Shown here: piece after piece, positions 1-64,000 of the stretch
Numbering within the stretch: the stretch's first letter is position 1
How the letters are laid out: every line of letters starts with the position of its first letter
Virus record (IMG/VR): IMGVR_UViG_3300037882_002578
Coordinates: 1 to 64,000 of that record
Origin: a virus
Length of the DNA: 64,000 bases
Direction: 5' to 3' (one strand)
Program-made: the position numbers and the translations under genes
The notes under the pieces: model-generated
Told to the model about the DNA's origin: nothing
Databases searched by the model: none
What the model saw: the letters and a program-made list of their open reading frames with translations, nothing else

Positions 1-341
1 GTATCCCTCTTCCCCTTTAAAACAACCCTTTCTTACAAAATAACCTCTGTTTGCTGTTGCTGTTAAGAACTCTGTAATTTTATCGGGACTTTTTTCAAAC
101 AAATCTTTTACTTTGTGAGTTAATAAAGTTAAGTTATCACTTTTGCCGTTGTGCCTTTGTAATACATCTTTTACGCCCCAATTATCACCTAAATCTTTAT
201 ATTGAATAGTCCACATTTTACCCCTTGTTCCTAAGTGTTTTAAAATATCCTCACTTGCTACTTTTGGTAATTCTGTTTCTATTTCATTTACTGCTGTTTT
301 TGCTTTTTGCCAAAAATCTAATAAGAAATTTAATGTTTTCA

Positions 342-587
342 TTATAAATAATTTTGAGGATTAAATTCTATTTTGTGGTGTCCTTTAAATATTTCCCAAC
401 GGTATAACTCCACATTAAAAACCGCCGTAAAAAAATTAGAAAGCATAAATTTAGGAAAACAACAAGGGAACAACTCAATCCAACTTTGTAAATATCTAAT
501 ATCAATTTCATAACTCTTAACTCCTTTACTTAAAAGTCTTTCGTAAATTGTAATCCAAAGGTATGTTTTTCGTTTCATAATTTCCAC
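342..587 (-). CDS. hypothetical early protein
   Basis: 81-aa ORF, same strand as neighbours, promoter-like elements upstream. Confidence 0.6.
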   Translation of the reverse strand: MEIMKRKTYLWITIYERLLSKGVKSYEIDIRYLQSWIELFPCCFPKFMLSNFFTAVFNVELYRWEIFKGHHKIEFNPQNYL

Positions 588-599
588 GTAAAAAGATTA

Positions 600-644
600 A
601 AAATTGATTAACATTTAAGTTTAACTTAAATGTTAATCAATTTT
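600..644. repeat. perfect 20-bp inverted repeat with 5-nt loop
   Basis: AAAATTGATTAACATTTAAG-TTTAA-CTTAAATGTTAATCAATTTT. Confidence 0.9.
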
Positions 645-700
645 TTGTAAATGTAATATACAAATTTATTTCGCCCGCAAAAGAAAATTAAAAAGGAATA

Positions 701-910
701 TTAAACAACCTCAAACTCCCATTCATATAAAGAAAAAGGAAATAACATCTTAATACTACTATCTTTAAATTCTAAATCATAAATAGGTTCTTCATCCTTA
801 CCTTCTTCATAATAAGATTCTACTATAACTAAATCTTTATTTAAGTGTTTATAATAGTTTGGATTATCACTTGTTACTCTAACTACTGTACTGTTTTTAA
901 TTCTTTTCAT
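701..910 (-). CDS. hypothetical early protein
   Basis: 69-aa ORF in the minus-strand early cluster. Confidence 0.65.
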   Translation of the reverse strand: MKRIKNSTVVRVTSDNPNYYKHLNKDLVIVESYYEEGKDEEPIYDLEFKDSSIKMLFPFSLYEWEFEVV

Positions 911-1046
911 TTGTTAAATTATGTTAAGTTAATTTTTAAGTATAAACGCCTTCGACTCAGGAATATAGTTTTAGGGTTGTTAAGCCTTTATTTTAGTGGG
1001 GTTGGGGTTGTCCACCTTATAAAACTCCCTCTTAAAACCTCACTTT

Positions 1047-1232
1047 TTAAACGTTGTCCCAATTAATTCTATATCTAAAACAGTTGATAATAAGCGTTTT
1101 AGTTCCTTTTCGAGGTTGTCTGAGCATACTTCCAAAGATAGCTTTTACTCTACCATCTTTATACCTTAATATAGTTTGGATGTTGTAAGGACTCTTTCTT
1201 TCTCTGTATGCATATAGGGTTATTAGTTCCAT
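1047..1232 (-). CDS. hypothetical early protein
   Basis: 61-aa ORF in the minus-strand cluster. Confidence 0.6.
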   Translation of the reverse strand: MELITLYAYRERKSPYNIQTILRYKDGRVKAIFGSMLRQPRKGTKTLIINCFRYRINWDNV

Positions 1233-1265
1233 TTTCTTACTGTTTTTTATTGTTTTGCGGGATTT

Positions 1266-1514
1266 TTATTCCCATTCTTGAACCGACTTAATGAAGTTAT
1301 ACTTATTTCCTCTGCTATTCGAGGATAAATCTACATTTATAACCTTTATAACTTCAAAATTATAATTTTTATATACTAAATTCCCATTATTAAAATGTTT
1401 TGACAAGGTATTTTGTTTTATGCTTGTCAATTCCTCTACTTTTGCGAGGTATTTTCTAATGTATTTAATGTTTTTGTTATCTATTATAAGATAAACCGCC
1501 TTATTTGTTCCCAT
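1266..1514 (-). CDS. hypothetical protein, possible small HTH/NUMOD-like DNA-binding protein
   Basis: 82 aa; helix-rich LAKVEELTSIKQNTLSKHF segment; promoter directly upstream. Confidence 0.55.
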   Translation of the reverse strand: MGTNKAVYLIIDNKNIKYIRKYLAKVEELTSIKQNTLSKHFNNGNLVYKNYNFEVIKVINVDLSSNSRGNKYNFIKSVQEWE

Positions 1515-1541
1515 AGTTGAATCGAGTTAATGAATTATAAG

Positions 1542-1573
1542 CAAATATAAGTATTTATATTCAATCTACCAAA
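1542..1573 (-). promoter_or_regulatory. Bacteroidota sigmaA-type promoter
   Basis: minus strand TTTG-N20-TATATTTG matches the -33/-7 consensus. Confidence 0.8.
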
Positions 1574-1874
1574 TTATTCAAGAGCTTTTTTAATATCCTC
1601 TAATAAATAACTGCTAAACTCTAGACTAATTAAACCGCTTTCAATGTGACTTAATATACTTTCTAGTAGTTCCTTATACTGTTGTTCTTTTGTTTCCATC
1701 TGTTTCATTTCCTTGTCTTTTAATTTTTTACGCCCGCTTTTATACTCTTAACATACTCTTGTCTTATGTAAGTAGCTAGAATACCGTAATTGTTTAAAGC
1801 AAACTGTTTCGCTTCCTCTTCTGTTACTCTCTTGTTAAGTATGTTTGTTACTGTTGTTACTAAATTACTCCCTT

Positions 1875-2114
1875 TCATTTTTTCTTTGCGGTTTTTCTTT
1901 GTACTACTCTAGTAGGGTAACCCATTAAACGATATTCTTTTAAGTCGTGTAATAGTAAACTTTGTTTTCTTTCTTTTCCCGTTGCGGTTATGTGTGGTTT
2001 ATCGCTCCATTCTTTTGGCTCGCCTTTTGAGTTAGTTTCGTATTCGCTTACATCCTCCCACGTTACAAAATTTTGTTGTATTACTTTTAAGTAAGTATAT
2101 TTATTTTCTTTCAT
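1875..2114 (-). CDS. hypothetical early protein
   Basis: 79-aa ORF with a TACATTTG -7 element at 2135-2142. Confidence 0.65.
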   Translation of the reverse strand: MKENKYTYLKVIQQNFVTWEDVSEYETNSKGEPKEWSDKPHITATGKERKQSLLLHDLKEYRLMGYPTRVVQRKTAKKK

Positions 2115-2324
2115 AACCTTGTTTTTATATAGTACAAATGTACAAAATGTTTTTAATTAAACTCCTCTTTTTTATTATTTTTTTGTGCCAATTTTTCATT
2201 TAATTCTCTACCCTCACTAATAACTGCAACCGCTTCATTAAACGTTAAACCGTTATTTAATGCAAATGTATTAACACTTAAATAGTTGTTTAGATAGTCT
2301 AAGTATAAGTTAATCTTTTCTTTA

Positions 2325-2738
2325 TTAGTCATTTTCTTTGTAGTTTATTAGTTCATAGATAATCGTCTCAAGAGCAAACCAAGCTAACGCATTTGTTATA
2401 CTACTTTGTTCAACCTTTGAACCACCTAAAAACTTATATAAGTCTTTTAAATCGTCATTATCAACCTCTAAACAGTTAAAACTTTTTACCAAGTCAATAA
2501 CGTTTGTATCCATTTGCTCGGCTTGTTCCTCTAGCAATTCAATTATTGCCTTTCTATTTTTTAACGCAAATTTATGAGTTTCATCGTAATAAATAAAACC
2601 ATTTATTCCGCTACTAGCATCACGATAATTATTTGCATTTTGTAAAAGTTCCTTGAATGGTACGCCTAACTGCTTTATAACTGCATTAGCTAACCTTTCA
2701 TTACTAACTACTTTTAAAAATTCTCTTTTACTCTTCAT
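2325..2738 (-). CDS. hypothetical early protein (GFIYY motif; conserved-looking phage protein)
   Basis: 137-aa ORF with AT-rich translation initiation region. Confidence 0.7.
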   Translation of the reverse strand: MKSKREFLKVVSNERLANAVIKQLGVPFKELLQNANNYRDASSGINGFIYYDETHKFALKNRKAIIELLEEQAEQMDTNVIDLVKSFNCLEVDNDDLKDLYKFLGGSKVEQSSITNALAWFALETIIYELINYKEND

Positions 2739-3164
2739 AACTTTATTTTTTAATGTTTACAATTGTACTATTAAAGTACCCTCTTTTATTTGTTTTTCTC
2801 TTTGTTGGTTTATATAATCCCTTAACAGTTCCCACGCTTCGCACCCTTCAGTGGTTTGTACTTCTATATGTAAAATTCGCATTGCCCTTTCAACCTCTAC
2901 AATAGATATTTTAGTCATAACTTTGTTTTTTAGTATACCCCAAAGGTAATAATTTATATTTGATTAATCTAATTTTTTAACAGTTTTATTTTTCCAATTC
3001 AGTCTCACAAATTAACACTATTTTACCGCTTGAAAGTTTAACACGTAACAAGTCAGTGAATACTTTTACATCGTTTACTATCTTTGTATTGTTTGAAGCG
3101 TTTTTAAATACCTTTAAAATTTCGCATTGCATTCCGTTATTTAACATTTTCATAGGATTAAATT

Positions 3165-3416
3165 TTATAAAGTTCTTTTTTCAGTTAACCAATTATTAAA
3201 TTCCTCTTTTTCTTGACTTTCAATTGTTTTAATTATACTTTTAACTTTCCCAACATCAGAAAAATTTAAAGTAAGTTTAATTAAGAAAAAGTTTTTATAT
3301 TGTGGGACTATTTTTTTGTTTAATAGTTCAATACTGTTATTTTTTAACTCTTGTATTAGAGTATCTTTGAAAAACTTACTTTTTAATTCTAAATTTATTT
3401 TAATGCTTGAGTCCAT
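3165..3416 (-). CDS. hypothetical early protein
   Basis: 83-aa ORF, tightly packed. Confidence 0.6.
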   Translation of the reverse strand: MDSSIKINLELKSKFFKDTLIQELKNNSIELLNKKIVPQYKNFFLIKLTLNFSDVGKVKSIIKTIESQEKEEFNNWLTEKRTL

Positions 3417-3420
3417 AAAA

Positions 3421-3687
3421 TTATATTTTATCTAAATTAAACAAATGTTTTCTACTTTCATCAATACTAGATATATAATAAACAGTATCTTTATTTAATT
3501 GACTTGTTTTAACTTTTTTAGCCGATTTTATATTAAAAATATTGTTATCATAAATAACCTCCTTATATATCCAATATCCTTTGTTTATATCAGTAGCTAC
3601 TGAAAAGATATTATTTATATTTTTAGTATCGTTCGCAAAGTTTAATAAACTGCTTTTTAAAACTTGTTTTCTTTTTAGAAGTTCCAT
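3421..3687 (-). CDS. hypothetical early protein
   Basis: 88-aa ORF, tightly packed. Confidence 0.6.
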   Translation of the reverse strand: MELLKRKQVLKSSLLNFANDTKNINNIFSVATDINKGYWIYKEVIYDNNIFNIKSAKKVKTSQLNKDTVYYISSIDESRKHLFNLDKI

Positions 3688-3944
3688 AACTTTAAATTTT
3701 ATCGATTAGTATTAATAATAAGTTAGCTAGAGTAATAAAGAAAGATATTGTTAATATAATACCAAACTTTATTATGAATTGTTTTTCAGTCTTTTGCGCC
3801 AAAAAAGAACTGAGAACAAATAAAACGGCTATGAAAATAAGTAGCAAAATGTTATTAGTTATCATAAGATTAAGATTTTAAAAGTTAGTTAAAAAGTTTC
3901 TTTTTTAATTTTGCGCCAAAAAAGAATAAAAAGCAAAGGTTTGG

Positions 3945-4199
3945 TTATTCTTCAATCCAAGTTAATAAAATTTGTTTTTCATCATTAACTACGAAAGAAA
4001 CATCTTTGTGCATAATACCAATTATACTCAAGTCTCTCAAGGTTAAGCGACCTTTTACTCTAATTTGAAAAAGTACGCCTGTATCAACATCTATTTTATC
4101 ACCTTCAAATAATTTTGATACCTCAACATTTTTAAGGTTTAAACTTTGTTCTATGTAATCTACTAATGTTTCTTTGCTTGTAAATTTGTTAACGTTCAT
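3945..4199 (-). CDS. hypothetical early protein
   Basis: 84-aa ORF with a TAGATTTG -7 element at 4240-4247. Confidence 0.65.
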   Translation of the reverse strand: MNVNKFTSKETLVDYIEQSLNLKNVEVSKLFEGDKIDVDTGVLFQIRVKGRLTLRDLSIIGIMHKDVSFVVNDEKQILLTWIEE

Positions 4200-4299
4200 G
4201 ATACTATTGTTTTTTGTGGTTACTGTTTCAATTCGATAGCAAATCTAAGAATACTATTTGAATAAACAATACAAAAAAGCAATTATTTTTAAAAAATTT

Positions 4300-4830
4300 T
4301 ATAAAGTCAATAAAATCAAGGCTTACCAGTAGTAAGAATTTCTTACAAAGTATATAAAGTAAGAAAAGGATTAAGTAGTTAAGTGTAAGAATAATTATAT
4401 AAATACTAAACTTTGCAATTAATCAATAAAAAATAAATATTGATACTTAGATACCAAACTTGTAAAAGAGTGGCTTAAAATGCCTGTAAATAAGTTTATA
4501 GGCTAAAGTATGACTATCTTACACGCTACACTCTTACAAGGCTAAAAAGTCAAATTTAGAAAATAGTTTTTTGTAAGAAGTTGAAAAACTTTGTAAGACT
4601 TCAAAAAAGCATAGAGGGAGTAGGGGAAGTCTTACTTTTTTGGTAGGGGTGATTATAGTGGGTCAGTATAGGGGCAAATACGCATACAATATTTTCAAAA
4701 TATTTCCCTTACGCCCACGCCTACACACAAACCAATTTTTGAAATAAAAACACATACAATATTTCCCTTGTCCCCCACCAATAAACATATAATATTTTTA
4801 GAAACACAAACCAATTTTTACTATTTTAAA
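4300..4830. repeat. non-coding block with short iterated motifs (possible genome end, packaging site or origin)
   Basis: repeated CTTACA/TGTAAG, CATA(C/T)AATATTT x3, CACAAACCAATTTTT x2; G-rich to C-rich switch near 4680. Confidence 0.6.
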
Positions 4831-4938
4831 ACTGCCTCTCAGATAAACTACCAGTGGGTGTTTTATTAAATGAGAAAAGGGCAGGGAGCTTTTTAGTTCT
4901 CCTTACCCTTTTAGTGGCTTATGTCAGATACCACTTTA

Positions 4939-5427
4939 TTATAACTTCCAAGTTTTAAACTGCTCTTTATATACTACTACGTCTCTTCCTTTTAGAAACT
5001 GTTTTAATTGTTTTTCTGTTAGGAGGTTTTTCTTTTTAATTTTTTCGGCGAAGTTTAAATTGTATTCTTTATCCTGCTTAGATAATATTTTAGCGTCATG
5101 GAAGGTAGAATCTTTTCTAAACCTGTAACTCTCCCTGTCAGCAACGTGGAATAAAATAACATCCAAGTCGTCTAAATCTAAAACTACTTTACCATTAAAA
5201 TCTGTTAAGATACTTGTACCTGCAGACAATATTCTATCTGTTAGAGTTATAGTGAGTTTGTCTTTTATAGAATTGAAATAGTTTACTAAGAACCCCATAG
5301 AAGAAGATTCTCCTCCATTGGTTGCAAACCATAAATTTATTTTTTCATCTTTTTCCGCCGAGTTTAATTTTTCTACTAAACTGTTAACAGATTCTTCTGT
5401 TATTTCTTCGTTAAATAAGTAATGCAT
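4939..5427 (-). CDS. ClpP/crotonase-like protease subunit
   Basis: FNEEITEES start, INLWFATNGG, LSAGT (candidate catalytic Ser) and LFH motifs resemble ClpP. Confidence 0.65.
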   Translation of the reverse strand: MHYLFNEEITEESVNSLVEKLNSAEKDEKINLWFATNGGESSSMGFLVNYFNSIKDKLTITLTDRILSAGTSILTDFNGKVVLDLDDLDVILFHVADRESYRFRKDSTFHDAKILSKQDKEYNLNFAEKIKKKNLLTEKQLKQFLKGRDVVVYKEQFKTWKL

Positions 5428-5428
5428 A

Positions 5429-5653
5429 TTAGTTTATATTGTTTAAAGAGTCTATTAATGTTTGAGTACTGTCTATGTAATCTTGAATCTCTCTACGGTC
5501 TTTTATTTCTTTTAAATCTGTTTTTAGTTTGTAAAGTCTTTCTATGTTTTCAATTTTTTGCGCCGACTTAGAGTTATCTACATAATTAAAAGTTAAGGTC
5601 AACATAGAAAATCCTATAAATACTATTACCAAAGCTGTTAAATAGTTTTTCAT
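5429..5653 (-). CDS. small membrane-anchored protein
   Basis: N-terminal hydrophobic helix. Confidence 0.6.
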   Translation of the reverse strand: MKNYLTALVIVFIGFSMLTLTFNYVDNSKSAQKIENIERLYKLKTDLKEIKDRREIQDYIDSTQTLIDSLNNIN

Positions 5654-5654
5654 T

Positions 5655-5939
5655 TTATCTTAATCCTTGTACTTCTACAGGTTCTTCTGGAGCATATACT
5701 GAATTAACTAATATAACCTTACATTCCAAAAGGTTTTGAATAAGGTATTCTGTCATATCTTGAATACTTGTTATTTCTGTTAGTAACCCTATCCCTGCAA
5801 AACCTTCTTCGTGTTTTTGAGATTTTTCTGTAGTTTGTGCTCCAGCTATTTTACCTACTACGGCTCTTGTATCTTCTAATAAAGAATAAAGTGAAGCGTT
5901 GATTATCTCTTGTCTGTTTTTGATTTGTTCTAAAGTCAT
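5655..5939 (-). CDS. hypothetical protein
   Basis: 94-aa ORF in operon. Confidence 0.65.
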   Translation of the reverse strand: MTLEQIKNRQEIINASLYSLLEDTRAVVGKIAGAQTTEKSQKHEEGFAGIGLLTEITSIQDMTEYLIQNLLECKVILVNSVYAPEEPVEVQGLR

Positions 5940-5941
5940 TT

Positions 5942-6151
5942 TTATTGTAATATATTTAATACTGATTTAATTTCCCAAATTTTTATTGTTTCCGAAGCTC
6001 TCATCAGAAGTTTAAATACTTCTGTTAAAGTTGTATTCTCTTTTACTTTTATTGGGTAATTTTTATAAATCCAATTAGAGTCATCTCCATCGTACCTTCT
6101 AGTAAACCCTACGTTTATAAGAGCTGCTATTATTTCTTCTTTGTTTATCAT
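5942..6151 (-). CDS. hypothetical protein
   Basis: 69-aa ORF in operon. Confidence 0.6.
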   Translation of the reverse strand: MINKEEIIAALINVGFTRRYDGDDSNWIYKNYPIKVKENTTLTEVFKLLMRASETIKIWEIKSVLNILQ

Positions 6152-6154
6152 AAC

Positions 6155-6454
6155 TTATACTCCCACCCATTCATAAGATAAAACTTCTTTTTTCTCCACT
6201 CTGTAAAGTTCTGAAAAACTTTCTTCGCTTCCATGTTCCCAATCGTCCAAAATAGTGTTTGTTTTCCAAGTACCCACATACTGTTCAAAATCTTTTACTT
6301 CTGGAAAATATTCTTTATGTTCTGATTTAAATTCTATAATATCCCATCTATAGTAGTTACTACCTCTTCTATGTTCTGAGTCTGTATGTATTGAAAACTC
6401 TGTTATGTCTTCAAATAAGTTTGGTTGTTCTGCGTAATTTACAGTGTTTTTCAT
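6155..6454 (-). CDS. hypothetical protein
   Basis: 99-aa ORF, ATGA overlap with upstream gene. Confidence 0.65.
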   Translation of the reverse strand: MKNTVNYAEQPNLFEDITEFSIHTDSEHRRGSNYYRWDIIEFKSEHKEYFPEVKDFEQYVGTWKTNTILDDWEHGSEESFSELYRVEKKEVLSYEWVGV

Positions 6455-6633
6455 AATTTATTTACTGTTAATATTAATTTATTTTTATTATCATCTTGTT
6501 CATTCATTTTAAAAACTTTTGATAAGTAAGCTCTTTTATAATCTCCTGGCATAAATATCAATCCTTGTTGACTTCTATACCAACCGTCGCTCATAGGTGT
6601 TAGTCTGTATTTTTTTATTTCTTCTGCTGTCAT
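6451..6633 (-). CDS. hypothetical protein
   Basis: 60-aa ORF in operon. Confidence 0.6.
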   Translation of the reverse strand: MTAEEIKKYRLTPMSDGWYRSQQGLIFMPGDYKRAYLSKVFKMNEQDDNKNKLILTVNKL

Positions 6634-6635
6634 AA

Positions 6636-6872
6636 TTATTTATAATATAAATTCATTGGTATTCCTATATCAAACCCTACAAAATTAGAAACTCTCATTT
6701 CTAATGGTATTTTTAATTCGTTGCAGTATTTATCATACTCTTTTTCTAACATATCATATTCATAATCAGGAATAGTGTTTTTATCTACTTCTAGTATATT
6801 TTCGCATTCATAATAAAAATATCTATACCTTCTTAAGTCTCTGTGTATGTTATTTAATTCCTTTAGTGTCAT
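6636..6872 (-). CDS. stand-alone NAD-dependent DNA ligase subdomain Ia-like protein
   Basis: YFYY...IPDYEYDMLEKE...SNFVG matches the LigA Ia pattern YY..D.EYD.L...VG. Confidence 0.65.
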   Translation of the reverse strand: MTLKELNNIHRDLRRYRYFYYECENILEVDKNTIPDYEYDMLEKEYDKYCNELKIPLEMRVSNFVGFDIGIPMNLYYK

Positions 6873-6874
6873 AG

Positions 6875-7258
6875 TTAATCTTTCAACATTTTAAAAAATA
6901 ATTTCTCTGATTCTTCTACTGATTTTTTACTTTTCTTTAAACTTTCTTTTCTTTGTTTTATAATTTCTTTTGCTCCCATATTAAAAGACTGTAAATTTAT
7001 ATATTCTCCAGGATTTTCAAGTACATAGTCATACCACTCAAAAAGTTTGCTAATTTCTACATTGTTTTTAAGGCAAAATTTAATATCACTCATATTGAAG
7101 AAGTAATCGTTAATCATACAAACTGAACCAATGTCATCCCCAATCCAGTACATCTCAACATCTGAAGCATCTTCAACTTCAAAATATTTTTTAATAAATT
7201 GATCTACTAATTTGTTTGTAAAAGTTTCCCACTTATATAAAGTTCTATCTATTGTCAT
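6875..7258 (-). CDS. hypothetical protein
   Basis: 127-aa ORF, first gene after the promoter at 7276-7307. Confidence 0.7.
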   Translation of the reverse strand: MTIDRTLYKWETFTNKLVDQFIKKYFEVEDASDVEMYWIGDDIGSVCMINDYFFNMSDIKFCLKNNVEISKLFEWYDYVLENPGEYINLQSFNMGAKEIIKQRKESLKKSKKSVEESEKLFFKMLKD

Positions 7259-7275
7259 GTTCTAATTATTTTTTA

Positions 7276-7307
7276 CAAATATACTAAACTTATTTGATTA
7301 CACCAAA
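7276..7307 (-). promoter_or_regulatory. sigmaA-type promoter
   Basis: TTTG-N20-TATATTTG on minus strand. Confidence 0.8.
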
Positions 7308-7311
7308 CAAA

Positions 7312-7340
7312 AAAGCAGAAACTTTTAGGTCTCTGCTTAA
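7312..7340 (-). terminator. intrinsic terminator
   Basis: minus strand AAGCAGAGACC-TAAAA-GTTTCTGCTT followed by a T-tract. Confidence 0.6.
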
Positions 7341-7385
7341 TTTATTGCAATAATAACGCAATTTATATGTTTTTTGCTTAAAATG

Positions 7386-7518
7386 TACAACGTCTTGCTA
7401 CTAGGCGATGTAGCGGGTTAAAATTCACTATTTTTCGGAGTTTGCCAGATTCTCCAAGTACAAAATCATTATTCAATTCAGCCAAATCCCGCTATGACGC
7501 TTAGTAGCTGTTGTAGGT
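7386..7518 (-). mobile_element. attC-like recombination hairpin A
   Basis: TACAAC-5nt-GCTACTAGGCG-ATG-TAGCGGG...CCCGCTA-TGA-CGCTTAGTAGC-T-GTTGTA; central loop homologous to site B. Confidence 0.7.
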
Positions 7519-7622
7519 AGTTGAAATTTTTGTGTTTGTTTTCGGAAAATAATTGTTAATGTCAAAAATATTTACTATTTTCGCATTTCGGATAATTTAA
7601 AATAATTGCTTATGAGGATAAT

Positions 7623-7748
7623 ATGGAGAGTAATTCCAATATACCTGAAGCTACGATAGTAGTATGGTATAAAACGGAGGTTGTCAAATTCATTGCCCTG
7701 GAAGTGGTGAAATTTGGACTAACCTTGCTAATCGAAAGATTTAGCTAA
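7623..7748 (+). CDS. 41-aa peptide with hydrophobic C-terminal half (inside cassette)
   Basis: MESNSNIPEATIVVWYKTEVVKFIALEVVKFGLTLLIERFS, translated by hand; weak promoter-like element upstream. Confidence 0.35.
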   Translation: MESNSNIPEATIVVWYKTEVVKFIALEVVKFGLTLLIERFS

Positions 7749-7953
7749 ACTTAATTTTAGGAAGTCGAATTGTGCTCTAACACCTTTCGGCTTTCTTTTT
7801 TCTGTCTTTATGAGTATCATTAATTGCAATGCAAAAATCAACTATAGAAAACAACACTGCAAATATACAACTAAATTATACATATACAAATATATTGTAT
7901 GTTTTTACATTATTTTAATCTCTGTAAACAAACACAAAAATTTCAAATAACTT

Positions 7954-8250
7954 ATGATACAAACTGAAAACATTAGCAAAGAACACTATATTAAGGCAAT
8001 ATGTCCACAATATTTTATAAAACTACCATTCAATAAAAATGAAAAAATAAATGAAACCAAAGTAACTTGTGTATTTATGGGCAACTCTGTAATTGGTCAT
8101 TTAGAATGCGTAGGTATAGAGTATTTCGATAAAATTGATACTGAAATACTTTTAAGTAAAACTTTTGGTAAATGCTCTCCAATTTATGTCTCTGTCTTTA
8201 AAGGAATACCTTTTAATATAGATGAACAACGTAAAAGGTTAATTATTTAA
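7954..8250 (+). CDS. hypothetical cassette protein
   Basis: 98-aa ORF, the only sizeable non-shadow plus-strand ORF in the left arm, lies between the attC-like sites. Confidence 0.65.
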   Translation: MIQTENISKEHYIKAICPQYFIKLPFNKNEKINETKVTCVFMGNSVIGHLECVGIEYFDKIDTEILLSKTFGKCSPIYVSVFKGIPFNIDEQRKRLII

Positions 8251-8502
8251 AGCGTTTCTGTAAAAGTCTTCATCTTTGATTCTTTCTGCTGTACTTTCAA
8301 CACCTAGTATTTTTATTTGTGCAGATTTAGCACTTTCTAAAAGAAATTCACAAAACTGTTCTACTTCGCTGTAAGTTCTGGTTTCAAATTTATGAAGTAT
8401 GTCAAAGGCAACATTTCTAAAAAATTCAGCTTTTGGGTTTGATAAGTCTCTTCCGTTATTATTACTTAAATAGTTTATAATCTCTTTAATTTCTGTTGTC
8501 AT
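8239..8502 (-). CDS. hypothetical cassette protein
   Basis: 87-aa ORF starting about 50 bp after the GTT of site B. Confidence 0.65.
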   Translation of the reverse strand: MTTEIKEIINYLSNNNGRDLSNPKAEFFRNVAFDILHKFETRTYSEVEQFCEFLLESAKSAQIKILGVESTAERIKDEDFYRNALNN

Positions 8503-8548
8503 TTTATGTTTTCGTGTTTTTCAACGTTTTCGGCTTTTCTTATCAATT

Positions 8549-8685
8549 ACCTACAACGTTCTCGCGCTACAGCGGGTTTGGGGTTAAAAATGCGTAATCT
8601 TTCGGATTTGCCAAATCATCCCAAATACAAAACCATTTCCAAATTAAGCTAATTGCCCAAATCCGTTGTAGCGTGTGTTATTAAT
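8549..8685 (-). mobile_element. attC-like recombination hairpin B
   Basis: CTACAAC-5nt-20-bp arm (8563-8582)...arm (8656-8675)-T-GTT; the three arm mismatches are all G-T wobbles on the + strand. Confidence 0.7.
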
Positions 8686-8690
8686 AATCA

Positions 8691-8711
8691 AAGATACTGC
8701 TTTAGTATCTT
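8691..8711 (-). terminator. possible terminator after groES
   Basis: AAGATAC-TGCTTTA-GTATCTT hairpin. Confidence 0.45.
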
Positions 8712-8729
8712 ACTTCCTAATTTATTATG

Positions 8730-8978
8730 TTAAAGTTTTGCTAAAATATTTTGCTTAACAATTACTAAGTATTCTTTCCCTTCATTTACTAGTTTTGTAC
8801 CTGAATCTTCAGATAATTTTAAAGTATCTCCTTCTTTTAATTTAGAAATTACTTCCTCTCCTACAGATATAACTTTAACCGTATTATTAAATACCTTTTC
8901 TGTACTTACTGTAATACCATTAATTTTATTATCTTCAAGTATTTTTTCTACAATTATTCTTTCGCCGAATGCCTTCAT
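8730..8978 (-). CDS. groES: co-chaperonin GroES
   Basis: KAFGERIIVEK, VKVISVGE, LKEGD, EYLVIVKQNILAK typical of Cpn10. Confidence 0.9.
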   Translation of the reverse strand: MKAFGERIIVEKILEDNKINGITVSTEKVFNNTVKVISVGEEVISKLKEGDTLKLSEDSGTKLVNEGKEYLVIVKQNILAKL

Positions 8979-9122
8979 AAATTCTTTTCAAAGTTTTCAA
9001 GAGTTTTTTGATTAAACTCATATATTTCTGTAAATCTTTTTTTATCTTTTTCCCACTCTCCCTTTGCTTTTGGAAAGAGCATTTCTAAATCTCCTGACTC
9101 TAAAAGAGAGTCGTATGCTTTT

Positions 9123-9362
9123 TTAACTGCTGACATAGCTTCTTGTTTTCAAAATTTCTATTAGTTCTAAATAGTCTTTATCTTCTAACTGTTGAGGTAT
9201 ACCTTTAATCTCTATTTTTACTTTATCTTTTGCGCCAGAATCATTTAAAAGATTAACTAAAAAGAAGTAAGTATCTTTCTCTTGAGAAAAAGCTAAGTAG
9301 GTACATTTAGCACCTACCGCTTTTTTAACTTGAGCTAATCTATCTTTAAAATAATTTACCAT
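9123..9362 (-). CDS. hypothetical protein
   Basis: 79-aa ORF in operon. Confidence 0.6.
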   Translation of the reverse strand: MVNYFKDRLAQVKKAVGAKCTYLAFSQEKDTYFFLVNLLNDSGAKDKVKIEIKGIPQQLEDKDYLELIEILKTRSYVSS

Positions 9363-9772
9363 TATTGTACAACTTCTAATTTACTAGCTTCAAACTGTCT
9401 TTGTAATTCTTCTACGTCTGTTGTTAGCCCTTGCTCAATATTTCTTTGATGAATAATCATAATCAATTCTCTAGCGGCTAACATTTCTTGCGTAACTTTT
9501 CCATCATAAGAAATAACTCTATTTTCCAAAGAAAATGTTTTTTCTGGACTAACTGTTTCTACAACTTTACCATCTTTAAGTTGTTTTTGAGTTGGTTTTT
9601 CTACGTACTCTCCTGTATCTACATTTACAAAAGTTTTTACTTCTGGGAAACTAGTACTTGCTAAAGCATTTAATCCTTGTTCTACTGCAGTTTTTAAAAG
9701 TACATATTCTTGAGCTGAAATTGTAATTTGTTCTGCCCCAGAATACCATTGGTTTGAAAGTGTTTTTTTCAT
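9362..9772 (-). CDS. hypothetical protein
   Basis: 136-aa ORF with overlapping start/stop junctions. Confidence 0.75.
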   Translation of the reverse strand: MKKTLSNQWYSGAEQITISAQEYVLLKTAVEQGLNALASTSFPEVKTFVNVDTGEYVEKPTQKQLKDGKVVETVSPEKTFSLENRVISYDGKVTQEMLAARELIMIIHQRNIEQGLTTDVEELQRQFEASKLEVVQ

Positions 9773-10020
9773 TTATTTATGCTAATTATTGTATATTTAT
9801 TATTTTCTGTTTTTTCATATCCGCTTGATTCAAACTCTCCAAAAATATAGTGGCTAATTTTTAAAAATTCATTGTTAACTTTGAAGTCCTCTACGTTTAT
9901 TTTTTTAGCAGCTATTAAATTTAGATTTTCATCAACTATATAAGGACATCCTCCATATTCCCTGACAAATATATCTCCTCTAAATATTTCCTTATCAAAT
10001 ATGACTTTTATACTTTTCAT
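9769..10020 (-). CDS. hypothetical protein
   Basis: 83-aa ORF. Confidence 0.6.
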   Translation of the reverse strand: MKSIKVIFDKEIFRGDIFVREYGGCPYIVDENLNLIAAKKINVEDFKVNNEFLKISHYIFGEFESSGYEKTENNKYTIISINK

Positions 10021-10108
10021 TCTCTTATTTTAAAGCCAACTCAAAAGGTTTTTAGTCCTCGCCAGGGAAATGCCCTAGACTCGATGGCTTATATTATGTT
10101 AATTTATT

Positions 10109-10795
10109 TTAGAAGGGTAGGTCATTACTAACTTCCTCTTTTTTAGGTGTTTCTGTTTTTGGAGTTGCTGTTTGCACAGGTGCTTGAGTAGGAGTGCTTA
10201 CTGATTTAAATCTTTCTTCTATCTCTTTAATTTTCGCAGTAAAAAATTTATTTACAGGCTTCCAATTCCAAGTAACCTCTCCATCATCTTCGTCAACTTC
10301 TTTTTCTGCTTTAGGAATTTCAACATAAGGAATAAATCCAGTACCTAAACCTTTACGGTTTTCTCCTAATCTACCTGTATAATTAATATAAATATTAAGG
10401 TTTTCTTTTTCTACGCCTGCCTTATTGGTATATTTACTTTTAGCTGTAGATAATGTAACTTCTTCTCCTAACTCTAAACCGTTTAAAGCTGAAATTAAAG
10501 TCTTAACTTCGTCTGTATACCCGTTTTTGTTTTTTAAAGCAGTTGATACTTTATTAGACACTTCTCCGTCTACAAGTGTAAGTTCTAAAAACTTTAAAGT
10601 TCTATTTTGATATTGAATCTCTTTAGTCTCAAAATACTTTGGAATTCCTTTAATACTTGAATGGTATTGGTGATAAGTTTTGTCTTTAACTTCTCCCGTT
10701 CCGTATAACACCTCTTCAAATCCCTCTTGAGGTGTTTTGCTTTTTAGGTATAGCTTACCTTTCCCTGAGGAAATCGAATAATTCTTGTACTCCAT
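10109..10795 (-). CDS. ssb: single-stranded DNA-binding protein (crAss-like type)
   Basis: beta-rich body, Pro/Thr linker, C-terminal NDLPF tail characteristic of Bacteroidota SSBs. Confidence 0.75.
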   Translation of the reverse strand: MEYKNYSISSGKGKLYLKSKTPQEGFEEVLYGTGEVKDKTYHQYHSSIKGIPKYFETKEIQYQNRTLKFLELTLVDGEVSNKVSTALKNKNGYTDEVKTLISALNGLELGEEVTLSTAKSKYTNKAGVEKENLNIYINYTGRLGENRKGLGTGFIPYVEIPKAEKEVDEDDGEVTWNWKPVNKFFTAKIKEIEERFKSVSTPTQAPVQTATPKTETPKKEEVSNDLPF

Positions 10796-10810
10796 GTCAA
10801 TTTTTGTTTG

Positions 10811-11275
10811 TTATGTACTCTTTAATTTATTTCTTGTTAATTTATTTTTTATTTCGCCGAAAAAGTAAATTACAGACTCTTTAAATACTTCAAAAGGAGT
10901 CATCTGAGCTACTTTTATCCTACCATAAACTTCAAAGATATCTTCTTCTACAAAGTACTCTCTTCCATCTTTAAACTGAATCAAAGTTCCAAACTCTTCA
11001 GCTTCTACTGCGGTAGAAAAATCAGTCATATCTAAGAATCTATTTTGAAAGTCATAGGTAAACTCACCTTCTTCTAACTTCATAAAACCATCTTCAGATA
11101 TTAAGTTCTCTTCATTTAAAAGTTCCTTTGGGGGCTTCATCCCTAGCTTGTCATAGAAATCTAAATCGTACTCTGAATCAGAACTTTTAGAAGTAGCTTT
11201 TTTAACTTTTTCTTCTCCTTTCTCGCTAAGTATTGTAATAACTTCAGTGAAAAAGACGTAATTTACTTTTTTCAT
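10811..11275 (-). CDS. hypothetical acidic protein
   Basis: 154-aa ORF. Confidence 0.7.
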   Translation of the reverse strand: MKKVNYVFFTEVITILSEKGEEKVKKATSKSSDSEYDLDFYDKLGMKPPKELLNEENLISEDGFMKLEEGEFTYDFQNRFLDMTDFSTAVEAEEFGTLIQFKDGREYFVEEDIFEVYGRIKVAQMTPFEVFKESVIYFFGEIKNKLTRNKLKST

Positions 11276-11289
11276 ATATTTAATTTAAA

Positions 11290-11422
11290 AAGAGAGTTGT
11301 TAATAACGTACCCCTTGGGGTAGATTTCCGAACGATGTATATTATAGTATAGTCCCTTTTTCAATCGCTTTTGCAGGGGTATTAAAGTATTTCTACCAAC
11401 TTCATTTGTACGTCACTCTCTT
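11290..11422 (-). ncRNA. candidate rod-shaped small RNA or structured leader
   Basis: nested stems AAGAGAG/CTCTCTT, ACGTAC/GTACGT, GGTAGA/TCTACC; promoter upstream at 11433-11465; 3' U-tract. Confidence 0.45.
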
Positions 11423-11466
11423 ATTTTGTTAGGTAAATATAAAACTTTTATTTGACTTGTGCAAAT

Positions 11467-12204
11467 TTATTTTAAATTTTCTTGGTCAAGTACCATGCTC
11501 ATATTACAAAGAACCGCAGTTAAATGTTCTTTAAAGCTTTCTGGGTCATTTTCAATAGGTTGCAACATTTTTCTAATATGTCTAAATGCAGCCCAAACTA
11601 AAGAATGTTTATCTAAAGGTTTTTTCATATTACCTTTTGGATATTTGTGTTTATTAGCTGTAAACCTTTCAGCCATTAAATCTAAAATTTGTAAGTTTAT
11701 TTCAGAGTAATCTAGTTTACCATCAGTTTCTTTTACCCCTTCTTTACTTTTTACTTTAAAATCCCATATCTTTTTTAAATTTTCACCAGAGCTATCTAAG
11801 TAATTAGAAGCTTTCATCATATTGGGAATCGTATAGTTTGGTTCTTCTAAAGTTACTAATAAAGTGTCTGTACCATTATGACCTAGTGGAAATACAACCT
11901 CTTTTTTTATATTATTAAGTGTTTCTACTTGTTCACTTTTTATTTTAGATTGATATCCAAATCCTGTAATTATATCATCAAATAGGAAGTTTGTTTCTAC
12001 CCTTCCTCCATTTTGTCTTTGATGTTGTTCTACTTCTTTCAATAATTTTTCTGTTTTATTTAATTCTTTTTTCGGCGAAAAATAATGAACATTAAGTCCT
12101 TTTACAGAAACAGTAGTATTATTATCAACTAACTCTCTAATCTCATCTATGGTTTTACTTTCATTATTAAAAAAGTATTTAAAACCGCTTCCTTTAAATT
12201 CCAT
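11467..12204 (-). CDS. dATP/dGTP diphosphohydrolase-domain protein (DUF5664-like C-terminus)
   Basis: KLDYSEI...ERFTANKHKYPKGNMKK...AAFRH...HLTAVLCN pattern. Confidence 0.7.
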   Translation of the reverse strand: MEFKGSGFKYFFNNESKTIDEIRELVDNNTTVSVKGLNVHYFSPKKELNKTEKLLKEVEQHQRQNGGRVETNFLFDDIITGFGYQSKIKSEQVETLNNIKKEVVFPLGHNGTDTLLVTLEEPNYTIPNMMKASNYLDSSGENLKKIWDFKVKSKEGVKETDGKLDYSEINLQILDLMAERFTANKHKYPKGNMKKPLDKHSLVWAAFRHIRKMLQPIENDPESFKEHLTAVLCNMSMVLDQENLK

Positions 12205-12207
12205 TTT

Positions 12208-12474
12208 TTATTTTTTTCTTAAAAATACACTTTCTAATTCTACCTCGTCCTCTCCCCAGTCTTCACTATGTTCATTATATTGATATGACAATAAATAACC
12301 ATCTCTTTCCCACTCTACTTGAAAATAAAATAAGGTATATTTACTTCCGTTTCTAAAATACCCATCTTCTTCTCTTTCAACTTCTATCCAGTTGTCTTCA
12401 TCTATCTTTTCTAAATATAAGCAGTAATCTGTTAACTCAGTTTCTGTTGATTTTAATAACTCTTCGTTTGTCAT
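12208..12474 (-). CDS. hypothetical acidic protein
   Basis: 88-aa ORF. Confidence 0.6.
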   Translation of the reverse strand: MTNEELLKSTETELTDYCLYLEKIDEDNWIEVEREEDGYFRNGSKYTLFYFQVEWERDGYLLSYQYNEHSEDWGEDEVELESVFLRKK

Positions 12475-12477
12475 TTT

Positions 12478-12678
12478 TTATAATCTTTGCTTAATAATTG
12501 CGTTTATTTTTTCAATAAAAATATTCCGCATGTAATTATAATCACATTTTTCTCCTGCAAATTCATCAGGATTTTCAATTTTTACTAATTTGTCTAATAA
12601 CCAATATTGTTCAGCCCATTCTATAAACTCTTGACCTACTGTTAAGTTTTGATTAATTTCTGTAAAATCTTCTATCAT
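12478..12678 (-). CDS. hypothetical protein
   Basis: 66-aa ORF. Confidence 0.6.
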   Translation of the reverse strand: MIEDFTEINQNLTVGQEFIEWAEQYWLLDKLVKIENPDEFAGEKCDYNYMRNIFIEKINAIIKQRL

Positions 12679-12699
12679 TTTTACTTGTTTTAATTTATT

Positions 12700-13066
12700 A
12701 AAAAATTACTCTATGTTATTGGGCAAAGAAAAAACTAAACACAATATTAAAACCACTTCTTAATTGTTACCTCTGCAGTGGTGGTGGTTAACGATAGAGT
12801 AATTACAAAAAAGAATAAAAACTTGTGGTATCTCAAAACACATTAACTAACTTAAATTTAAGGATTAGTCTCTGTTACCAAAGACACAGGATGTTAGTTT
12901 CCCTGACCCGAAAAGATTTTTTAACTTAGTTTTTATTCAAATATTATAAATAGAATATCACTTGTAACATTATTATTAGTATTGTGTTGAGGCTGGTCTC
13001 TGCCTATTCAAGTTTTTTATTACCCTCTTAATTTCAAGGTTATTCAAACACACTTTTATCTATTTA
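12700..13066 (-). ncRNA. long structured non-coding leader or small-RNA cluster
   Basis: no ORF of 60 aa or more; several hairpins; promoter TTTG-N20-TATATTTG at 13072-13103. Confidence 0.4.
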
Positions 13067-13104
13067 CTATGCAAATATAATACTTTTATTTTAATTTTGC
13101 AAAT

Positions 13105-13854
13105 TTATTGTTTGTTATTTATAAAATTTCTATGGGCTTTATCAATTTCAGTTACCAATCTTCCACGCATCTGATAACTATCACCCATCTCAAAGACACA
13201 AACCCCTTCAATATCTTTAACAATATTAATAAAATCTTTAAATCCACTTCTATTACCTATGTCTGATTGAGTTTTACATCCGTTAATATAAAGTTTAGAG
13301 CCTTCTGCTAACCTAGTACTTATAGTAACAAGCTCTCTTAATTCGCAGTTTTGTGCCTCTGTTAAAACTATACATACGTTTCCTTTTCTACCACCTAAAG
13401 TTTTTCCTCTGATAAATCCAGGATATTCAAATCTAACTTTATTTTTAATTCTATCAAAAACTGCAGGTTTTAACATTCCTCTCATTTGGTCGTAAAATAT
13501 TTCCAAGTAAGGCATTAGCTTGTCATCCTCCGAACCTGGTAAAAATCCGATTTTAGATGAAGTTGCTTCTACAATAGTTCTCATAAAAATAACCTCTTCA
13601 AACTCTTTACTTATTAATCCTGACATGGCTCTAAAAACTTGTATAAAGTCCTTTCCTACGCCTGCAAACCCATCTAGAATAACAATATCATTTTCTCTGT
13701 GTAAGTTAACAATTGGTTTTTGAATATCTTTTAACTCAACAGTAAAATTATCTGAGTTTCTAGAGCTTATAGAATTGGAAGTTAATCCATGTTCTACAAC
13801 TTTCTCTTTCTTTTTAGGTTCTCTTTTAACAGGTGTTCTTTTTTGTGCTGTCAT
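13105..13854 (-). CDS. phoH: PhoH-family ATPase
   Basis: GFAGVGKD Walker A, GFLPG, FIRGKTL, LTEAQN, GCKTQSD motifs. Confidence 0.9.
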   Translation of the reverse strand: MTAQKRTPVKREPKKKEKVVEHGLTSNSISSRNSDNFTVELKDIQKPIVNLHRENDIVILDGFAGVGKDFIQVFRAMSGLISKEFEEVIFMRTIVEATSSKIGFLPGSEDDKLMPYLEIFYDQMRGMLKPAVFDRIKNKVRFEYPGFIRGKTLGGRKGNVCIVLTEAQNCELRELVTISTRLAEGSKLYINGCKTQSDIGNRSGFKDFINIVKDIEGVCVFEMGDSYQMRGRLVTEIDKAHRNFINNKQ

Positions 13855-14098
13855 TTAATGTGTTGTTAGTATTACTTTGTAAAGATAGAGATTATTTTTG
13901 TTATTTACAAATCTTTTTGCGGAAAATTTATACTTCAGTTACTGAAATTATATTAGAAAAAAGCTTATGATCTACAAATTTTTTAATTGCTTTCTCTCTA
14001 GTCTTAGCGAATATTATAGTATCATAATAAAACTTACCATATTTATACTTTATAATGAATTCTTTTTTAGGTTTCTTTTTAAATATATTCCACATAAT

Positions 14099-14518
14099 TT
14101 ATAAATCTTGTTTTAGATGCTTGGAGTAGATAGTTGCTTTTATCCAGTAGTTCAGGCACTTAGGGTCTGTTAATGCATCACTGCAAATTATTTGTTGTGT
14201 CTCTCTATATGTGGTTTCGGCACGAGAAAAAGTAAAAAAAAGAATTTCTTTCTCATATTTCATACCTTCTTTAATAAGCTTTTTTAATTCTATAGAACTA
14301 GAACAGTATGTTTGCCACGAATACTGCCCTTTACTTATACCTTTTTTTGCTCCACTTGTATAATTAGGTTTCCACATATATTTTTTTCCAAAATAAAATC
14401 TACCATCTCCAAGTGTTATTTTATATACGAACGCAAAAGAATTTTTTGGTGTTTTATCTATGTGGTCTATAACTTTACCTTGATATACCCAAGGAACTGT
14501 TTGTTTTTTTACTACCAT
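14099..14518 (-). CDS. GIY-YIG family nuclease (Seg-like)
   Basis: AFVYKIT...FYFGKK, YCSSS, KEIL...ETQQI...LNYWI. Confidence 0.75.
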   Translation of the reverse strand: MVVKKQTVPWVYQGKVIDHIDKTPKNSFAFVYKITLGDGRFYFGKKYMWKPNYTSGAKKGISKGQYSWQTYCSSSIELKKLIKEGMKYEKEILFFTFSRAETTYRETQQIICSDALTDPKCLNYWIKATIYSKHLKQDL

Positions 14519-14533
14519 ACTTCATTATATTGC

Positions 14534-14776
14534 TTAACATCGTTTTACATTACCATATTCAGGTATAAAAAATTGACTTACATTTTTAAATTCAGGTGCA
14601 AGTACACCCATAAACTTTAAACTTTGTATAGTATTATTATACGCCGTTTTTGTAAATTGTTCCCAAAAAATGTTATTAGTGTCTAATTCAATATTTATTT
14701 CCATAGGTATTTTATTATCAAATTGTTGATAATACTGATTTTTAAAATCTTCTATATTGTTTGCTTTTATTTTCAT
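14534..14776 (-). CDS. hypothetical protein
   Basis: 80-aa ORF. Confidence 0.6.
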   Translation of the reverse strand: MKIKANNIEDFKNQYYQQFDNKIPMEINIELDTNNIFWEQFTKTAYNNTIQSLKFMGVLAPEFKNVSQFFIPEYGNVKRC

Positions 14777-14801
14777 ATTTTATATTGAGATATAAGTTTT
14801 A

Positions 14802-14832
14802 AAAAAGTACAGAACCACTAACTGTACTTTTT
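14802..14832 (-). terminator. hairpin/terminator after recA
   Basis: AAAAAGTACAG-AACCACTAA-CTGTACTTTTT. Confidence 0.6.
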
Positions 14833-14851
14833 AGAGAGTTTTATGTGGTTT

Positions 14852-15850
14852 TTATTTAAAATTTTCTTTACATAAAGTTACAATTTCCATACATAATTCA
14901 GGGTTATCTTTTAAGGTAATTTTAGCTTTATCTTTACCTTGTCCAATATTTGTACCATCATAACTGAAAAAAGCTCCTGATTGTTTAACTATTCCTAAAT
15001 CAACTGCGTTATTTAAAATATCTAATTCAATATCAAAACCTAATTTATTATTATAAGGTAAGCTAAATTTAACTCCTCTATTACCTGATAATTTATCTTT
15101 ATTAATAGTTACATTTACATCTTGACCTACTGTTTTTCCGTCTTTATCTTTTGTATTGCTTCTTGTAAGGTATAGTTTTTGACTTGCGAAATCATGTATA
15201 GCTCTTCCCCCTGGTTCTTTAAATGGTTCAAAAACGTTTCCAATATTTTCGTAAAGGTGATTTGTAATAATAAGAGCAGCTTTAGATTTGTAAATTTTTC
15301 CCATAGAACGGCGAAAAAACTTTTTATAAGCTCTTGCTTGCAATCCCATCTGCTGTTCTTCCATAGTTGCTTGATATTCTCCTTTAGGAGCTAATGAATC
15401 AAATCCATCAAAAATTACAATATCTGCAACTTCACATAAATCTTCAACCATCTCAGCACCCTCTTCTAAATAAGTTGGTTGTAAAACATGGATTCTTTCT
15501 TTTTCAATTCCAAAATATTTATCAATCCATAAGTAAGAAGAGTCACTCCAATTAAACTCATTATCACAGAAACCTACTATACTATCTTTATTAGTCCCTG
15601 CAAGTGCTAAAGCCATAGAAGTCTTGCCACAAGATGCAAATGCCGAATAAGTTGTTATCTTTCCTTTAGCTGGTGCTCCTCCTAAGTACCTATCAAAAGA
15701 TAAAAATGGATTAACTAATCTTTCAACAGAAGTATCTATATCTTCTAAAGATTTAGGAGCTTCAAATATCTGTTCAGTTTTTTTGTACTTTGCATACATT
15801 TTATCAATTGCAGACAATTCTCCGCTTTCTTCTTTAATTTTTTTTGCCAT
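14852..15850 (-). CDS. recA: RecA-like recombinase
   Basis: SAFASCGKTS Walker A, DNEF, IFDGFDSLAPKGE, GLQAR, PGGRAI, KQSGAFFSY, GQGKDKA. Confidence 0.92.
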   Translation of the reverse strand: MAKKIKEESGELSAIDKMYAKYKKTEQIFEAPKSLEDIDTSVERLVNPFLSFDRYLGGAPAKGKITTYSAFASCGKTSMALALAGTNKDSIVGFCDNEFNWSDSSYLWIDKYFGIEKERIHVLQPTYLEEGAEMVEDLCEVADIVIFDGFDSLAPKGEYQATMEEQQMGLQARAYKKFFRRSMGKIYKSKAALIITNHLYENIGNVFEPFKEPGGRAIHDFASQKLYLTRSNTKDKDGKTVGQDVNVTINKDKLSGNRGVKFSLPYNNKLGFDIELDILNNAVDLGIVKQSGAFFSYDGTNIGQGKDKAKITLKDNPELCMEIVTLCKENFK

Positions 15851-16983
15851 TTTTTATTTATATTTATTTTACTAAAACACTCACTATAACCCCCAAATTT
15901 TATTTTTGGTAAATACTTATTTTCCTTATTCTCTTTTAATAGACTATCTTCTAATGTACTGATGTACTTACCATCATCTGACTCAAAAATTTGTAAAATT
16001 TCATACTGATAATTATTTATTAATGTCCTATCTTTTAAAAACCTATTTATAATTTTATGAAAAGTTTTACCTATTTTATAAAACTCTTCTTCATCATTCC
16101 AACATCTAATTATATAAACTTTAAAACTATCAAAATTTTTAGATGTCTTACTCATTTCAATCCATCTACTATGTGTCCAACCTCTATTATTAAATTTTAA
16201 ATTATTACTTCTTTTAATTAAACTACATTTATTGCACCCATGACCAAAAATATGACTATTTTGAATCTGTTTAAAAATACCATGTTGAGGGCATATTATA
16301 TTCAATTTTAACCCCTTACCTAAATCAGACTGCTTAATTAAAGAATAGTCGTATTTATAATCATGTTTAATATTACATTCTTGAATATACTCTTCTAAAT
16401 TATAATCGTGAACACCCATACATTTTGGACAATTTGAACCTGAAATATGTGCATGTGCCTCTTGATTAAAAAATCCATGTTTACCACAATATATTTTAAC
16501 TCTATTATCTGATTTTGTATACTCAGAAAACCTATAATTATATTTACACCCTCTTTTTTCTCTAACCATATTTTTCCAATAATCAGTAGGAGATATTGCA
16601 GATTTTATATGTGGAACTTTACCCTGAGTTAAATTAAAAAATGTTGTTTTACAAATCCCATATTTATTTTGAATATAACAAACCCCTAAAGTCTTATTGT
16701 ATTTGTTCATTATTCTAAATTCTCCATTCATATAAGACTTATTATTAATTAATAATACACTTTTAAAATACTTATCTTTATCCACAGCAGATTCTATACT
16801 TATAGAAACATTATTTAATAACCTGTTGGGTGTTGTTTTAGATATACCAAAACAGTCCTCTACTATAATAGGATTTATACTTCCATTATATTCACTTAAA
16901 ATTTTAATCTCGTCATTAATATATTGAGTGTTAACCTCAGACAGTCTATTTAAAAAATCAGTATGTGTTAATTTTTTAGGCAT
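15745..16983 (-). CDS. putative homing endonuclease (DUF723-like zinc-ribbon repeats plus degenerate GIY-YIG C-terminus)
   Basis: CGKHG/CPQHG, CPKC repeats, VYIIRCWND...YKIGKT, GYSECF. Confidence 0.75.
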   Translation of the reverse strand: MPKKLTHTDFLNRLSEVNTQYINDEIKILSEYNGSINPIIVEDCFGISKTTPNRLLNNVSISIESAVDKDKYFKSVLLINNKSYMNGEFRIMNKYNKTLGVCYIQNKYGICKTTFFNLTQGKVPHIKSAISPTDYWKNMVREKRGCKYNYRFSEYTKSDNRVKIYCGKHGFFNQEAHAHISGSNCPKCMGVHDYNLEEYIQECNIKHDYKYDYSLIKQSDLGKGLKLNIICPQHGIFKQIQNSHIFGHGCNKCSLIKRSNNLKFNNRGWTHSRWIEMSKTSKNFDSFKVYIIRCWNDEEEFYKIGKTFHKIINRFLKDRTLINNYQYEILQIFESDDGKYISTLEDSLLKENKENKYLPKIKFGGYSECFSKININKKWQKKLKKKAENCLQLIKCMQSTKKLNRYLKLLNL

Positions 16984-17389
16984 TGGTTTTCAGCATTGAT
17001 AAACGAGAGCTCAATGAGTTAAGGATTTGTTGAACTGACATCAACACTATCTCTGCCCTCTTCTTCTTTCTTAAAGATTCCTTACAGTTATCAACTTCTT
17101 CGTTACATTCTATCCTTGCTCTATTTGCTGCTTCTGCAATAGTCATTGACTTACCATCATTATCTTTTTGAGTCCTCCAAAACTGCTCTCTTTCTGCCAT
17201 TTTACTTTTACGAATATGCTCGTTTCTGTCGTAATCAGAAATATATTCAGAAAAACTGTCTGATAAAAAGAAAAGATTTAAACTTATCTTCTCTCTTAAA
17301 GTTTGCAATCTATCTAAATCAAAACTTTCCCTATTTTCTGAATAATCTTCTATAAGATGATTTAATATTGCCCATGAATCTTTACTCAT
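16976..17389 (-). CDS. helical hypothetical protein (possible recombination mediator)
   Basis: coiled-coil, located between ninG-like gene and recA. Confidence 0.6.
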   Translation of the reverse strand: MSKDSWAILNHLIEDYSENRESFDLDRLQTLREKISLNLFFLSDSFSEYISDYDRNEHIRKSKMAEREQFWRTQKDNDGKSMTIAEAANRARIECNEEVDNCKESLRKKKRAEIVLMSVQQILNSLSSRLSMLKTNA

Positions 17390-17831
17390 TTCTAAACCTA
17401 TTTATTATTTCTATATAATCTCCTTTGTAAAATATTTTCATTTCTTTTGACCGTTCTGTTAATTTGTCAAATTCTTCTTGACCATATTTTTCAATTAAAA
17501 AATCTTCGTACTCTTTGTGATGTTTTGACTTATAACCTTCTACTTGAACTTGTGCATCAAAAGTATTTGAGTTAGCAGAAACTAAGTGGCAATTTATTAA
17601 ATCATATCGGGTGTTCATTATACCTCTGTCATAGTAATGAGCTACATGTATGTTACTTTTTTGATACCATTGTTTTTTTATAGGGCATCTAACCATTGCA
17701 TCAAAATCTCTTTCATTATTGCTTAATAAGTATTGTCTTAACCAATAGTCAGCAACTTTTTTTAAATCTGAATTAGATAAACTTTCTAAATTTTCTGTAT
17801 TATAGTCTAACTTTTTATACTTGTATTTCAA
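17382..17831 (-). CDS. NinG/Rap-like Holliday junction endonuclease
   Basis: RCPI...HVAHYYDRG...TRYDLINCH...N...EYEDFLIEKYG pattern. Confidence 0.75.
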   Translation of the reverse strand: MKYKYKKLDYNTENLESLSNSDLKKVADYWLRQYLLSNNERDFDAMVRCPIKKQWYQKSNIHVAHYYDRGIMNTRYDLINCHLVSANSNTFDAQVQVEGYKSKHHKEYEDFLIEKYGQEEFDKLTERSKEMKIFYKGDYIEIINRFRNE

Positions 17832-18531
17832 AACCTAGATATTTAATTTCTGCCTCTTTTCTTACTTTAATTGCTTCTTCTAAATCTTCAAACATTCCTA
17901 ATTCATAAGAAACACCATTAACAGCTATTCTAGCTCTATACTTATTTAAATCTTTGTAAAATATAACACCCCTGTTTTTAACATTTCTTTTATTTAATCC
18001 TTGTGTATTTATATCAGCCCATCTACAATTATCAGGAGAATAATCACCATCTGAATCTTTTCTATCTAATGTAAACCCTTCAGGTCTTTCTCCCATATCT
18101 TCTACAAAATTAAAAAACCCATCAACACCTGACCATCTTTCACAAATCTTTATTCCTCTACCACCGTATCTTGGATAATCCTTATCATTTTCTTGTAAAC
18201 ATCTTTTACGAATTCCCATGTAAGTGTTATATAAAGGGTGCTCTGTTTGTCCCTCTCTTCGTTTTTGTACAATGTTTACGTCACCATTATCATTAAGTCT
18301 TCTGTAGTGTAATTCACAGAATCCTTTTTTATAAGGTTTAGGTCTTTCACAACCTTCAACAGAGCAACATAAAGGTTTTATTTTATCTTTATCTATAATA
18401 TCTCTATTTTCCTTAACAAATTTTTTATAATGTGTGCTACAAAACCCTCTTGGAAAATATCTAAATTTTTTAGAATTATGTAATTTACCTTTATTAATAC
18501 AACCTTCTACTTTACAACATTCATATTTCAT
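17815..18531 (-). CDS. HNH homing endonuclease with C-terminal AP2 domain
   Basis: CSVEGC...CELHY zinc motif, YGGRGIKICERW, TLDRKDSDGDYSPDNCRWA, YRARI...LGMF. Confidence 0.9.
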   Translation of the reverse strand: MKYECCKVEGCINKGKLHNSKKFRYFPRGFCSTHYKKFVKENRDIIDKDKIKPLCCSVEGCERPKPYKKGFCELHYRRLNDNGDVNIVQKRREGQTEHPLYNTYMGIRKRCLQENDKDYPRYGGRGIKICERWSGVDGFFNFVEDMGERPEGFTLDRKDSDGDYSPDNCRWADINTQGLNKRNVKNRGVIFYKDLNKYRARIAVNGVSYELGMFEDLEEAIKVRKEAEIKYLGFEIQV

Positions 18532-18555
18532 TTCGACTAATTTCTTATCATTCTA

Positions 18556-18587
18556 CAAATATAAGATTAATATTTGAATTATGCAAA
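18556..18587 (-). promoter_or_regulatory. sigmaA-type promoter
   Basis: TTTG-N20-TATATTTG on minus strand, upstream of the HNH-ninG-recA operon. Confidence 0.8.
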
Positions 18588-18600
18588 TAATTTTTTGTTT

Positions 18601-18915
18601 TTATTCTTTTTTCGGCGAAAAAATTTCTCTAACAGCTTTACCTAATTCCATATCATTTGGTGTACGGAGAATTAATCTTTCTATACTTCTAATAATCCCT
18701 CCTTGAACATCTATAAGTAAGTTATCTATATTTTTATTTTGTGGCGGATTAATAAGAACTTTATTTTCATCGATTGTTTTATACTTTTCTATGTCAAAAC
18801 CTGTTTTTATAGATTCTTTATAACTGTCTACTAATTCCTGAGTTCTTGGAGAACACATCATATTATTCCCGTTACAACCTACATATCCACATCTAGTACA
18901 TTTCGCTGCTATCAT
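18601..18915 (-). CDS. hypothetical protein with N-terminal Cys motif
   Basis: CTRCG...C...C; PNDMELG. Confidence 0.65.
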   Translation of the reverse strand: MIAAKCTRCGYVGCNGNNMMCSPRTQELVDSYKESIKTGFDIEKYKTIDENKVLINPPQNKNIDNLLIDVQGGIIRSIERLILRTPNDMELGKAVREIFSPKKE

Positions 18916-19070
18916 TTTGTAATATGTTTTTAATTTTTAAATAATTTTGCACAATCTTTGAAAACTCACAAATAGGTTGGTAATCTAATACATCAACTTC
19001 ATCTAATATTTTAAATGAACCAAATGTAGCCTTTACATTTTCTAATTCTATGTAATTGTACCATTTCATA

Positions 19071-19649
19071 CTAATAATGATTAAAAATATAAACTATACT
19101 ATCGTCATTTTCTTTTGATATACCCCAAGCAGGGAAGAATTGCTTTTCTAAGTCCTCATATTCAATAAGCAGTACTTTCCACCCTTCTGATTTACTTCCT
19201 TTTGGAAGAATCCCTTTTACAGAGTTCATACCACTAATGTCTATGCCTTCAAAATAAATATCTTCTATACGTTCTACTAATACTTTAGCATCTCTTGGTA
19301 TCTTAGGATTTTTATATACAAATTCAGCTAAATCTCCCATTGTTAACCCATTAAATTTTGCTCCTATTAACTCTTTTTTTGTGTAGGTATTCATTTGTGA
19401 ATTATATTTGTTTATTATCTCTTCTTGTTCTGGAATATCAAAGTCTATATGTTCTCCTTTTTCTATAATTATAACTTCTTCTTTCATTTCTTTTTCGGCA
19501 ATTTTATCTTTTAAATCTTTTTTAGCTTTTCTAAATTCTCCCCAATCATTATTAGACCTATCCCACATATTTTTTAAGTCACTAGGTATTTCATCTAATA
19601 GTCCGTTATTAAATTTACCTTTATTTCTATGTTTGTAAGTTTTACCCAT
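19071..19649 (-). CDS. hypothetical protein
   Basis: 192-aa ORF. Confidence 0.7.
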   Translation of the reverse strand: MGKTYKHRNKGKFNNGLLDEIPSDLKNMWDRSNNDWGEFRKAKKDLKDKIAEKEMKEEVIIIEKGEHIDFDIPEQEEIINKYNSQMNTYTKKELIGAKFNGLTMGDLAEFVYKNPKIPRDAKVLVERIEDIYFEGIDISGMNSVKGILPKGSKSEGWKVLLIEYEDLEKQFFPAWGISKENDDSIVYIFNHY

Positions 19650-21075
19650 TTCTAAATACCGCTTTTTCTTCTTCTAAAAATACTCCTAACTTTTTTTGTA
19701 TAGTCTGTTTTAATTTTCTACCTTTTTCTCCAAACCAATTAAAATCTTTTTGGTCTAAAAGCCATGTTAAATAGGATTTATTTTCTTTAAAAACTTCCGA
19801 TACTTTTTTACCATTATACTTTCCAAAGTAAAAAGAAGCTTCTTCTTCATTTGAAGCTAAATTTGTTTGTTCGTTCTTTAATTTATATAAAAGAGATTTT
19901 TTAGTTGGTCTGTTATTTGTATTTAAAGGATAGTTACTTAAAAGCATTTCTTCATTAAAAACTGCCCACCCCTTAGTTAAATCACTATTTTCTATACTTA
20001 AAGTTTCTATTTTTCCAAACCTTTTAAAATTACCACTTAAATCTATAACCATGCAGTCTTTTTTATTTGGATGTATTCTAACTCCACGTCCTAAGAATTG
20101 ATAGTAAAAAGTTAAAGAGTTTGTAGGTTTTGCCATTATAATAGCGTCTAATTCTGGGTGGTCAAAACCAACAGCTAAAATTCTACATTGAACTACAACT
20201 TTTAATTTTAAAGATTTGAAGTCTTGTATAATTCTATCTCTTACTTTTGCATCCATACCGCTAAAAACAGCTTCACAGTAATTTAACTTTGAAGATATCT
20301 CTTGAGCGTCTTCTATAAAAGGTACGGAAACTAATATTGATTTTCTACCTTTTAAAATTAAATCTTTTATTTCCTCTACAATTCTATTATTAATATCGTT
20401 AACCTCTTTAAATATTTGAATAGACTTATCTGTATATTCTGTTCCCGTAGAGTTTAAAGTTAGAGAGTTTTCGTCTACATCTTTTACTTCATATATTAAT
20501 TTTGACCAATATTTTTGTTCAACTACTTCAGATATTTGAACTACATCTTCTATAGATTTATAAATACATTTTCTATCTCTATTCATCATTTTTAGAGAAG
20601 TACCTTCCATATTTTGAGATAATCTAAAAGGAGTTGCAGTGACTCCTACTAACTTGTACTTTTTTAATTTTTTTATAAAGTTAGCTAATTGAGAACCTGT
20701 AGCACTTCCTTCCTGACACTCGTCATCAAGAATTATAACATCTTTATCCTTAAAGAAGTCTGTAAATCTTACTAAAGTACCTATAGTCGCAAAAGTTACT
20801 TTACCTACACCTACTTGTCCTATTGAAGCGGAACATATACTTGCTTCAAAACCATAAGAAGTATATTTTTCGTAATTTTGTTTTAATAGCTCTTTACTAT
20901 TTGTAACGTTAATAAAGTACTTTTCAGGATACTTAGAAGCTATGTTTGCTATTACAAGACTTTTTCCAAAAGAAGTAGGATATATAAATATCCCATTATT
21001 TTTTTTAGAATTAGTTATGAAACTATCTATTTTATCAACTGCTATTTTTTGTCTTTCTCTTAATATATATTGCAT
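19642..21075 (-). CDS. SF2 (DExD/H) helicase
   Basis: PTSFGKS, DDECQ, GVTATPFRL, GFDHPELD, QFLGRGVR; start at 21075 (MQYILRERQ) more likely than 21132. Confidence 0.92.
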   Translation of the reverse strand: MQYILRERQKIAVDKIDSFITNSKKNNGIFIYPTSFGKSLVIANIASKYPEKYFINVTNSKELLKQNYEKYTSYGFEASICSASIGQVGVGKVTFATIGTLVRFTDFFKDKDVIILDDECQEGSATGSQLANFIKKLKKYKLVGVTATPFRLSQNMEGTSLKMMNRDRKCIYKSIEDVVQISEVVEQKYWSKLIYEVKDVDENSLTLNSTGTEYTDKSIQIFKEVNDINNRIVEEIKDLILKGRKSILVSVPFIEDAQEISSKLNYCEAVFSGMDAKVRDRIIQDFKSLKLKVVVQCRILAVGFDHPELDAIIMAKPTNSLTFYYQFLGRGVRIHPNKKDCMVIDLSGNFKRFGKIETLSIENSDLTKGWAVFNEEMLLSNYPLNTNNRPTKKSLLYKLKNEQTNLASNEEEASFYFGKYNGKKVSEVFKENKSYLTWLLDQKDFNWFGEKGRKLKQTIQKKLGVFLEEEKAVFRNG

Positions 21076-21177
21076 ATAATAATTTTTTGTAAATATACAA
21101 CTAATTTTATTAATTAGCAACATATTTATCAAATTTTTTCTCAGTGGAATTTTTTAAGACCAACTTAAAGCAACATA

Positions 21178-22137
21178 CTATTTATTGCTAATCCAAGCTA
21201 CAAAATCAAAAGATAAATAACTTAATGGTTTAACAGTGTTTTTTACAGAAGATACTGTTTTTTCAACTTTAGGGATAGAATTATTAATTAAATCGACAGC
21301 AGAAAACCCAGAAACTAGTTCTTCAGCGAGCCTACCATTTGAATAAGTCATACCCTTATAAAAGAAAAGTTTTTTATACTCTAAATAAGCTCCGTAAGAC
21401 ATTTTCTTACCAAGTTCATATCTACGAGTAGATTTAATAATTCCGTTCTTTACAAGTCTTGATTTCCAGTAACTACCTTTTGATTTATTGTTTTCAGTGC
21501 CATCTTTTAAAAAAGCAAAACCTTGATTAGACATAACTACATTATCGATAATTTCAATTTTCTTTCCAAACTTTGCTTCTACTCTTTTTGCGGATTTCAA
21601 TCCTTTCAAAGAAGTTGGGTTAGATAGTTGCTTTAATAAGTCTCTTCGATGTGTTTTTTTACTAATCATAGTTAACTGCTGTCTTTGTTCAGAATGACAT
21701 TTAACAGATAAACAATTATATTGTGTTTTAATAATATTTTCTCCTATTTTAATAGGAATCATTTTGTAAGAATTGTAAAGCTCTTTCACTTTTTCTCCGC
21801 CTAACATTACAAAATCTCCATTACTATGAAACGAACAAAGTCCCATATCAATTAAGATAGGGACATATTTTTTTAAAGTAGGTAATGAAATATTTGTTTT
21901 ATTTCTTAGAAGACCATAACCACTTACAAACTTATTATTCTTAGAAGTGTAAGCGTAGTATTTAATATTTCCATTTTTAAATGCCTTTAAAGTAGCATAT
22001 ACAGAAATAAGCTTCACACCACCTTGTTCAGACAGTGAAAAATAAAGCATTGAAGGTATACGTACAGTTTCTAAAAACATATTAAAAATAAAAACCCTAA
22101 ATAAGAAATAAAACATCCAAGGTGGAAACCGATGCAT
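21178..22137 (-). CDS. putative replication initiator / HTH DNA-binding protein
   Basis: basic protein, ISLPTLKKYVPILIDMGL wHTH-like helix, next to helicase; start uncertain. Confidence 0.45.
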   Translation of the reverse strand: MHRFPPWMFYFLFRVFIFNMFLETVRIPSMLYFSLSEQGGVKLISVYATLKAFKNGNIKYYAYTSKNNKFVSGYGLLRNKTNISLPTLKKYVPILIDMGLCSFHSNGDFVMLGGEKVKELYNSYKMIPIKIGENIIKTQYNCLSVKCHSEQRQQLTMISKKTHRRDLLKQLSNPTSLKGLKSAKRVEAKFGKKIEIIDNVVMSNQGFAFLKDGTENNKSKGSYWKSRLVKNGIIKSTRRYELGKKMSYGAYLEYKKLFFYKGMTYSNGRLAEELVSGFSAVDLINNSIPKVEKTVSSVKNTVKPLSYLSFDFVAWISNK

Positions 22138-22503
22138 TAAATCCTATAAAGGGCTATATATTTAATATTATTTTAATTTATTGTAGGGTTTCCACATCTA
22201 CTTTAAACTTTTAATCTCAATAAAAATCTAACTCCTTAAGTTAGATGCGTATCTTTAGGTAATACGTTTGCAAGAATAAATCTCTGACCAAGTTCATTAC
22301 AATTTTTGTATGAACAAAAAAATAAAAAGCTGTGTAAAAGTTCTCGGCTCAACTAACAGCTTTCGGCTCAAGAATACTATTCAAGAGGGGGATACGCCGA
22401 ATTATGATGCAAATATAAGAATAAGTTTTGGAATAAAAAAATAAATTAAACATTATTTTTAAAAAAAGCCCCGAATTAACGAGGCTTAATAATCTTCAAC
22501 AAT

Positions 22504-22758
22504 TCAACAACGATTAAAATCTCTAATTTCTCCATTATCAAACGTTTTTGGCGAGTGCAGAAACATATTAGAGAAAATTATTTTTAAAGCTTTTCCATAA
22601 ACAGAAACGTTTACATTATTTCTTTCATATTCCTTGAAAAAAGAAAAAGTAACTGCTCTTATAAAATCTATATTTTCTTCTCTATAATCAAATGAAACAT
22701 CACTCTCACTTATAAAATAGTTCCAAATTTGGAAATAGAAGTCTTCATAATCTAACAT
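22504..22758 (-). CDS. hypothetical protein
   Basis: 84-aa ORF at the strand switch. Confidence 0.6.
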   Translation of the reverse strand: MLDYEDFYFQIWNYFISESDVSFDYREENIDFIRAVTFSFFKEYERNNVNVSVYGKALKIIFSNMFLHSPKTFDNGEIRDFNRC

Positions 22759-22868
22759 TAGTTTTGGTTTTTATTTGAGTTACAAAAATAATAAATACTC
22801 TTTTAAAAATAAAATTGATTAAATTACAGTATTAAAATGTTAAAGTTTTGTTATATTTTATAAAGTTA

Positions 22869-22900
22869 TTTGGAATTTATAAATAAATTGTTTATATTTG
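22869..22900 (+). promoter_or_regulatory. sigmaA-type promoter starting the plus-strand arm
   Basis: TTTG-N20-TATATTTG. Confidence 0.8.
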
Positions 22901-22922
22901 CATATAAAAAATTTTTAAGACT

Positions 22923-23294
22923 TTGGCTTTACCAGAAACTCACATAAATAAATGTAAATATAAAAATGAAATCGATATGGTTGACACTATATTGACAGTT
23001 TATAGTACAATAAAGTTTAAAGGAAAAGATAGGCTTAGAGATTTTGAAAAAAATATTTTAACCTATTACATCAGAAAAGGTTTAAATGATGAAACTTTAG
23101 AAATGATTTCTGAAGACTTGGATAAAAAGAAAAATTATTTACACGGAATAAACAAACATTTAAGGGATAAAGGGTATCTAATTTCTTCAAAAACAAATTT
23201 AAGAAAGTTTGACTTAAATGAAGACTTGAAAAAACTTAGAGACTCTTTTATAACTAAAAAGATAAAATTGTACACTTTAGTATTTCACAATTAA
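22923..23294 (+). CDS. wHTH-like DNA-binding protein
   Basis: TTG start; ISEDL...YLHGINKHLRDKGYL helix-turn-helix-like segment. Confidence 0.55.
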   Translation: MALPETHINKCKYKNEIDMVDTILTVYSTIKFKGKDRLRDFEKNILTYYIRKGLNDETLEMISEDLDKKKNYLHGINKHLRDKGYLISSKTNLRKFDLNEDLKKLRDSFITKKIKLYTLVFHN

Positions 23295-23296
23295 TA

Positions 23297-23782
23297 ATGA
23301 AAGATAAAAATGAAACTTCATACTCAGAAGATATAGCTTTAGAAGTTAGTAAAGCTTTAGGATATGATTATGAAACTTGTTTAAATATTCAAAAAGAAGT
23401 TTTTAATTTCGCCGTAGAACAAACTAAAGAGAGAGATATTTATTCAATAAACTTTCCATATTTAGGAGTATTATACATAAATAAGATACTAGCTAACGGC
23501 AAAAGAAAAAAACTACATTACAAATGTAAAGGTAAAGACTTACCAACAGTAGAAAAAGAGTTAGAATTATGGAAACACAGAATAGGGATGATGGACTACT
23601 ACAGAGATGAGAATAAGTTGTATATAAGAGCTTGTAAGCATTTTACTTTACCATTTCAAAGTAAGTTCGCAAGTATGCTACCAAAAGACTACCTAGCCAG
23701 TTCATACTCAAGACAGATAATAAAAACAGCAGATATATATGCTGCAGTCGAAGCTTTACAAAACGAAGCATATTATAAATAA
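23297..23782 (+). CDS. hypothetical protein with HU/IHF-like N-terminus
   Basis: IALEVSKALG...INFPYLGVL resembles the HU fold. Confidence 0.5.
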   Translation: MKDKNETSYSEDIALEVSKALGYDYETCLNIQKEVFNFAVEQTKERDIYSINFPYLGVLYINKILANGKRKKLHYKCKGKDLPTVEKELELWKHRIGMMDYYRDENKLYIRACKHFTLPFQSKFASMLPKDYLASSYSRQIIKTADIYAAVEALQNEAYYK

Positions 23783-24028
23783 ATGAAAATAAATATACTA
23801 AACAGATTCTTAGAAAGAGCTGAAAGTTTTCCATAAAGTAAAACTACTTACTTAAATGTACATAGTTACTTTGTAGAAAAGTTTTTTGGAAAAAAGCCTT
23901 TAATTAAAGATTTACAAGATATTTTAAGAACTCTTAATTATTCAGTAGAAGATAATTTAGAAGCTCATTTAAAAACACAGACTTTTTTTGAACTTATAAA
24001 TAATAGCGAATTAGAATTAAAATGGTAG
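23783..24028 (+). pseudogene. 81-codon ORF interrupted by one in-frame TAA (23834-23836)
   Basis: frame stays open for about 63 codons after the TAA; abuts both neighbours. Confidence 0.55.
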
Positions 24029-24162
24029 TTACATATTCACAAAAAGAAGTTGAAAAACTACTAGAAACTCAAAGAGAAAATTGTTACGTAGCAGTATACT
24101 CTTACACAAAAAACAAAGAGATTTTAGATAGTTGTATTTCAGCACCAGAACCAGGTAATTGA
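24022..24162 (+). CDS. 46-aa hypothetical protein
   Basis: MVVTYSQKEVEKLLETQRENCYVAV...APEPGN, translated by hand. Confidence 0.5.
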   Translation: MVVTYSQKEVEKLLETQRENCYVAVYSYTKNKEILDSCISAPEPGN

Positions 24163-24190
24163 AAAAAAGAACAAACAAATATTAAATTAA

Positions 24191-25770
<1,580 letters not shown>

Positions 25771-25771
<1 letters not shown>

Positions 25772-26121
25772 TGAAAAATATATTTAGAAAAATAAGTAGA
25801 GCAATATTATCAAGAATGTTTCCTCAAAAAGAAACTCCTCAATATGCTTTAGACAGACTAAAAATTTGTAAATATTGTTTTTACAACTCTTTAAATTTTA
25901 ATGAGTACACAAAAATTCAAAAGTTAAAATTATATTTAAATAGGGTTTTAGACTATATTTTTAGAGTAGAACAATTTAAAGGAGTATGCTTAGAAGAATC
26001 GTGTGGATGTTCCATAGCAAAAAAAGTCAACTATATAGACGAAAAATGTGGTTATGGTAAATGGGAGGAGCAAAAAACAGAAGAAGGTTATGAATCAATT
26101 TATATACCAAATAAAAAATAA
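25771..26121 (+). CDS. Cys-rich putative zinc-binding protein
   Basis: RLKICKYC...C...CGC...K...CGYGKW. Confidence 0.65.
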
Positions 26122-26123
26122 AA

Positions 26124-26456
26124 ATGGAAGTAGTAAAAATAGTAAGTAAAGATAAAGCTAGAGTAGAAAAAATAGATACACTATATTGGATTTATTTTAA
26201 CGAATTAAAGTATAAACAAGATTCAACAATTGAAGTTGAGATTGAGGTAGATATTGATTCTGCTAGAGTAAAACCAGGATGTCTTTCATGCACAAAAGCT
26301 AGAATACTTGGTTCTGTAGGGAATAAACACCTCTTAGAAATCAATTATGACACAACAAATATAGGAGATTTTACAAAAACAGTAACTTTCTTCTATACTA
26401 AAAACGAAGTTGAAAATAGTATAGTTATGAAAATAACAGGCACAGTAAAAAGATAA
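26124..26456 (+). CDS. DUF1573-like Ig-fold protein
   Basis: KPGCLSCT...INYDT..GDFTKTVT. Confidence 0.6.
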   Translation: MEVVKIVSKDKARVEKIDTLYWIYFNELKYKQDSTIEVEIEVDIDSARVKPGCLSCTKARILGSVGNKHLLEINYDTTNIGDFTKTVTFFYTKNEVENSIVMKITGTVKR

Positions 26457-26473
26457 ACTAAAAAATAAAGAAA

Positions 26474-26683
26474 TTGAATTATAAAGCAAATTGCCTAGAA
26501 GAATTAAAACAGTTTTCAAAAGAAAATGATACTTATTCATTTGGAGACGTGCTATTCTCTTTAATACAAAAATTAGCCGTAGAAAACAATACAAGCGTTA
26601 GTTTTTTAAGAGAAGTTACAGATGAAGATTATTTTACTCTAATTGAAAAGATTAGAATTAAAAAAACACAGAACGATGACTAA
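26474..26683 (+). CDS. hypothetical protein
   Basis: 69-aa ORF, TTG start. Confidence 0.6.
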   Translation: MNYKANCLEELKQFSKENDTYSFGDVLFSLIQKLAVENNTSVSFLREVTDEDYFTLIEKIRIKKTQNDD

Positions 26684-27140
26684 TCCATTATATGATAAAA
26701 TTGTAAATACTTATCAACAGTACTTACAGTATCAAGAGTTAATTTTGGCGAAAGAAAAAGATTTAGAAGCAAGAAAGAATGACATAGTAAAAATTCTAAT
26801 TGAATCTGAATTTGAAGAAGATGTAGAAAGTATTGCATTTGAAGTATTCACAGAAATATCTCTCTATAAAAACGATTTAAGAATACTAGGACATAAACTT
26901 TATATTTTAGTTGATGGATACGTAGAAGTAAAAGAACTAGAGCCTAAATTAGACGAGAGTATTATTAACTTGTGTAAAAATTTAGAACAAGGGGTACCAA
27001 AAAGAAACTTTTTCATAAACAACTCATCCGAAATTCAAGAAAAAGAAAAAGGATTTATTAAAAAAGTCAAAGAAGCTCAAGTAAAATCTGGAGCTATGAA
27101 AAACTTAGTAAATGAATTAAAAAGTTTATTAAACGTTTAA
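26643..27140 (+). CDS. hypothetical helical protein
   Basis: ORF followed by terminator; true start probably MTNPL. Confidence 0.7.
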   Translation: MKRLELKKHRTMTNPLYDKIVNTYQQYLQYQELILAKEKDLEARKNDIVKILIESEFEEDVESIAFEVFTEISLYKNDLRILGHKLYILVDGYVEVKELEPKLDESIINLCKNLEQGVPKRNFFINNSSEIQEKEKGFIKKVKEAQVKSGAMKNLVNELKSLLNV

Positions 27141-27150
27141 AAACCAATTT

Positions 27151-27181
27151 AAAACCTCTTAGTTTAATTACTGAGAGGTTA
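27151..27181 (+). terminator. intrinsic terminator
   Basis: AAACCTCT...AGAGGTTT hairpin with AT tail. Confidence 0.6.
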
Positions 27182-27277
27182 TTTTCATTTATAATTCCTC
27201 AATCAAGAACACCCTCCCAAGCTTTGCTGGCTTTAGCTAAGGTATGAGTTGATTTTAATTACAAATAGTTTAATTAG

Positions 27278-27309
27278 TTTGGTGTATAAGAATAAAGGTA
27301 GTATATTTG
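27278..27309 (+). promoter_or_regulatory. sigmaA-type promoter inside the IS
   Basis: TTTG-N20-TATATTTG. Confidence 0.8.
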
Positions 27310-27328
27310 CAATATAAAAATAAATACA

Positions 27329-27463
27329 ATGATAAAATCAAAAGATATTCTAATTAGAATAGATGAGGAGTTAAAAAATAAAGCTAAGGAAAAAGCAATA
27401 GATTTAGGATTGTCTTTATCTTCTTGGATTAGAACTTTAATAATTAAAGATTTAAAGAACTAA
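27329..27463 (+). CDS. 44-aa ribbon-helix-helix (CopG/Arc-like) regulator
   Basis: ILIRIDEELKNKAKEKAIDLGLSLSSWIR; TAATG overlap with tnpB; translated by hand. Confidence 0.8.
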   Translation: MIKSKDILIRIDEELKNKAKEKAIDLGLSLSSWIRTLIIKDLKN

Positions 27464-28542
27464 TGTTAACTTATACCTTTAAAATAAAAACAAGTCCTGA
27501 ATTAATTCAAAAAATTGAAAATAATTTTTCGGTGACTCGTTGTGTTTACAATCTAGCAAAAGAAACTAGAGAATATGCTTATTCTAAAGGTGTGAAAATA
27601 AGTAAGTTTGACTTAATTAAACAATTACCTGAACTTAAAAATGAGTTTACTTGGATTAAAGAAGTTCATTCTCAAACACTGCAAGGAGTAATTGAAAGAC
27701 TAGATAAAGGATATGATAAATTCTTTGCAGACTTAAAGAAAGGAATTAAAACAAATAAGCCAAAATGGGCTAAGAAGAAAGATTGGAAATCGGTTGAGTT
27801 TAAAAGTTCAGCTTTAAAAGTAAATAAAGATATTTTTGAAATATCTAAAATAGGAAAAATAAAAATATTTAAAAGTAGAGAAATAAATGGAAACATAAAA
27901 TTAGCAAGACTAGTAAAACAAGTAGATGGATATTACTTACAAGTTATAACAGATTGCGATATTCCGAAGTGCGAGAACCAAGCACAACTAGCGATAGATT
28001 TAGGAATTTCTCAATTTGTCGTAACAAGTGATGGAGAATATTTTGAAAACATTAGAACAACTAAAAAATACGCAGATAAATTAGCAGAAGCACAAAGAAA
28101 GTTATCTTTAAAAAAGAAATTTTCTAACAATTTTTATAAAGAAGTAGAAAAAGTAAAGAGAGTCCATTTAAAAATTAGAAGAGTTAGAGAAGATTATCTT
28201 CATAAAGTTTCAAGGCAATTAGCTAATAATTATCAATACATTATCGTAGAAGATTTAAATGTTCAAAAGATGATTAAAAACAAAGATTATTCAAAATCTA
28301 TTTCAGATGTAAGTTGGGGTAAATTTATAAATTATTTAGAATACAAAACTACTGTAATTAAAGTAAACCCTGCCTACACCTCTCAAGAGTGTTCAAATTG
28401 TGGACATACCTCAAAAGAAAACAGAAAAACACAAGAGAGCTTTAAGTGTGTAAAATGTAATTTTGCAACAAATGCAGATTTTAACGGCTCATTAACAATT
28501 AAAAAGCGAGGACAATCGCTACTAGAAAATTATGAAAAATAG
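27463..28542 (+). CDS. tnpB: TnpB RNA-guided endonuclease
   Basis: RCVYN, SQTLQ, IDLG (RuvC-I), VEDL (RuvC-II), CSNC/CVKC zinc finger, NADFN (RuvC-III). Confidence 0.95.
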   Translation: MLTYTFKIKTSPELIQKIENNFSVTRCVYNLAKETREYAYSKGVKISKFDLIKQLPELKNEFTWIKEVHSQTLQGVIERLDKGYDKFFADLKKGIKTNKPKWAKKKDWKSVEFKSSALKVNKDIFEISKIGKIKIFKSREINGNIKLARLVKQVDGYYLQVITDCDIPKCENQAQLAIDLGISQFVVTSDGEYFENIRTTKKYADKLAEAQRKLSLKKKFSNNFYKEVEKVKRVHLKIRRVREDYLHKVSRQLANNYQYIIVEDLNVQKMIKNKDYSKSISDVSWGKFINYLEYKTTVIKVNPAYTSQECSNCGHTSKENRKTQESFKCVKCNFATNADFNGSLTIKKRGQSLLENYEK

Positions 28543-28590
28543 TTTAAAAAGAATCCCATCTCCTTTAGGTATGGGAGTTGTCAAATAAAT

Positions 28591-31221
28591 ATGAGCAGTA
28601 CAGTTAAGGACGCTATAAATAAAAACAAACCTCATTTCTTAAAATACAAAAAGTATTTAACGGATAATGATTGGACACAGATAAAAAGAAAAGGTTCTGA
28701 AGAAGAATTAAAAGGGAAATCAAAATCAACAGTAGAATTAAGAGAAGAGGAATTTAGAGTACAAAATGAACTAGTAAAGGCTATCTTAGAAAGATTAAAA
28801 ACTTTTGTAAAAAAACATGATGCAGATAGAGAACTACCTTCGTTCAAAAGCTTTGTAAAAGAAACTGTATTCATAATAGAGCTACATACAAATAGAGCTG
28901 ATAATTATACAACAGATTCAGACCTAACAAAAATAAAAGATATTGATTTAAGAACTAGCGAAATAGCTTTTCACAATGTACTTTTTAAAGCAGTTTCTTC
29001 TATAGAAGACACCATATCTGGATTAAATATAAAAGAGGATAGCGTACAAACAGATGGTATAATTTTTCACGATAATAAGAAAGCTCAACTTGCAATGCAC
29101 GATATGTTAGCAGGTGGGGACTCTCCTTTATATCCAGAGATAAACACTATCTTAGAAAAAATGGGAATAGATTTTACAAGTCTTCCTAAAAATGAAATGT
29201 TAATTTATATGGATAGTGTTCCAAAATGGAATACATCTAAACACTACTGGGAACAAGAAAAAGAAACTCTTCAATTTTATGTAGACGAATTTAAAAAAAT
29301 ACGTAATGGTATTATTATAGATGGAGTTCATATTGAACCTTGGCTGTATTATCATTTAAATATATTCGTAACTTCTTTTCCAGACGAAAGAGTTAACTCA
29401 TTAACAGGAGAGCTAGAACTTTACAATAAAATAGACCGTCCTCCAGCTCGTGACAATGAGTGGTGGGTAATACAAGATAATTACTCTAAAGCAAAAAAAG
29501 AAGGTTTAATGCTTTTTCTTGCAGCAACAAGAAGGGCAGCAAAAACAACTTTATTAGCTTCACATCTAGATTGGTGTGCCACAATAGGTAAATTAAATAT
29601 TTTGTGTGCAGGAGGAAGTACAAAAGACCTTGACCAAATAGAGGCTAATTTTAAAATAACAACTCTTAAAAAGAATCCAGCCTTTAAAGTTTACAATATA
29701 AATGATGACTGGACTAAAAAAATAGAATTAGGATTAAAGAAAAAAGACGGTAAAAATTTAATACTTTCAATTTTACACATTATAAACTTAAATAAAGGCG
29801 GAAGTAGTAGCTCTGAAATTTTAGCAGGTTATACTCCAGATGCAGTAGTTATTGATGAGATTATGAAAGTTTCATTTATAGACCAATTAGCAGCCTTAAA
29901 ACCAGCTTTGGGAGCAACTACAGCTAAACGATGCGTTGTAATTTTAAGCGGAACTGCGGGTAATGAAGAATTAGCTAAAGATGCTTTTAAAGTACTAAGC
30001 GACCCTGCAGCGAATGATGTATTAGGAATGCAGTGGGATATATTAAATAGCAGAGTAGACCCAGAAGACAGAACTTGGAAAGAGAGAAAATTTGGAACTT
30101 TTATACCAGGTCAAATGTGTCAAAAACAAGGTCTAATTAAAAAAGATTCAAACTTAGCAGAATTCTTAAAAAAACCACAATCTAAAAATTTAGAGAAAAT
30201 AAAAATTAAAACAACTAATTGGAAACTAGCTAAAGAAGTTTTACTAGAAGCTAGAAGACAAGTAAAAGGAGACCATAAACTCGCTACAAAAGAAAAATTA
30301 TATCATCCAATAGACCCTGAAGAGATGCTTTTATCTTCTAAAACTAATCCTTTCCCTTATGAAGAAGGTAAAAAACATCTTGCTAGAATAAGAGAAGAAG
30401 GTTTAACAGGAAGAAAAATGGACGTATCTAGAGAAGGCGGTAAAATAGTTTTTAACTCATCTGATAAAGAATTACCTCAATTTCCTCATGGCGGAGGATA
30501 TCACGATTCACCTGTAATAATATTTGGAGAGACACCAACAGAAAAACCACCAAGAGGGCTTTATGTTGCTTCCTTAGATGATTACAAACAAGAACAGGCA
30601 GATAGTGACTCTTTAGGTTGTTTTGTAATTTATAAAAGACAATCTGGAAATGATGAATATGGAGATAGAATTGCTGCAATATATACATCAAGACCTGACC
30701 CTCACAGTAAATTTCATAGATGGGGTCACATGTTATTAGAAGCTTATAATGCCGAATGTTTAATGGAAAACGAAGATATGGAGTTTAAACTCTATCTTGA
30801 TACTATAAAACAAACGGAAACATATTTAGTACCCTCATTTAATGTAGCAGGAGACTTAGTTTTAAAGAGTAATAACAGAAGAACTTATGGAATATCTCCA
30901 TCTGGAAATAAGTCTACAATTATAAACAAGGCGGTTAATTATGCTAAAGCAACTCATAAACTTTTAGATGAAAATGGAGAAGAATATACAGTGTTAGGTA
31001 TAGAGTTAATAAACGATGAAATGCTTCTAGAAGAAATGATAAACTACAGAGAAGGAGAAAACCACGATAGAATAACAACTTTTGGAATTGCCTTAATACA
31101 AGCACATTATCTTGATGCTACATACGTAGAAGCTAGATTAAGAGAGCCTGTAAAAAGAGATGATAATTTTAGAATAAGTCAAAACAAGTTATTCACCCAC
31201 ACTAGAAGAAAACTATTTTAA
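28591..31221 (+). CDS. terL: terminase large subunit
   Basis: TRRAAKT Walker A, VVIDE Walker B, GTAG, ASLDDY and HDRI nuclease motifs; upstream of portal. Confidence 0.88.
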   Translation: MSSTVKDAINKNKPHFLKYKKYLTDNDWTQIKRKGSEEELKGKSKSTVELREEEFRVQNELVKAILERLKTFVKKHDADRELPSFKSFVKETVFIIELHTNRADNYTTDSDLTKIKDIDLRTSEIAFHNVLFKAVSSIEDTISGLNIKEDSVQTDGIIFHDNKKAQLAMHDMLAGGDSPLYPEINTILEKMGIDFTSLPKNEMLIYMDSVPKWNTSKHYWEQEKETLQFYVDEFKKIRNGIIIDGVHIEPWLYYHLNIFVTSFPDERVNSLTGELELYNKIDRPPARDNEWWVIQDNYSKAKKEGLMLFLAATRRAAKTTLLASHLDWCATIGKLNILCAGGSTKDLDQIEANFKITTLKKNPAFKVYNINDDWTKKIELGLKKKDGKNLILSILHIINLNKGGSSSSEILAGYTPDAVVIDEIMKVSFIDQLAALKPALGATTAKRCVVILSGTAGNEELAKDAFKVLSDPAANDVLGMQWDILNSRVDPEDRTWKERKFGTFIPGQMCQKQGLIKKDSNLAEFLKKPQSKNLEKIKIKTTNWKLAKEVLLEARRQVKGDHKLATKEKLYHPIDPEEMLLSSKTNPFPYEEGKKHLARIREEGLTGRKMDVSREGGKIVFNSSDKELPQFPHGGGYHDSPVIIFGETPTEKPPRGLYVASLDDYKQEQADSDSLGCFVIYKRQSGNDEYGDRIAAIYTSRPDPHSKFHRWGHMLLEAYNAECLMENEDMEFKLYLDTIKQTETYLVPSFNVAGDLVLKSNNRRTYGISPSGNKSTIINKAVNYAKATHKLLDENGEEYTVLGIELINDEMLLEEMINYREGENHDRITTFGIALIQAHYLDATYVEARLREPVKRDDNFRISQNKLFTHTRRKLF

Positions 31222-31232
31222 CACTAGTTATT

Positions 31233-31271
31233 TAAGGAATTTTGCAATATAAGTAATATAACTTAAATTTG
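31233..31271 (+). promoter_or_regulatory. late promoter box TAAGnAATTTT-N20-TAnnTTTG
   Basis: one of four identically spaced copies. Confidence 0.7.
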
Positions 31272-31299
31272 CAAATTAAATCACACTAAATTTACTATT

Positions 31300-34083
31300 T
31301 TGAGTACTGGAGCAACGCAACATTCCTTTTTTAACGGTGTAGGGCTATCTGGAGAAAATTCTTCAGCCTTACCTCCTCAAGCTATACCTGATTCTAAAAA
31401 AGGTACAAAATGGGTAGAGGCTAACTTAGATAGGTTAGAGCAAATAGGAATAAAACAGTTACATAAAAATATAGAGTTTGTTGACTACTATAAGATGATT
31501 CGTGGAGAGATGGTTTTATCTGACTACGGTTTGTCTGATAAAACTCAAGAGTTTCTAGATTTAGTTAATGAGGTGCAATTATCTTCAAATGTAAGACACT
31601 ATGATTTCTTAGGAATGATAGTAAATCAGATTGTTGGAGAATATGGAAAATTTAAAGATAATTACATAATTGACACTAGAGACCCATTTTCTCAAAACGA
31701 ATACACTAGAGACAAGACAGAAAAAGTAAAAGCTTATGCAACGCAACTATTTGATTTAGAACTTCAGAAAAAACTTGTAGAAGCAGGAGTTGATTTAGAA
31801 AAGCAAGACTTCCAATCTGAAGAAGAAAAACAACAATATTTACAATCTTTACAACAACAAAAGGACGCACTAATTGCTCCAGAAGTTATTGAAAAGGACA
31901 TGAATAAAAATTGGAAAACTAAAGCTGCAGAGTGGGCGCAAAAAACTCTAGAGCAAGATAGAGACCGATTTGAAATGGACGAAATGAATAATGAGGAAAT
32001 AACTGATTATTTATTGACAGGAAGATGGTTCAGACATTATCACATAGGATATGATTTTTATAGACCAGAAACTTGGAGTCCTATGACAACATTCTTTTCT
32101 GAAGATGTAAACATAAAATATCCTCAAGATGGAGAATACGTAGGCAGAATTCATTATTTATCTCCTTCAGATATTATTGAAAGATGGGGAAGTAAATTAA
32201 CGGCGGAACAACAACAAAAACTTTCGGGATATTATAATAAAAATTTAGATAATACAGCTACAGGTAGAGAAGGAAATTCATTTAGAAATCTTTTAAATAA
32301 TAATTTCTCAAAGCAACAATATGTACCATTTGAAGGGTACTACGAATATGACATGACTCTACAACTTCAAGATGCTTTTGATGTACCTCTAGGAGAATCC
32401 ACAGTTATAAATCCAGACGGAACTACTAGACAAGAAGTCACTTGGTTTTCTCCTATGAATAGAAGTGTAAATAACACTACGAATTACTACGCAAGACAAC
32501 TAAGAGGAGACATTGAAGTAAGAAGCGATTTAATACAAATCACAGAAGCTTATTGGAGAAGCTATCAAAGGATTGGCATTTTAAATTATATAACTAAAGA
32601 TGGAATTCCAGACCAACAAATAGTAACGGACGATTTAATTAAAGACTTCTTAGTAGAGAACGGTATAAAAAAATTAACCAAAGTTACTCTTGAAGAGGTT
32701 GAATCTAATCCAGAGCCTAACACTATTGCTTTTACTTACATGCCTCAAATTCGTTGGGGAGCAAAAATAAATGCAGGTAACTCTTACTTGTCAGAAGACT
32801 TATATATTGGAGGAGATGCTCTAGACTATCAAATTAAAGGAGACAGTAATATCTATGATATGAAGCTTCCTGTTGCAGGTATAATAGGAAATTCTACAGC
32901 TAAAAAATTAAGACCGTTCATAGTAATGTATAATATTTGTATGAACCAAATATTCAACTTACTAGAAAAAGAAATTGGAACATTTTTATTGTTTGATGTA
33001 AACTATTTACCTTCTGAATATAAAGATAACGTGGACACTAAGCACACTTTAGAAATGCTTAGAGAAGCGGCAGTAGAAATAGGAATTGTACCTATCGACA
33101 CTAAAAAACAAAATATGCAAGGGGCTGGACAAGGTATGAATACATTCATGTCTCAATCAATAACTTTTACAGACCAAATCAACAACAGAATGAACTTGGC
33201 TGAAAGATATAAACTTTTAGCTTTAGAGCAAATAGGTATTAATCCTCAAAGATTAGGTTCAGCTAGTGAGTATTCTACGGCGGAAGGAATTAAACAAGGA
33301 TTAACAGCTTCTTACGCACAGACAGAACCTCTATTCTCGGCAATGTCAACAGCAAATAAAAAAGCAACTCATGTACATTTAGTAGTAGCTCAATATTGCC
33401 AAAAAAACTATAAAGATGTATCTTACTATTATACAAAATCTGATGCTGAAAAAGTATTTATAGAGTTATCTGACCCTTATTTTCCTTTAAGACATTTTGG
33501 AATCGTTTCCACAAACAATTCTAATGATAAAAAAGAATTAGAAAATCTTAAGAATATCATGTTGCAAAATAATACGGCTGGAAGCGATATCCTAGACTTT
33601 GCTCAAATTGTCAGGTCAAAAACTATTACAGACTTATTAGCAGTAGGAAACCAAAATAGAATAGAAAAACAAAGAGATTTAGAATCACAAAGAGCACATG
33701 AACAAGAGTTAGCAGATAAAAACTTAGCCGCAATTAAAGCTGAAAAAGACGCTGATAGAGCTTGGAAAGCAGACCAAAACGAAAGAGATAGAGAAACTAA
33801 AATAGAAGAAGAAAGTATTAATGCTTACGGTAGAGCCAGTTCTAATGATTCTAATTTAGAGGGTTATGACAGAATTGCTGATGCCACTCAACAAGCTTTA
33901 GAAAATAATCTAAAAGGAGAAGAGGTAGAAATGAAAAAATCCTTAAGTAAATTAAAGGAAGAGGATTTTAAAACTAAAAAGGAGCTTGAGCAGAAAAAGC
34001 TTGAGCTTCAACAAGAGACCCTACAATTACAAAGAGAGAAAATGGCTTCGGCAGAAAGGATAGCATTGTATAATCCAGGATAA
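31300..34083 (+). CDS. portal protein
   Basis: 927 aa, TTG start, between terL and scaffold/MCP; helical with C-terminal coiled coil as in crAss-like portals. Confidence 0.85.
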   Translation: MSTGATQHSFFNGVGLSGENSSALPPQAIPDSKKGTKWVEANLDRLEQIGIKQLHKNIEFVDYYKMIRGEMVLSDYGLSDKTQEFLDLVNEVQLSSNVRHYDFLGMIVNQIVGEYGKFKDNYIIDTRDPFSQNEYTRDKTEKVKAYATQLFDLELQKKLVEAGVDLEKQDFQSEEEKQQYLQSLQQQKDALIAPEVIEKDMNKNWKTKAAEWAQKTLEQDRDRFEMDEMNNEEITDYLLTGRWFRHYHIGYDFYRPETWSPMTTFFSEDVNIKYPQDGEYVGRIHYLSPSDIIERWGSKLTAEQQQKLSGYYNKNLDNTATGREGNSFRNLLNNNFSKQQYVPFEGYYEYDMTLQLQDAFDVPLGESTVINPDGTTRQEVTWFSPMNRSVNNTTNYYARQLRGDIEVRSDLIQITEAYWRSYQRIGILNYITKDGIPDQQIVTDDLIKDFLVENGIKKLTKVTLEEVESNPEPNTIAFTYMPQIRWGAKINAGNSYLSEDLYIGGDALDYQIKGDSNIYDMKLPVAGIIGNSTAKKLRPFIVMYNICMNQIFNLLEKEIGTFLLFDVNYLPSEYKDNVDTKHTLEMLREAAVEIGIVPIDTKKQNMQGAGQGMNTFMSQSITFTDQINNRMNLAERYKLLALEQIGINPQRLGSASEYSTAEGIKQGLTASYAQTEPLFSAMSTANKKATHVHLVVAQYCQKNYKDVSYYYTKSDAEKVFIELSDPYFPLRHFGIVSTNNSNDKKELENLKNIMLQNNTAGSDILDFAQIVRSKTITDLLAVGNQNRIEKQRDLESQRAHEQELADKNLAAIKAEKDADRAWKADQNERDRETKIEEESINAYGRASSNDSNLEGYDRIADATQQALENNLKGEEVEMKKSLSKLKEEDFKTKKELEQKKLELQQETLQLQREKMASAERIALYNPG

Positions 34084-34135
34084 ATTAAACATTATTTAAG
34101 AAATTAAACATTAATTAAGCTTAAAATCCAAAATA

Positions 34136-34174
34136 TAAGCAATTTTAATATTAAAGTAAAAACCAATAAATTTG
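34136..34174 (+). promoter_or_regulatory. late promoter box
   Basis: TAAGCAATTTT-N20-TAAATTTG. Confidence 0.7.
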
Positions 34175-34183
34175 TAACATAAA

Positions 34184-35251
34184 ATGACAGTAGATAACAT
34201 TCAAGAAGGAAGTGCAAGCTTTGAATCTTTAGCAGAATTTGATTTTGATATACCTGAAGTAAAGGTAGAAACTAAAGAAGCACAAGAAACTCCTGATATT
34301 GATTTCACCTCTAAAGAAGAAGTAGAGATAGTAGAGGAGGTTAAAGAAAAACCTGCCGACCTAGATTTAGAAAACAAACCAAATCATTATTCAAAATTAG
34401 CTCAAAAATTAATCGAAAGAGGAGAGTGGGCAGATGCAGAAATTGTAAATGAAGATGGGAGTAAAGTAATGCTTTCTGAATTGAAAGATTTAGATGAAGA
34501 TAGATACTTAGAAATTTTAGAGAATCAAAAAGTATTTAAAGAAGAAGAATTAAAAGAAAAGTATACTAGTGTTGAAGGTTTAGACGACCATAAAAAAAGA
34601 CTTATCAACATTATAAAAGAAGGAGGAGATTTAAGTCAAATCTTTCAAGATACAAACTCTATTCAAAGACCTTTTGAAGGAGTAGATTTAGATGATGAAA
34701 ATACCTGCGCTAATATCGTTTATAGACAGCATTTAGCAAATGGTTTAGATGAAAAAGAAGCTACAGAACTTACAAAATTAGCTCAAAAAGATTTTACTCT
34801 TGATGAAAAAGCTAAAAAAATTGTAGGATATCATCAAAGTAACTATGATAAGCATTTAGTAGAAACCGAAGAATCTTTAAAACAAGAAAAAGTAAGAGAA
34901 CAAGAACAGTTAAAAGTTTATAGAGCTTCTCTTTCAAAAGGATATAAAGATTTAGGTATTCAAGACAACCAAGTTAAGAAGCTAGTCGATTTAGCCACTA
35001 GAGAAAATAATGAAGGAGTTTTAGAAGTTGACAGTTTATATGAGAAGGCGATGGAAAACCCAGAAACAGCTCAAGACTTGATTTACTTTTTAGCTGATAA
35101 AGAAAACTACTTAAAATTAAAGTCTTTAGACACCAAAAGAAAAGACAATATCCAAACCTACAAAACAATTAGTTTCGTTCCAAAAGATAAAAACAAAAAA
35201 GTAGCCACACAAACAGAAGATACAAATGTTCCATTCGACTTTGGAATTTAA
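34184..35251 (+). CDS. acidic scaffold-like head protein
   Basis: very acidic and helical; lies between portal and MCP. Confidence 0.65.
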   Translation: MTVDNIQEGSASFESLAEFDFDIPEVKVETKEAQETPDIDFTSKEEVEIVEEVKEKPADLDLENKPNHYSKLAQKLIERGEWADAEIVNEDGSKVMLSELKDLDEDRYLEILENQKVFKEEELKEKYTSVEGLDDHKKRLINIIKEGGDLSQIFQDTNSIQRPFEGVDLDDENTCANIVYRQHLANGLDEKEATELTKLAQKDFTLDEKAKKIVGYHQSNYDKHLVETEESLKQEKVREQEQLKVYRASLSKGYKDLGIQDNQVKKLVDLATRENNEGVLEVDSLYEKAMENPETAQDLIYFLADKENYLKLKSLDTKRKDNIQTYKTISFVPKDKNKKVATQTEDTNVPFDFGI

Positions 35252-35284
35252 CAATAACAATTCAATACTAAAAACAACACAACA

Positions 35285-36973
35285 ATGAGCGTTACGCAAT
35301 CAAACAAATCTCTTTTTAATGGAGACCACGTAATTAAGTTTACAGATAGAAAGACGGTACAAAGTATCCAAGGATATCAAGACCTAGCTTCTATGGGTGC
35401 TTGGTATCAAGAAGACCCAAATAAACATCACTTAGGGCTTATGTCTTTATGGGGACAACAAGCAAGAACAACTTATCCAATGTACAGAGAATTACTAGCT
35501 GACAAAGCAGTAATGGAAGTAAATGGAGTAGATGGCTCTTTTACCTATGATATTGCTATCAAAGAGACAGCAAACTGTACAACTATTAGAGATACTTCAA
35601 ATCAAGATTTTCCAGGTTTAGATGAATCTACTTTTAAAATTGTACTTACAAAACAATTCGCTCCAGGAGACATTATTTCTGCTGACCCTTTATTCGGAGA
35701 ACAATTAGTTGTATCTCAAGACGAAGAAGTAGTTATGAGAAATGAAGGTTTTGAGCACTCAGTAAAATTAGTATCTACTTCAAAAAGAGCTTACTACGAT
35801 TCTGCATTACTTGTTAAAGGTATCCAGTACTATAAAGTAGCTCACACAATGTTTGGAGAATATGCTCAAAACTACTCTAATGTAGATTTCATGGACTCTC
35901 CAACTACAATGACTTGTAAATTCCAATTAGGAAACATGTCAGGAGTTGAAGCTATGGTTACAGGAAATGCGGACAGAAAGACTATGGGTGGAGCTACAGC
36001 ACACGCAAGAGCTTATGTTGATGACTTGATGAACGAAGCTATGGACTTAGGAGAATTTGCTGTTATTGCAGATAGAGACGGAGTTACAGGTAAAGCTAAA
36101 CCATCTACAATGCGTATTGGAGCAACTATGGAATTCTTAGTTCACAGAGAGCATGAGAAATTAGTAGCTCAAGCATTACTTTTCCAAAAAGCAGGTGTTA
36201 TTCGTGAGGCTAATGGAGTAGCAAGATTAAATGAAGGGTTGTGGCATCAAATTCGTAGAGGTAAGCTTATCAAGTATGGTAGACCAGGCGGAATCACTAG
36301 AGCACATATCAAAGAAGCAGTAGAATATGTATTTAGAGCTAATGACAAACCTGCAGAAGAAAGAGTTGTTAAGTTCAAAGGAGGTAAAGAAGCTGTAGAC
36401 AATATCTATCAAATATTCAAAGAAGAAGTTGGAGCACAGGTTGCGTCATTAGCACCATTCATGGGTTCTGAGAGAATTTTACCAACTAATCCTGTATCTG
36501 GAAGTTTATTAAATCTTAAACTAGCTCCTGTACGTTTTACAGAAGTTTACATTCCTGGAATCGGAAACCTTCAAATCGAAGAAGACCCATCATTGAATAA
36601 TATCCCAATGACAGACCGTTTCCAAAAAGGTATGCATGCTAATAACAGAGCACATACAGTTTACTCTTTAGTTATATGGGACGTAGCGGACGCTTACTAC
36701 TCTAATAACAAAGTTATGCCAAAAGGAGCAACAGTCATTGAAGGTGGTAATACTAAAGCTAATATCTACTTAGTAAAACCAGAAGGAGAAATGACATATT
36801 GGGGTTCTGACAATGGACGTTACAATAACAAAAAAGCTTCTGACGTAGTTAGTTCTTACAAAACTATGGCTCAATCATTCTGGATTCACTCTTCTGTAGC
36901 ACTACACGTTAGAGATTTAACTCGATTCGTAGTTATAGAATTAGATGAAGCAGCAAGAAAAGGATTTAATTAA
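35285..36973 (+). CDS. major capsid protein (crAss-like)
   Basis: 562 aa; synteny after portal/scaffold; GLWHQI motif; strongly biased codon use. Confidence 0.85.
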   Translation: MSVTQSNKSLFNGDHVIKFTDRKTVQSIQGYQDLASMGAWYQEDPNKHHLGLMSLWGQQARTTYPMYRELLADKAVMEVNGVDGSFTYDIAIKETANCTTIRDTSNQDFPGLDESTFKIVLTKQFAPGDIISADPLFGEQLVVSQDEEVVMRNEGFEHSVKLVSTSKRAYYDSALLVKGIQYYKVAHTMFGEYAQNYSNVDFMDSPTTMTCKFQLGNMSGVEAMVTGNADRKTMGGATAHARAYVDDLMNEAMDLGEFAVIADRDGVTGKAKPSTMRIGATMEFLVHREHEKLVAQALLFQKAGVIREANGVARLNEGLWHQIRRGKLIKYGRPGGITRAHIKEAVEYVFRANDKPAEERVVKFKGGKEAVDNIYQIFKEEVGAQVASLAPFMGSERILPTNPVSGSLLNLKLAPVRFTEVYIPGIGNLQIEEDPSLNNIPMTDRFQKGMHANNRAHTVYSLVIWDVADAYYSNNKVMPKGATVIEGGNTKANIYLVKPEGEMTYWGSDNGRYNNKKASDVVSSYKTMAQSFWIHSSVALHVRDLTRFVVIELDEAARKGFN

Positions 36974-37029
36974 TTTAAAAAATAATAAAGCCTCGATGTA
37001 AAAGTCGGGGCAACATGACTACTAGTTTG

Positions 37030-37068
37030 TAAGTAATTTTATTTTAGTTTATTATTATTGTATTTTTG
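37030..37068 (+). promoter_or_regulatory. late promoter box
   Basis: TAAGTAATTTT-N20-TATTTTTG. Confidence 0.7.
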
Positions 37069-37093
37069 CACATAATAAACCAAAAAAGTTAAA

Positions 37094-38071
37094 ATGGCAA
37101 CATTAAGAAATACAAACGAAAAATTAAAAATTGTAGTACACGGTTTTGACATCTTATCAGATACAATCTATAAAGTAGTTCCAAAACTAGATACACAAGC
37201 ACCAGATGGGTTTATAGCTCACGACACTACAAAAATTTTAAACCCAGAAATAGGAACATCTGTACCTATGGCAGTTTGGGACGAAGATAGAGGAGTATGG
37301 GACACAGGACTTCACGAAAACTCAAAAATACTTGTTAGACTATACCCTGATCCAAAAGCTAGAGCTGAAGTTTTAAAAGGACTTAAAAAATTTATTATTG
37401 ACCCTGTTGAAGCTATTAAAGGTAAAGGAGTTTTAAGTCACATTCAAGAAAGAGACAAAGAATCCTTTTGGGACAATAACTCTACAAACATAGTTAAAGA
37501 TTTAACTTTCTCAACTAGTAATCCTATGGATTTGCTTTCTTTATATTCTGCAGTATTACATGGTAATTTAGCTCCTAAAGAAATGGAAGAAAATCCAGTA
37601 TTTAGAACAAAAGCTCAATTTGCAGTTCAAAACATTGAACAAGTTGTTGATTTAAAACAACGAAAAGATTTAGAAAGAAATAAAGCTATTGGTTTATTTT
37701 TCGCAATGTTAACTCAAAATAAAGAAGACCTTTTAGCTATACTTGATTACTTAGGAATCCCTAGCACAAATAACCCAGATGAAGCAGCTTTAAATAGTGT
37801 ATTTACAGAGTGGCTAAACAATAAAGAAAATGGATTCCAAAATGCTTCCATATTTGTAGAAACCCATACTTTTTTCCAAACAAAAGATGGAAAAGAAGAA
37901 TTAAAGATTTTCTCTACTCTAAAAGAATTATTAAGAAGCGGAGCTATTAAAAGGAAAATGGGAGCTATTTACTTAGATGATTTAGATTTAGGAGCTAACT
38001 TGAAAATAGCTGCGAAAGGAGCAGTAAAATCAGAAGAAACACAAGAACTGATTTTTAATAAATTGACTTAA
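37094..38071 (+). CDS. conserved virion-module protein following MCP
   Basis: synteny with the crAss-like capsid module. Confidence 0.6.
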   Translation: MATLRNTNEKLKIVVHGFDILSDTIYKVVPKLDTQAPDGFIAHDTTKILNPEIGTSVPMAVWDEDRGVWDTGLHENSKILVRLYPDPKARAEVLKGLKKFIIDPVEAIKGKGVLSHIQERDKESFWDNNSTNIVKDLTFSTSNPMDLLSLYSAVLHGNLAPKEMEENPVFRTKAQFAVQNIEQVVDLKQRKDLERNKAIGLFFAMLTQNKEDLLAILDYLGIPSTNNPDEAALNSVFTEWLNNKENGFQNASIFVETHTFFQTKDGKEELKIFSTLKELLRSGAIKRKMGAIYLDDLDLGANLKIAAKGAVKSEETQELIFNKLT

Positions 38072-38076
38072 AATTA

Positions 38077-38742
38077 ATGGACATAAATAAAGCTTACCAA
38101 AAGTTTATCATAAAGATAAATAAAAATGCTACAACAGATAGCATCTCATGTGATAAAGGTAGGTTTGCAATAATCCTAAATGAATCTCAAAATAAGTTTC
38201 AAGAATTTATTTTAGATAAAAAAGGGGACGATGAAATCAGATACATTCAACATTTATTAGTGGAAGACTATTTGATTTCATCGTCTACTCCTCAAAAAGA
38301 TTCTCAAGATTTCCCGCTACCAAAAAATTACTTCGACTTATCTAGTGTACATGCAGAAGCCTCTAAAGACAATTGTACAAAACAAAAAATAGATTTATTT
38401 GAAATAAAAAATGATGATAGAAATAACATCCTAAGTGATGAATTTAATAAACCGTCATTTAAATACAGAGAAGCTCCTTACAATCTCACTTCAAATAAGA
38501 TAAAAGTTTATAAAGAAGGCTTTACTGTTGACAACTTAGTGTTATCATACTACAGATACGCTAAACAAATAGAACTACAAGATTCAGAAGACCCAGAAAG
38601 TGATTTCAAAACAAACTCTATACTAGAGTGGGAGGATAAAATAGCAGACCGAATAATAAGTCTAGCCGCATCTGAATTTGAACTTAACAACGGTTCTGAA
38701 AAATACCAAGCTAATAAGCTAAATTCCGCACAAAAAATATAA
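38077..38742 (+). CDS. head-tail ring / adaptor protein
   Basis: AIILNESQNK...YYRY pattern, synteny. Confidence 0.6.
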   Translation: MDINKAYQKFIIKINKNATTDSISCDKGRFAIILNESQNKFQEFILDKKGDDEIRYIQHLLVEDYLISSSTPQKDSQDFPLPKNYFDLSSVHAEASKDNCTKQKIDLFEIKNDDRNNILSDEFNKPSFKYREAPYNLTSNKIKVYKEGFTVDNLVLSYYRYAKQIELQDSEDPESDFKTNSILEWEDKIADRIISLAASEFELNNGSEKYQANKLNSAQKI

Positions 38743-38779
38743 AACAACAATTCAAATATTAAATTAAAACAACACAACA

Positions 38780-40747
38780 ATGAGTTTAAACAAAGGACAA
38801 GACAGAATATTCAACTTAATTGATGGAAATGTCTTAACATCAGGAGGTACATTAAACCTTGCAAATGGTCAATTGGCTATTTTAGATTTGTCTTTACCTA
38901 ATACACAAAATGGTAGACGAGCAGTTAACAAATTTGATGGTAAACCAAAAGATACCAATTTTCAAATTAAAATGGGAGTAGCACCTTTAGCAGCTACACG
39001 TTCAATTACTGACAAGCCATACTCTTCTTTACCTTTCAAATTATCAGAGATAGTAGATTATAAAGTATTTGCTCCAAAAGCAAAAGGGATTAAGAATGAC
39101 TCTTTTATTATAGGGTACAATGGTAAAGCAGGAACAGAGATAAAACTTTCTAAAAACAATTCAGATGTAATTGATTTCACTTTGTCTGGGGATGCTATTG
39201 GAGCTTTAGGTTATCAAGATAGCTCAGTAAGAGTTAGTTTATATTTAGAGTACCCTTACGTAGATGAGGATGGTTTAGACTTAAAAACAGGTCTTGTACC
39301 AACTATGCAAGAGATTGTAGAAAATGCAATTGACGTAGCTAAAAGAATGACTTTGATGGGCGGCGTATCAATTTTAGATTACATTGATATCTCTCCAGTA
39401 AATTCTTTGTCGCCTAGTGCTCAAGACCTTGTAGACGATGTATCTTACAGAACTTTTAGTTTGACTTTAACCGATAAAGGAGACGAGACAGCTTTAGGAA
39501 GAGTACAAGCTCAGTATCCAAACTTTACTATATTAAAAGCGGATAGACTTGAAGATACTTCAACAGTATACACAATCCTTGCTCCAGCAGCAACTGTATT
39601 AGCAGATTTCACAACAACGACTCCATCTTACATAAAAGGATGTGAAGATTGTGTAGCAGGATACACAGAAGCAGTAGAAGGTATTATTTATTCCATTTCA
39701 ATTGAAAATGACGGAGTAGACGTAACTACTACTATTGACAATGTTCCAGGATTTGTTACAGGTTCAGTTTTGAAACAATCTCAAATTGACGGAGTAGCAA
39801 TTTATACAGTAGTTGTAAATGATGCTCTAACAGAGGCAGAAATAACAACATTTAAAGCTACAGATGCGGTAAGCTCTACAGCAGTGTTCACTTTAATAGG
39901 AGAGGCTTCATCAGTTTGCGAAAGTTCAACTACAACTTCAAAAGCTTGGATACCAGGAGAAACTTGCAGTGCTATTCCAGAAACTTATACTATAACTCTT
40001 GCAGATGACGAATGCGGAGAGAATAAATTAGATAAATTACAAAAAGCTTACCCTAATTTAGTAATTACAACAGGCATGGGTAGTTCAGCTTTATGTCAAA
40101 CAACTTATACTACAACGGTTTTATCTAACATAGTTTGTGAAGACTGTTCAGCCGAGTTTAGAGATTTATTTGTAACAGAAGCTCCACAAGAGTTTGAAAG
40201 AGTTGCTTGGGAAAAACCTGCAAAAGTTTACTACCCTTTAGCTAAAATGGGTATCAAAATCACAGGTAAAGATTTTATAATGAGTGGTTCAGAAGAGTAT
40301 AGAGACGACATACCTTTCTACGCAACTTCAACTAGAATCAGTATTGCAGGTGGTTACACTACTATGATTAGTGAAAACTTTATTGCAGGTACAGGAAGAT
40401 ATGCTGTAAAAATGCTTTCTATGGCAGAAGAGCCAGAAGCTTATGGAGGAATGTTGAGAGACCAAGAAGAGCGTTCAAGAATCTATTTTGATGGAACTCA
40501 TAGACTAGAAGGTAACAATTACGGTAAATTTGTTATGGGTCAAGAAACAAGATTAAAAGGTTTAGTTCAATACGTTGATTACGCTTTAACAGTTAATGTT
40601 AAAACCCCGATAATGAACTTAGGTACTGGTAACGAAAAAATCACTTATATTATAAGAGTTGAAGTAGGGTATCATCAAGCAGTAGAAAATTTACTTAACT
40701 CTTTAGCAACTGCCGCTGGACTATCAGCACAAGTAGCTTACGCATAA
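38780..40747 (+). CDS. abundant structural protein (auxiliary capsid or tail)
   Basis: 655 aa, biased codons, followed by terminator. Confidence 0.6.
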   Translation: MSLNKGQDRIFNLIDGNVLTSGGTLNLANGQLAILDLSLPNTQNGRRAVNKFDGKPKDTNFQIKMGVAPLAATRSITDKPYSSLPFKLSEIVDYKVFAPKAKGIKNDSFIIGYNGKAGTEIKLSKNNSDVIDFTLSGDAIGALGYQDSSVRVSLYLEYPYVDEDGLDLKTGLVPTMQEIVENAIDVAKRMTLMGGVSILDYIDISPVNSLSPSAQDLVDDVSYRTFSLTLTDKGDETALGRVQAQYPNFTILKADRLEDTSTVYTILAPAATVLADFTTTTPSYIKGCEDCVAGYTEAVEGIIYSISIENDGVDVTTTIDNVPGFVTGSVLKQSQIDGVAIYTVVVNDALTEAEITTFKATDAVSSTAVFTLIGEASSVCESSTTTSKAWIPGETCSAIPETYTITLADDECGENKLDKLQKAYPNLVITTGMGSSALCQTTYTTTVLSNIVCEDCSAEFRDLFVTEAPQEFERVAWEKPAKVYYPLAKMGIKITGKDFIMSGSEEYRDDIPFYATSTRISIAGGYTTMISENFIAGTGRYAVKMLSMAEEPEAYGGMLRDQEERSRIYFDGTHRLEGNNYGKFVMGQETRLKGLVQYVDYALTVNVKTPIMNLGTGNEKITYIIRVEVGYHQAVENLLNSLATAAGLSAQVAYA

Positions 40748-40770
40748 GTAAGAAGTTTATTAACTCAATA

Positions 40771-40803
40771 AAGGAGAGAGAACAAACCCTCTCTCCTTTT
40801 TTA
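40771..40803 (+). terminator. intrinsic terminator
   Basis: AAAGGAGAGAG-AACAAACC-CTCTCTCCTTT plus T-tract. Confidence 0.8.
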
Positions 40804-40820
40804 TAAATCTTTGATTATAT

Positions 40821-41252
40821 ATGCAAGTTTTACAATATTTAGAGAGTTTTTTAGTAGCTTTAGTAACTTTATTTGGAGGCTATGCTATAGGTATAAAAAA
40901 AAGAAGAATAGAAAATAAAAAAGAATCTGCAATTGCAGAACAAGAAGAAGTAAAAATAAAGAAAGAAAAAGTAGAGCTTTCTGAATTAATTCAAGAAGTT
41001 TACGAAAAAACTATAAGTACTTTTTCTAAGAGAATTGATGATTTAGAGAGGTCAAATGATGACTTACTTAGAAAATATAATGATATACTTTTAAGAAATG
41101 CTATTTTAGAAGAGAGAGCAGAAGCTTACGAACAAAAGTATAAAAACTTAGAAAAAGAACACACTAAGCTAAAGTCCGACAACTACAAACTTCACAAAGA
41201 AAATATTGAAATTAGAAAAGAACTGGAAGAGTTAAAAAATCCTTTAGCATGA
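40821..41252 (+). CDS. holin-like membrane protein with coiled coil
   Basis: N-terminal TM helix, lysis cluster. Confidence 0.55.
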   Translation: MQVLQYLESFLVALVTLFGGYAIGIKKRRIENKKESAIAEQEEVKIKKEKVELSELIQEVYEKTISTFSKRIDDLERSNDDLLRKYNDILLRNAILEERAEAYEQKYKNLEKEHTKLKSDNYKLHKENIEIRKELEELKNPLA

Positions 41253-41500
41253 AAAAGATATTTGATGACACTTTAAAGACTAATGGTAAATGGAATAGGC
41301 AAGCACTTACATTTTTTGCTTCTTTTACTATTTCAGTCATATTAGGTTCTACCTTAACAGGACTAAGTTTCTTTTTAAATATAGTTACAAACCCTATAGC
41401 AGAAAATGTTTTTAACAGCTTTATAATGCTAACAGGTGTTATGAGTGGAACAAATATTTGGAATAAAATAGTAGACATAAAAAAAGCCGAAAAAGAGTAA
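41249..41500 (+). CDS. putative holin
   Basis: two TM segments, directly upstream of endolysin. Confidence 0.6.
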   Translation: MKKIFDDTLKTNGKWNRQALTFFASFTISVILGSTLTGLSFFLNIVTNPIAENVFNSFIMLTGVMSGTNIWNKIVDIKKAEKE

Positions 41501-42165
41501 TGAAACAGATAATAAAATTTCAAAAAGATAATGGATTAGTAGCCGATGGAGTAATCGGTATGAAAACCTTGTCTAAAATGAAAGATGTTTGGAAAAGAAG
41601 TTCTTTAGAAGAAGTAATACATTATCTAGGACAAGTTTATGTGGAATCAGATAAGTTCAATATAGAATTAGAAAATTTAAATTATTCCGCAAAAAGACTT
41701 TTAGAAGTTTTTAAAAGAAGATTTGATACCAACAGAGATAAGTGGTTAAGCTCTCAAGAGAAGGAAAAAGTAAAAGAACTTATAGGAAGTCCAATTAAGA
41801 TTGGAAGTTTTGTTTACGCCAATTTAAATGGTAATGGAAATGAAGCTTCACAAGAGGGATATATCTTCAGGGGGTCAGCAGGAATTCAGCTCACAGGAAA
41901 AATAAATTACGAAAGATTTTCTAAATGGATAGGAGCTAAAAAAACATTAACTGCGGAAGAAGTAGCTAAAGATTACTTTTGGGAAGCAGGATTATTTTTC
42001 TTTGGAGAGAATAAACTATGGAGATTTGCTAAAAAAGTGGATATTGATTCCATAACTAAATTAAGTAAAGCAATTAACCTTGGAAACCCTAACAGTCCTT
42101 ATCAACCAAATCACTTGAAAGAAAGAGTAGAAGCAACTTTAAACTTTAATAAAATAATAAAATGA
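41500..42165 (+). CDS. endolysin, PG-binding plus GH19 domain
   Basis: FQKDNGLVADGVIG, LGQVYVES, ENLNYSA, FRGSAGIQLTGKINY. Confidence 0.9.
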   Translation: MKQIIKFQKDNGLVADGVIGMKTLSKMKDVWKRSSLEEVIHYLGQVYVESDKFNIELENLNYSAKRLLEVFKRRFDTNRDKWLSSQEKEKVKELIGSPIKIGSFVYANLNGNGNEASQEGYIFRGSAGIQLTGKINYERFSKWIGAKKTLTAEEVAKDYFWEAGLFFFGENKLWRFAKKVDIDSITKLSKAINLGNPNSPYQPNHLKERVEATLNFNKIIK

Positions 42166-42311
42166 TAACAGAGATAATATTAGGTTTTTTATTTATAGCT
42201 TTTGGGGTAGTATTAATTTTAAATAATAAAAAAGTAAAAAAGAATGTTCCAAAAACTAACGCTACAGTTTTACCATTACCTCCAAAACCAGATAAAGGTA
42301 CTCCAAGGTAG
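42162..42311 (+). CDS. 49-aa membrane peptide with Pro-rich tail
   Basis: MITEIILGFLFIAFGVVLIL...PLPPKPDKGTPR, translated by hand; ATGA-type overlap with endolysin end. Confidence 0.45.
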   Translation: MITEIILGFLFIAFGVVLILNNKKVKKNVPKTNATVLPLPPKPDKGTPR

Positions 42312-42627
42312 TTTTTTAATAATATCTTTACTCCTTTTATTTTTTTGTAGAAGCATCAGTGGATATTTTGCTAATTATGATACTAATTATTGGTTTGACT
42401 ACTTTTTAATAACAGAAAGACTTTCTACAATTTTTTTACTTTTAGCTGGATATAAATATCTTAAAAATGTCTGTTGGATAGCTTATGAGATGCTTTTAAT
42501 ATTTTTGATTCAAGATTTCATAGACAGAGTTTTTTACGATATCACTTATTGGGGAATCAATGACACAATAGCAATTTTTATAATAATTTTTCAATATTTA
42601 ATAAGACTTTACAATGATAAAAAATAA
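42244..42627 (+). CDS. multi-pass membrane protein
   Basis: several hydrophobic helices; start uncertain. Confidence 0.6.
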   Translation: MFQKLTLQFYHYLQNQIKVLQGSFLIISLLLLFFCRSISGYFANYDTNYWFDYFLITERLSTIFLLLAGYKYLKNVCWIAYEMLLIFLIQDFIDRVFYDITYWGINDTIAIFIIIFQYLIRLYNDKK

Positions 42628-43249
42628 TTACAAAATAATCCCTTATCTAGTTATTATAGGATTACTAGTTTATATATTTATATTACCTGAAACAAAACAA
42701 AATAAAACTCTCACTCAAAAAGTAATCATCCCAGAAAAAAAAGGAGAAATTAAAAACCCTGTAGTTATAATAAAACATAAAGGAATAAAAGACAGTATTA
42801 TTTGGAGAGATAAAATAATAAGAACTGAGAACCCTGTCAATAAAAAATTAGCAAAAGACTTCATACTGTCTCAAAAAGAGAATGATTCTTTAAAAAGCTT
42901 AAAACTATACTTAGACGCTATCGAAGAAGTAGATGGAACTTACGTATTTAATGATAAATATTTAAATATCGAACTAACTACAAAAACTAGAGGAGAAATA
43001 CTTAAAATATCCTCTAAATATACAATAAAAGAACGAGAAGAAATTGTACAAGTAAAACAAAAAGAAACTGTTTTTGCAATATATGCAGGAGCAGGATTAA
43101 ATACGACAACTACTCTAGAAAAATTAACTCCAGAAGTTAATCTAGGATTTCAAAATAAAAAGGGAGACATCATAACCTTTAAATATGGTATAACAGATAA
43201 ATCAGTAGGAGTAGGATACTCTTTAAGAATATTAAACTATAAAAAATAA
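42614..43249 (+). CDS. spanin-like membrane-anchored protein
   Basis: N-terminal TM helix, C-terminal beta-strands (VGVGYSLRI). Confidence 0.5.
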   Translation: MIKNNYKIIPYLVIIGLLVYIFILPETKQNKTLTQKVIIPEKKGEIKNPVVIIKHKGIKDSIIWRDKIIRTENPVNKKLAKDFILSQKENDSLKSLKLYLDAIEEVDGTYVFNDKYLNIELTTKTRGEILKISSKYTIKEREEIVQVKQKETVFAIYAGAGLNTTTTLEKLTPEVNLGFQNKKGDIITFKYGITDKSVGVGYSLRILNYKK

Positions 43250-43254
43250 AATAA

Positions 43255-44298
43255 ATGAGTTGTAAATTAAATTGGTATAACTTACCTAAAGAAATAAATA
43301 AAATTATAAAACCTTATACAAACATAAAAGTATATTGGTACAACTTGCCAATGTCTCTTGATAAAGTTTATAAAGAGATACTTTTTTTAAAACCTTCTTG
43401 TAACTCAACTAAAAAGTTTCAATGGTTTTCTTTAAACAAAAAAGCAGAAATAATTTGCGAATTAGTAGATTGTTTAAGTACAAATGAAATAAATTTTGAT
43501 GTAACTTCATTCGATTGGGGAAGTATTGTAGACGCTAATAGTCTTAAGATAGCTTTAGAGATGCAGTCAGGAGAAACTACAAATACAATATCTAATTTTA
43601 GTTTAATTGGAGGTAGACTAAGATGTAACGTAACCAATATAATAGAAATGTACTTGAATTCTTTTAATATTATAAATGTAAAAGAAATAAGTATTGCAGG
43701 ATTAACTCGTTTAGGCTTACAAAGTAACCAAATAGTCACATTTAACCCGACAGTTCCTTTACCTTCAAGCTTAACACATTTAGATTTATCTATTAACCAA
43801 ATAATTACATTTAATCCAAATATACCTTTACCTTCAAGTTTAATAAGTTTAGGATTAAACAGTAACCAAATAGTCGCGTTTAATCCAACAATTCCTCTAC
43901 CTTCAAGTTTACAATTTTTAAGGTTAGGTAACAACCAAATAACTAATTTTAACCCAACAATTCCTTTACCTTCAAATTTACAGACTTTACAACTAGGCGA
44001 AAATCAAATAATTACATTTAATCCAACAATTCCTTTACCTTCAAATTTACAGACTTTAGAACTAGACATTAACCAAATAGTCGCGTTTAATCCAACAATT
44101 CCTCTACCTTCAAGTTTACAAGAATTAAATTTACAAAGCAATCAAATGACAACACAAGGTTATGTAAATAGTGAGCCTTGGGCAAACTCCATGAGTATAG
44201 GTACAGGTATTATTAGATTTAACAATAACACTAACTCTGCTTCAGGTACAAATTTAGTATCTATATTGCAATCTAAAGGATACACAGTAATCGTATAG
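43255..44298 (+). CDS. leucine-rich repeat protein
   Basis: 23-aa repeats NQIxxFNPTIPLPSxLxxLxLxx. Confidence 0.9.
   Translation: MSCKLNWYNLPKEINKIIKPYTNIKVYWYNLPMSLDKVYKEILFLKPSCNSTKKFQWFSLNKKAEIICELVDCLSTNEINFDVTSFDWGSIVDANSLKIALEMQSGETTNTISNFSLIGGRLRCNVTNIIEMYLNSFNIINVKEISIAGLTRLGLQSNQIVTFNPTVPLPSSLTHLDLSINQIITFNPNIPLPSSLISLGLNSNQIVAFNPTIPLPSSLQFLRLGNNQITNFNPTIPLPSNLQTLQLGENQIITFNPTIPLPSNLQTLELDINQIVAFNPTIPLPSSLQELNLQSNQMTTQGYVNSEPWANSMSIGTGIIRFNNNTNSASGTNLVSILQSKGYTVIV
43726..44150 (+). repeat. six 69-bp tandem LRR-coding units plus a partial seventh
   Basis: unit starts at 43726, 43795, 43864, 43933, 44002, 44071, 44140. Confidence 0.9.
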
Positions 44299-44307
44299 CT
44301 TTATAAA

Positions 44308-44850
44308 ATGGAAATAAAAAAAATAAACATAGATTTTGAAGTTATACCAACAAACAATCCAAAGAGACTTTGGATAACAGATTGTAGCGATTGGAGTGTA
44401 GCAGAAAATAAAGCTTCAATAATATCTATAACACCTCCTGGAAGTAATACACCTATAAACAATACTTTTGTAAAACATAATTTAAATGTTTTCCATAGCG
44501 TAAATTTATTATTAAGTTGTTTGTCTGAATGTAAAGAACAAGAATATGAAGACTTGCCTGATGGAGTATACACTATAAAACTCCATTCAGCGTACACAGA
44601 TATAGATAAAACAAGATACTTCTTAAAGACAGACCTAACACAATTAAGTTTAGACCAAGTTTATATTAAGTCTGGACTAGAGTATGATAAAAATAATAAA
44701 AGTTTTAGAGAAGATTTACAAGACATAGAATTTTTAATAAGAACTGCTTCGGCACATGCAAGAAACTCTGATACTTTTAAATCTAACAGGGATTTTAGTT
44801 TAGCTCAAGAATTATTAGCTAAGTATATTTCATGTAAGGACTGCATATAA
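44308..44850 (+). CDS. structural protein (tail hub-like)
   Basis: DLPDGVYTIK motif, tail module. Confidence 0.55.
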   Translation: MEIKKINIDFEVIPTNNPKRLWITDCSDWSVAENKASIISITPPGSNTPINNTFVKHNLNVFHSVNLLLSCLSECKEQEYEDLPDGVYTIKLHSAYTDIDKTRYFLKTDLTQLSLDQVYIKSGLEYDKNNKSFREDLQDIEFLIRTASAHARNSDTFKSNRDFSLAQELLAKYISCKDCI

Positions 44851-44864
44851 AAACTAACAATATA

Positions 44865-45221
44865 ATGTCAACACAATCAATTTTAGAATTAAATAAAGAT
44901 TCTTATTTTAATAAAGTCGAGGACAAATTACTTTGCTTATCTGACAGTTATTTTTACAAAAGAAAATTTTTACTAGGAGAAGGAGTAAACAGAGATGAGC
45001 TTAGTTTTAATATGACATTTCATAGGATATTAAATTCAAAAGAGTGTACTATAAATAATTATATAAAAAATAAAATTGAGGGTAAACTACAAGAACGTAA
45101 AGTTAAAAAAAGAAAAAGTTTTCAAAAAAACCTACATAAATACAGTGAACTTATGGATTGCACAGAACAAGAGGCTTTAAATATAGTCTGCAAAGACGTA
45201 TGGACTAACATAGAGTGGTAA
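44865..45221 (+). CDS. hypothetical tail-region protein
   Basis: 118-aa ORF. Confidence 0.6.
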   Translation: MSTQSILELNKDSYFNKVEDKLLCLSDSYFYKRKFLLGEGVNRDELSFNMTFHRILNSKECTINNYIKNKIEGKLQERKVKKRKSFQKNLHKYSELMDCTEQEALNIVCKDVWTNIEW

Positions 45222-45228
45222 AGTTATA

Positions 45229-45930
45229 ATGAAAATCAATAAAATAAACCATTATAAAGTTTTAAACTTACAAGGTACTTTAGAACCTAATTCGGTATAC
45301 TACGTCTTAGACTCTATAAAAGACAAAGTAAAGACATACATAACCGACTTATCTGGAATACCAATACCGTTAATAGATTTAACAACAGAAAGTATATTAA
45401 AATCTGTAACAGGAACTGCGGAAAATCCAGAAATAAATATTGAAAACTTTGTAAGTACTGAAACAAGCAATTTATTAAAGGTGTCTTTACAAGACGGTAA
45501 GTTAAAAATAGATAATGTTCTGCAACTTAAAGATGTAAACATAATAGAAAAAGTATCTGCTGAAAACATACCAAGCTACACTCCTGTAGTAATAATTAAT
45601 AATCAAGCCTATAAGTTTGATGCCTCAAACATTAATCATCAGTTTGCTTTTTCAGGTTTTTCAAAAAATGGTACTTCCGCAGGTCAAATGTGTTCAATAC
45701 AATACCAAGGAGAGCTTACACTTGTAGGGTGGGGTTTAATACCAAGTACACAATATTTAGCAGATGTATCGGGTATGATAACAATTGATAATACCAATTC
45801 AAACAACTTTACAAAAGTTTTAGGATACGCAATAAGCGAAGATACATTACAAATAATAAAAGATTATACAACAATAAATAAAAATTATGGCACAGTATCC
45901 AGACGGAGTAAAATTCTTAATTACTTCTAG
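45229..45930 (+). CDS. structural protein with cement/fibre-like C-terminal domain
   Basis: ENIPSYTPV...GQMCSIQYQG...VLGYAIS. Confidence 0.55.
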   Translation: MKINKINHYKVLNLQGTLEPNSVYYVLDSIKDKVKTYITDLSGIPIPLIDLTTESILKSVTGTAENPEINIENFVSTETSNLLKVSLQDGKLKIDNVLQLKDVNIIEKVSAENIPSYTPVVIINNQAYKFDASNINHQFAFSGFSKNGTSAGQMCSIQYQGELTLVGWGLIPSTQYLADVSGMITIDNTNSNNFTKVLGYAISEDTLQIIKDYTTINKNYGTVSRRSKILNYF

Positions 45931-46150
45931 AAATGAAAATCAAAACAAAGGACAAGTAGAAGCAGAATTTATTGTTGATTCAGTAAATGAGTATTATGAA
46001 GGAAATGTACAAGAAGACGCAAATAATTTATATCAAGAGTTAATTGCTACTTATAATCAAAATGCTACAAAAGAATTCTATTTAGAAAAATGTATTACAT
46101 ATCAATATGAAATAAGACCTGTGCCTTCGGCTAGAAGAATTACTAAGTAA
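45887..46150 (+). CDS. hypothetical protein
   Basis: 87-aa ORF. Confidence 0.6.
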   Translation: MAQYPDGVKFLITSRNENQNKGQVEAEFIVDSVNEYYEGNVQEDANNLYQELIATYNQNATKEFYLEKCITYQYEIRPVPSARRITK

Positions 46151-46166
46151 CTTAATACATTATAAA

Positions 46167-46490
46167 ATGAAAGATTGTAATAAAGTAAAACACACTTGTG
46201 GAAGTATAAAAGGATTCGCAACATGTATAAAGTATGAAAAAGAAGTTCCCCAGTTTTCGGAGTTATTCGGAAATGATTGTAAAGATTTAGAGCAAGTAGT
46301 AGAAGATTTATATAATATTGTTAACAAAATAAAACAAGACACAGATGTAACTGGACTGTTAAATAGTTGTATAACATTTACAACTCCAAAAATAAACAAC
46401 TCAGTTATAGAGCAAATGTATATAAAAATATGTGAAATGCAAGCACAAATAACAGCACAAGGATTATTAATAGCATCTTTACAAGAATAA
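46167..46490 (+). CDS. Cys-rich tail fibre-associated protein
   Basis: multiple Cys plus coiled coil. Confidence 0.55.
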   Translation: MKDCNKVKHTCGSIKGFATCIKYEKEVPQFSELFGNDCKDLEQVVEDLYNIVNKIKQDTDVTGLLNSCITFTTPKINNSVIEQMYIKICEMQAQITAQGLLIASLQE

Positions 46491-46508
46491 ACTTAAATTA
46501 ATCAAATT

Positions 46509-47366
46509 ATGCAAAAATATAAAGTTTACAAAAAAGGAAATTACATCTACTTTGAGTATACAGATTCAGCAGGGAAAGTAATTAAAAAAAGATATTCTGC
46601 TCTTGAATTAACTTATTCAAAAGAGGAGTTATTTTTTAATGTTTATCACAAAACAAAAGGAAGCTTATTAAATTTAGAATTTGCTTCAAGTTCTGACGAA
46701 GCGGGGGCAACATATACTGAAGCTCAATTAGAAAATTTCTTAAACGAAAATACGGGTTTTAATACAGCACCAGGAGGTAGTGGTGCAGGAGTTACAAGTG
46801 TTTCTGGAAAGACAGGAGTAGTAACTCTTACGAAAAATGACGTAGGTTTAGCCAATGTAGATAATACTAGCGATGCAAACAAACCAGTTTCACTAGCAAC
46901 ACAAACGGCATTAGATTCAAAAGTACCTTCTGCTTTGTTAGGGGTCATAAGCGGAATAGCTACACTTGGAGCAGATTCAAAACTATTAACGTCACAAATC
47001 CCTGACTCAATTATAGCTGGTTTAAAATGGCAAGGGACTTGGAATGTCGCAACAAATACACCTGATGTTCCGTCAGCTTTAGCTTTAAACAATGGATTTT
47101 TTTACAAAGTAAACGTAGTTGGTACAAGTTCAATAACAGGTTCAAGTATAACTTATAGTCTTGGAGATTGGCTTATAAGTAATGGTACAGTATGGCAACA
47201 TGTACCTAATGTAAATACTGTAAATAGTTTCAAAGGGAGAGTAGGAGATGTAATACCATCTACGGGAGATTATAATCAAAAACAAATCAAAACTATTCAC
47301 GACAATACTTTAGTTGAGGGTTGGTTTGGAGTTGATAATACAGGAATATATTTTGAAACAGTATAA
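46509..47366 (+). CDS. tail fibre protein
   Basis: DVGLANVDNTSDANKPVSLATQ fibre repeat motif, GDWLISNG. Confidence 0.75.
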   Translation: MQKYKVYKKGNYIYFEYTDSAGKVIKKRYSALELTYSKEELFFNVYHKTKGSLLNLEFASSSDEAGATYTEAQLENFLNENTGFNTAPGGSGAGVTSVSGKTGVVTLTKNDVGLANVDNTSDANKPVSLATQTALDSKVPSALLGVISGIATLGADSKLLTSQIPDSIIAGLKWQGTWNVATNTPDVPSALALNNGFFYKVNVVGTSSITGSSITYSLGDWLISNGTVWQHVPNVNTVNSFKGRVGDVIPSTGDYNQKQIKTIHDNTLVEGWFGVDNTGIYFETV

Positions 47367-47384
47367 TAAAAATAAACTTTAATT

Positions 47385-48566
47385 ATGTCAAAAACATATT
47401 TAGCAACAAAACAAGAACTTACGACAGTAAATAATTCAGTTGTTATCTTATATGGGTTAGTTGAACAGAAATATACGGCGGCAGAAAAAACTAAATTAGA
47501 AAACCTTACAGATAATTTTAAAGGGTTGTTTGTAGATTCAGTAGCTCGTGGTTTAGCAGTGGCAGTACCTCAGTCTGGAAACTATGTGCTACAACAAGAT
47601 ACAAATACTGTATGGTACTATAATGGCACAACTTGGGTAGATACTGGAGTAGCTTCTTCAGGAGATATGCTTAAAGCAGTCTATGACCCAACAAATAAGC
47701 AGGTTGACGCTTTTAGTATGGGTAACATGGTCGAAACTTCAGGTAAAAAGATACTTACAGCCGTTGAACGAACTAAGTTGGGACAGTATAGAGGGCATGT
47801 CGCAAATTCTACTGAGATGATTTTGCTAATTGCACCAACTGAGGGGCATTTCTGTACAAGAGCTGATACAGGTAGTATATGGATTTACAATAACTTTGCA
47901 TGGGCGAATACTTTAAGCGCATCTAGTACTTTTGGAGATACCAAGTTTAATTATCAAACAACTGACCACGGCGGTTGGTATGTATTAAATGGACGTTCAG
48001 TGTCGACACTATCAGCTACCGCACAAGCAGCATCTATTAGCTTAGGATGGGGTTCTTTTATTCCTGATACACAAGGAAAATTTCCTTTGGCAGCGAGTTC
48101 TTCAATAATTACAGGAACTAATGGAGGAAGTAATACTATTGCTAGAGCTAACTTACCTAACTTCACTTTATCAGGTAATACAGGAAATGAATCTGCATCA
48201 CATACACACACGACAGCAGCTTATACCATATCTGAAACTACAGACAGTGAGTACGCTACTAGTAGTTTAAGACCAAGTACTTTTGCATTTGCAAGTACAA
48301 GCACAGTATTCCGTGACAACGGAAGTACATTAGCTGGTACTGACCAATCTTATGCTGCGTTAAACGCACCAGACAGAGATATTGACGGTATAAATACATT
48401 GCATAGCCACACAATGACAATTAACGTTCCATCAAGAACCTCTGGCGCAAATAACTCTAACCATACTCACGCATATACAACATCAAGTATTAACGGTGGT
48501 GTAACTCAAACTACATTCATGCCATCTTTCTCAGCTAAGACAGAATTTGTATACTTAGGATTATAG
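47385..48566 (+). CDS. tail fibre with collar-like domain
   Basis: GDTKF...HGGWYVLNGR, IPDTQGKF, NLPN, SHTH/HSHT repeats. Confidence 0.75.
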   Translation: MSKTYLATKQELTTVNNSVVILYGLVEQKYTAAEKTKLENLTDNFKGLFVDSVARGLAVAVPQSGNYVLQQDTNTVWYYNGTTWVDTGVASSGDMLKAVYDPTNKQVDAFSMGNMVETSGKKILTAVERTKLGQYRGHVANSTEMILLIAPTEGHFCTRADTGSIWIYNNFAWANTLSASSTFGDTKFNYQTTDHGGWYVLNGRSVSTLSATAQAASISLGWGSFIPDTQGKFPLAASSSIITGTNGGSNTIARANLPNFTLSGNTGNESASHTHTTAAYTISETTDSEYATSSLRPSTFAFASTSTVFRDNGSTLAGTDQSYAALNAPDRDIDGINTLHSHTMTINVPSRTSGANNSNHTHAYTTSSINGGVTQTTFMPSFSAKTEFVYLGL

Positions 48567-48751
48567 TAAAAACCAAAGCCTTAAACTATGGGGGGTTTAT
48601 CTATTGAGTGGCTTAAGAAGCTGCTGCTGGTATGCCTCAGATTGTTCATCTTCAATCTCCATCCGTGAAATAACATAAACAATTATCACACAACTAGATA
48701 AAATCATCATTAACAAGAACAAGTAGTAATAAATTCACAATAAACAATATA

Positions 48752-49411
48752 ATGGAAGAGTGTAACACAGGAATAACAATAACAAAAACAGCAGAAGAGT
48801 GTGATGGTAACTACATAAGCACTAATTGCATATCCTCTCCAAACGCTATAACCTATTTAGACCTCTCAGCAGGAGCTAGTCAAACTCAAGTAAACGCAGC
48901 TATAACTTCTGCTTTAATGAGAAAAGACGAACAAATAAGTGAAATACCAATAGCAAATGGAAGTGAAACTAAAATAATTGCAGGAGAAGGTATAACTATC
49001 ACAGGAACAGGAACAAATACAAACAATTATATTATATCATCAACAGGAGGAAGTCCACAAAACTTACAAAAAACAGTATTACAAAAAACAGGCATATATA
49101 ATTTAGTTGCAGAGGACATAAATAAAAGTATAATTATTGACAACACTTTAACAGAAGAAGAGGCAGAGACTGAGGATATATTTACAGTTAGTATAGGATT
49201 ACCTTTAGGAGTACCTAACGGATTTAAAAGTAAAATATTAAAAACAGGAAGTAGAAATACAGAACTCGTATTTTTACCTTTAATAAGAACACGCATAACT
49301 GATATTAGAATTAATAAAGTGTCAAGTAATTATGAATGGATAAACATAGAAAAAGTAGATAACACAGATAATTTTATTATCAACGGAGAATTAGATTTTT
49401 TACCAGTATAA
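48752..49411 (+). CDS. tail fibre-like structural protein
   Basis: Cys-containing N-terminus, AGEGITITG repeat. Confidence 0.6.
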   Translation: MEECNTGITITKTAEECDGNYISTNCISSPNAITYLDLSAGASQTQVNAAITSALMRKDEQISEIPIANGSETKIIAGEGITITGTGTNTNNYIISSTGGSPQNLQKTVLQKTGIYNLVAEDINKSIIIDNTLTEEEAETEDIFTVSIGLPLGVPNGFKSKILKTGSRNTELVFLPLIRTRITDIRINKVSSNYEWINIEKVDNTDNFIINGELDFLPV

Positions 49412-49421
49412 CTTTATAAAA

Positions 49422-50582
49422 ATGAAAAAAAATAATTGTGAATGTGGAGGAGAGTTACAAGTTGACTGTACTTGTAAAACTAGACTTAGCACAGATTGTA
49501 TAACTTTAAAAGAAGATTTAGTTTGTAGTAATATATTAAAGGGTCAAACAGAAACAGAGGCGTTAAAACTTTTAGATGCTTATATTTGTGAAAGATTTGA
49601 GTCTCTAGAAAATTTTTTTGATTTAATAAACGTAGGTTCAGGTTCTCAAATTTATAAAGGGATTTCAAATATCGGCAAAAAACAATTAAGAACTCTTTTG
49701 AACAGTAACTTAATAAGTTTAATTCAAGGAGAAAACGATATAACCATATCTGTAAATGAAGTAAATTTAATACCATTTATAAAAGCTAATCAAAAAACTT
49801 ATTCCGCCTTAAATTCAGGGACAGGTTCTAATATTTATAAAGACTTAACGGTAGTAGGGGACAACACTCAACTAAATTTTAGAAAACTAAAATCTTCGAA
49901 TGCTTCTGTAAATATATTACAAGGTACAGATGATATAGACATTACAGTTCCAGCAGGAGTAATACCAGATGGGTCAGAAACTAAAATAAACGCTGGAACA
50001 AATGTAACAAAAACAGGGGTAGGTACAACGCCTGACCCTTATGTAATCTCTGCAATAAATACAACTTATTCATCAGGAACAGGTTTATCCTTAGTAGGAA
50101 CTACATTTAATAACATTTCTCCAGACCAAGTAGTTACTTTAACTCAAGGAGGTGCAGTTACTATAAATGGAACTTATCCCAACTTTACAATATCTTCTAC
50201 AGATACAAACACTACTTATTCTGCAGGTCAAGGTTTATCTTTAACAGGAACAATTTTCGCCATAGAAAATTTACAAAAAGTAATTACATACCCAACAGAT
50301 TTTACAGGTACAAACTATACCCTAACTAATGCAGATAATAATTTTGAAATTATAGTTGCAAATGGAGCAACAAATGTAACCATAACAGTACCTAGTGGAT
50401 TGGCATCCAAGATAGGAGTAGGGTTTACTCAAAAAGGTACAGGAGATGTCTCTTATGTAGCTTTAGGAACAACTATAAACAATCCTGTAGGTCTAAAAAT
50501 AAAAGGTCAATTTTACCAAACTTTTTTAAGTCAAGAGTTGAGTACAAATAATTACTTTTTAGGAGGAAACACAAAATCTTAA
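49422..50582 (+). CDS. tail fibre-like structural protein
   Basis: TTYS(S/A)G(T/Q)GLSLxGT repeats, FRKLKS. Confidence 0.65.
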   Translation: MKKNNCECGGELQVDCTCKTRLSTDCITLKEDLVCSNILKGQTETEALKLLDAYICERFESLENFFDLINVGSGSQIYKGISNIGKKQLRTLLNSNLISLIQGENDITISVNEVNLIPFIKANQKTYSALNSGTGSNIYKDLTVVGDNTQLNFRKLKSSNASVNILQGTDDIDITVPAGVIPDGSETKINAGTNVTKTGVGTTPDPYVISAINTTYSSGTGLSLVGTTFNNISPDQVVTLTQGGAVTINGTYPNFTISSTDTNTTYSAGQGLSLTGTIFAIENLQKVITYPTDFTGTNYTLTNADNNFEIIVANGATNVTITVPSGLASKIGVGFTQKGTGDVSYVALGTTINNPVGLKIKGQFYQTFLSQELSTNNYFLGGNTKS

Positions 50583-50584
50583 TT

Positions 50585-50959
50585 ATGAATATCTTTCAAA
50601 AAAATATCTATAGAACACAAAATTTACTAAATAATTTAACAATTACTTTTTTAGGGTCAACGGTAGAGCAATGCGGAGCAGGAGATGACACTAAAATAGT
50701 AAGAAGTACTGTTAATTTATCAGGGACAGTTAGTGTAGACACTATTTTTTCAATAGAAGTTGTATACAGTGTAAATGGAAGTTGTGTTACAAGCTTAGGG
50801 TCTGTTTTTACCCAAGTTACCGTTCTAGCAGGACAATCTACAGGAGATAGTGTAGGATGTTTCGCAGGAGCACCATCTTTTCCTTCAGAAAATACAGCTG
50901 TTATTTGTTCCACAACTATACTATCACACAATAATATAGTAGATAATATAATTATATAA
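50585..50959 (+). CDS. small beta-rich structural protein
   Basis: Calx/Ig-like composition; terminator follows. Confidence 0.55.
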   Translation: MNIFQKNIYRTQNLLNNLTITFLGSTVEQCGAGDDTKIVRSTVNLSGTVSVDTIFSIEVVYSVNGSCVTSLGSVFTQVTVLAGQSTGDSVGCFAGAPSFPSENTAVICSTTILSHNNIVDNIII

Positions 50960-51038
50960 AACAAAAGTTTATTGGTTTTCTTTTGTTTTAAAAGGAAGAG
51001 GTGTAGAAATATACCTCTTTTTTAATTAAACCATTTTG

Positions 51039-51077
51039 TAAGTAATTTTTAAAAATAAACATAATACACTATATTTG
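51039..51077 (+). promoter_or_regulatory. late promoter box
   Basis: TAAGTAATTTT-N20-TATATTTG. Confidence 0.7.
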
Positions 51078-51081
51078 CAGA

Positions 51082-51747
51082 ATGAATAATCGAGAATTTG
51101 TATCAAGAGTATTAAATGGATTAAAGTCTTTAAGTAAAGACTCTATGATTTCACGCCGTTTTATTTTAAAAGTCGGGCAAGAAAAAGCAAAGTTTTTTAT
51201 ATCTCAAAAAGCTGGAGAGAGTTCAATCTACCGAGAAGATAACTTACTGTCAAGCCTAAACTGTTTTGAATTAAAAAAAATAGATATTATTAATTGCCCT
51301 ATAATAGAATTTAGAACTTGTAAACAATTAATGAGGTCTAAGAAAAAACTTCCTGAATTAATTTACAGTAAGTACGGGTCAAGTGTAAAAGAAGTAACTT
51401 CATTAGACGGAGAGTTTTTAATAAAACCAATTACTTTAGCACAATACAGATTAAACAAGCAAAGAAAAGATGCTTCAAATAACTTATACTTTTATATAAA
51501 AGACAATTATTTATATATACCAGATACAGAAGTAGAAGTAGTAAATGTTTCTCTAATAACTTTAGATTTATTTGATTTAGATGAATTGTCAGCATGTAAT
51601 GATGGTAATTGTAAATCAGCTTGGGATTATGAGTTTATATGTAGTGATAAATTAATGGAGGCTGTTATTTCAGAAACTATAAAAGAAGTTGCTATTTCAA
51701 AGCAAGTTCAAGAAGACCAAAATCCAAATTTAAATGAAGGTAGCTAG
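51082..51747 (+). CDS. tail ring / tubular protein
   Basis: YFYIKDNYLYI motif, synteny. Confidence 0.6.
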   Translation: MNNREFVSRVLNGLKSLSKDSMISRRFILKVGQEKAKFFISQKAGESSIYREDNLLSSLNCFELKKIDIINCPIIEFRTCKQLMRSKKKLPELIYSKYGSSVKEVTSLDGEFLIKPITLAQYRLNKQRKDASNNLYFYIKDNYLYIPDTEVEVVNVSLITLDLFDLDELSACNDGNCKSAWDYEFICSDKLMEAVISETIKEVAISKQVQEDQNPNLNEGS

Positions 51748-52351
51748 ATACATTAAAGGCGAAAAAAGAGTCTTTAGACATTCTAAACACAATCCAAAAA
51801 ATCTTAATCATATAAAAAGAAAGCCAAAAGAAGCTGATAATAAAGAAGTAGAAAAGAGAGCTTTTGTAAATACTATTGATTTAAGAAGTAATAAAAAGTT
51901 ACTACAACATTTAGAAAAAACTTTAAACTTATCAGAAAAAGGACTTACAAAAAAAGAAATATTCAGTATAATATATCAAACTTTAAAAATAATTGGAGAA
52001 AGAACTGTTAGAAACGAAGCAGGAGTTTTTATTAAAGATTTTGGATATTTTTGCGTAGTGAGATACCCTCAAAGAAGAATAATGGAAGGTTTTGTACAAG
52101 GTAAAAAAAAGAAGTACATGAACTTTCAAACTAAAGGATACCCTCACAGTATAACTTTTATATCTATAAGAAAAGATAATTTATTGAAAGAGTGGGTAAT
52201 GGAAAGAGCTTTTCACAAATACCACACAACAAGAATAATGTCCGAACTTTTAAAAGAAGGAAAAAAATATAAAATGAATTTTTCACTACTTTATAATTTG
52301 TACGGAAACAGAATATACACAGTAGATGTAATTAAAAAAGAAAAAAATTGA
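51734..52351 (+). CDS. HU/IHF-like basic protein
   Basis: GVFIKDFGYF motif; an IHF-like gene lies before tail genes in crAss-like phages. Confidence 0.55.
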   Translation: MKVARYIKGEKRVFRHSKHNPKNLNHIKRKPKEADNKEVEKRAFVNTIDLRSNKKLLQHLEKTLNLSEKGLTKKEIFSIIYQTLKIIGERTVRNEAGVFIKDFGYFCVVRYPQRRIMEGFVQGKKKKYMNFQTKGYPHSITFISIRKDNLLKEWVMERAFHKYHTTRIMSELLKEGKKYKMNFSLLYNLYGNRIYTVDVIKKEKN

Positions 52352-53235
52352 CAACACGTAGCCAACTTATAGCGGAGGTTTTAACTAGCTTAAAAAAATA
52401 CAATGAGAGTGGATTAATAGATATGATATCTTTAAATCTATGGACAAAAAATGCCTTGTTAAAATTTGGAGGAAACATAATGCCTAAAGTAGATAAAGTA
52501 CTTGAAGTTAAGAATGGCATGGCAAAATTACCTGAAAATTTTTACTCGTTATTTTTAGCAGCTAAATGTACTCCAGATAAAAGTGAGGTATTATGTGGAG
52601 AACAAGAGGAAGATACTTTACAAAACATTTATCAATATAGAGTTAGAACCGAAGCAAAAAAAGAATGGGATAACCTAGTAGATGATTTTAAGACAGGAGA
52701 GTTTATAGAAATAACTGAAAAACTCTTTTTTCACGATGGAAGGACTCAAATAGAATTTAAATATAGAAACCCTCAACTTTTAAAGTTAACCAGAGGATTT
52801 AAAAAAGATAGGCTTTGTGGTAATAATCTAAACCTACAAAAAAATTTAACAAACTCTTGCCCTTACGAGATAAACATACTAGGAGATTATATACAAACTA
52901 ATTTTAATACAGGATTTATTTACATACAATACCAAGGGTTACCAACAGAAGAAGATACAGATGATTTAATCATTCCAGAAGTTACAGGTAATTACGTTTA
53001 TGAATATATTGAAGCAGAGTTAAAGAAAAGAATATTTCAAGATTTATGGAACAACGGAGACGACCTAGACGTTCAAAATAAGTTAGTATATTGGACACGA
53101 GAATCGGCGGATAAATTTTCAAATGCAATGACTGCTGCAAAATTTGAAGGAATGGGAGGAAAATGGTGGAAAGAGTTAGCCTTAAATCACAAAAAAAGAA
53201 ACAGAATATATCAGCAATTTGCTTTCGGTAAATAA
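52348..53235 (+). CDS. tail tubular (P22 gp4-like) ring protein
   Basis: TTG start, YIQTNFNTGFIYIQYQG, directly before muzzle. Confidence 0.65.
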   Translation: MTTRSQLIAEVLTSLKKYNESGLIDMISLNLWTKNALLKFGGNIMPKVDKVLEVKNGMAKLPENFYSLFLAAKCTPDKSEVLCGEQEEDTLQNIYQYRVRTEAKKEWDNLVDDFKTGEFIEITEKLFFHDGRTQIEFKYRNPQLLKLTRGFKKDRLCGNNLNLQKNLTNSCPYEINILGDYIQTNFNTGFIYIQYQGLPTEEDTDDLIIPEVTGNYVYEYIEAELKKRIFQDLWNNGDDLDVQNKLVYWTRESADKFSNAMTAAKFEGMGGKWWKELALNHKKRNRIYQQFAFGK

Positions 53236-56200
53236 TGGAAAAACCTATAAAAAGTTTAAATGTTCCTAAAAAAGGAATGTCTAGAAAAAATCCCTTAGAA
53301 TTAGAAAATACAGAGTACTCCTTTGCAATGAATGCCAATTTGGAAAATTCATCAGAGGATTTTTTCAGTCTATCTAACGAGCAAAGTAACTTACTAGCTA
53401 ACAAATATAAACCAGGTTTTAAATTTATAGGAGGGGCAGTAGATACTCTTTCAAATACAACCTATGTTTTTTTGACAAACCCTATAACAGGAGAAGGGGA
53501 GTTTGGAAAATTAGAGGGTTTTGAGAATAATATTCAAATAGAAGAACCTTTAGAAAATACAGTTCAACAACCTTTACAAACGTATACTGCTTTACTCAAC
53601 GACACTTGTAATAACGGATTTAATTTTAACATTAACTTCCCAATAAAAAAGTGCATCATAAAAAATGAAAAAGGTTTAAAAATAATATACTTTACAGACA
53701 ATAGAAATGAACCTCGTTATATTGAAATAAATAAGCTAACTCAATATATAAATAGTCAAACAATAAGTTGTGGAGAACCTGTAGGAAACGTAAAGTGTTT
53801 TGATACAGATAAGATGAGGATTTTTAAAAATCACAATATACCCGACCTAATTCCAGCTTCCTTAGACCAAGGAGGAAAGTTAACAGAAGGCACTTATCAG
53901 TTTTTAATAGCTTATTCAGATGAAGCAGGTAATGAGCTATCTCAATATTATTCATTAACACAACCCGTGTCAATATTTGATGAGAATAATGTAGTTCAAG
54001 AAGCATTTAGTGAAATATCAATCACAACAAATTTTGCTATAAAATTAAAAGTTGAAGGATTAGATACCCAATACACTCATTATAAAGTTGCGGTTATACA
54101 AAATACAAATAATTCACAAACTTATTTTATAGAAGGGTTGCACACTATCGATGATAACAGTGTAGTTTATACAAGTCAAGAAAATAAAAAAACAATTAGT
54201 TTAGCTGAATTATTAAAGATAAACGCAGAAGTAAAAAAAGCGGAGGGATTAGCAGTATCTAATAATGCTTTATTTTTATATGGGTTAGAATCAGAAAAAG
54301 AGTGGAACTTACAACCAGTAGTCAACTTTATAGGTCAGTCTGTTAAATGGCAAACTTCTATAGCTTCTGAAAACTTTTATGAAAACGGAATAAATAATAG
54401 TAAAAAAGGGTATAACAGAGATGAAGTGTACCCTTTAGCTATACAATTTCAAACAAATACAGGATATAAAACACCTATATACCCTCTAATAGGGAGACAA
54501 CCTACAGAAGAAGACTTAACAGAAGTGTTAAGTAATAACAAAGATAGACTCTCTATAGAAGCAAATAAGGTTAATTGTGCAACATCTGAAAGATTAAAAA
54601 GATGGCAGTTTTACAATGATGCAAAAGAAACAGATGTATGTTTAAGTGAAGATATACCTACTACTACAATAACAGAAACTATTGAGAAAACATCTATAGT
54701 TGAAAATGTGGTAACTATACCAGGAGCAACGTTTTCAGTTTTTGATACTCAAGAATATGAAAATCTTTCAGAACTTATAGAAGATAGTTTTGAAGACTGT
54801 TTTGACTACCCTTTTTGTGAATATTTAGACATTACAGACTATGAAAATCAAAATAATATCCCTGAATTTGAATCTGAATGTAATACACCAATTTTATTTT
54901 CAGAAAACCTGTCTTTAAAAAGTATATCAGGAGAATTAGCAACTAGAATACCAAGTGATTTTCCTATAGATTATGCTAAAATAATACCTTCTAATTATTG
55001 CCAAGTTTTTGAAACTAGTCAAGTAGACGGCTCTTTAGTTTTAGACGAAGAATTTCAAATTACATATATAAAAGAAACTTTACTGGATAAGTTTATATAT
55101 AAAAGACTCCCTGTTTTTTCAAACACTATTTGTAATACTCCAGAAGAAATACAAACTTTATCTATAAATACTTTTCCAGTTTCTAGTCAATATTTTATGT
55201 ATTATGGAGCAGATACTGTAGCTGAACTGCAAACTACTAAAGGAGCTACACCTCTTTCAGCAGAGTTTACAGACAAGATACATAAAGGAGCTTTATGGTA
55301 TAAAGGAAATTTTATAACAAGAGAAGAAATAATACTTGAAATAACAAAACAAAAACTCCCAGAAACTCCAGATGATAGTATTTCAAAAGGAAAGTTAGTA
55401 AGGGTATCTATATACAGTAACTGTAGTGCACCTCTACCTATATATAGTCAAATTATAAACTTAACAGATGGTTCTCAATACAAGTTAAGATTATCAGGGG
55501 GTATTCTATACTTAAAAGAAGGGTTTAATTCAGAGGTTAGTTTAGGAGTATTTAATGGCACAACTTTTTTAGTTTCTGTAGACTGCCCTATAAAACAAGT
55601 TATAGGTCAAGATGATGCAACTAGATATATAGTTGCTCCTACTAAAGGTTGTTTTTCTATAGTAATCAGAGATATAACTTACAGTAGAATTGATATTTCT
55701 TACACTTCAATAGTGCTAGATAAAAGACAAACTTATACTTCTGAATGTAGTTTTGAATTACCACAATTACAAAATTGTATAGTGTTACCTTATAAAAAAG
55801 GTGATTTTGCTTATATAGAAAGTATGGAAACATACCCTGACAATGCGGAGTTATACAATTCTAAAATATTAAACATAAGTCCTCAAGACTTTACAGATAC
55901 TGAGGAAAGATTAGAATTTGAGAGTATTTTTACAAATGGAGTTAACGAAGGAAGATATAATCTAACAGAACAGACAGATTATAGATGTGCTAACATTAGA
56001 CACTTTAAATTTCCAGACAATAAAACAGCTCCTTTTATGTGGGATAATTCTTTATCTGGATTTTCAGCTACTACTATATTTCCATTAGGGATAACTATAG
56101 ATGAAAAGACTATTAATACTTTTTTAAAAATTGCTGTAAAAAATAATTTAATAACTCAATCACAAAAAGATAGTATAGTAAGTTATGAAATATTTAGAGG

Positions 56201-58910
56201 AGATAGGACTGCAAATAGAAGTATAGAAGCTTCAGGTTATTTATTTGACATGAGAACTTATCAAGAAGACGGAAAAGATATCCTTTATTCAAATTACCCT
56301 TACAACGACTTAGGAGCAGACAAACTTAATTTAAATAATAATGATTCTATAATACCTCACAACAATCAAAGTAACTATAATTTCACATTTCACTCTCCAG
56401 AGACAGATTTTAAAAAATTAAACATACCTTCTGAGTTAAAAGTAGAAGGGTATATTTTTGGAAAATCAAGTGGAAATTTTGTAGATGTCAATGAGCACCC
56501 TAAATGGGTAATATTAGGTAGAAAAGCGAAATCTACAGCTACAACTTTAGCAATAATAGAAGCTGCATCTGAATTAGCAATAAGGTTAGCAGAATCAGCA
56601 GAAGTCTTTAGAGTAGGATTTGGATTAGCTAATAGTATAAATGTACCAGGAATAGTTTTGGCAAGTTTAACAGCTATAACAACAGCGATAAGGGCAGTAT
56701 CTCAAGTAGGAAGATACCGCTATGAGTGGTTAAAGACGTTTAGAGACTTAGGTAGTCCAAAAAACTTTGCTTACAAATATTCATCAGAGGGACACTATAA
56801 CTATATAAAAACACTTCAAGAGGAAGGAGATTTATTAAGAAGTATAAATGTAAGTAAAAGCTTAAAATCAGGAAACTACACAACAGTCAATGAGATAAGC
56901 GGAGAAAAGTTAGAAATAAACAACTTAGACCGAGAGTATAGTACGTTTATATCTTTAGGTAAGGACTTTCCAATAACATGGGAAGAAGAGTATAGAAGGT
57001 ATGATAACGGAATTTTAAATAGAAACTTATCTAGTTTAACTTATGCTAGTGAATCAAATTCTATGGAAGAGGGAAGGAGTAATAATATAATAAAAAATAT
57101 AGCTTCTCCTTATGTTAAATTAAAAAACTATAATCCTGCTCAATATGGAAGTATAAACAGCATATCTTGGATTAATACAGGTTATAGAGGAGATTTAAAA
57201 AATCCTTCTAGTAATTGTATAACTATTTTAGGAGGAGACACTTTCATAACAAGATATCATTTAAAAAGAAAAATACCTATATTTGTAACAGATGCTATGG
57301 GAATAGCCTCTTTAACACCATTTGATTATAGAAAATATACAAATATAGGAAGAAAAGCTAGATTTTTTTGTGATTATGAAATAACAGGAGATTTCAGCAG
57401 AGGAAACATTATATTTCCAGACTTTGATAGTAGTTATAACTTTGATAGTGTAAAAGGAAACAGAGACATGTATTTAAGACCCCCAAGCAAGTTTTACTTG
57501 TATTACTATGGGATACCTGGAATAATAACAGAAACAGAAATAAATACTAACTATAGAACAGCAAGAAAAGAACCTGAAAACGATTTTTATCCTAATGTAG
57601 GCGACCATGTAGATTGGACTCAAGAAAATAATGTATCAATAAAAAAACCAAATCAATTTTTCTATAACAAAGTTTTTTCACAGACTGCCACACAACTTTT
57701 TTATAAAACGTTACCAAATAATTATACAGAGACAGAAGCTTTAAGGCAATCTAAAACCCCTAACGGAGTTAGATATAGCTTACAAGACAATTCAGAAACA
57801 GGTAACTACGACCCTTGGTTAGTATTTAGAACTAATGATTTTTATGAGTTTCCAACTTCATTCGGTAAATTGAAAGAGTTGAAAGGGATAGAAAATGAGG
57901 TTATATTGGGTAGATTTGAAAATAATGTAGCTTACTTTAATACAACTGATATAGCTGTACAAGGGCTTTTTCAAAATGACAATATTTTTGGTAACGGAGG
58001 TATTTTTACTAGAAACAAACCAAGAACTTTTTCAGAAACAGAGTTAGGATTTGGAGGAACACAAAGTTCAGAAAGTATTTCTTGTGAATATGGACATTTT
58101 CACGTAGACGCAAAGAGAGGGCAGGTAATGCAAACAGTTGCTGGGAAAGCTCCTGTAGAAATATCAGGTTATGAATCAAATCTTAGAAATTGGTTTAAAG
58201 AACACTTACCCTTTAAAATATTAAAATCAAATATACCAGGAATAGATTTAGATAACCCTTACAATGGTATAGGAATAACTATGGGATGGGATAGCAGATT
58301 TAATAGAGTTTTCTTGACAAAAAAAGATTATATACCTATAAACGACTGCATAGAATATTCTCAAGAAGAAGGTTTTCTACTAAATCAATCTAAATGTGAG
58401 ATAGTCCCTCCAATTATAGATTGTCCCGAAGGTTACACTTATAATGAGGAAACTCAAATGTGTGAAAGAACAGTATTAAGTGGAAATTTATGCCCTAACG
58501 GTTATACTTATAACGAAGAAAACAGTACATGTGTTTTAGTGAGCACTAGTTTAGCAGATTGTGAGCCTAGAATAAGCATATCTTTTTTAACAGCCTCCGC
58601 TAGTTTTGGAGAGCAATTAATAAGTTTTCAAGGATTAACAGCTAGTGAAGCAAAATGCACATGGTTTGAAAACAGTTTTCAAAGACAATATATTCCTTGG
58701 TACGTAGAAGAATTTCCTTTGATTGTAGGGCAACAAATTTATTTAAACTCGGTAGGTTCAGGACTAGTTACAGCAACAACAATGACAATAGTTAAGAGTT
58801 TAAATAATGGAGAAGGAGTATCTTTTCCTTCTGAAAGTGACTACGCAGTAAATATAGTAAACGGAGTAATACAAAGTATAATTCAATTATCTCAACTACC
58901 AACTTGTTAA
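53235..58910 (+). CDS. tail stabilisation / muzzle protein, main part
   Basis: 1891 aa, YSFAMNANL, YFTDNRNEPR, GGDTFI, VDAKRG, GWDSRFNR motifs. Confidence 0.75.
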   Translation: MEKPIKSLNVPKKGMSRKNPLELENTEYSFAMNANLENSSEDFFSLSNEQSNLLANKYKPGFKFIGGAVDTLSNTTYVFLTNPITGEGEFGKLEGFENNIQIEEPLENTVQQPLQTYTALLNDTCNNGFNFNINFPIKKCIIKNEKGLKIIYFTDNRNEPRYIEINKLTQYINSQTISCGEPVGNVKCFDTDKMRIFKNHNIPDLIPASLDQGGKLTEGTYQFLIAYSDEAGNELSQYYSLTQPVSIFDENNVVQEAFSEISITTNFAIKLKVEGLDTQYTHYKVAVIQNTNNSQTYFIEGLHTIDDNSVVYTSQENKKTISLAELLKINAEVKKAEGLAVSNNALFLYGLESEKEWNLQPVVNFIGQSVKWQTSIASENFYENGINNSKKGYNRDEVYPLAIQFQTNTGYKTPIYPLIGRQPTEEDLTEVLSNNKDRLSIEANKVNCATSERLKRWQFYNDAKETDVCLSEDIPTTTITETIEKTSIVENVVTIPGATFSVFDTQEYENLSELIEDSFEDCFDYPFCEYLDITDYENQNNIPEFESECNTPILFSENLSLKSISGELATRIPSDFPIDYAKIIPSNYCQVFETSQVDGSLVLDEEFQITYIKETLLDKFIYKRLPVFSNTICNTPEEIQTLSINTFPVSSQYFMYYGADTVAELQTTKGATPLSAEFTDKIHKGALWYKGNFITREEIILEITKQKLPETPDDSISKGKLVRVSIYSNCSAPLPIYSQIINLTDGSQYKLRLSGGILYLKEGFNSEVSLGVFNGTTFLVSVDCPIKQVIGQDDATRYIVAPTKGCFSIVIRDITYSRIDISYTSIVLDKRQTYTSECSFELPQLQNCIVLPYKKGDFAYIESMETYPDNAELYNSKILNISPQDFTDTEERLEFESIFTNGVNEGRYNLTEQTDYRCANIRHFKFPDNKTAPFMWDNSLSGFSATTIFPLGITIDEKTINTFLKIAVKNNLITQSQKDSIVSYEIFRGDRTANRSIEASGYLFDMRTYQEDGKDILYSNYPYNDLGADKLNLNNNDSIIPHNNQSNYNFTFHSPETDFKKLNIPSELKVEGYIFGKSSGNFVDVNEHPKWVILGRKAKSTATTLAIIEAASELAIRLAESAEVFRVGFGLANSINVPGIVLASLTAITTAIRAVSQVGRYRYEWLKTFRDLGSPKNFAYKYSSEGHYNYIKTLQEEGDLLRSINVSKSLKSGNYTTVNEISGEKLEINNLDREYSTFISLGKDFPITWEEEYRRYDNGILNRNLSSLTYASESNSMEEGRSNNIIKNIASPYVKLKNYNPAQYGSINSISWINTGYRGDLKNPSSNCITILGGDTFITRYHLKRKIPIFVTDAMGIASLTPFDYRKYTNIGRKARFFCDYEITGDFSRGNIIFPDFDSSYNFDSVKGNRDMYLRPPSKFYLYYYGIPGIITETEINTNYRTARKEPENDFYPNVGDHVDWTQENNVSIKKPNQFFYNKVFSQTATQLFYKTLPNNYTETEALRQSKTPNGVRYSLQDNSETGNYDPWLVFRTNDFYEFPTSFGKLKELKGIENEVILGRFENNVAYFNTTDIAVQGLFQNDNIFGNGGIFTRNKPRTFSETELGFGGTQSSESISCEYGHFHVDAKRGQVMQTVAGKAPVEISGYESNLRNWFKEHLPFKILKSNIPGIDLDNPYNGIGITMGWDSRFNRVFLTKKDYIPINDCIEYSQEEGFLLNQSKCEIVPPIIDCPEGYTYNEETQMCERTVLSGNLCPNGYTYNEENSTCVLVSTSLADCEPRISISFLTASASFGEQLISFQGLTASEAKCTWFENSFQRQYIPWYVEEFPLIVGQQIYLNSVGSGLVTATTMTIVKSLNNGEGVSFPSESDYAVNIVNGVIQSIIQLSQLPTC

Positions 58911-58919
58911 AATAAAAAT

Positions 58920-59855
58920 ATGGCTTGTAACTGCCCAAATATAAATTGTACTCAAGAAACTATAAATGATATTGTTTACTGTAATTGTGAAACAATATTA
59001 CAAAACGTAGCTTGCCCAGAAGGTTGTAAAACTATAAGACAACCTAATGGAAATGCTATATGTGAATGTGTAGAAAGTGTTGAACCTACAGTAACTGACA
59101 TAAAAGTTCCTGTAGAGCTTACAAACCCAGAATATTTTAAAGATGTAAGTTTTACAATAGCTTACAGCCCTATTTTAGAAAAATGGATTAGTTATTATAG
59201 TTTTGCACCAAACTATTACTTAAATCATCAAAACTATTTCCAAACAGGAATTAACAATTCAAATGATTCAAGTGAATTAGGTTTGTGGAGTCATTTACTA
59301 ACAAATCAATCCTACCAAGTATTTTATGGTAAAAAGTATCCTTTCATAATAGATTATACAGTTAAAACGTCTTTGACATCAAAAGAGGTAAATTCTATAA
59401 ACTTTAATTTAAATACTAGAAGATACCATGACGAATATGATTGGTCAGAAATAGAAAACAAACCTATGTCAGCAGTGACAGTTTACAACAATTTAGCTAA
59501 CAGTGGAGAGTTAAGACTTGTAAATAATACGGGGCAAACAAACTTAATAAGTAAATATCCAAAAACAGCTTTAAATGGAAGCAGTCAAGAAATATTAGCA
59601 ACTTACAAAGAGGAACAGTGGTTTATAAACTATTTTTATAATAGAGTTGTAGATAATAATCAAAACAAACCTTTATGGCTTTGGGATGAAAATCAAATAA
59701 ATAAGACTATTAATACAGACGCAGTAAAGTTTAAAGGTAAGCCTGTCCTAGAGAAAATTAAAGGTATGTTTGCAAATGTAAGATTAACTCAAGATGTTGA
59801 AACACAATTCCAATATGTTTACAGATTTGGAGTAACAAATGAAAAACCAGAGTAA
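58920..59855 (+). CDS. muzzle C-terminal-like protein
   Basis: FTIAYSP..KWISYYSFAPNYY resembles the end of crAss-like muzzle proteins. Confidence 0.6.
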   Translation: MACNCPNINCTQETINDIVYCNCETILQNVACPEGCKTIRQPNGNAICECVESVEPTVTDIKVPVELTNPEYFKDVSFTIAYSPILEKWISYYSFAPNYYLNHQNYFQTGINNSNDSSELGLWSHLLTNQSYQVFYGKKYPFIIDYTVKTSLTSKEVNSINFNLNTRRYHDEYDWSEIENKPMSAVTVYNNLANSGELRLVNNTGQTNLISKYPKTALNGSSQEILATYKEEQWFINYFYNRVVDNNQNKPLWLWDENQINKTINTDAVKFKGKPVLEKIKGMFANVRLTQDVETQFQYVYRFGVTNEKPE

Positions 59856-60958
59856 TGAGATTTAAAGAATATAAAGAAGGTGGAAAAATATCTGAAGATA
59901 AAAAAATATACGCTTACAACTATTATCTAAAAAAAGGAGTACCTGCAGTTCAAGCCGCAGGTATTGTAGGTAATTTAGCTGCTGAATCAGGGTTTAATAC
60001 AACTGTAGTAGGTAAGGCGGATAGCAAGCAAAGTCAAGGAATTGGGCAATGGCACAGCGAAAGGCTTAATGGACTTAAGAAGTTTGCAGGAAATAATTGG
60101 ACAACTTTAGATAGCCAACTTGATTATGTTTTACATGAGTTAAACACAACTGAGAAAAAAGCTAAAACATCTTTATTCTCAGCTAAAACACCTCAAGAAG
60201 CAGCTATAGCTTTTATGAACGATTATGAAAGACCTGCAGAGTGGGCTAAAAAACAATCAGGGAGTAAAAGAGTTAACGAATCTTTAAAGCTTTTAGGTTT
60301 AACATCAGACCCTAATTATTCTTACGGTTCAGAAAATTATAACCCTTACAGGTTTGACGAATATAAAAGAACAGACTTCTATGAACCTCAAGTAATTGAA
60401 AATATAAGTAGTTTGGATAACAAACAAGAAAACACTAATTTAGCAGAAGATAAAGCAACAGAAATTAAAAATAGATTAGAACAGAAAAAAGCAGAAAAAG
60501 CTTTACTTCAACAAATGATTCTGGCAACTCAAGTAGTTTATGTAAACCCTGCCGATTACCAATCTCAACCTACATTTGAAGAGCCTGAGCAAGAATTTAA
60601 AAACGGAGGAGAAAAAAACTCTTTATGGAAAAACATAAGAGCTAATAGAGGTTCAGGGAGAAAACCAACAAAAGAAATGTTGGAACAGGAAAGAAAGATT
60701 AAAAGAAAAGAAGATGGCGGGGCAATACCAATAAGCTCACAAGGAATGTACGAGTATAAAAATCAAGAGGTTATTGTACCTACTAACGGATTAATAACAA
60801 TGAAAAATATTCCTCATGATATATTAGGGATTTCTCAAGAAACAGGTCAACAAATTTTAATGAAACCTGAAAAAGAGTACTTCTTTCCAAATACTCAAAA
60901 CGTACTAGAAATTCCGCAAATAAAATCAAGAATAAAAACAAAAAGATTTTCAAAATAA
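59855..60958 (+). CDS. virion protein with tail-type lysozyme domain
   Basis: QAAGIVGNLAAESG, GIGQW...R, QLDYVLHEL, YERP. Confidence 0.8.
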   Translation: MRFKEYKEGGKISEDKKIYAYNYYLKKGVPAVQAAGIVGNLAAESGFNTTVVGKADSKQSQGIGQWHSERLNGLKKFAGNNWTTLDSQLDYVLHELNTTEKKAKTSLFSAKTPQEAAIAFMNDYERPAEWAKKQSGSKRVNESLKLLGLTSDPNYSYGSENYNPYRFDEYKRTDFYEPQVIENISSLDNKQENTNLAEDKATEIKNRLEQKKAEKALLQQMILATQVVYVNPADYQSQPTFEEPEQEFKNGGEKNSLWKNIRANRGSGRKPTKEMLEQERKIKRKEDGGAIPISSQGMYEYKNQEVIVPTNGLITMKNIPHDILGISQETGQQILMKPEKEYFFPNTQNVLEIPQIKSRIKTKRFSK

Positions 60959-60960
60959 TT

Positions 60961-63900
60961 ATGAAAAAGAAACTAAATAGAAAACCTGTATATAAAAAAG
61001 GAGGAGAAAGTTGGGTAAGCGATAAAATGAATAATCTGCCTATGTATCAAATGGGCACACAAGCTACTTTACCTAACACATTAGGGTTTAATCAATCTTC
61101 CATGAACTTACAACCACAATTAAACAAGTTAGACCCAAATAGTCTTAATTACGGAGAGACTTGGGCTAACAATAACCCCCTTCCACAAATGGGTACGAAT
61201 AGTTTTAGTTATAATCCAAACTTTGTGGAAGATTTAAATAACAACCCTTCTGATATTCTTTCACAAAATCAAGAGCAGTACTCTTATAATAACACAATAA
61301 ATGAAGATGAAACACAGTCAGAGCAATTTTTTAACCCTTATGGTGGAATAAATTTAGAGTCAAGACTTGCTTATGGAGCTAATCAATTAGGAAAAGGTAA
61401 TACAGCTCAAGGTATTTTAGGGCTTGCTTCTGGAGCTTTAGGAGCAGTCAGAACAGGAGTAGGAGCTTACGCAGCAGGAAATAGAGAAAAATATATTATG
61501 AATGAATATAATGATAAAGTAAACAAAGCGATGACTCCAAGAACAATGTCTTTAGAAGAAGGAGGAATGATTGACTTTATGCAGAATGGAGGTTATAATT
61601 ATGCACCAACAGGGGACAGAAGAATCAATACGATGGATGCACAAAAAATTAATCAATCAACAGGTATACAATTTACACCTGATTTTGCCCAATCTTATTT
61701 CTCTCAACAAGTACCTCCTCAAACACAAACACCTCCACAAGTTCCAAGGAAAAGTACAAATGTTTTAGACATAACTTCGGATGGACAGTTCACAGATAGA
61801 AAAGTGTGGAGAAATCAAAAACCTGAATGGTATGTAGGTAAAAAAGTAGCTGTCGAAGGCGTTGATTATGACAGAATACCTTATAAACAATGGGAAAGTT
61901 ATAAAATGACTCCTGAATATAGTAGTTTTCAGAATCAAAATATAGACAGTAGAATAGCTGAATATCAAAAAGGAGGTAAAAAGGAAGTACCTTCAGAAGA
62001 TGTTGTAAATAACCTACAAAGAGGCATGGACTTTGCTCAAATGGCTGCCAAATACATAGGAAGCAGAGGAGCTTTAAATAAAGTTCCAGGAGGAGTAGGT
62101 TCAGCTTTTGGTATATTAGATGCTTTTCAAAATTCAAAAAATATGAACCCTGCTGACGTAATAGGACTAATACCTTTTGTACCTGCTCAAATTTTGTCTG
62201 AAACAATTGACCAAGGAATTAGACAAAAGAAATTAATGGAAGATTATGCTAAGAAAGCAAAAAAAAATAACTTAAACATACAATTAAAAGATAATAGTTA
62301 TACAATTAAAGACACTACTTTAGATACCAATAAATATCAAGAGGGAGGACAGACAGGGCAAGACCAAGTTATGCAGATAATTCAAATGTATGCTCAAATG
62401 GCGCAACAAGACCCTCAAACTATAATGGAACAGTTGCAACAAATGTCTCCAGAAGAACAACAAATGGCTATTCAAGAAATGGCACAAGCTGTACAACAAC
62501 CACAACAGGAACAGCAGTTTCAGAAAGGAGGCGAATTTGTAAAAAAGCTTACGGGGGAATATACAACCCCCTTAGATGAGAATGACCCAACTATAAATGC
62601 GGAAGTGGAGCAGGGAGAATACTTGCAATCACCTGATGGAGAGATAAGTAAAGCTTTAGGGGAAACTCATGAGGCAGGTGGCACAAAAGTAAATCTCGAA
62701 GGAGGAACACGAATAGTTTCTGACCATTTAAAACTAGGCGGTATTAATGCAAAACATTATAAAGAAAATTTTGACTTAGAAGTAAAAGCTACTGACACTT
62801 ATGCAAAAGTATTAGACAAATTTACTCAAAAATCGGGACTACAAAAAATAGTAGACGAGCAAGAAAAAGTGATAGAACAGTTAAAAAAATCAGAAGAGTC
62901 TGCTCAAGGAAGTAGCGTATCTGAGTCTACAAACAATCTTAACAAAATGTTCTTATCTGAAAAATTAGCTGAATTAGAGCAAGAAAAAGCCCCTTTATTA
63001 GAGGCTAGAAAATCTTTAATGGAAGATGTATTTAATAGACAAGAAGCTTCAAAACCTGTAGAAGAAAGTTCAGAAGAGCAGTATGAAAAAGGGGGAGAAG
63101 TGCCACAATATCAAAGGGGAGACCTTACACCATATCAAGGAGAGGGAAGCTTCAGTCTTGATAATTTAGAGAACTTCTACAGACAATCAAGAGGTTTAGG
63201 ATATACAGGTAAAAAGCAGATAGGAGATATTCAACAATGGATGGCTAAAAATTATCCAGAAGAAGTAGTGAACTATTTTACAAAAAGCGGACAACCATTA
63301 ACAGCAAAACATGTAGATTTAATAAAGTCTAATTCTAGAGATGTGTTTGCTAAAACAGGTATTTCTCCAAACAAGACTTCTGCTGATTATACAAGTGAAG
63401 AAAAGGTAGCTCTACAAAATGCTTTAGGAGAGAGAGCTAATAAAGAATTTTATTTACAAGGTTTTACAGACAATAAGTGGGATTGGAGAGCACCTGTAAT
63501 GGGAGTACCACCTTTAGCTCCAGCAGGTTTAAACGCTCAAAAAATATCTGCTCCACAATTACCAAACTTTTATAGAGAACCCGAAAAGTCTCCAATACTA
63601 GAAGATACAGAAGTAGGTAAAATTAAAGATAAGCAAGAAGATACAAGAAAAAGTTTAAATCTTATGTCACTTCCAAACCAAGCACCTATGATGCCTGATA
63701 GCTTAGAAGGAGCTTTAAAAGTTACTAGAAGGTATGACAGAGTTAATCCTATGCAATTATCTCCTGAACAACAAATAGGAGCTATAAAAGGACAAGAAGC
63801 CCAAGCTATTGAACAAATAAATCAGTTACCTGAATCTCAAAGAGCAGGAGCTTTAGCTAATTTATCTGCAATAACGCAAGAAAACTTAGCTAAAGTTTAT

Positions 63901-64000
63901 TCAGATATCAATAGAGCAAACTTAGCCTCTGACAATCAAGCTCAACAGTTTAATGCTCAAACTCAAGCTCAAGAAGAAAACGCAAGAGCTTCTGACTTAC
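60961..64000 (+). CDS. large ejected cargo-type protein, truncated by window end
   Basis: frame open from ATG 60961 to the window end (read by hand; absent from ORF track because no stop); GETHEAGG, Gln/Met-rich segment, repeated xxGG. Confidence 0.8.
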   Translation, partial: MKKKLNRKPVYKKGGESWVSDKMNNLPMYQMGTQATLPNTLGFNQSSMNLQPQLNKLDPNSLNYGETWANNNPLPQMGTNSFSYNPNFVEDLNNNPSDILSQNQEQYSYNNTINEDETQSEQFFNPYGGINLESRLAYGANQLGKGNTAQGILGLASGALGAVRTGVGAYAAGNREKYIMNEYNDKVNKAMTPRTMSLEEGGMIDFMQNGGYNYAPTGDRRINTMDAQKINQSTGIQFTPDFAQSYFSQQVPPQTQTPPQVPRKSTNVLDITSDGQFTDRKVWRNQKPEWYVGKKVAVEGVDYDRIPYKQWESYKMTPEYSSFQNQNIDSRIAEYQKGGKKEVPSEDVVNNLQRGMDFAQMAAKYIGSRGALNKVPGGVGSAFGILDAFQNSKNMNPADVIGLIPFVPAQILSETIDQGIRQKKLMEDYAKKAKKNNLNIQLKDNSYTIKDTTLDTNKYQEGGQTGQDQVMQIIQMYAQMAQQDPQTIMEQLQQMSPEEQQMAIQEMAQAVQQPQQEQQFQKGGEFVKKLTGEYTTPLDENDPTINAEVEQGEYLQSPDGEISKALGETHEAGGTKVNLEGGTRIVSDHLKLGGINAKHYKENFDLEVKATDTYAKVLDKFTQKSGLQKIVDEQEKVIEQLKKSEESAQGSSVSESTNNLNKMFLSEKLAELEQEKAPLLEARKSLMEDVFNRQEASKPVEESSEEQYEKGGEVPQYQRGDLTPYQGEGSFSLDNLENFYRQSRGLGYTGKKQIGDIQQWMAKNYPEEVVNYFTKSGQPLTAKHVDLIKSNSRDVFAKTGISPNKTSADYTSEEKVALQNALGERANKEFYLQGFTDNKWDWRAPVMGVPPLAPAGLNAQKISAPQLPNFYREPEKSPILEDTEVGKIKDKQEDTRKSLNLMSLPNQAPMMPDSLEGALKVTRRYDRVNPMQLSPEQQIGAIKGQEAQAIEQINQLPESQRAGALANLSAITQENLAKVYSDINRANLASDNQAQQFNAQTQAQEENARASDL

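Follow-up and report, generated by a model that had tools for sequence, protein, structure and literature searches.

A putative integron-like gene cassette common to a phage genome and an array of Flavobacterium turcicum

Can a phage that encodes no intact integrase carry a gene cassette of an integron-like system? The question is raised by a locus that lies between groES (positions 8730–8978, minus strand; PF00166; 82% in a related phage) and a gene for a 127-aa protein (6875–7258, minus strand; phrog_35741), in a series of small minus-strand genes. The original prediction was of a single integron-like cassette bounded here by two attC-like hairpins, A and B, with no integrase nearby. The phage genome is complete (135.9 kb, with a 99-bp terminal repeat), and its terminase has 46% identity to that of Cellulophaga phages phi17:2 and phi4:1. 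We analysed its first 64 kb (64,000 nucleotides, the window), to which positions refer unless genome coordinates are stated. A DNA search of annotated phages and plasmids with the locus gave no match. In our judgement, positions 7391–8556 are very probably one cassette of an integron-like system that occurs in Flavobacterium and in its phages.

Hairpin sites A and B and the unit between them

Both hairpins were found where they had been predicted, with AAC at 7389 and 8555 and GTT ending at 7512 and 8679. Site A (7389–7512, minus strand) would be the cassette's own attC-like site, and site B (8555–8679, minus strand) lies at the opposite end of the unit. The predicted geometry held: 5 nt separate AAC from the first arm and 1 nt separates the second arm from GTT, and the arms, of 21 bp in A and 20 bp in B, have no bulges. 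In the cassette direction, site A reads AAC, 1 nt, 21-bp arm, loop, arm, 5 nt, GTT. DNA folding gave structures more stable than those of shuffled sequences, and the plus strand, named in advance as the folded one, folded better (z = −2.9 for A and −3.8 for B, as against −2.4 and −2.0 on the minus strand). As read from the sequence, six of the seven arm mismatches are G-T wobbles on the plus strand. A and B have 62% identity across the core and match each other at E ~5e-6 in the 136-kb genome. Outside A, the flank is complementary at 15/17 nt to the one that follows the GTT of B, whereas the sites' own flanks pair over only 6 nt (A) and 3 nt (B), again as predicted. Neither site fits the attC boxes RYYYAAC and GTTRRRY, and both are without extrahelical bases. 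In layout the locus is a CALIN, with two sites and no intact integrase nearby; the sites themselves depart from canonical attC.

Counted from the TT in the GTT of B up to the G in that of A, the unit measures 1,166 bp (7391–8556, minus strand). It starts with a G/TT crossover and partner arm (8541–8557, minus strand) that have G at +5 and A at +8 after GTT; these bases are found in 99/120 and 118/120 host cassette starts, respectively. At the other end, the outer arm of site A (7510–7526, minus strand) would pair with the cassette start in the circular form over 10 bp, one mismatch and 4 bp. When the ends were joined in silico, the junction of the 1,166-bp circle folded at −28.3 kcal/mol, compared with −19.9 kcal/mol for site A in the linear form. 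Neither a circle nor an empty site of this cassette was observed. A search for empty sites with the flank pattern returned only the one related phage from viral contigs and nothing from metagenome contigs. Four sequencing runs contained no joint across the cassette, which is uninformative either way; no run covered half of the stretch, and no RNA run was among those listed as matching it.

The picture of a cassette bounded by A and B required one correction. Site A travels with the cassette, as proposed; site B instead terminates the previous unit, of which no cargo is left, and its G/TT would be the cassette's target. B is also found behind groES in the related phage. We considered B as the end of a gene-bearing cassette and rejected this; no partner start is present upstream within the groES region. 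The outer flank of B (8677–8689) forms an almost perfect palindrome of 12 bp, which would be expected of an empty cassette; it is not kept in the related phage. The phage flank following the last GTT (7360–7390, minus strand) has neither the G at +5 nor the A at +8 that are typical of cassette starts and is therefore probably native phage DNA, that is, a secondary target.

The cargo includes ORF87 (8239–8502, minus strand), which encodes a helical protein and is read in the cassette direction, and ORF98 (7954–8250, plus strand), which is convergent with ORF87 and overlaps it by 12 nt. Both have 91% identity to F. turcicum proteins (WP_166139187.1 and WP_166139189.1, respectively), which are neighbours in that species, and further copies of both at 90% identity were found in Logan, ENA and JGI. 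Neither ORF gave a Pfam, PHROGs or PADLOC family, a usable Atlas match or a fold match, and the predicted models are of low confidence (pLDDT 38 for ORF98). A 41-aa peptide (7623–7748, plus strand) has a hydrophobic C-terminal half and no family match. It is followed by a conserved non-coding stretch (7762–7867, minus strand) with a hairpin and T run on the plus strand (7762–7801) and a consensus promoter box of the Bacteroidota type on the minus strand (7860–7867), pointing toward the peptide gene and directed into its terminator. In F. turcicum, conservation covers the 111 bases directly behind site A and the sequence from 7762 on, whereas the intervening peptide gives way to a different short ORF. 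The stretch is a candidate antisense RNA and the peptide a candidate type I toxin; conceivably, the two may form a type I toxin–antitoxin pair that stabilises the cassette. A second copy (76%) of the terminator/antisense-promoter stretch lies near another site in F. turcicum (G003:C1:470952-471115). The cassette also contains an 85-bp inverted repeat (75%) between 7515–7599, before site A, and 7872–7952, the ORF98 leader. Within it, a promoter-like box (7563–7570, minus strand) reads out of the cassette through site A.

The same unit in F. turcicum and the rules of the host sites

The 5.8-kb contig NZ_JAAOBY010000016.1 of F. turcicum consists entirely of ORFs separated by sites of the A/B kind. 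One of its units, of 1,206 bp, is the counterpart of the phage cassette, with 83% identity overall and 91% over the two ORFs. It has the same ends, which agrees with the prediction that 7391–8556 is a single cassette. Inside the two ends, phage and host are identical at 21/25 and 26/30 positions; outside each end, only 11/30 positions match. The site upstream of the F. turcicum unit belongs to a subfamily other than B and a different cassette comes next; therefore, as in integrons, only A moves with the cassette. Judged by sequence comparison, the unit moves whole, ends at G/TT, and its two ends re-form one long hairpin. The cassette is present in one of the 401 Flavobacterium genomes searched. 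What is novel at this locus is that one putative cassette occurs, end to end, in both a host array and a phage, which supports the view that phage and host draw on one integron-like gene-swapping system.

A true cassette could also have been gained by homologous or illegitimate recombination with a host array through the similarity of the sites, for example by a UvsX-like recombinase. This phage does encode a UvsX-like protein and is without an intact tyrosine recombinase, site B belongs to a high-copy host subfamily (79–85% identity to host sites), and the same route has been raised for phage CALINs (PMC9892861). Such recombination would, however, place junctions anywhere within the sites, whereas the homology to the host ends at both G/TT points, the upstream sites of phage and F. 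turcicum differ, and phage DNA directly follows the last GTT. We therefore regard this route as very unlikely and retain exchange at G/TT as the preferred reading.

The pairing of cassette ends was analysed in 99 consecutive site pairs from 13 host arrays. The 7 nt outside AAC paired with those after the previous GTT at 6.6/7 positions; pairing within the same site was 3.1 and random pairing 3.0 (p = 4e-17). Further out, position 8 never pairs and positions 9–12 do, and the end pairing of the phage cassette follows exactly this pattern. Of 94 reconstituted circles, 99% fold better on the bottom strand and 99% fold better than the linear form. Compensatory changes were found in 16/19 arm pairs, compared with 2–6 in slid controls, a count that is inflated by related sequences. 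An ungapped 20-bp stem with a 1-by-5-nt spacer and without extrahelical bases is formed by 82/115 host sites; the other 33 were not resolved. AAC and GTT are invariant, and the full boxes RYYYAAC and GTTRRRY occur in 6/120 and 5/120 sites. Site A has 78–82% identity to host sites of its own subfamily. In a set of only 10 arm pairs, G-T mismatches had seemed biased to the top strand; this was rejected, being due to one position and opposite over 20 pairs.

Host arrays next to a tyrosine recombinase, which the original prediction had anticipated, were found as co-oriented sites behind one recombinase family. F. turcicum has four PF00589 genes: those for XerC and XerD, one for a longer integrase and one, situated at the end of a contig, for a 347-aa enzyme. 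Relatives of the last (E < 1e-60) are present in 66/121 Flavobacterium genomes. A covariance model built from 13 sites was run on 20 recombinase loci chosen for long contigs, not at random. It detected ~140 sites downstream of and co-oriented with the recombinase gene, and four upstream on the opposite strand at two divergent loci; 13/20 loci have at least four sites. A conserved attI-like motif that ends in GTT lies 100–170 nt behind the recombinase stop codon and is where the first cassette starts. Its flank matches the outer arm of the first site exactly over 10 nt in 6/13 arrays. The motif was not found in this phage. About 88 of 99 host cassettes have their main ORF in the cassette direction. 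The linkage of recombinase to array is positional and the activity of the enzyme putative.

Whole-genome scans of five Flavobacterium genomes gave from 36 to at least 150 sites each, in a main array, other clusters and single sites, some of them far from the recombinase. Copy numbers of this order, the single sites and the B family, which is multi-copy and abundant in freshwater metagenomes, could suggest separate REP- or MITE-like repeats, or structured RNAs, at A and B, with flanks that match by chance. Independent repeats cannot, however, yield sites that each pair with the flank of the previous one. Moreover, the host copies separate ORFs in recombinase-linked arrays, each with a single orientation; no target duplication was seen, an Rfam search of the window gave no match, and the whole unit recurs in the F. 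turcicum array. We consider this explanation largely refuted and its remaining probability minimal, and continue with the sites as ends of cassettes.

The array recombinase and its traces in phages

The catalytic residues R-K-H-R-H-Y are invariant in eight host enzymes. The F. turcicum enzyme aligns to residues 6–185 and 245–318 of VchIntIA (2A3V), with 17 residues in place of 59, so that the I2 insertion is absent; it also differs from VchIntIA in having ~70 extra N-terminal residues. It reaches 198 bits in two stretches against TIGR02249 (cut-off 265), falls below the curated NCBIfam cut-offs for integron integrase, XerA, XerC and XerD, and scores higher against archaeal XerA than against the integron integrase model. 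In integrons, the I2 helix contacts the extrahelical bases of attC, of which the folded bottom strand has two (PMC3053210). Here the enzyme is without I2 and most sites are without extrahelical bases, and these matching absences therefore fit a separate enzyme–site pair. Of the original labels, attC-like and integron-like, the G/TT crossover and the cassette behaviour stood; the sites do not qualify as canonical attC, nor the enzyme as an IntI. The data support a system that works like an integron and is not a classical one.

The affinity of the enzyme to the archaeal XerA model, its lack of I2 and the absence of extrahelical bases from the arms of 82/115 sites would also suit cassettes recombined in double-stranded form, in the manner of Xer/dif, or as cruciforms by host XerCD, the hairpin being a by-product of symmetric binding sites. 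In that case, neither the free variation of arm sequence with pairing kept nor the preference of G-T mismatches for the bottom strand (149 vs 53) would be expected. Partner sites have only GTT in common at the crossover, an overlap too short for a double exchange, and the arrays follow a recombinase that is neither XerC nor XerD. Double-stranded recombination is thus very unlikely, and we keep to recombination of a folded single strand.

As predicted, there is no integrase near the cassette: the window contains no recombinase gene, and the sole PF00589 match in the genome is a C-terminal remnant (genome 126242-126343), ~17 kb from the cassette on the circular map. In the remnant ORF (113 aa, genome 126194-126535, minus strand), a Mom-like start runs on into 49 C-terminal residues of the array recombinase, which retain only the last H and Y of the catalytic set. 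The remnant has 40–55% identity to the host family and 32–35% to XerC/D; its best match is an intact phage-encoded member with an array of its own (57% over 49 aa). The fusion looks like a deletion scar. Beside the remnant lies a second array (genome 126484-127960) of five partly decayed sites, in which the genes face against the sites. Genes with this polarity are also found in cultured Flavobacterium phages. At this position the related phage carries other cassettes, with one short site in common. Thirteen sites of the family lie among small genes and methyltransferases, annotated as hypothetical only, in the cultured Flavobacterium phage lillamy9-3 (MN812214; L029:2346-8963). A second layout, with the array upstream of the recombinase gene and on the other strand, occurs in some host members (L043, L051) and in all phage members (L083, L085, L090, L106, L112).

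The proposal of a host system was therefore borne out in that host arrays exist, and has to be widened to phages: relatives of this phage encode a version of the system, and the phage itself retains a remnant and a second array. From polarity only, we infer that the cassette most likely came from a host array, because its sites fall into subfamilies of the host and ORF87 has the orientation usual there, in contrast to the second array, where the genes are flipped.

Three further features of the phage genome were noted. Identical 28-bp inverted copies (window 10841-10868 and genome 125932-125959) are probably a phage promoter repeat. A 347-aa ORF (43255-44298) contains a tandem coding repeat with a ~69-bp unit at window 43702-44150. 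Finally, a reverse-transcriptase-like ORF (312 aa) flanked by two related ORFs (140 and 149 aa; genome 123341-125335, minus strand) resembles a diversity-generating retroelement.

A single related phage could be compared, in the form of two contigs (IMGVR_UViG_3300040771_000271 and 3300040770_000293) that are identical over 7 kb where compared. It gave no PF00589 match. One contig carries site B after groES and then the cassette leader known from our phage; the ORF start that comes next is a different one. The other starts within an A-like site and has an extra 961-bp cassette exactly at A's G/TT; this ends in a third site, nearly identical to one site of the F. turcicum array, after which comes the flank that follows A in our phage (7360–7390). 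The expected difference between related phages was therefore seen as a whole-cassette difference at G/TT; an empty site of 7391–8556 was not. The three ORFs of the 961-bp cassette recur in another Flavobacterium, where they form a lone 923-bp cassette whose ends match. In the phage, the ends of the 961-bp cassette pair only with a 2-nt slip, which is an apparent sign of decay. The lone cassette (L061:1440-2372) lies behind the apparent end of thyA, and its target is similar to the attI-like motif. In both assemblies of the related phage, the sequence breaks off within the cassette array at the contig start, which may mean that the population is mixed in cassette content.

Cassette movement and the relation to integrons

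In the model that we propose, the recombinase would bind the folded bottom strand (here the plus strand) and cut AA/C opposite G/TT. The cassette, which carries putative promoters of its own, would be excised as a circle through the joining of site B to site A and inserted at another G/TT; as in integrons, the single-strand exchange would be resolved by replication. Site B may have come first, into a secondary target between groES and the gene for the 127-aa protein, and would then have received host cassettes. The enzyme could have been supplied in trans by the infected host, or by the phage itself until its gene was lost to the deletion.

The likeness to integrons (IntI, attI, attC) extends to co-oriented cassettes of ORF plus site, the G/TT crossover, ends that re-form a site on circularisation, one strand that folds better, and a fixed first site beside a tyrosine recombinase. 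At ~125 nt, the sites are as long as those of the sedentary chromosomal integron of Vibrio cholerae (VCR, 120–130 nt). In contrast to attC, however, most sites here form an unbulged 20-bp stem with a 1-by-5-nt spacer and pair at their outer ends over 10 bp, a mismatch and 4 bp. The arrays also differ from those of integrons in lying mostly downstream of, and co-oriented with, the recombinase gene.

CALINs of virulent phages, including that of Polaribacter phage P12002L, were identified by means of canonical attC models, and IntI1 was used to test them (Qi et al. 2023, PMC9892861). Like our locus, they consist of at least two attC-like sites around small genes in a phage without integrase; unlike it, they are without a demonstrated host array or cognate enzyme. 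The site model of the Flavobacterium family found nothing significant on P12002L (best E 0.067). Lone cassettes and small clusters far from the integrase recall SALINs and attG insertions, in which IntI inserts cassettes at secondary sites of bacterial chromosomes (Loot et al., 10.1101/2022.09.11.507474); here, the target would be a phage genome and the enzyme a non-IntI. An integron-like subgroup of recombinases in which the insertion is not fully conserved has been described, and the insertion was yet called essential for integron function (Smyshlyaev et al. 2021, PMC8138268); the accessible text of that study links no cassette arrays to members without the insertion. IntegronFinder 2.0 reported one complete integron in Bacteroidetes (PMC9024848). 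In Bacteroidota, surveys for integrons yield next to nothing because they seek the IntI insertion and canonical attC sites. Our literature search, whose coverage mostly excludes subscription journals, returned no account of these arrays.

On balance, we lean towards a broader view, in which Bacteroidota have a separate, widespread integron-like system whose I2-less, Xer-like recombinase would act on folded single-stranded sites without extrahelical bases, and in which lytic phages would take cassettes from host arrays during infection, so that both share one exchangeable pool. The enzyme and its sites provide a direct test of the need for the I2 helix and extrahelical bases in single-strand recombination; if the view is true, folded substrates can be recombined without the domain held essential for it. 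The locus also supplies a named, cultured host species, F. turcicum, for the sharing of cassettes with phage. With the recombinase family in over half of the sampled genomes, a large putative gene-capture platform has been missed in Flavobacterium, a genus with fish pathogens and intrinsic resistance genes.
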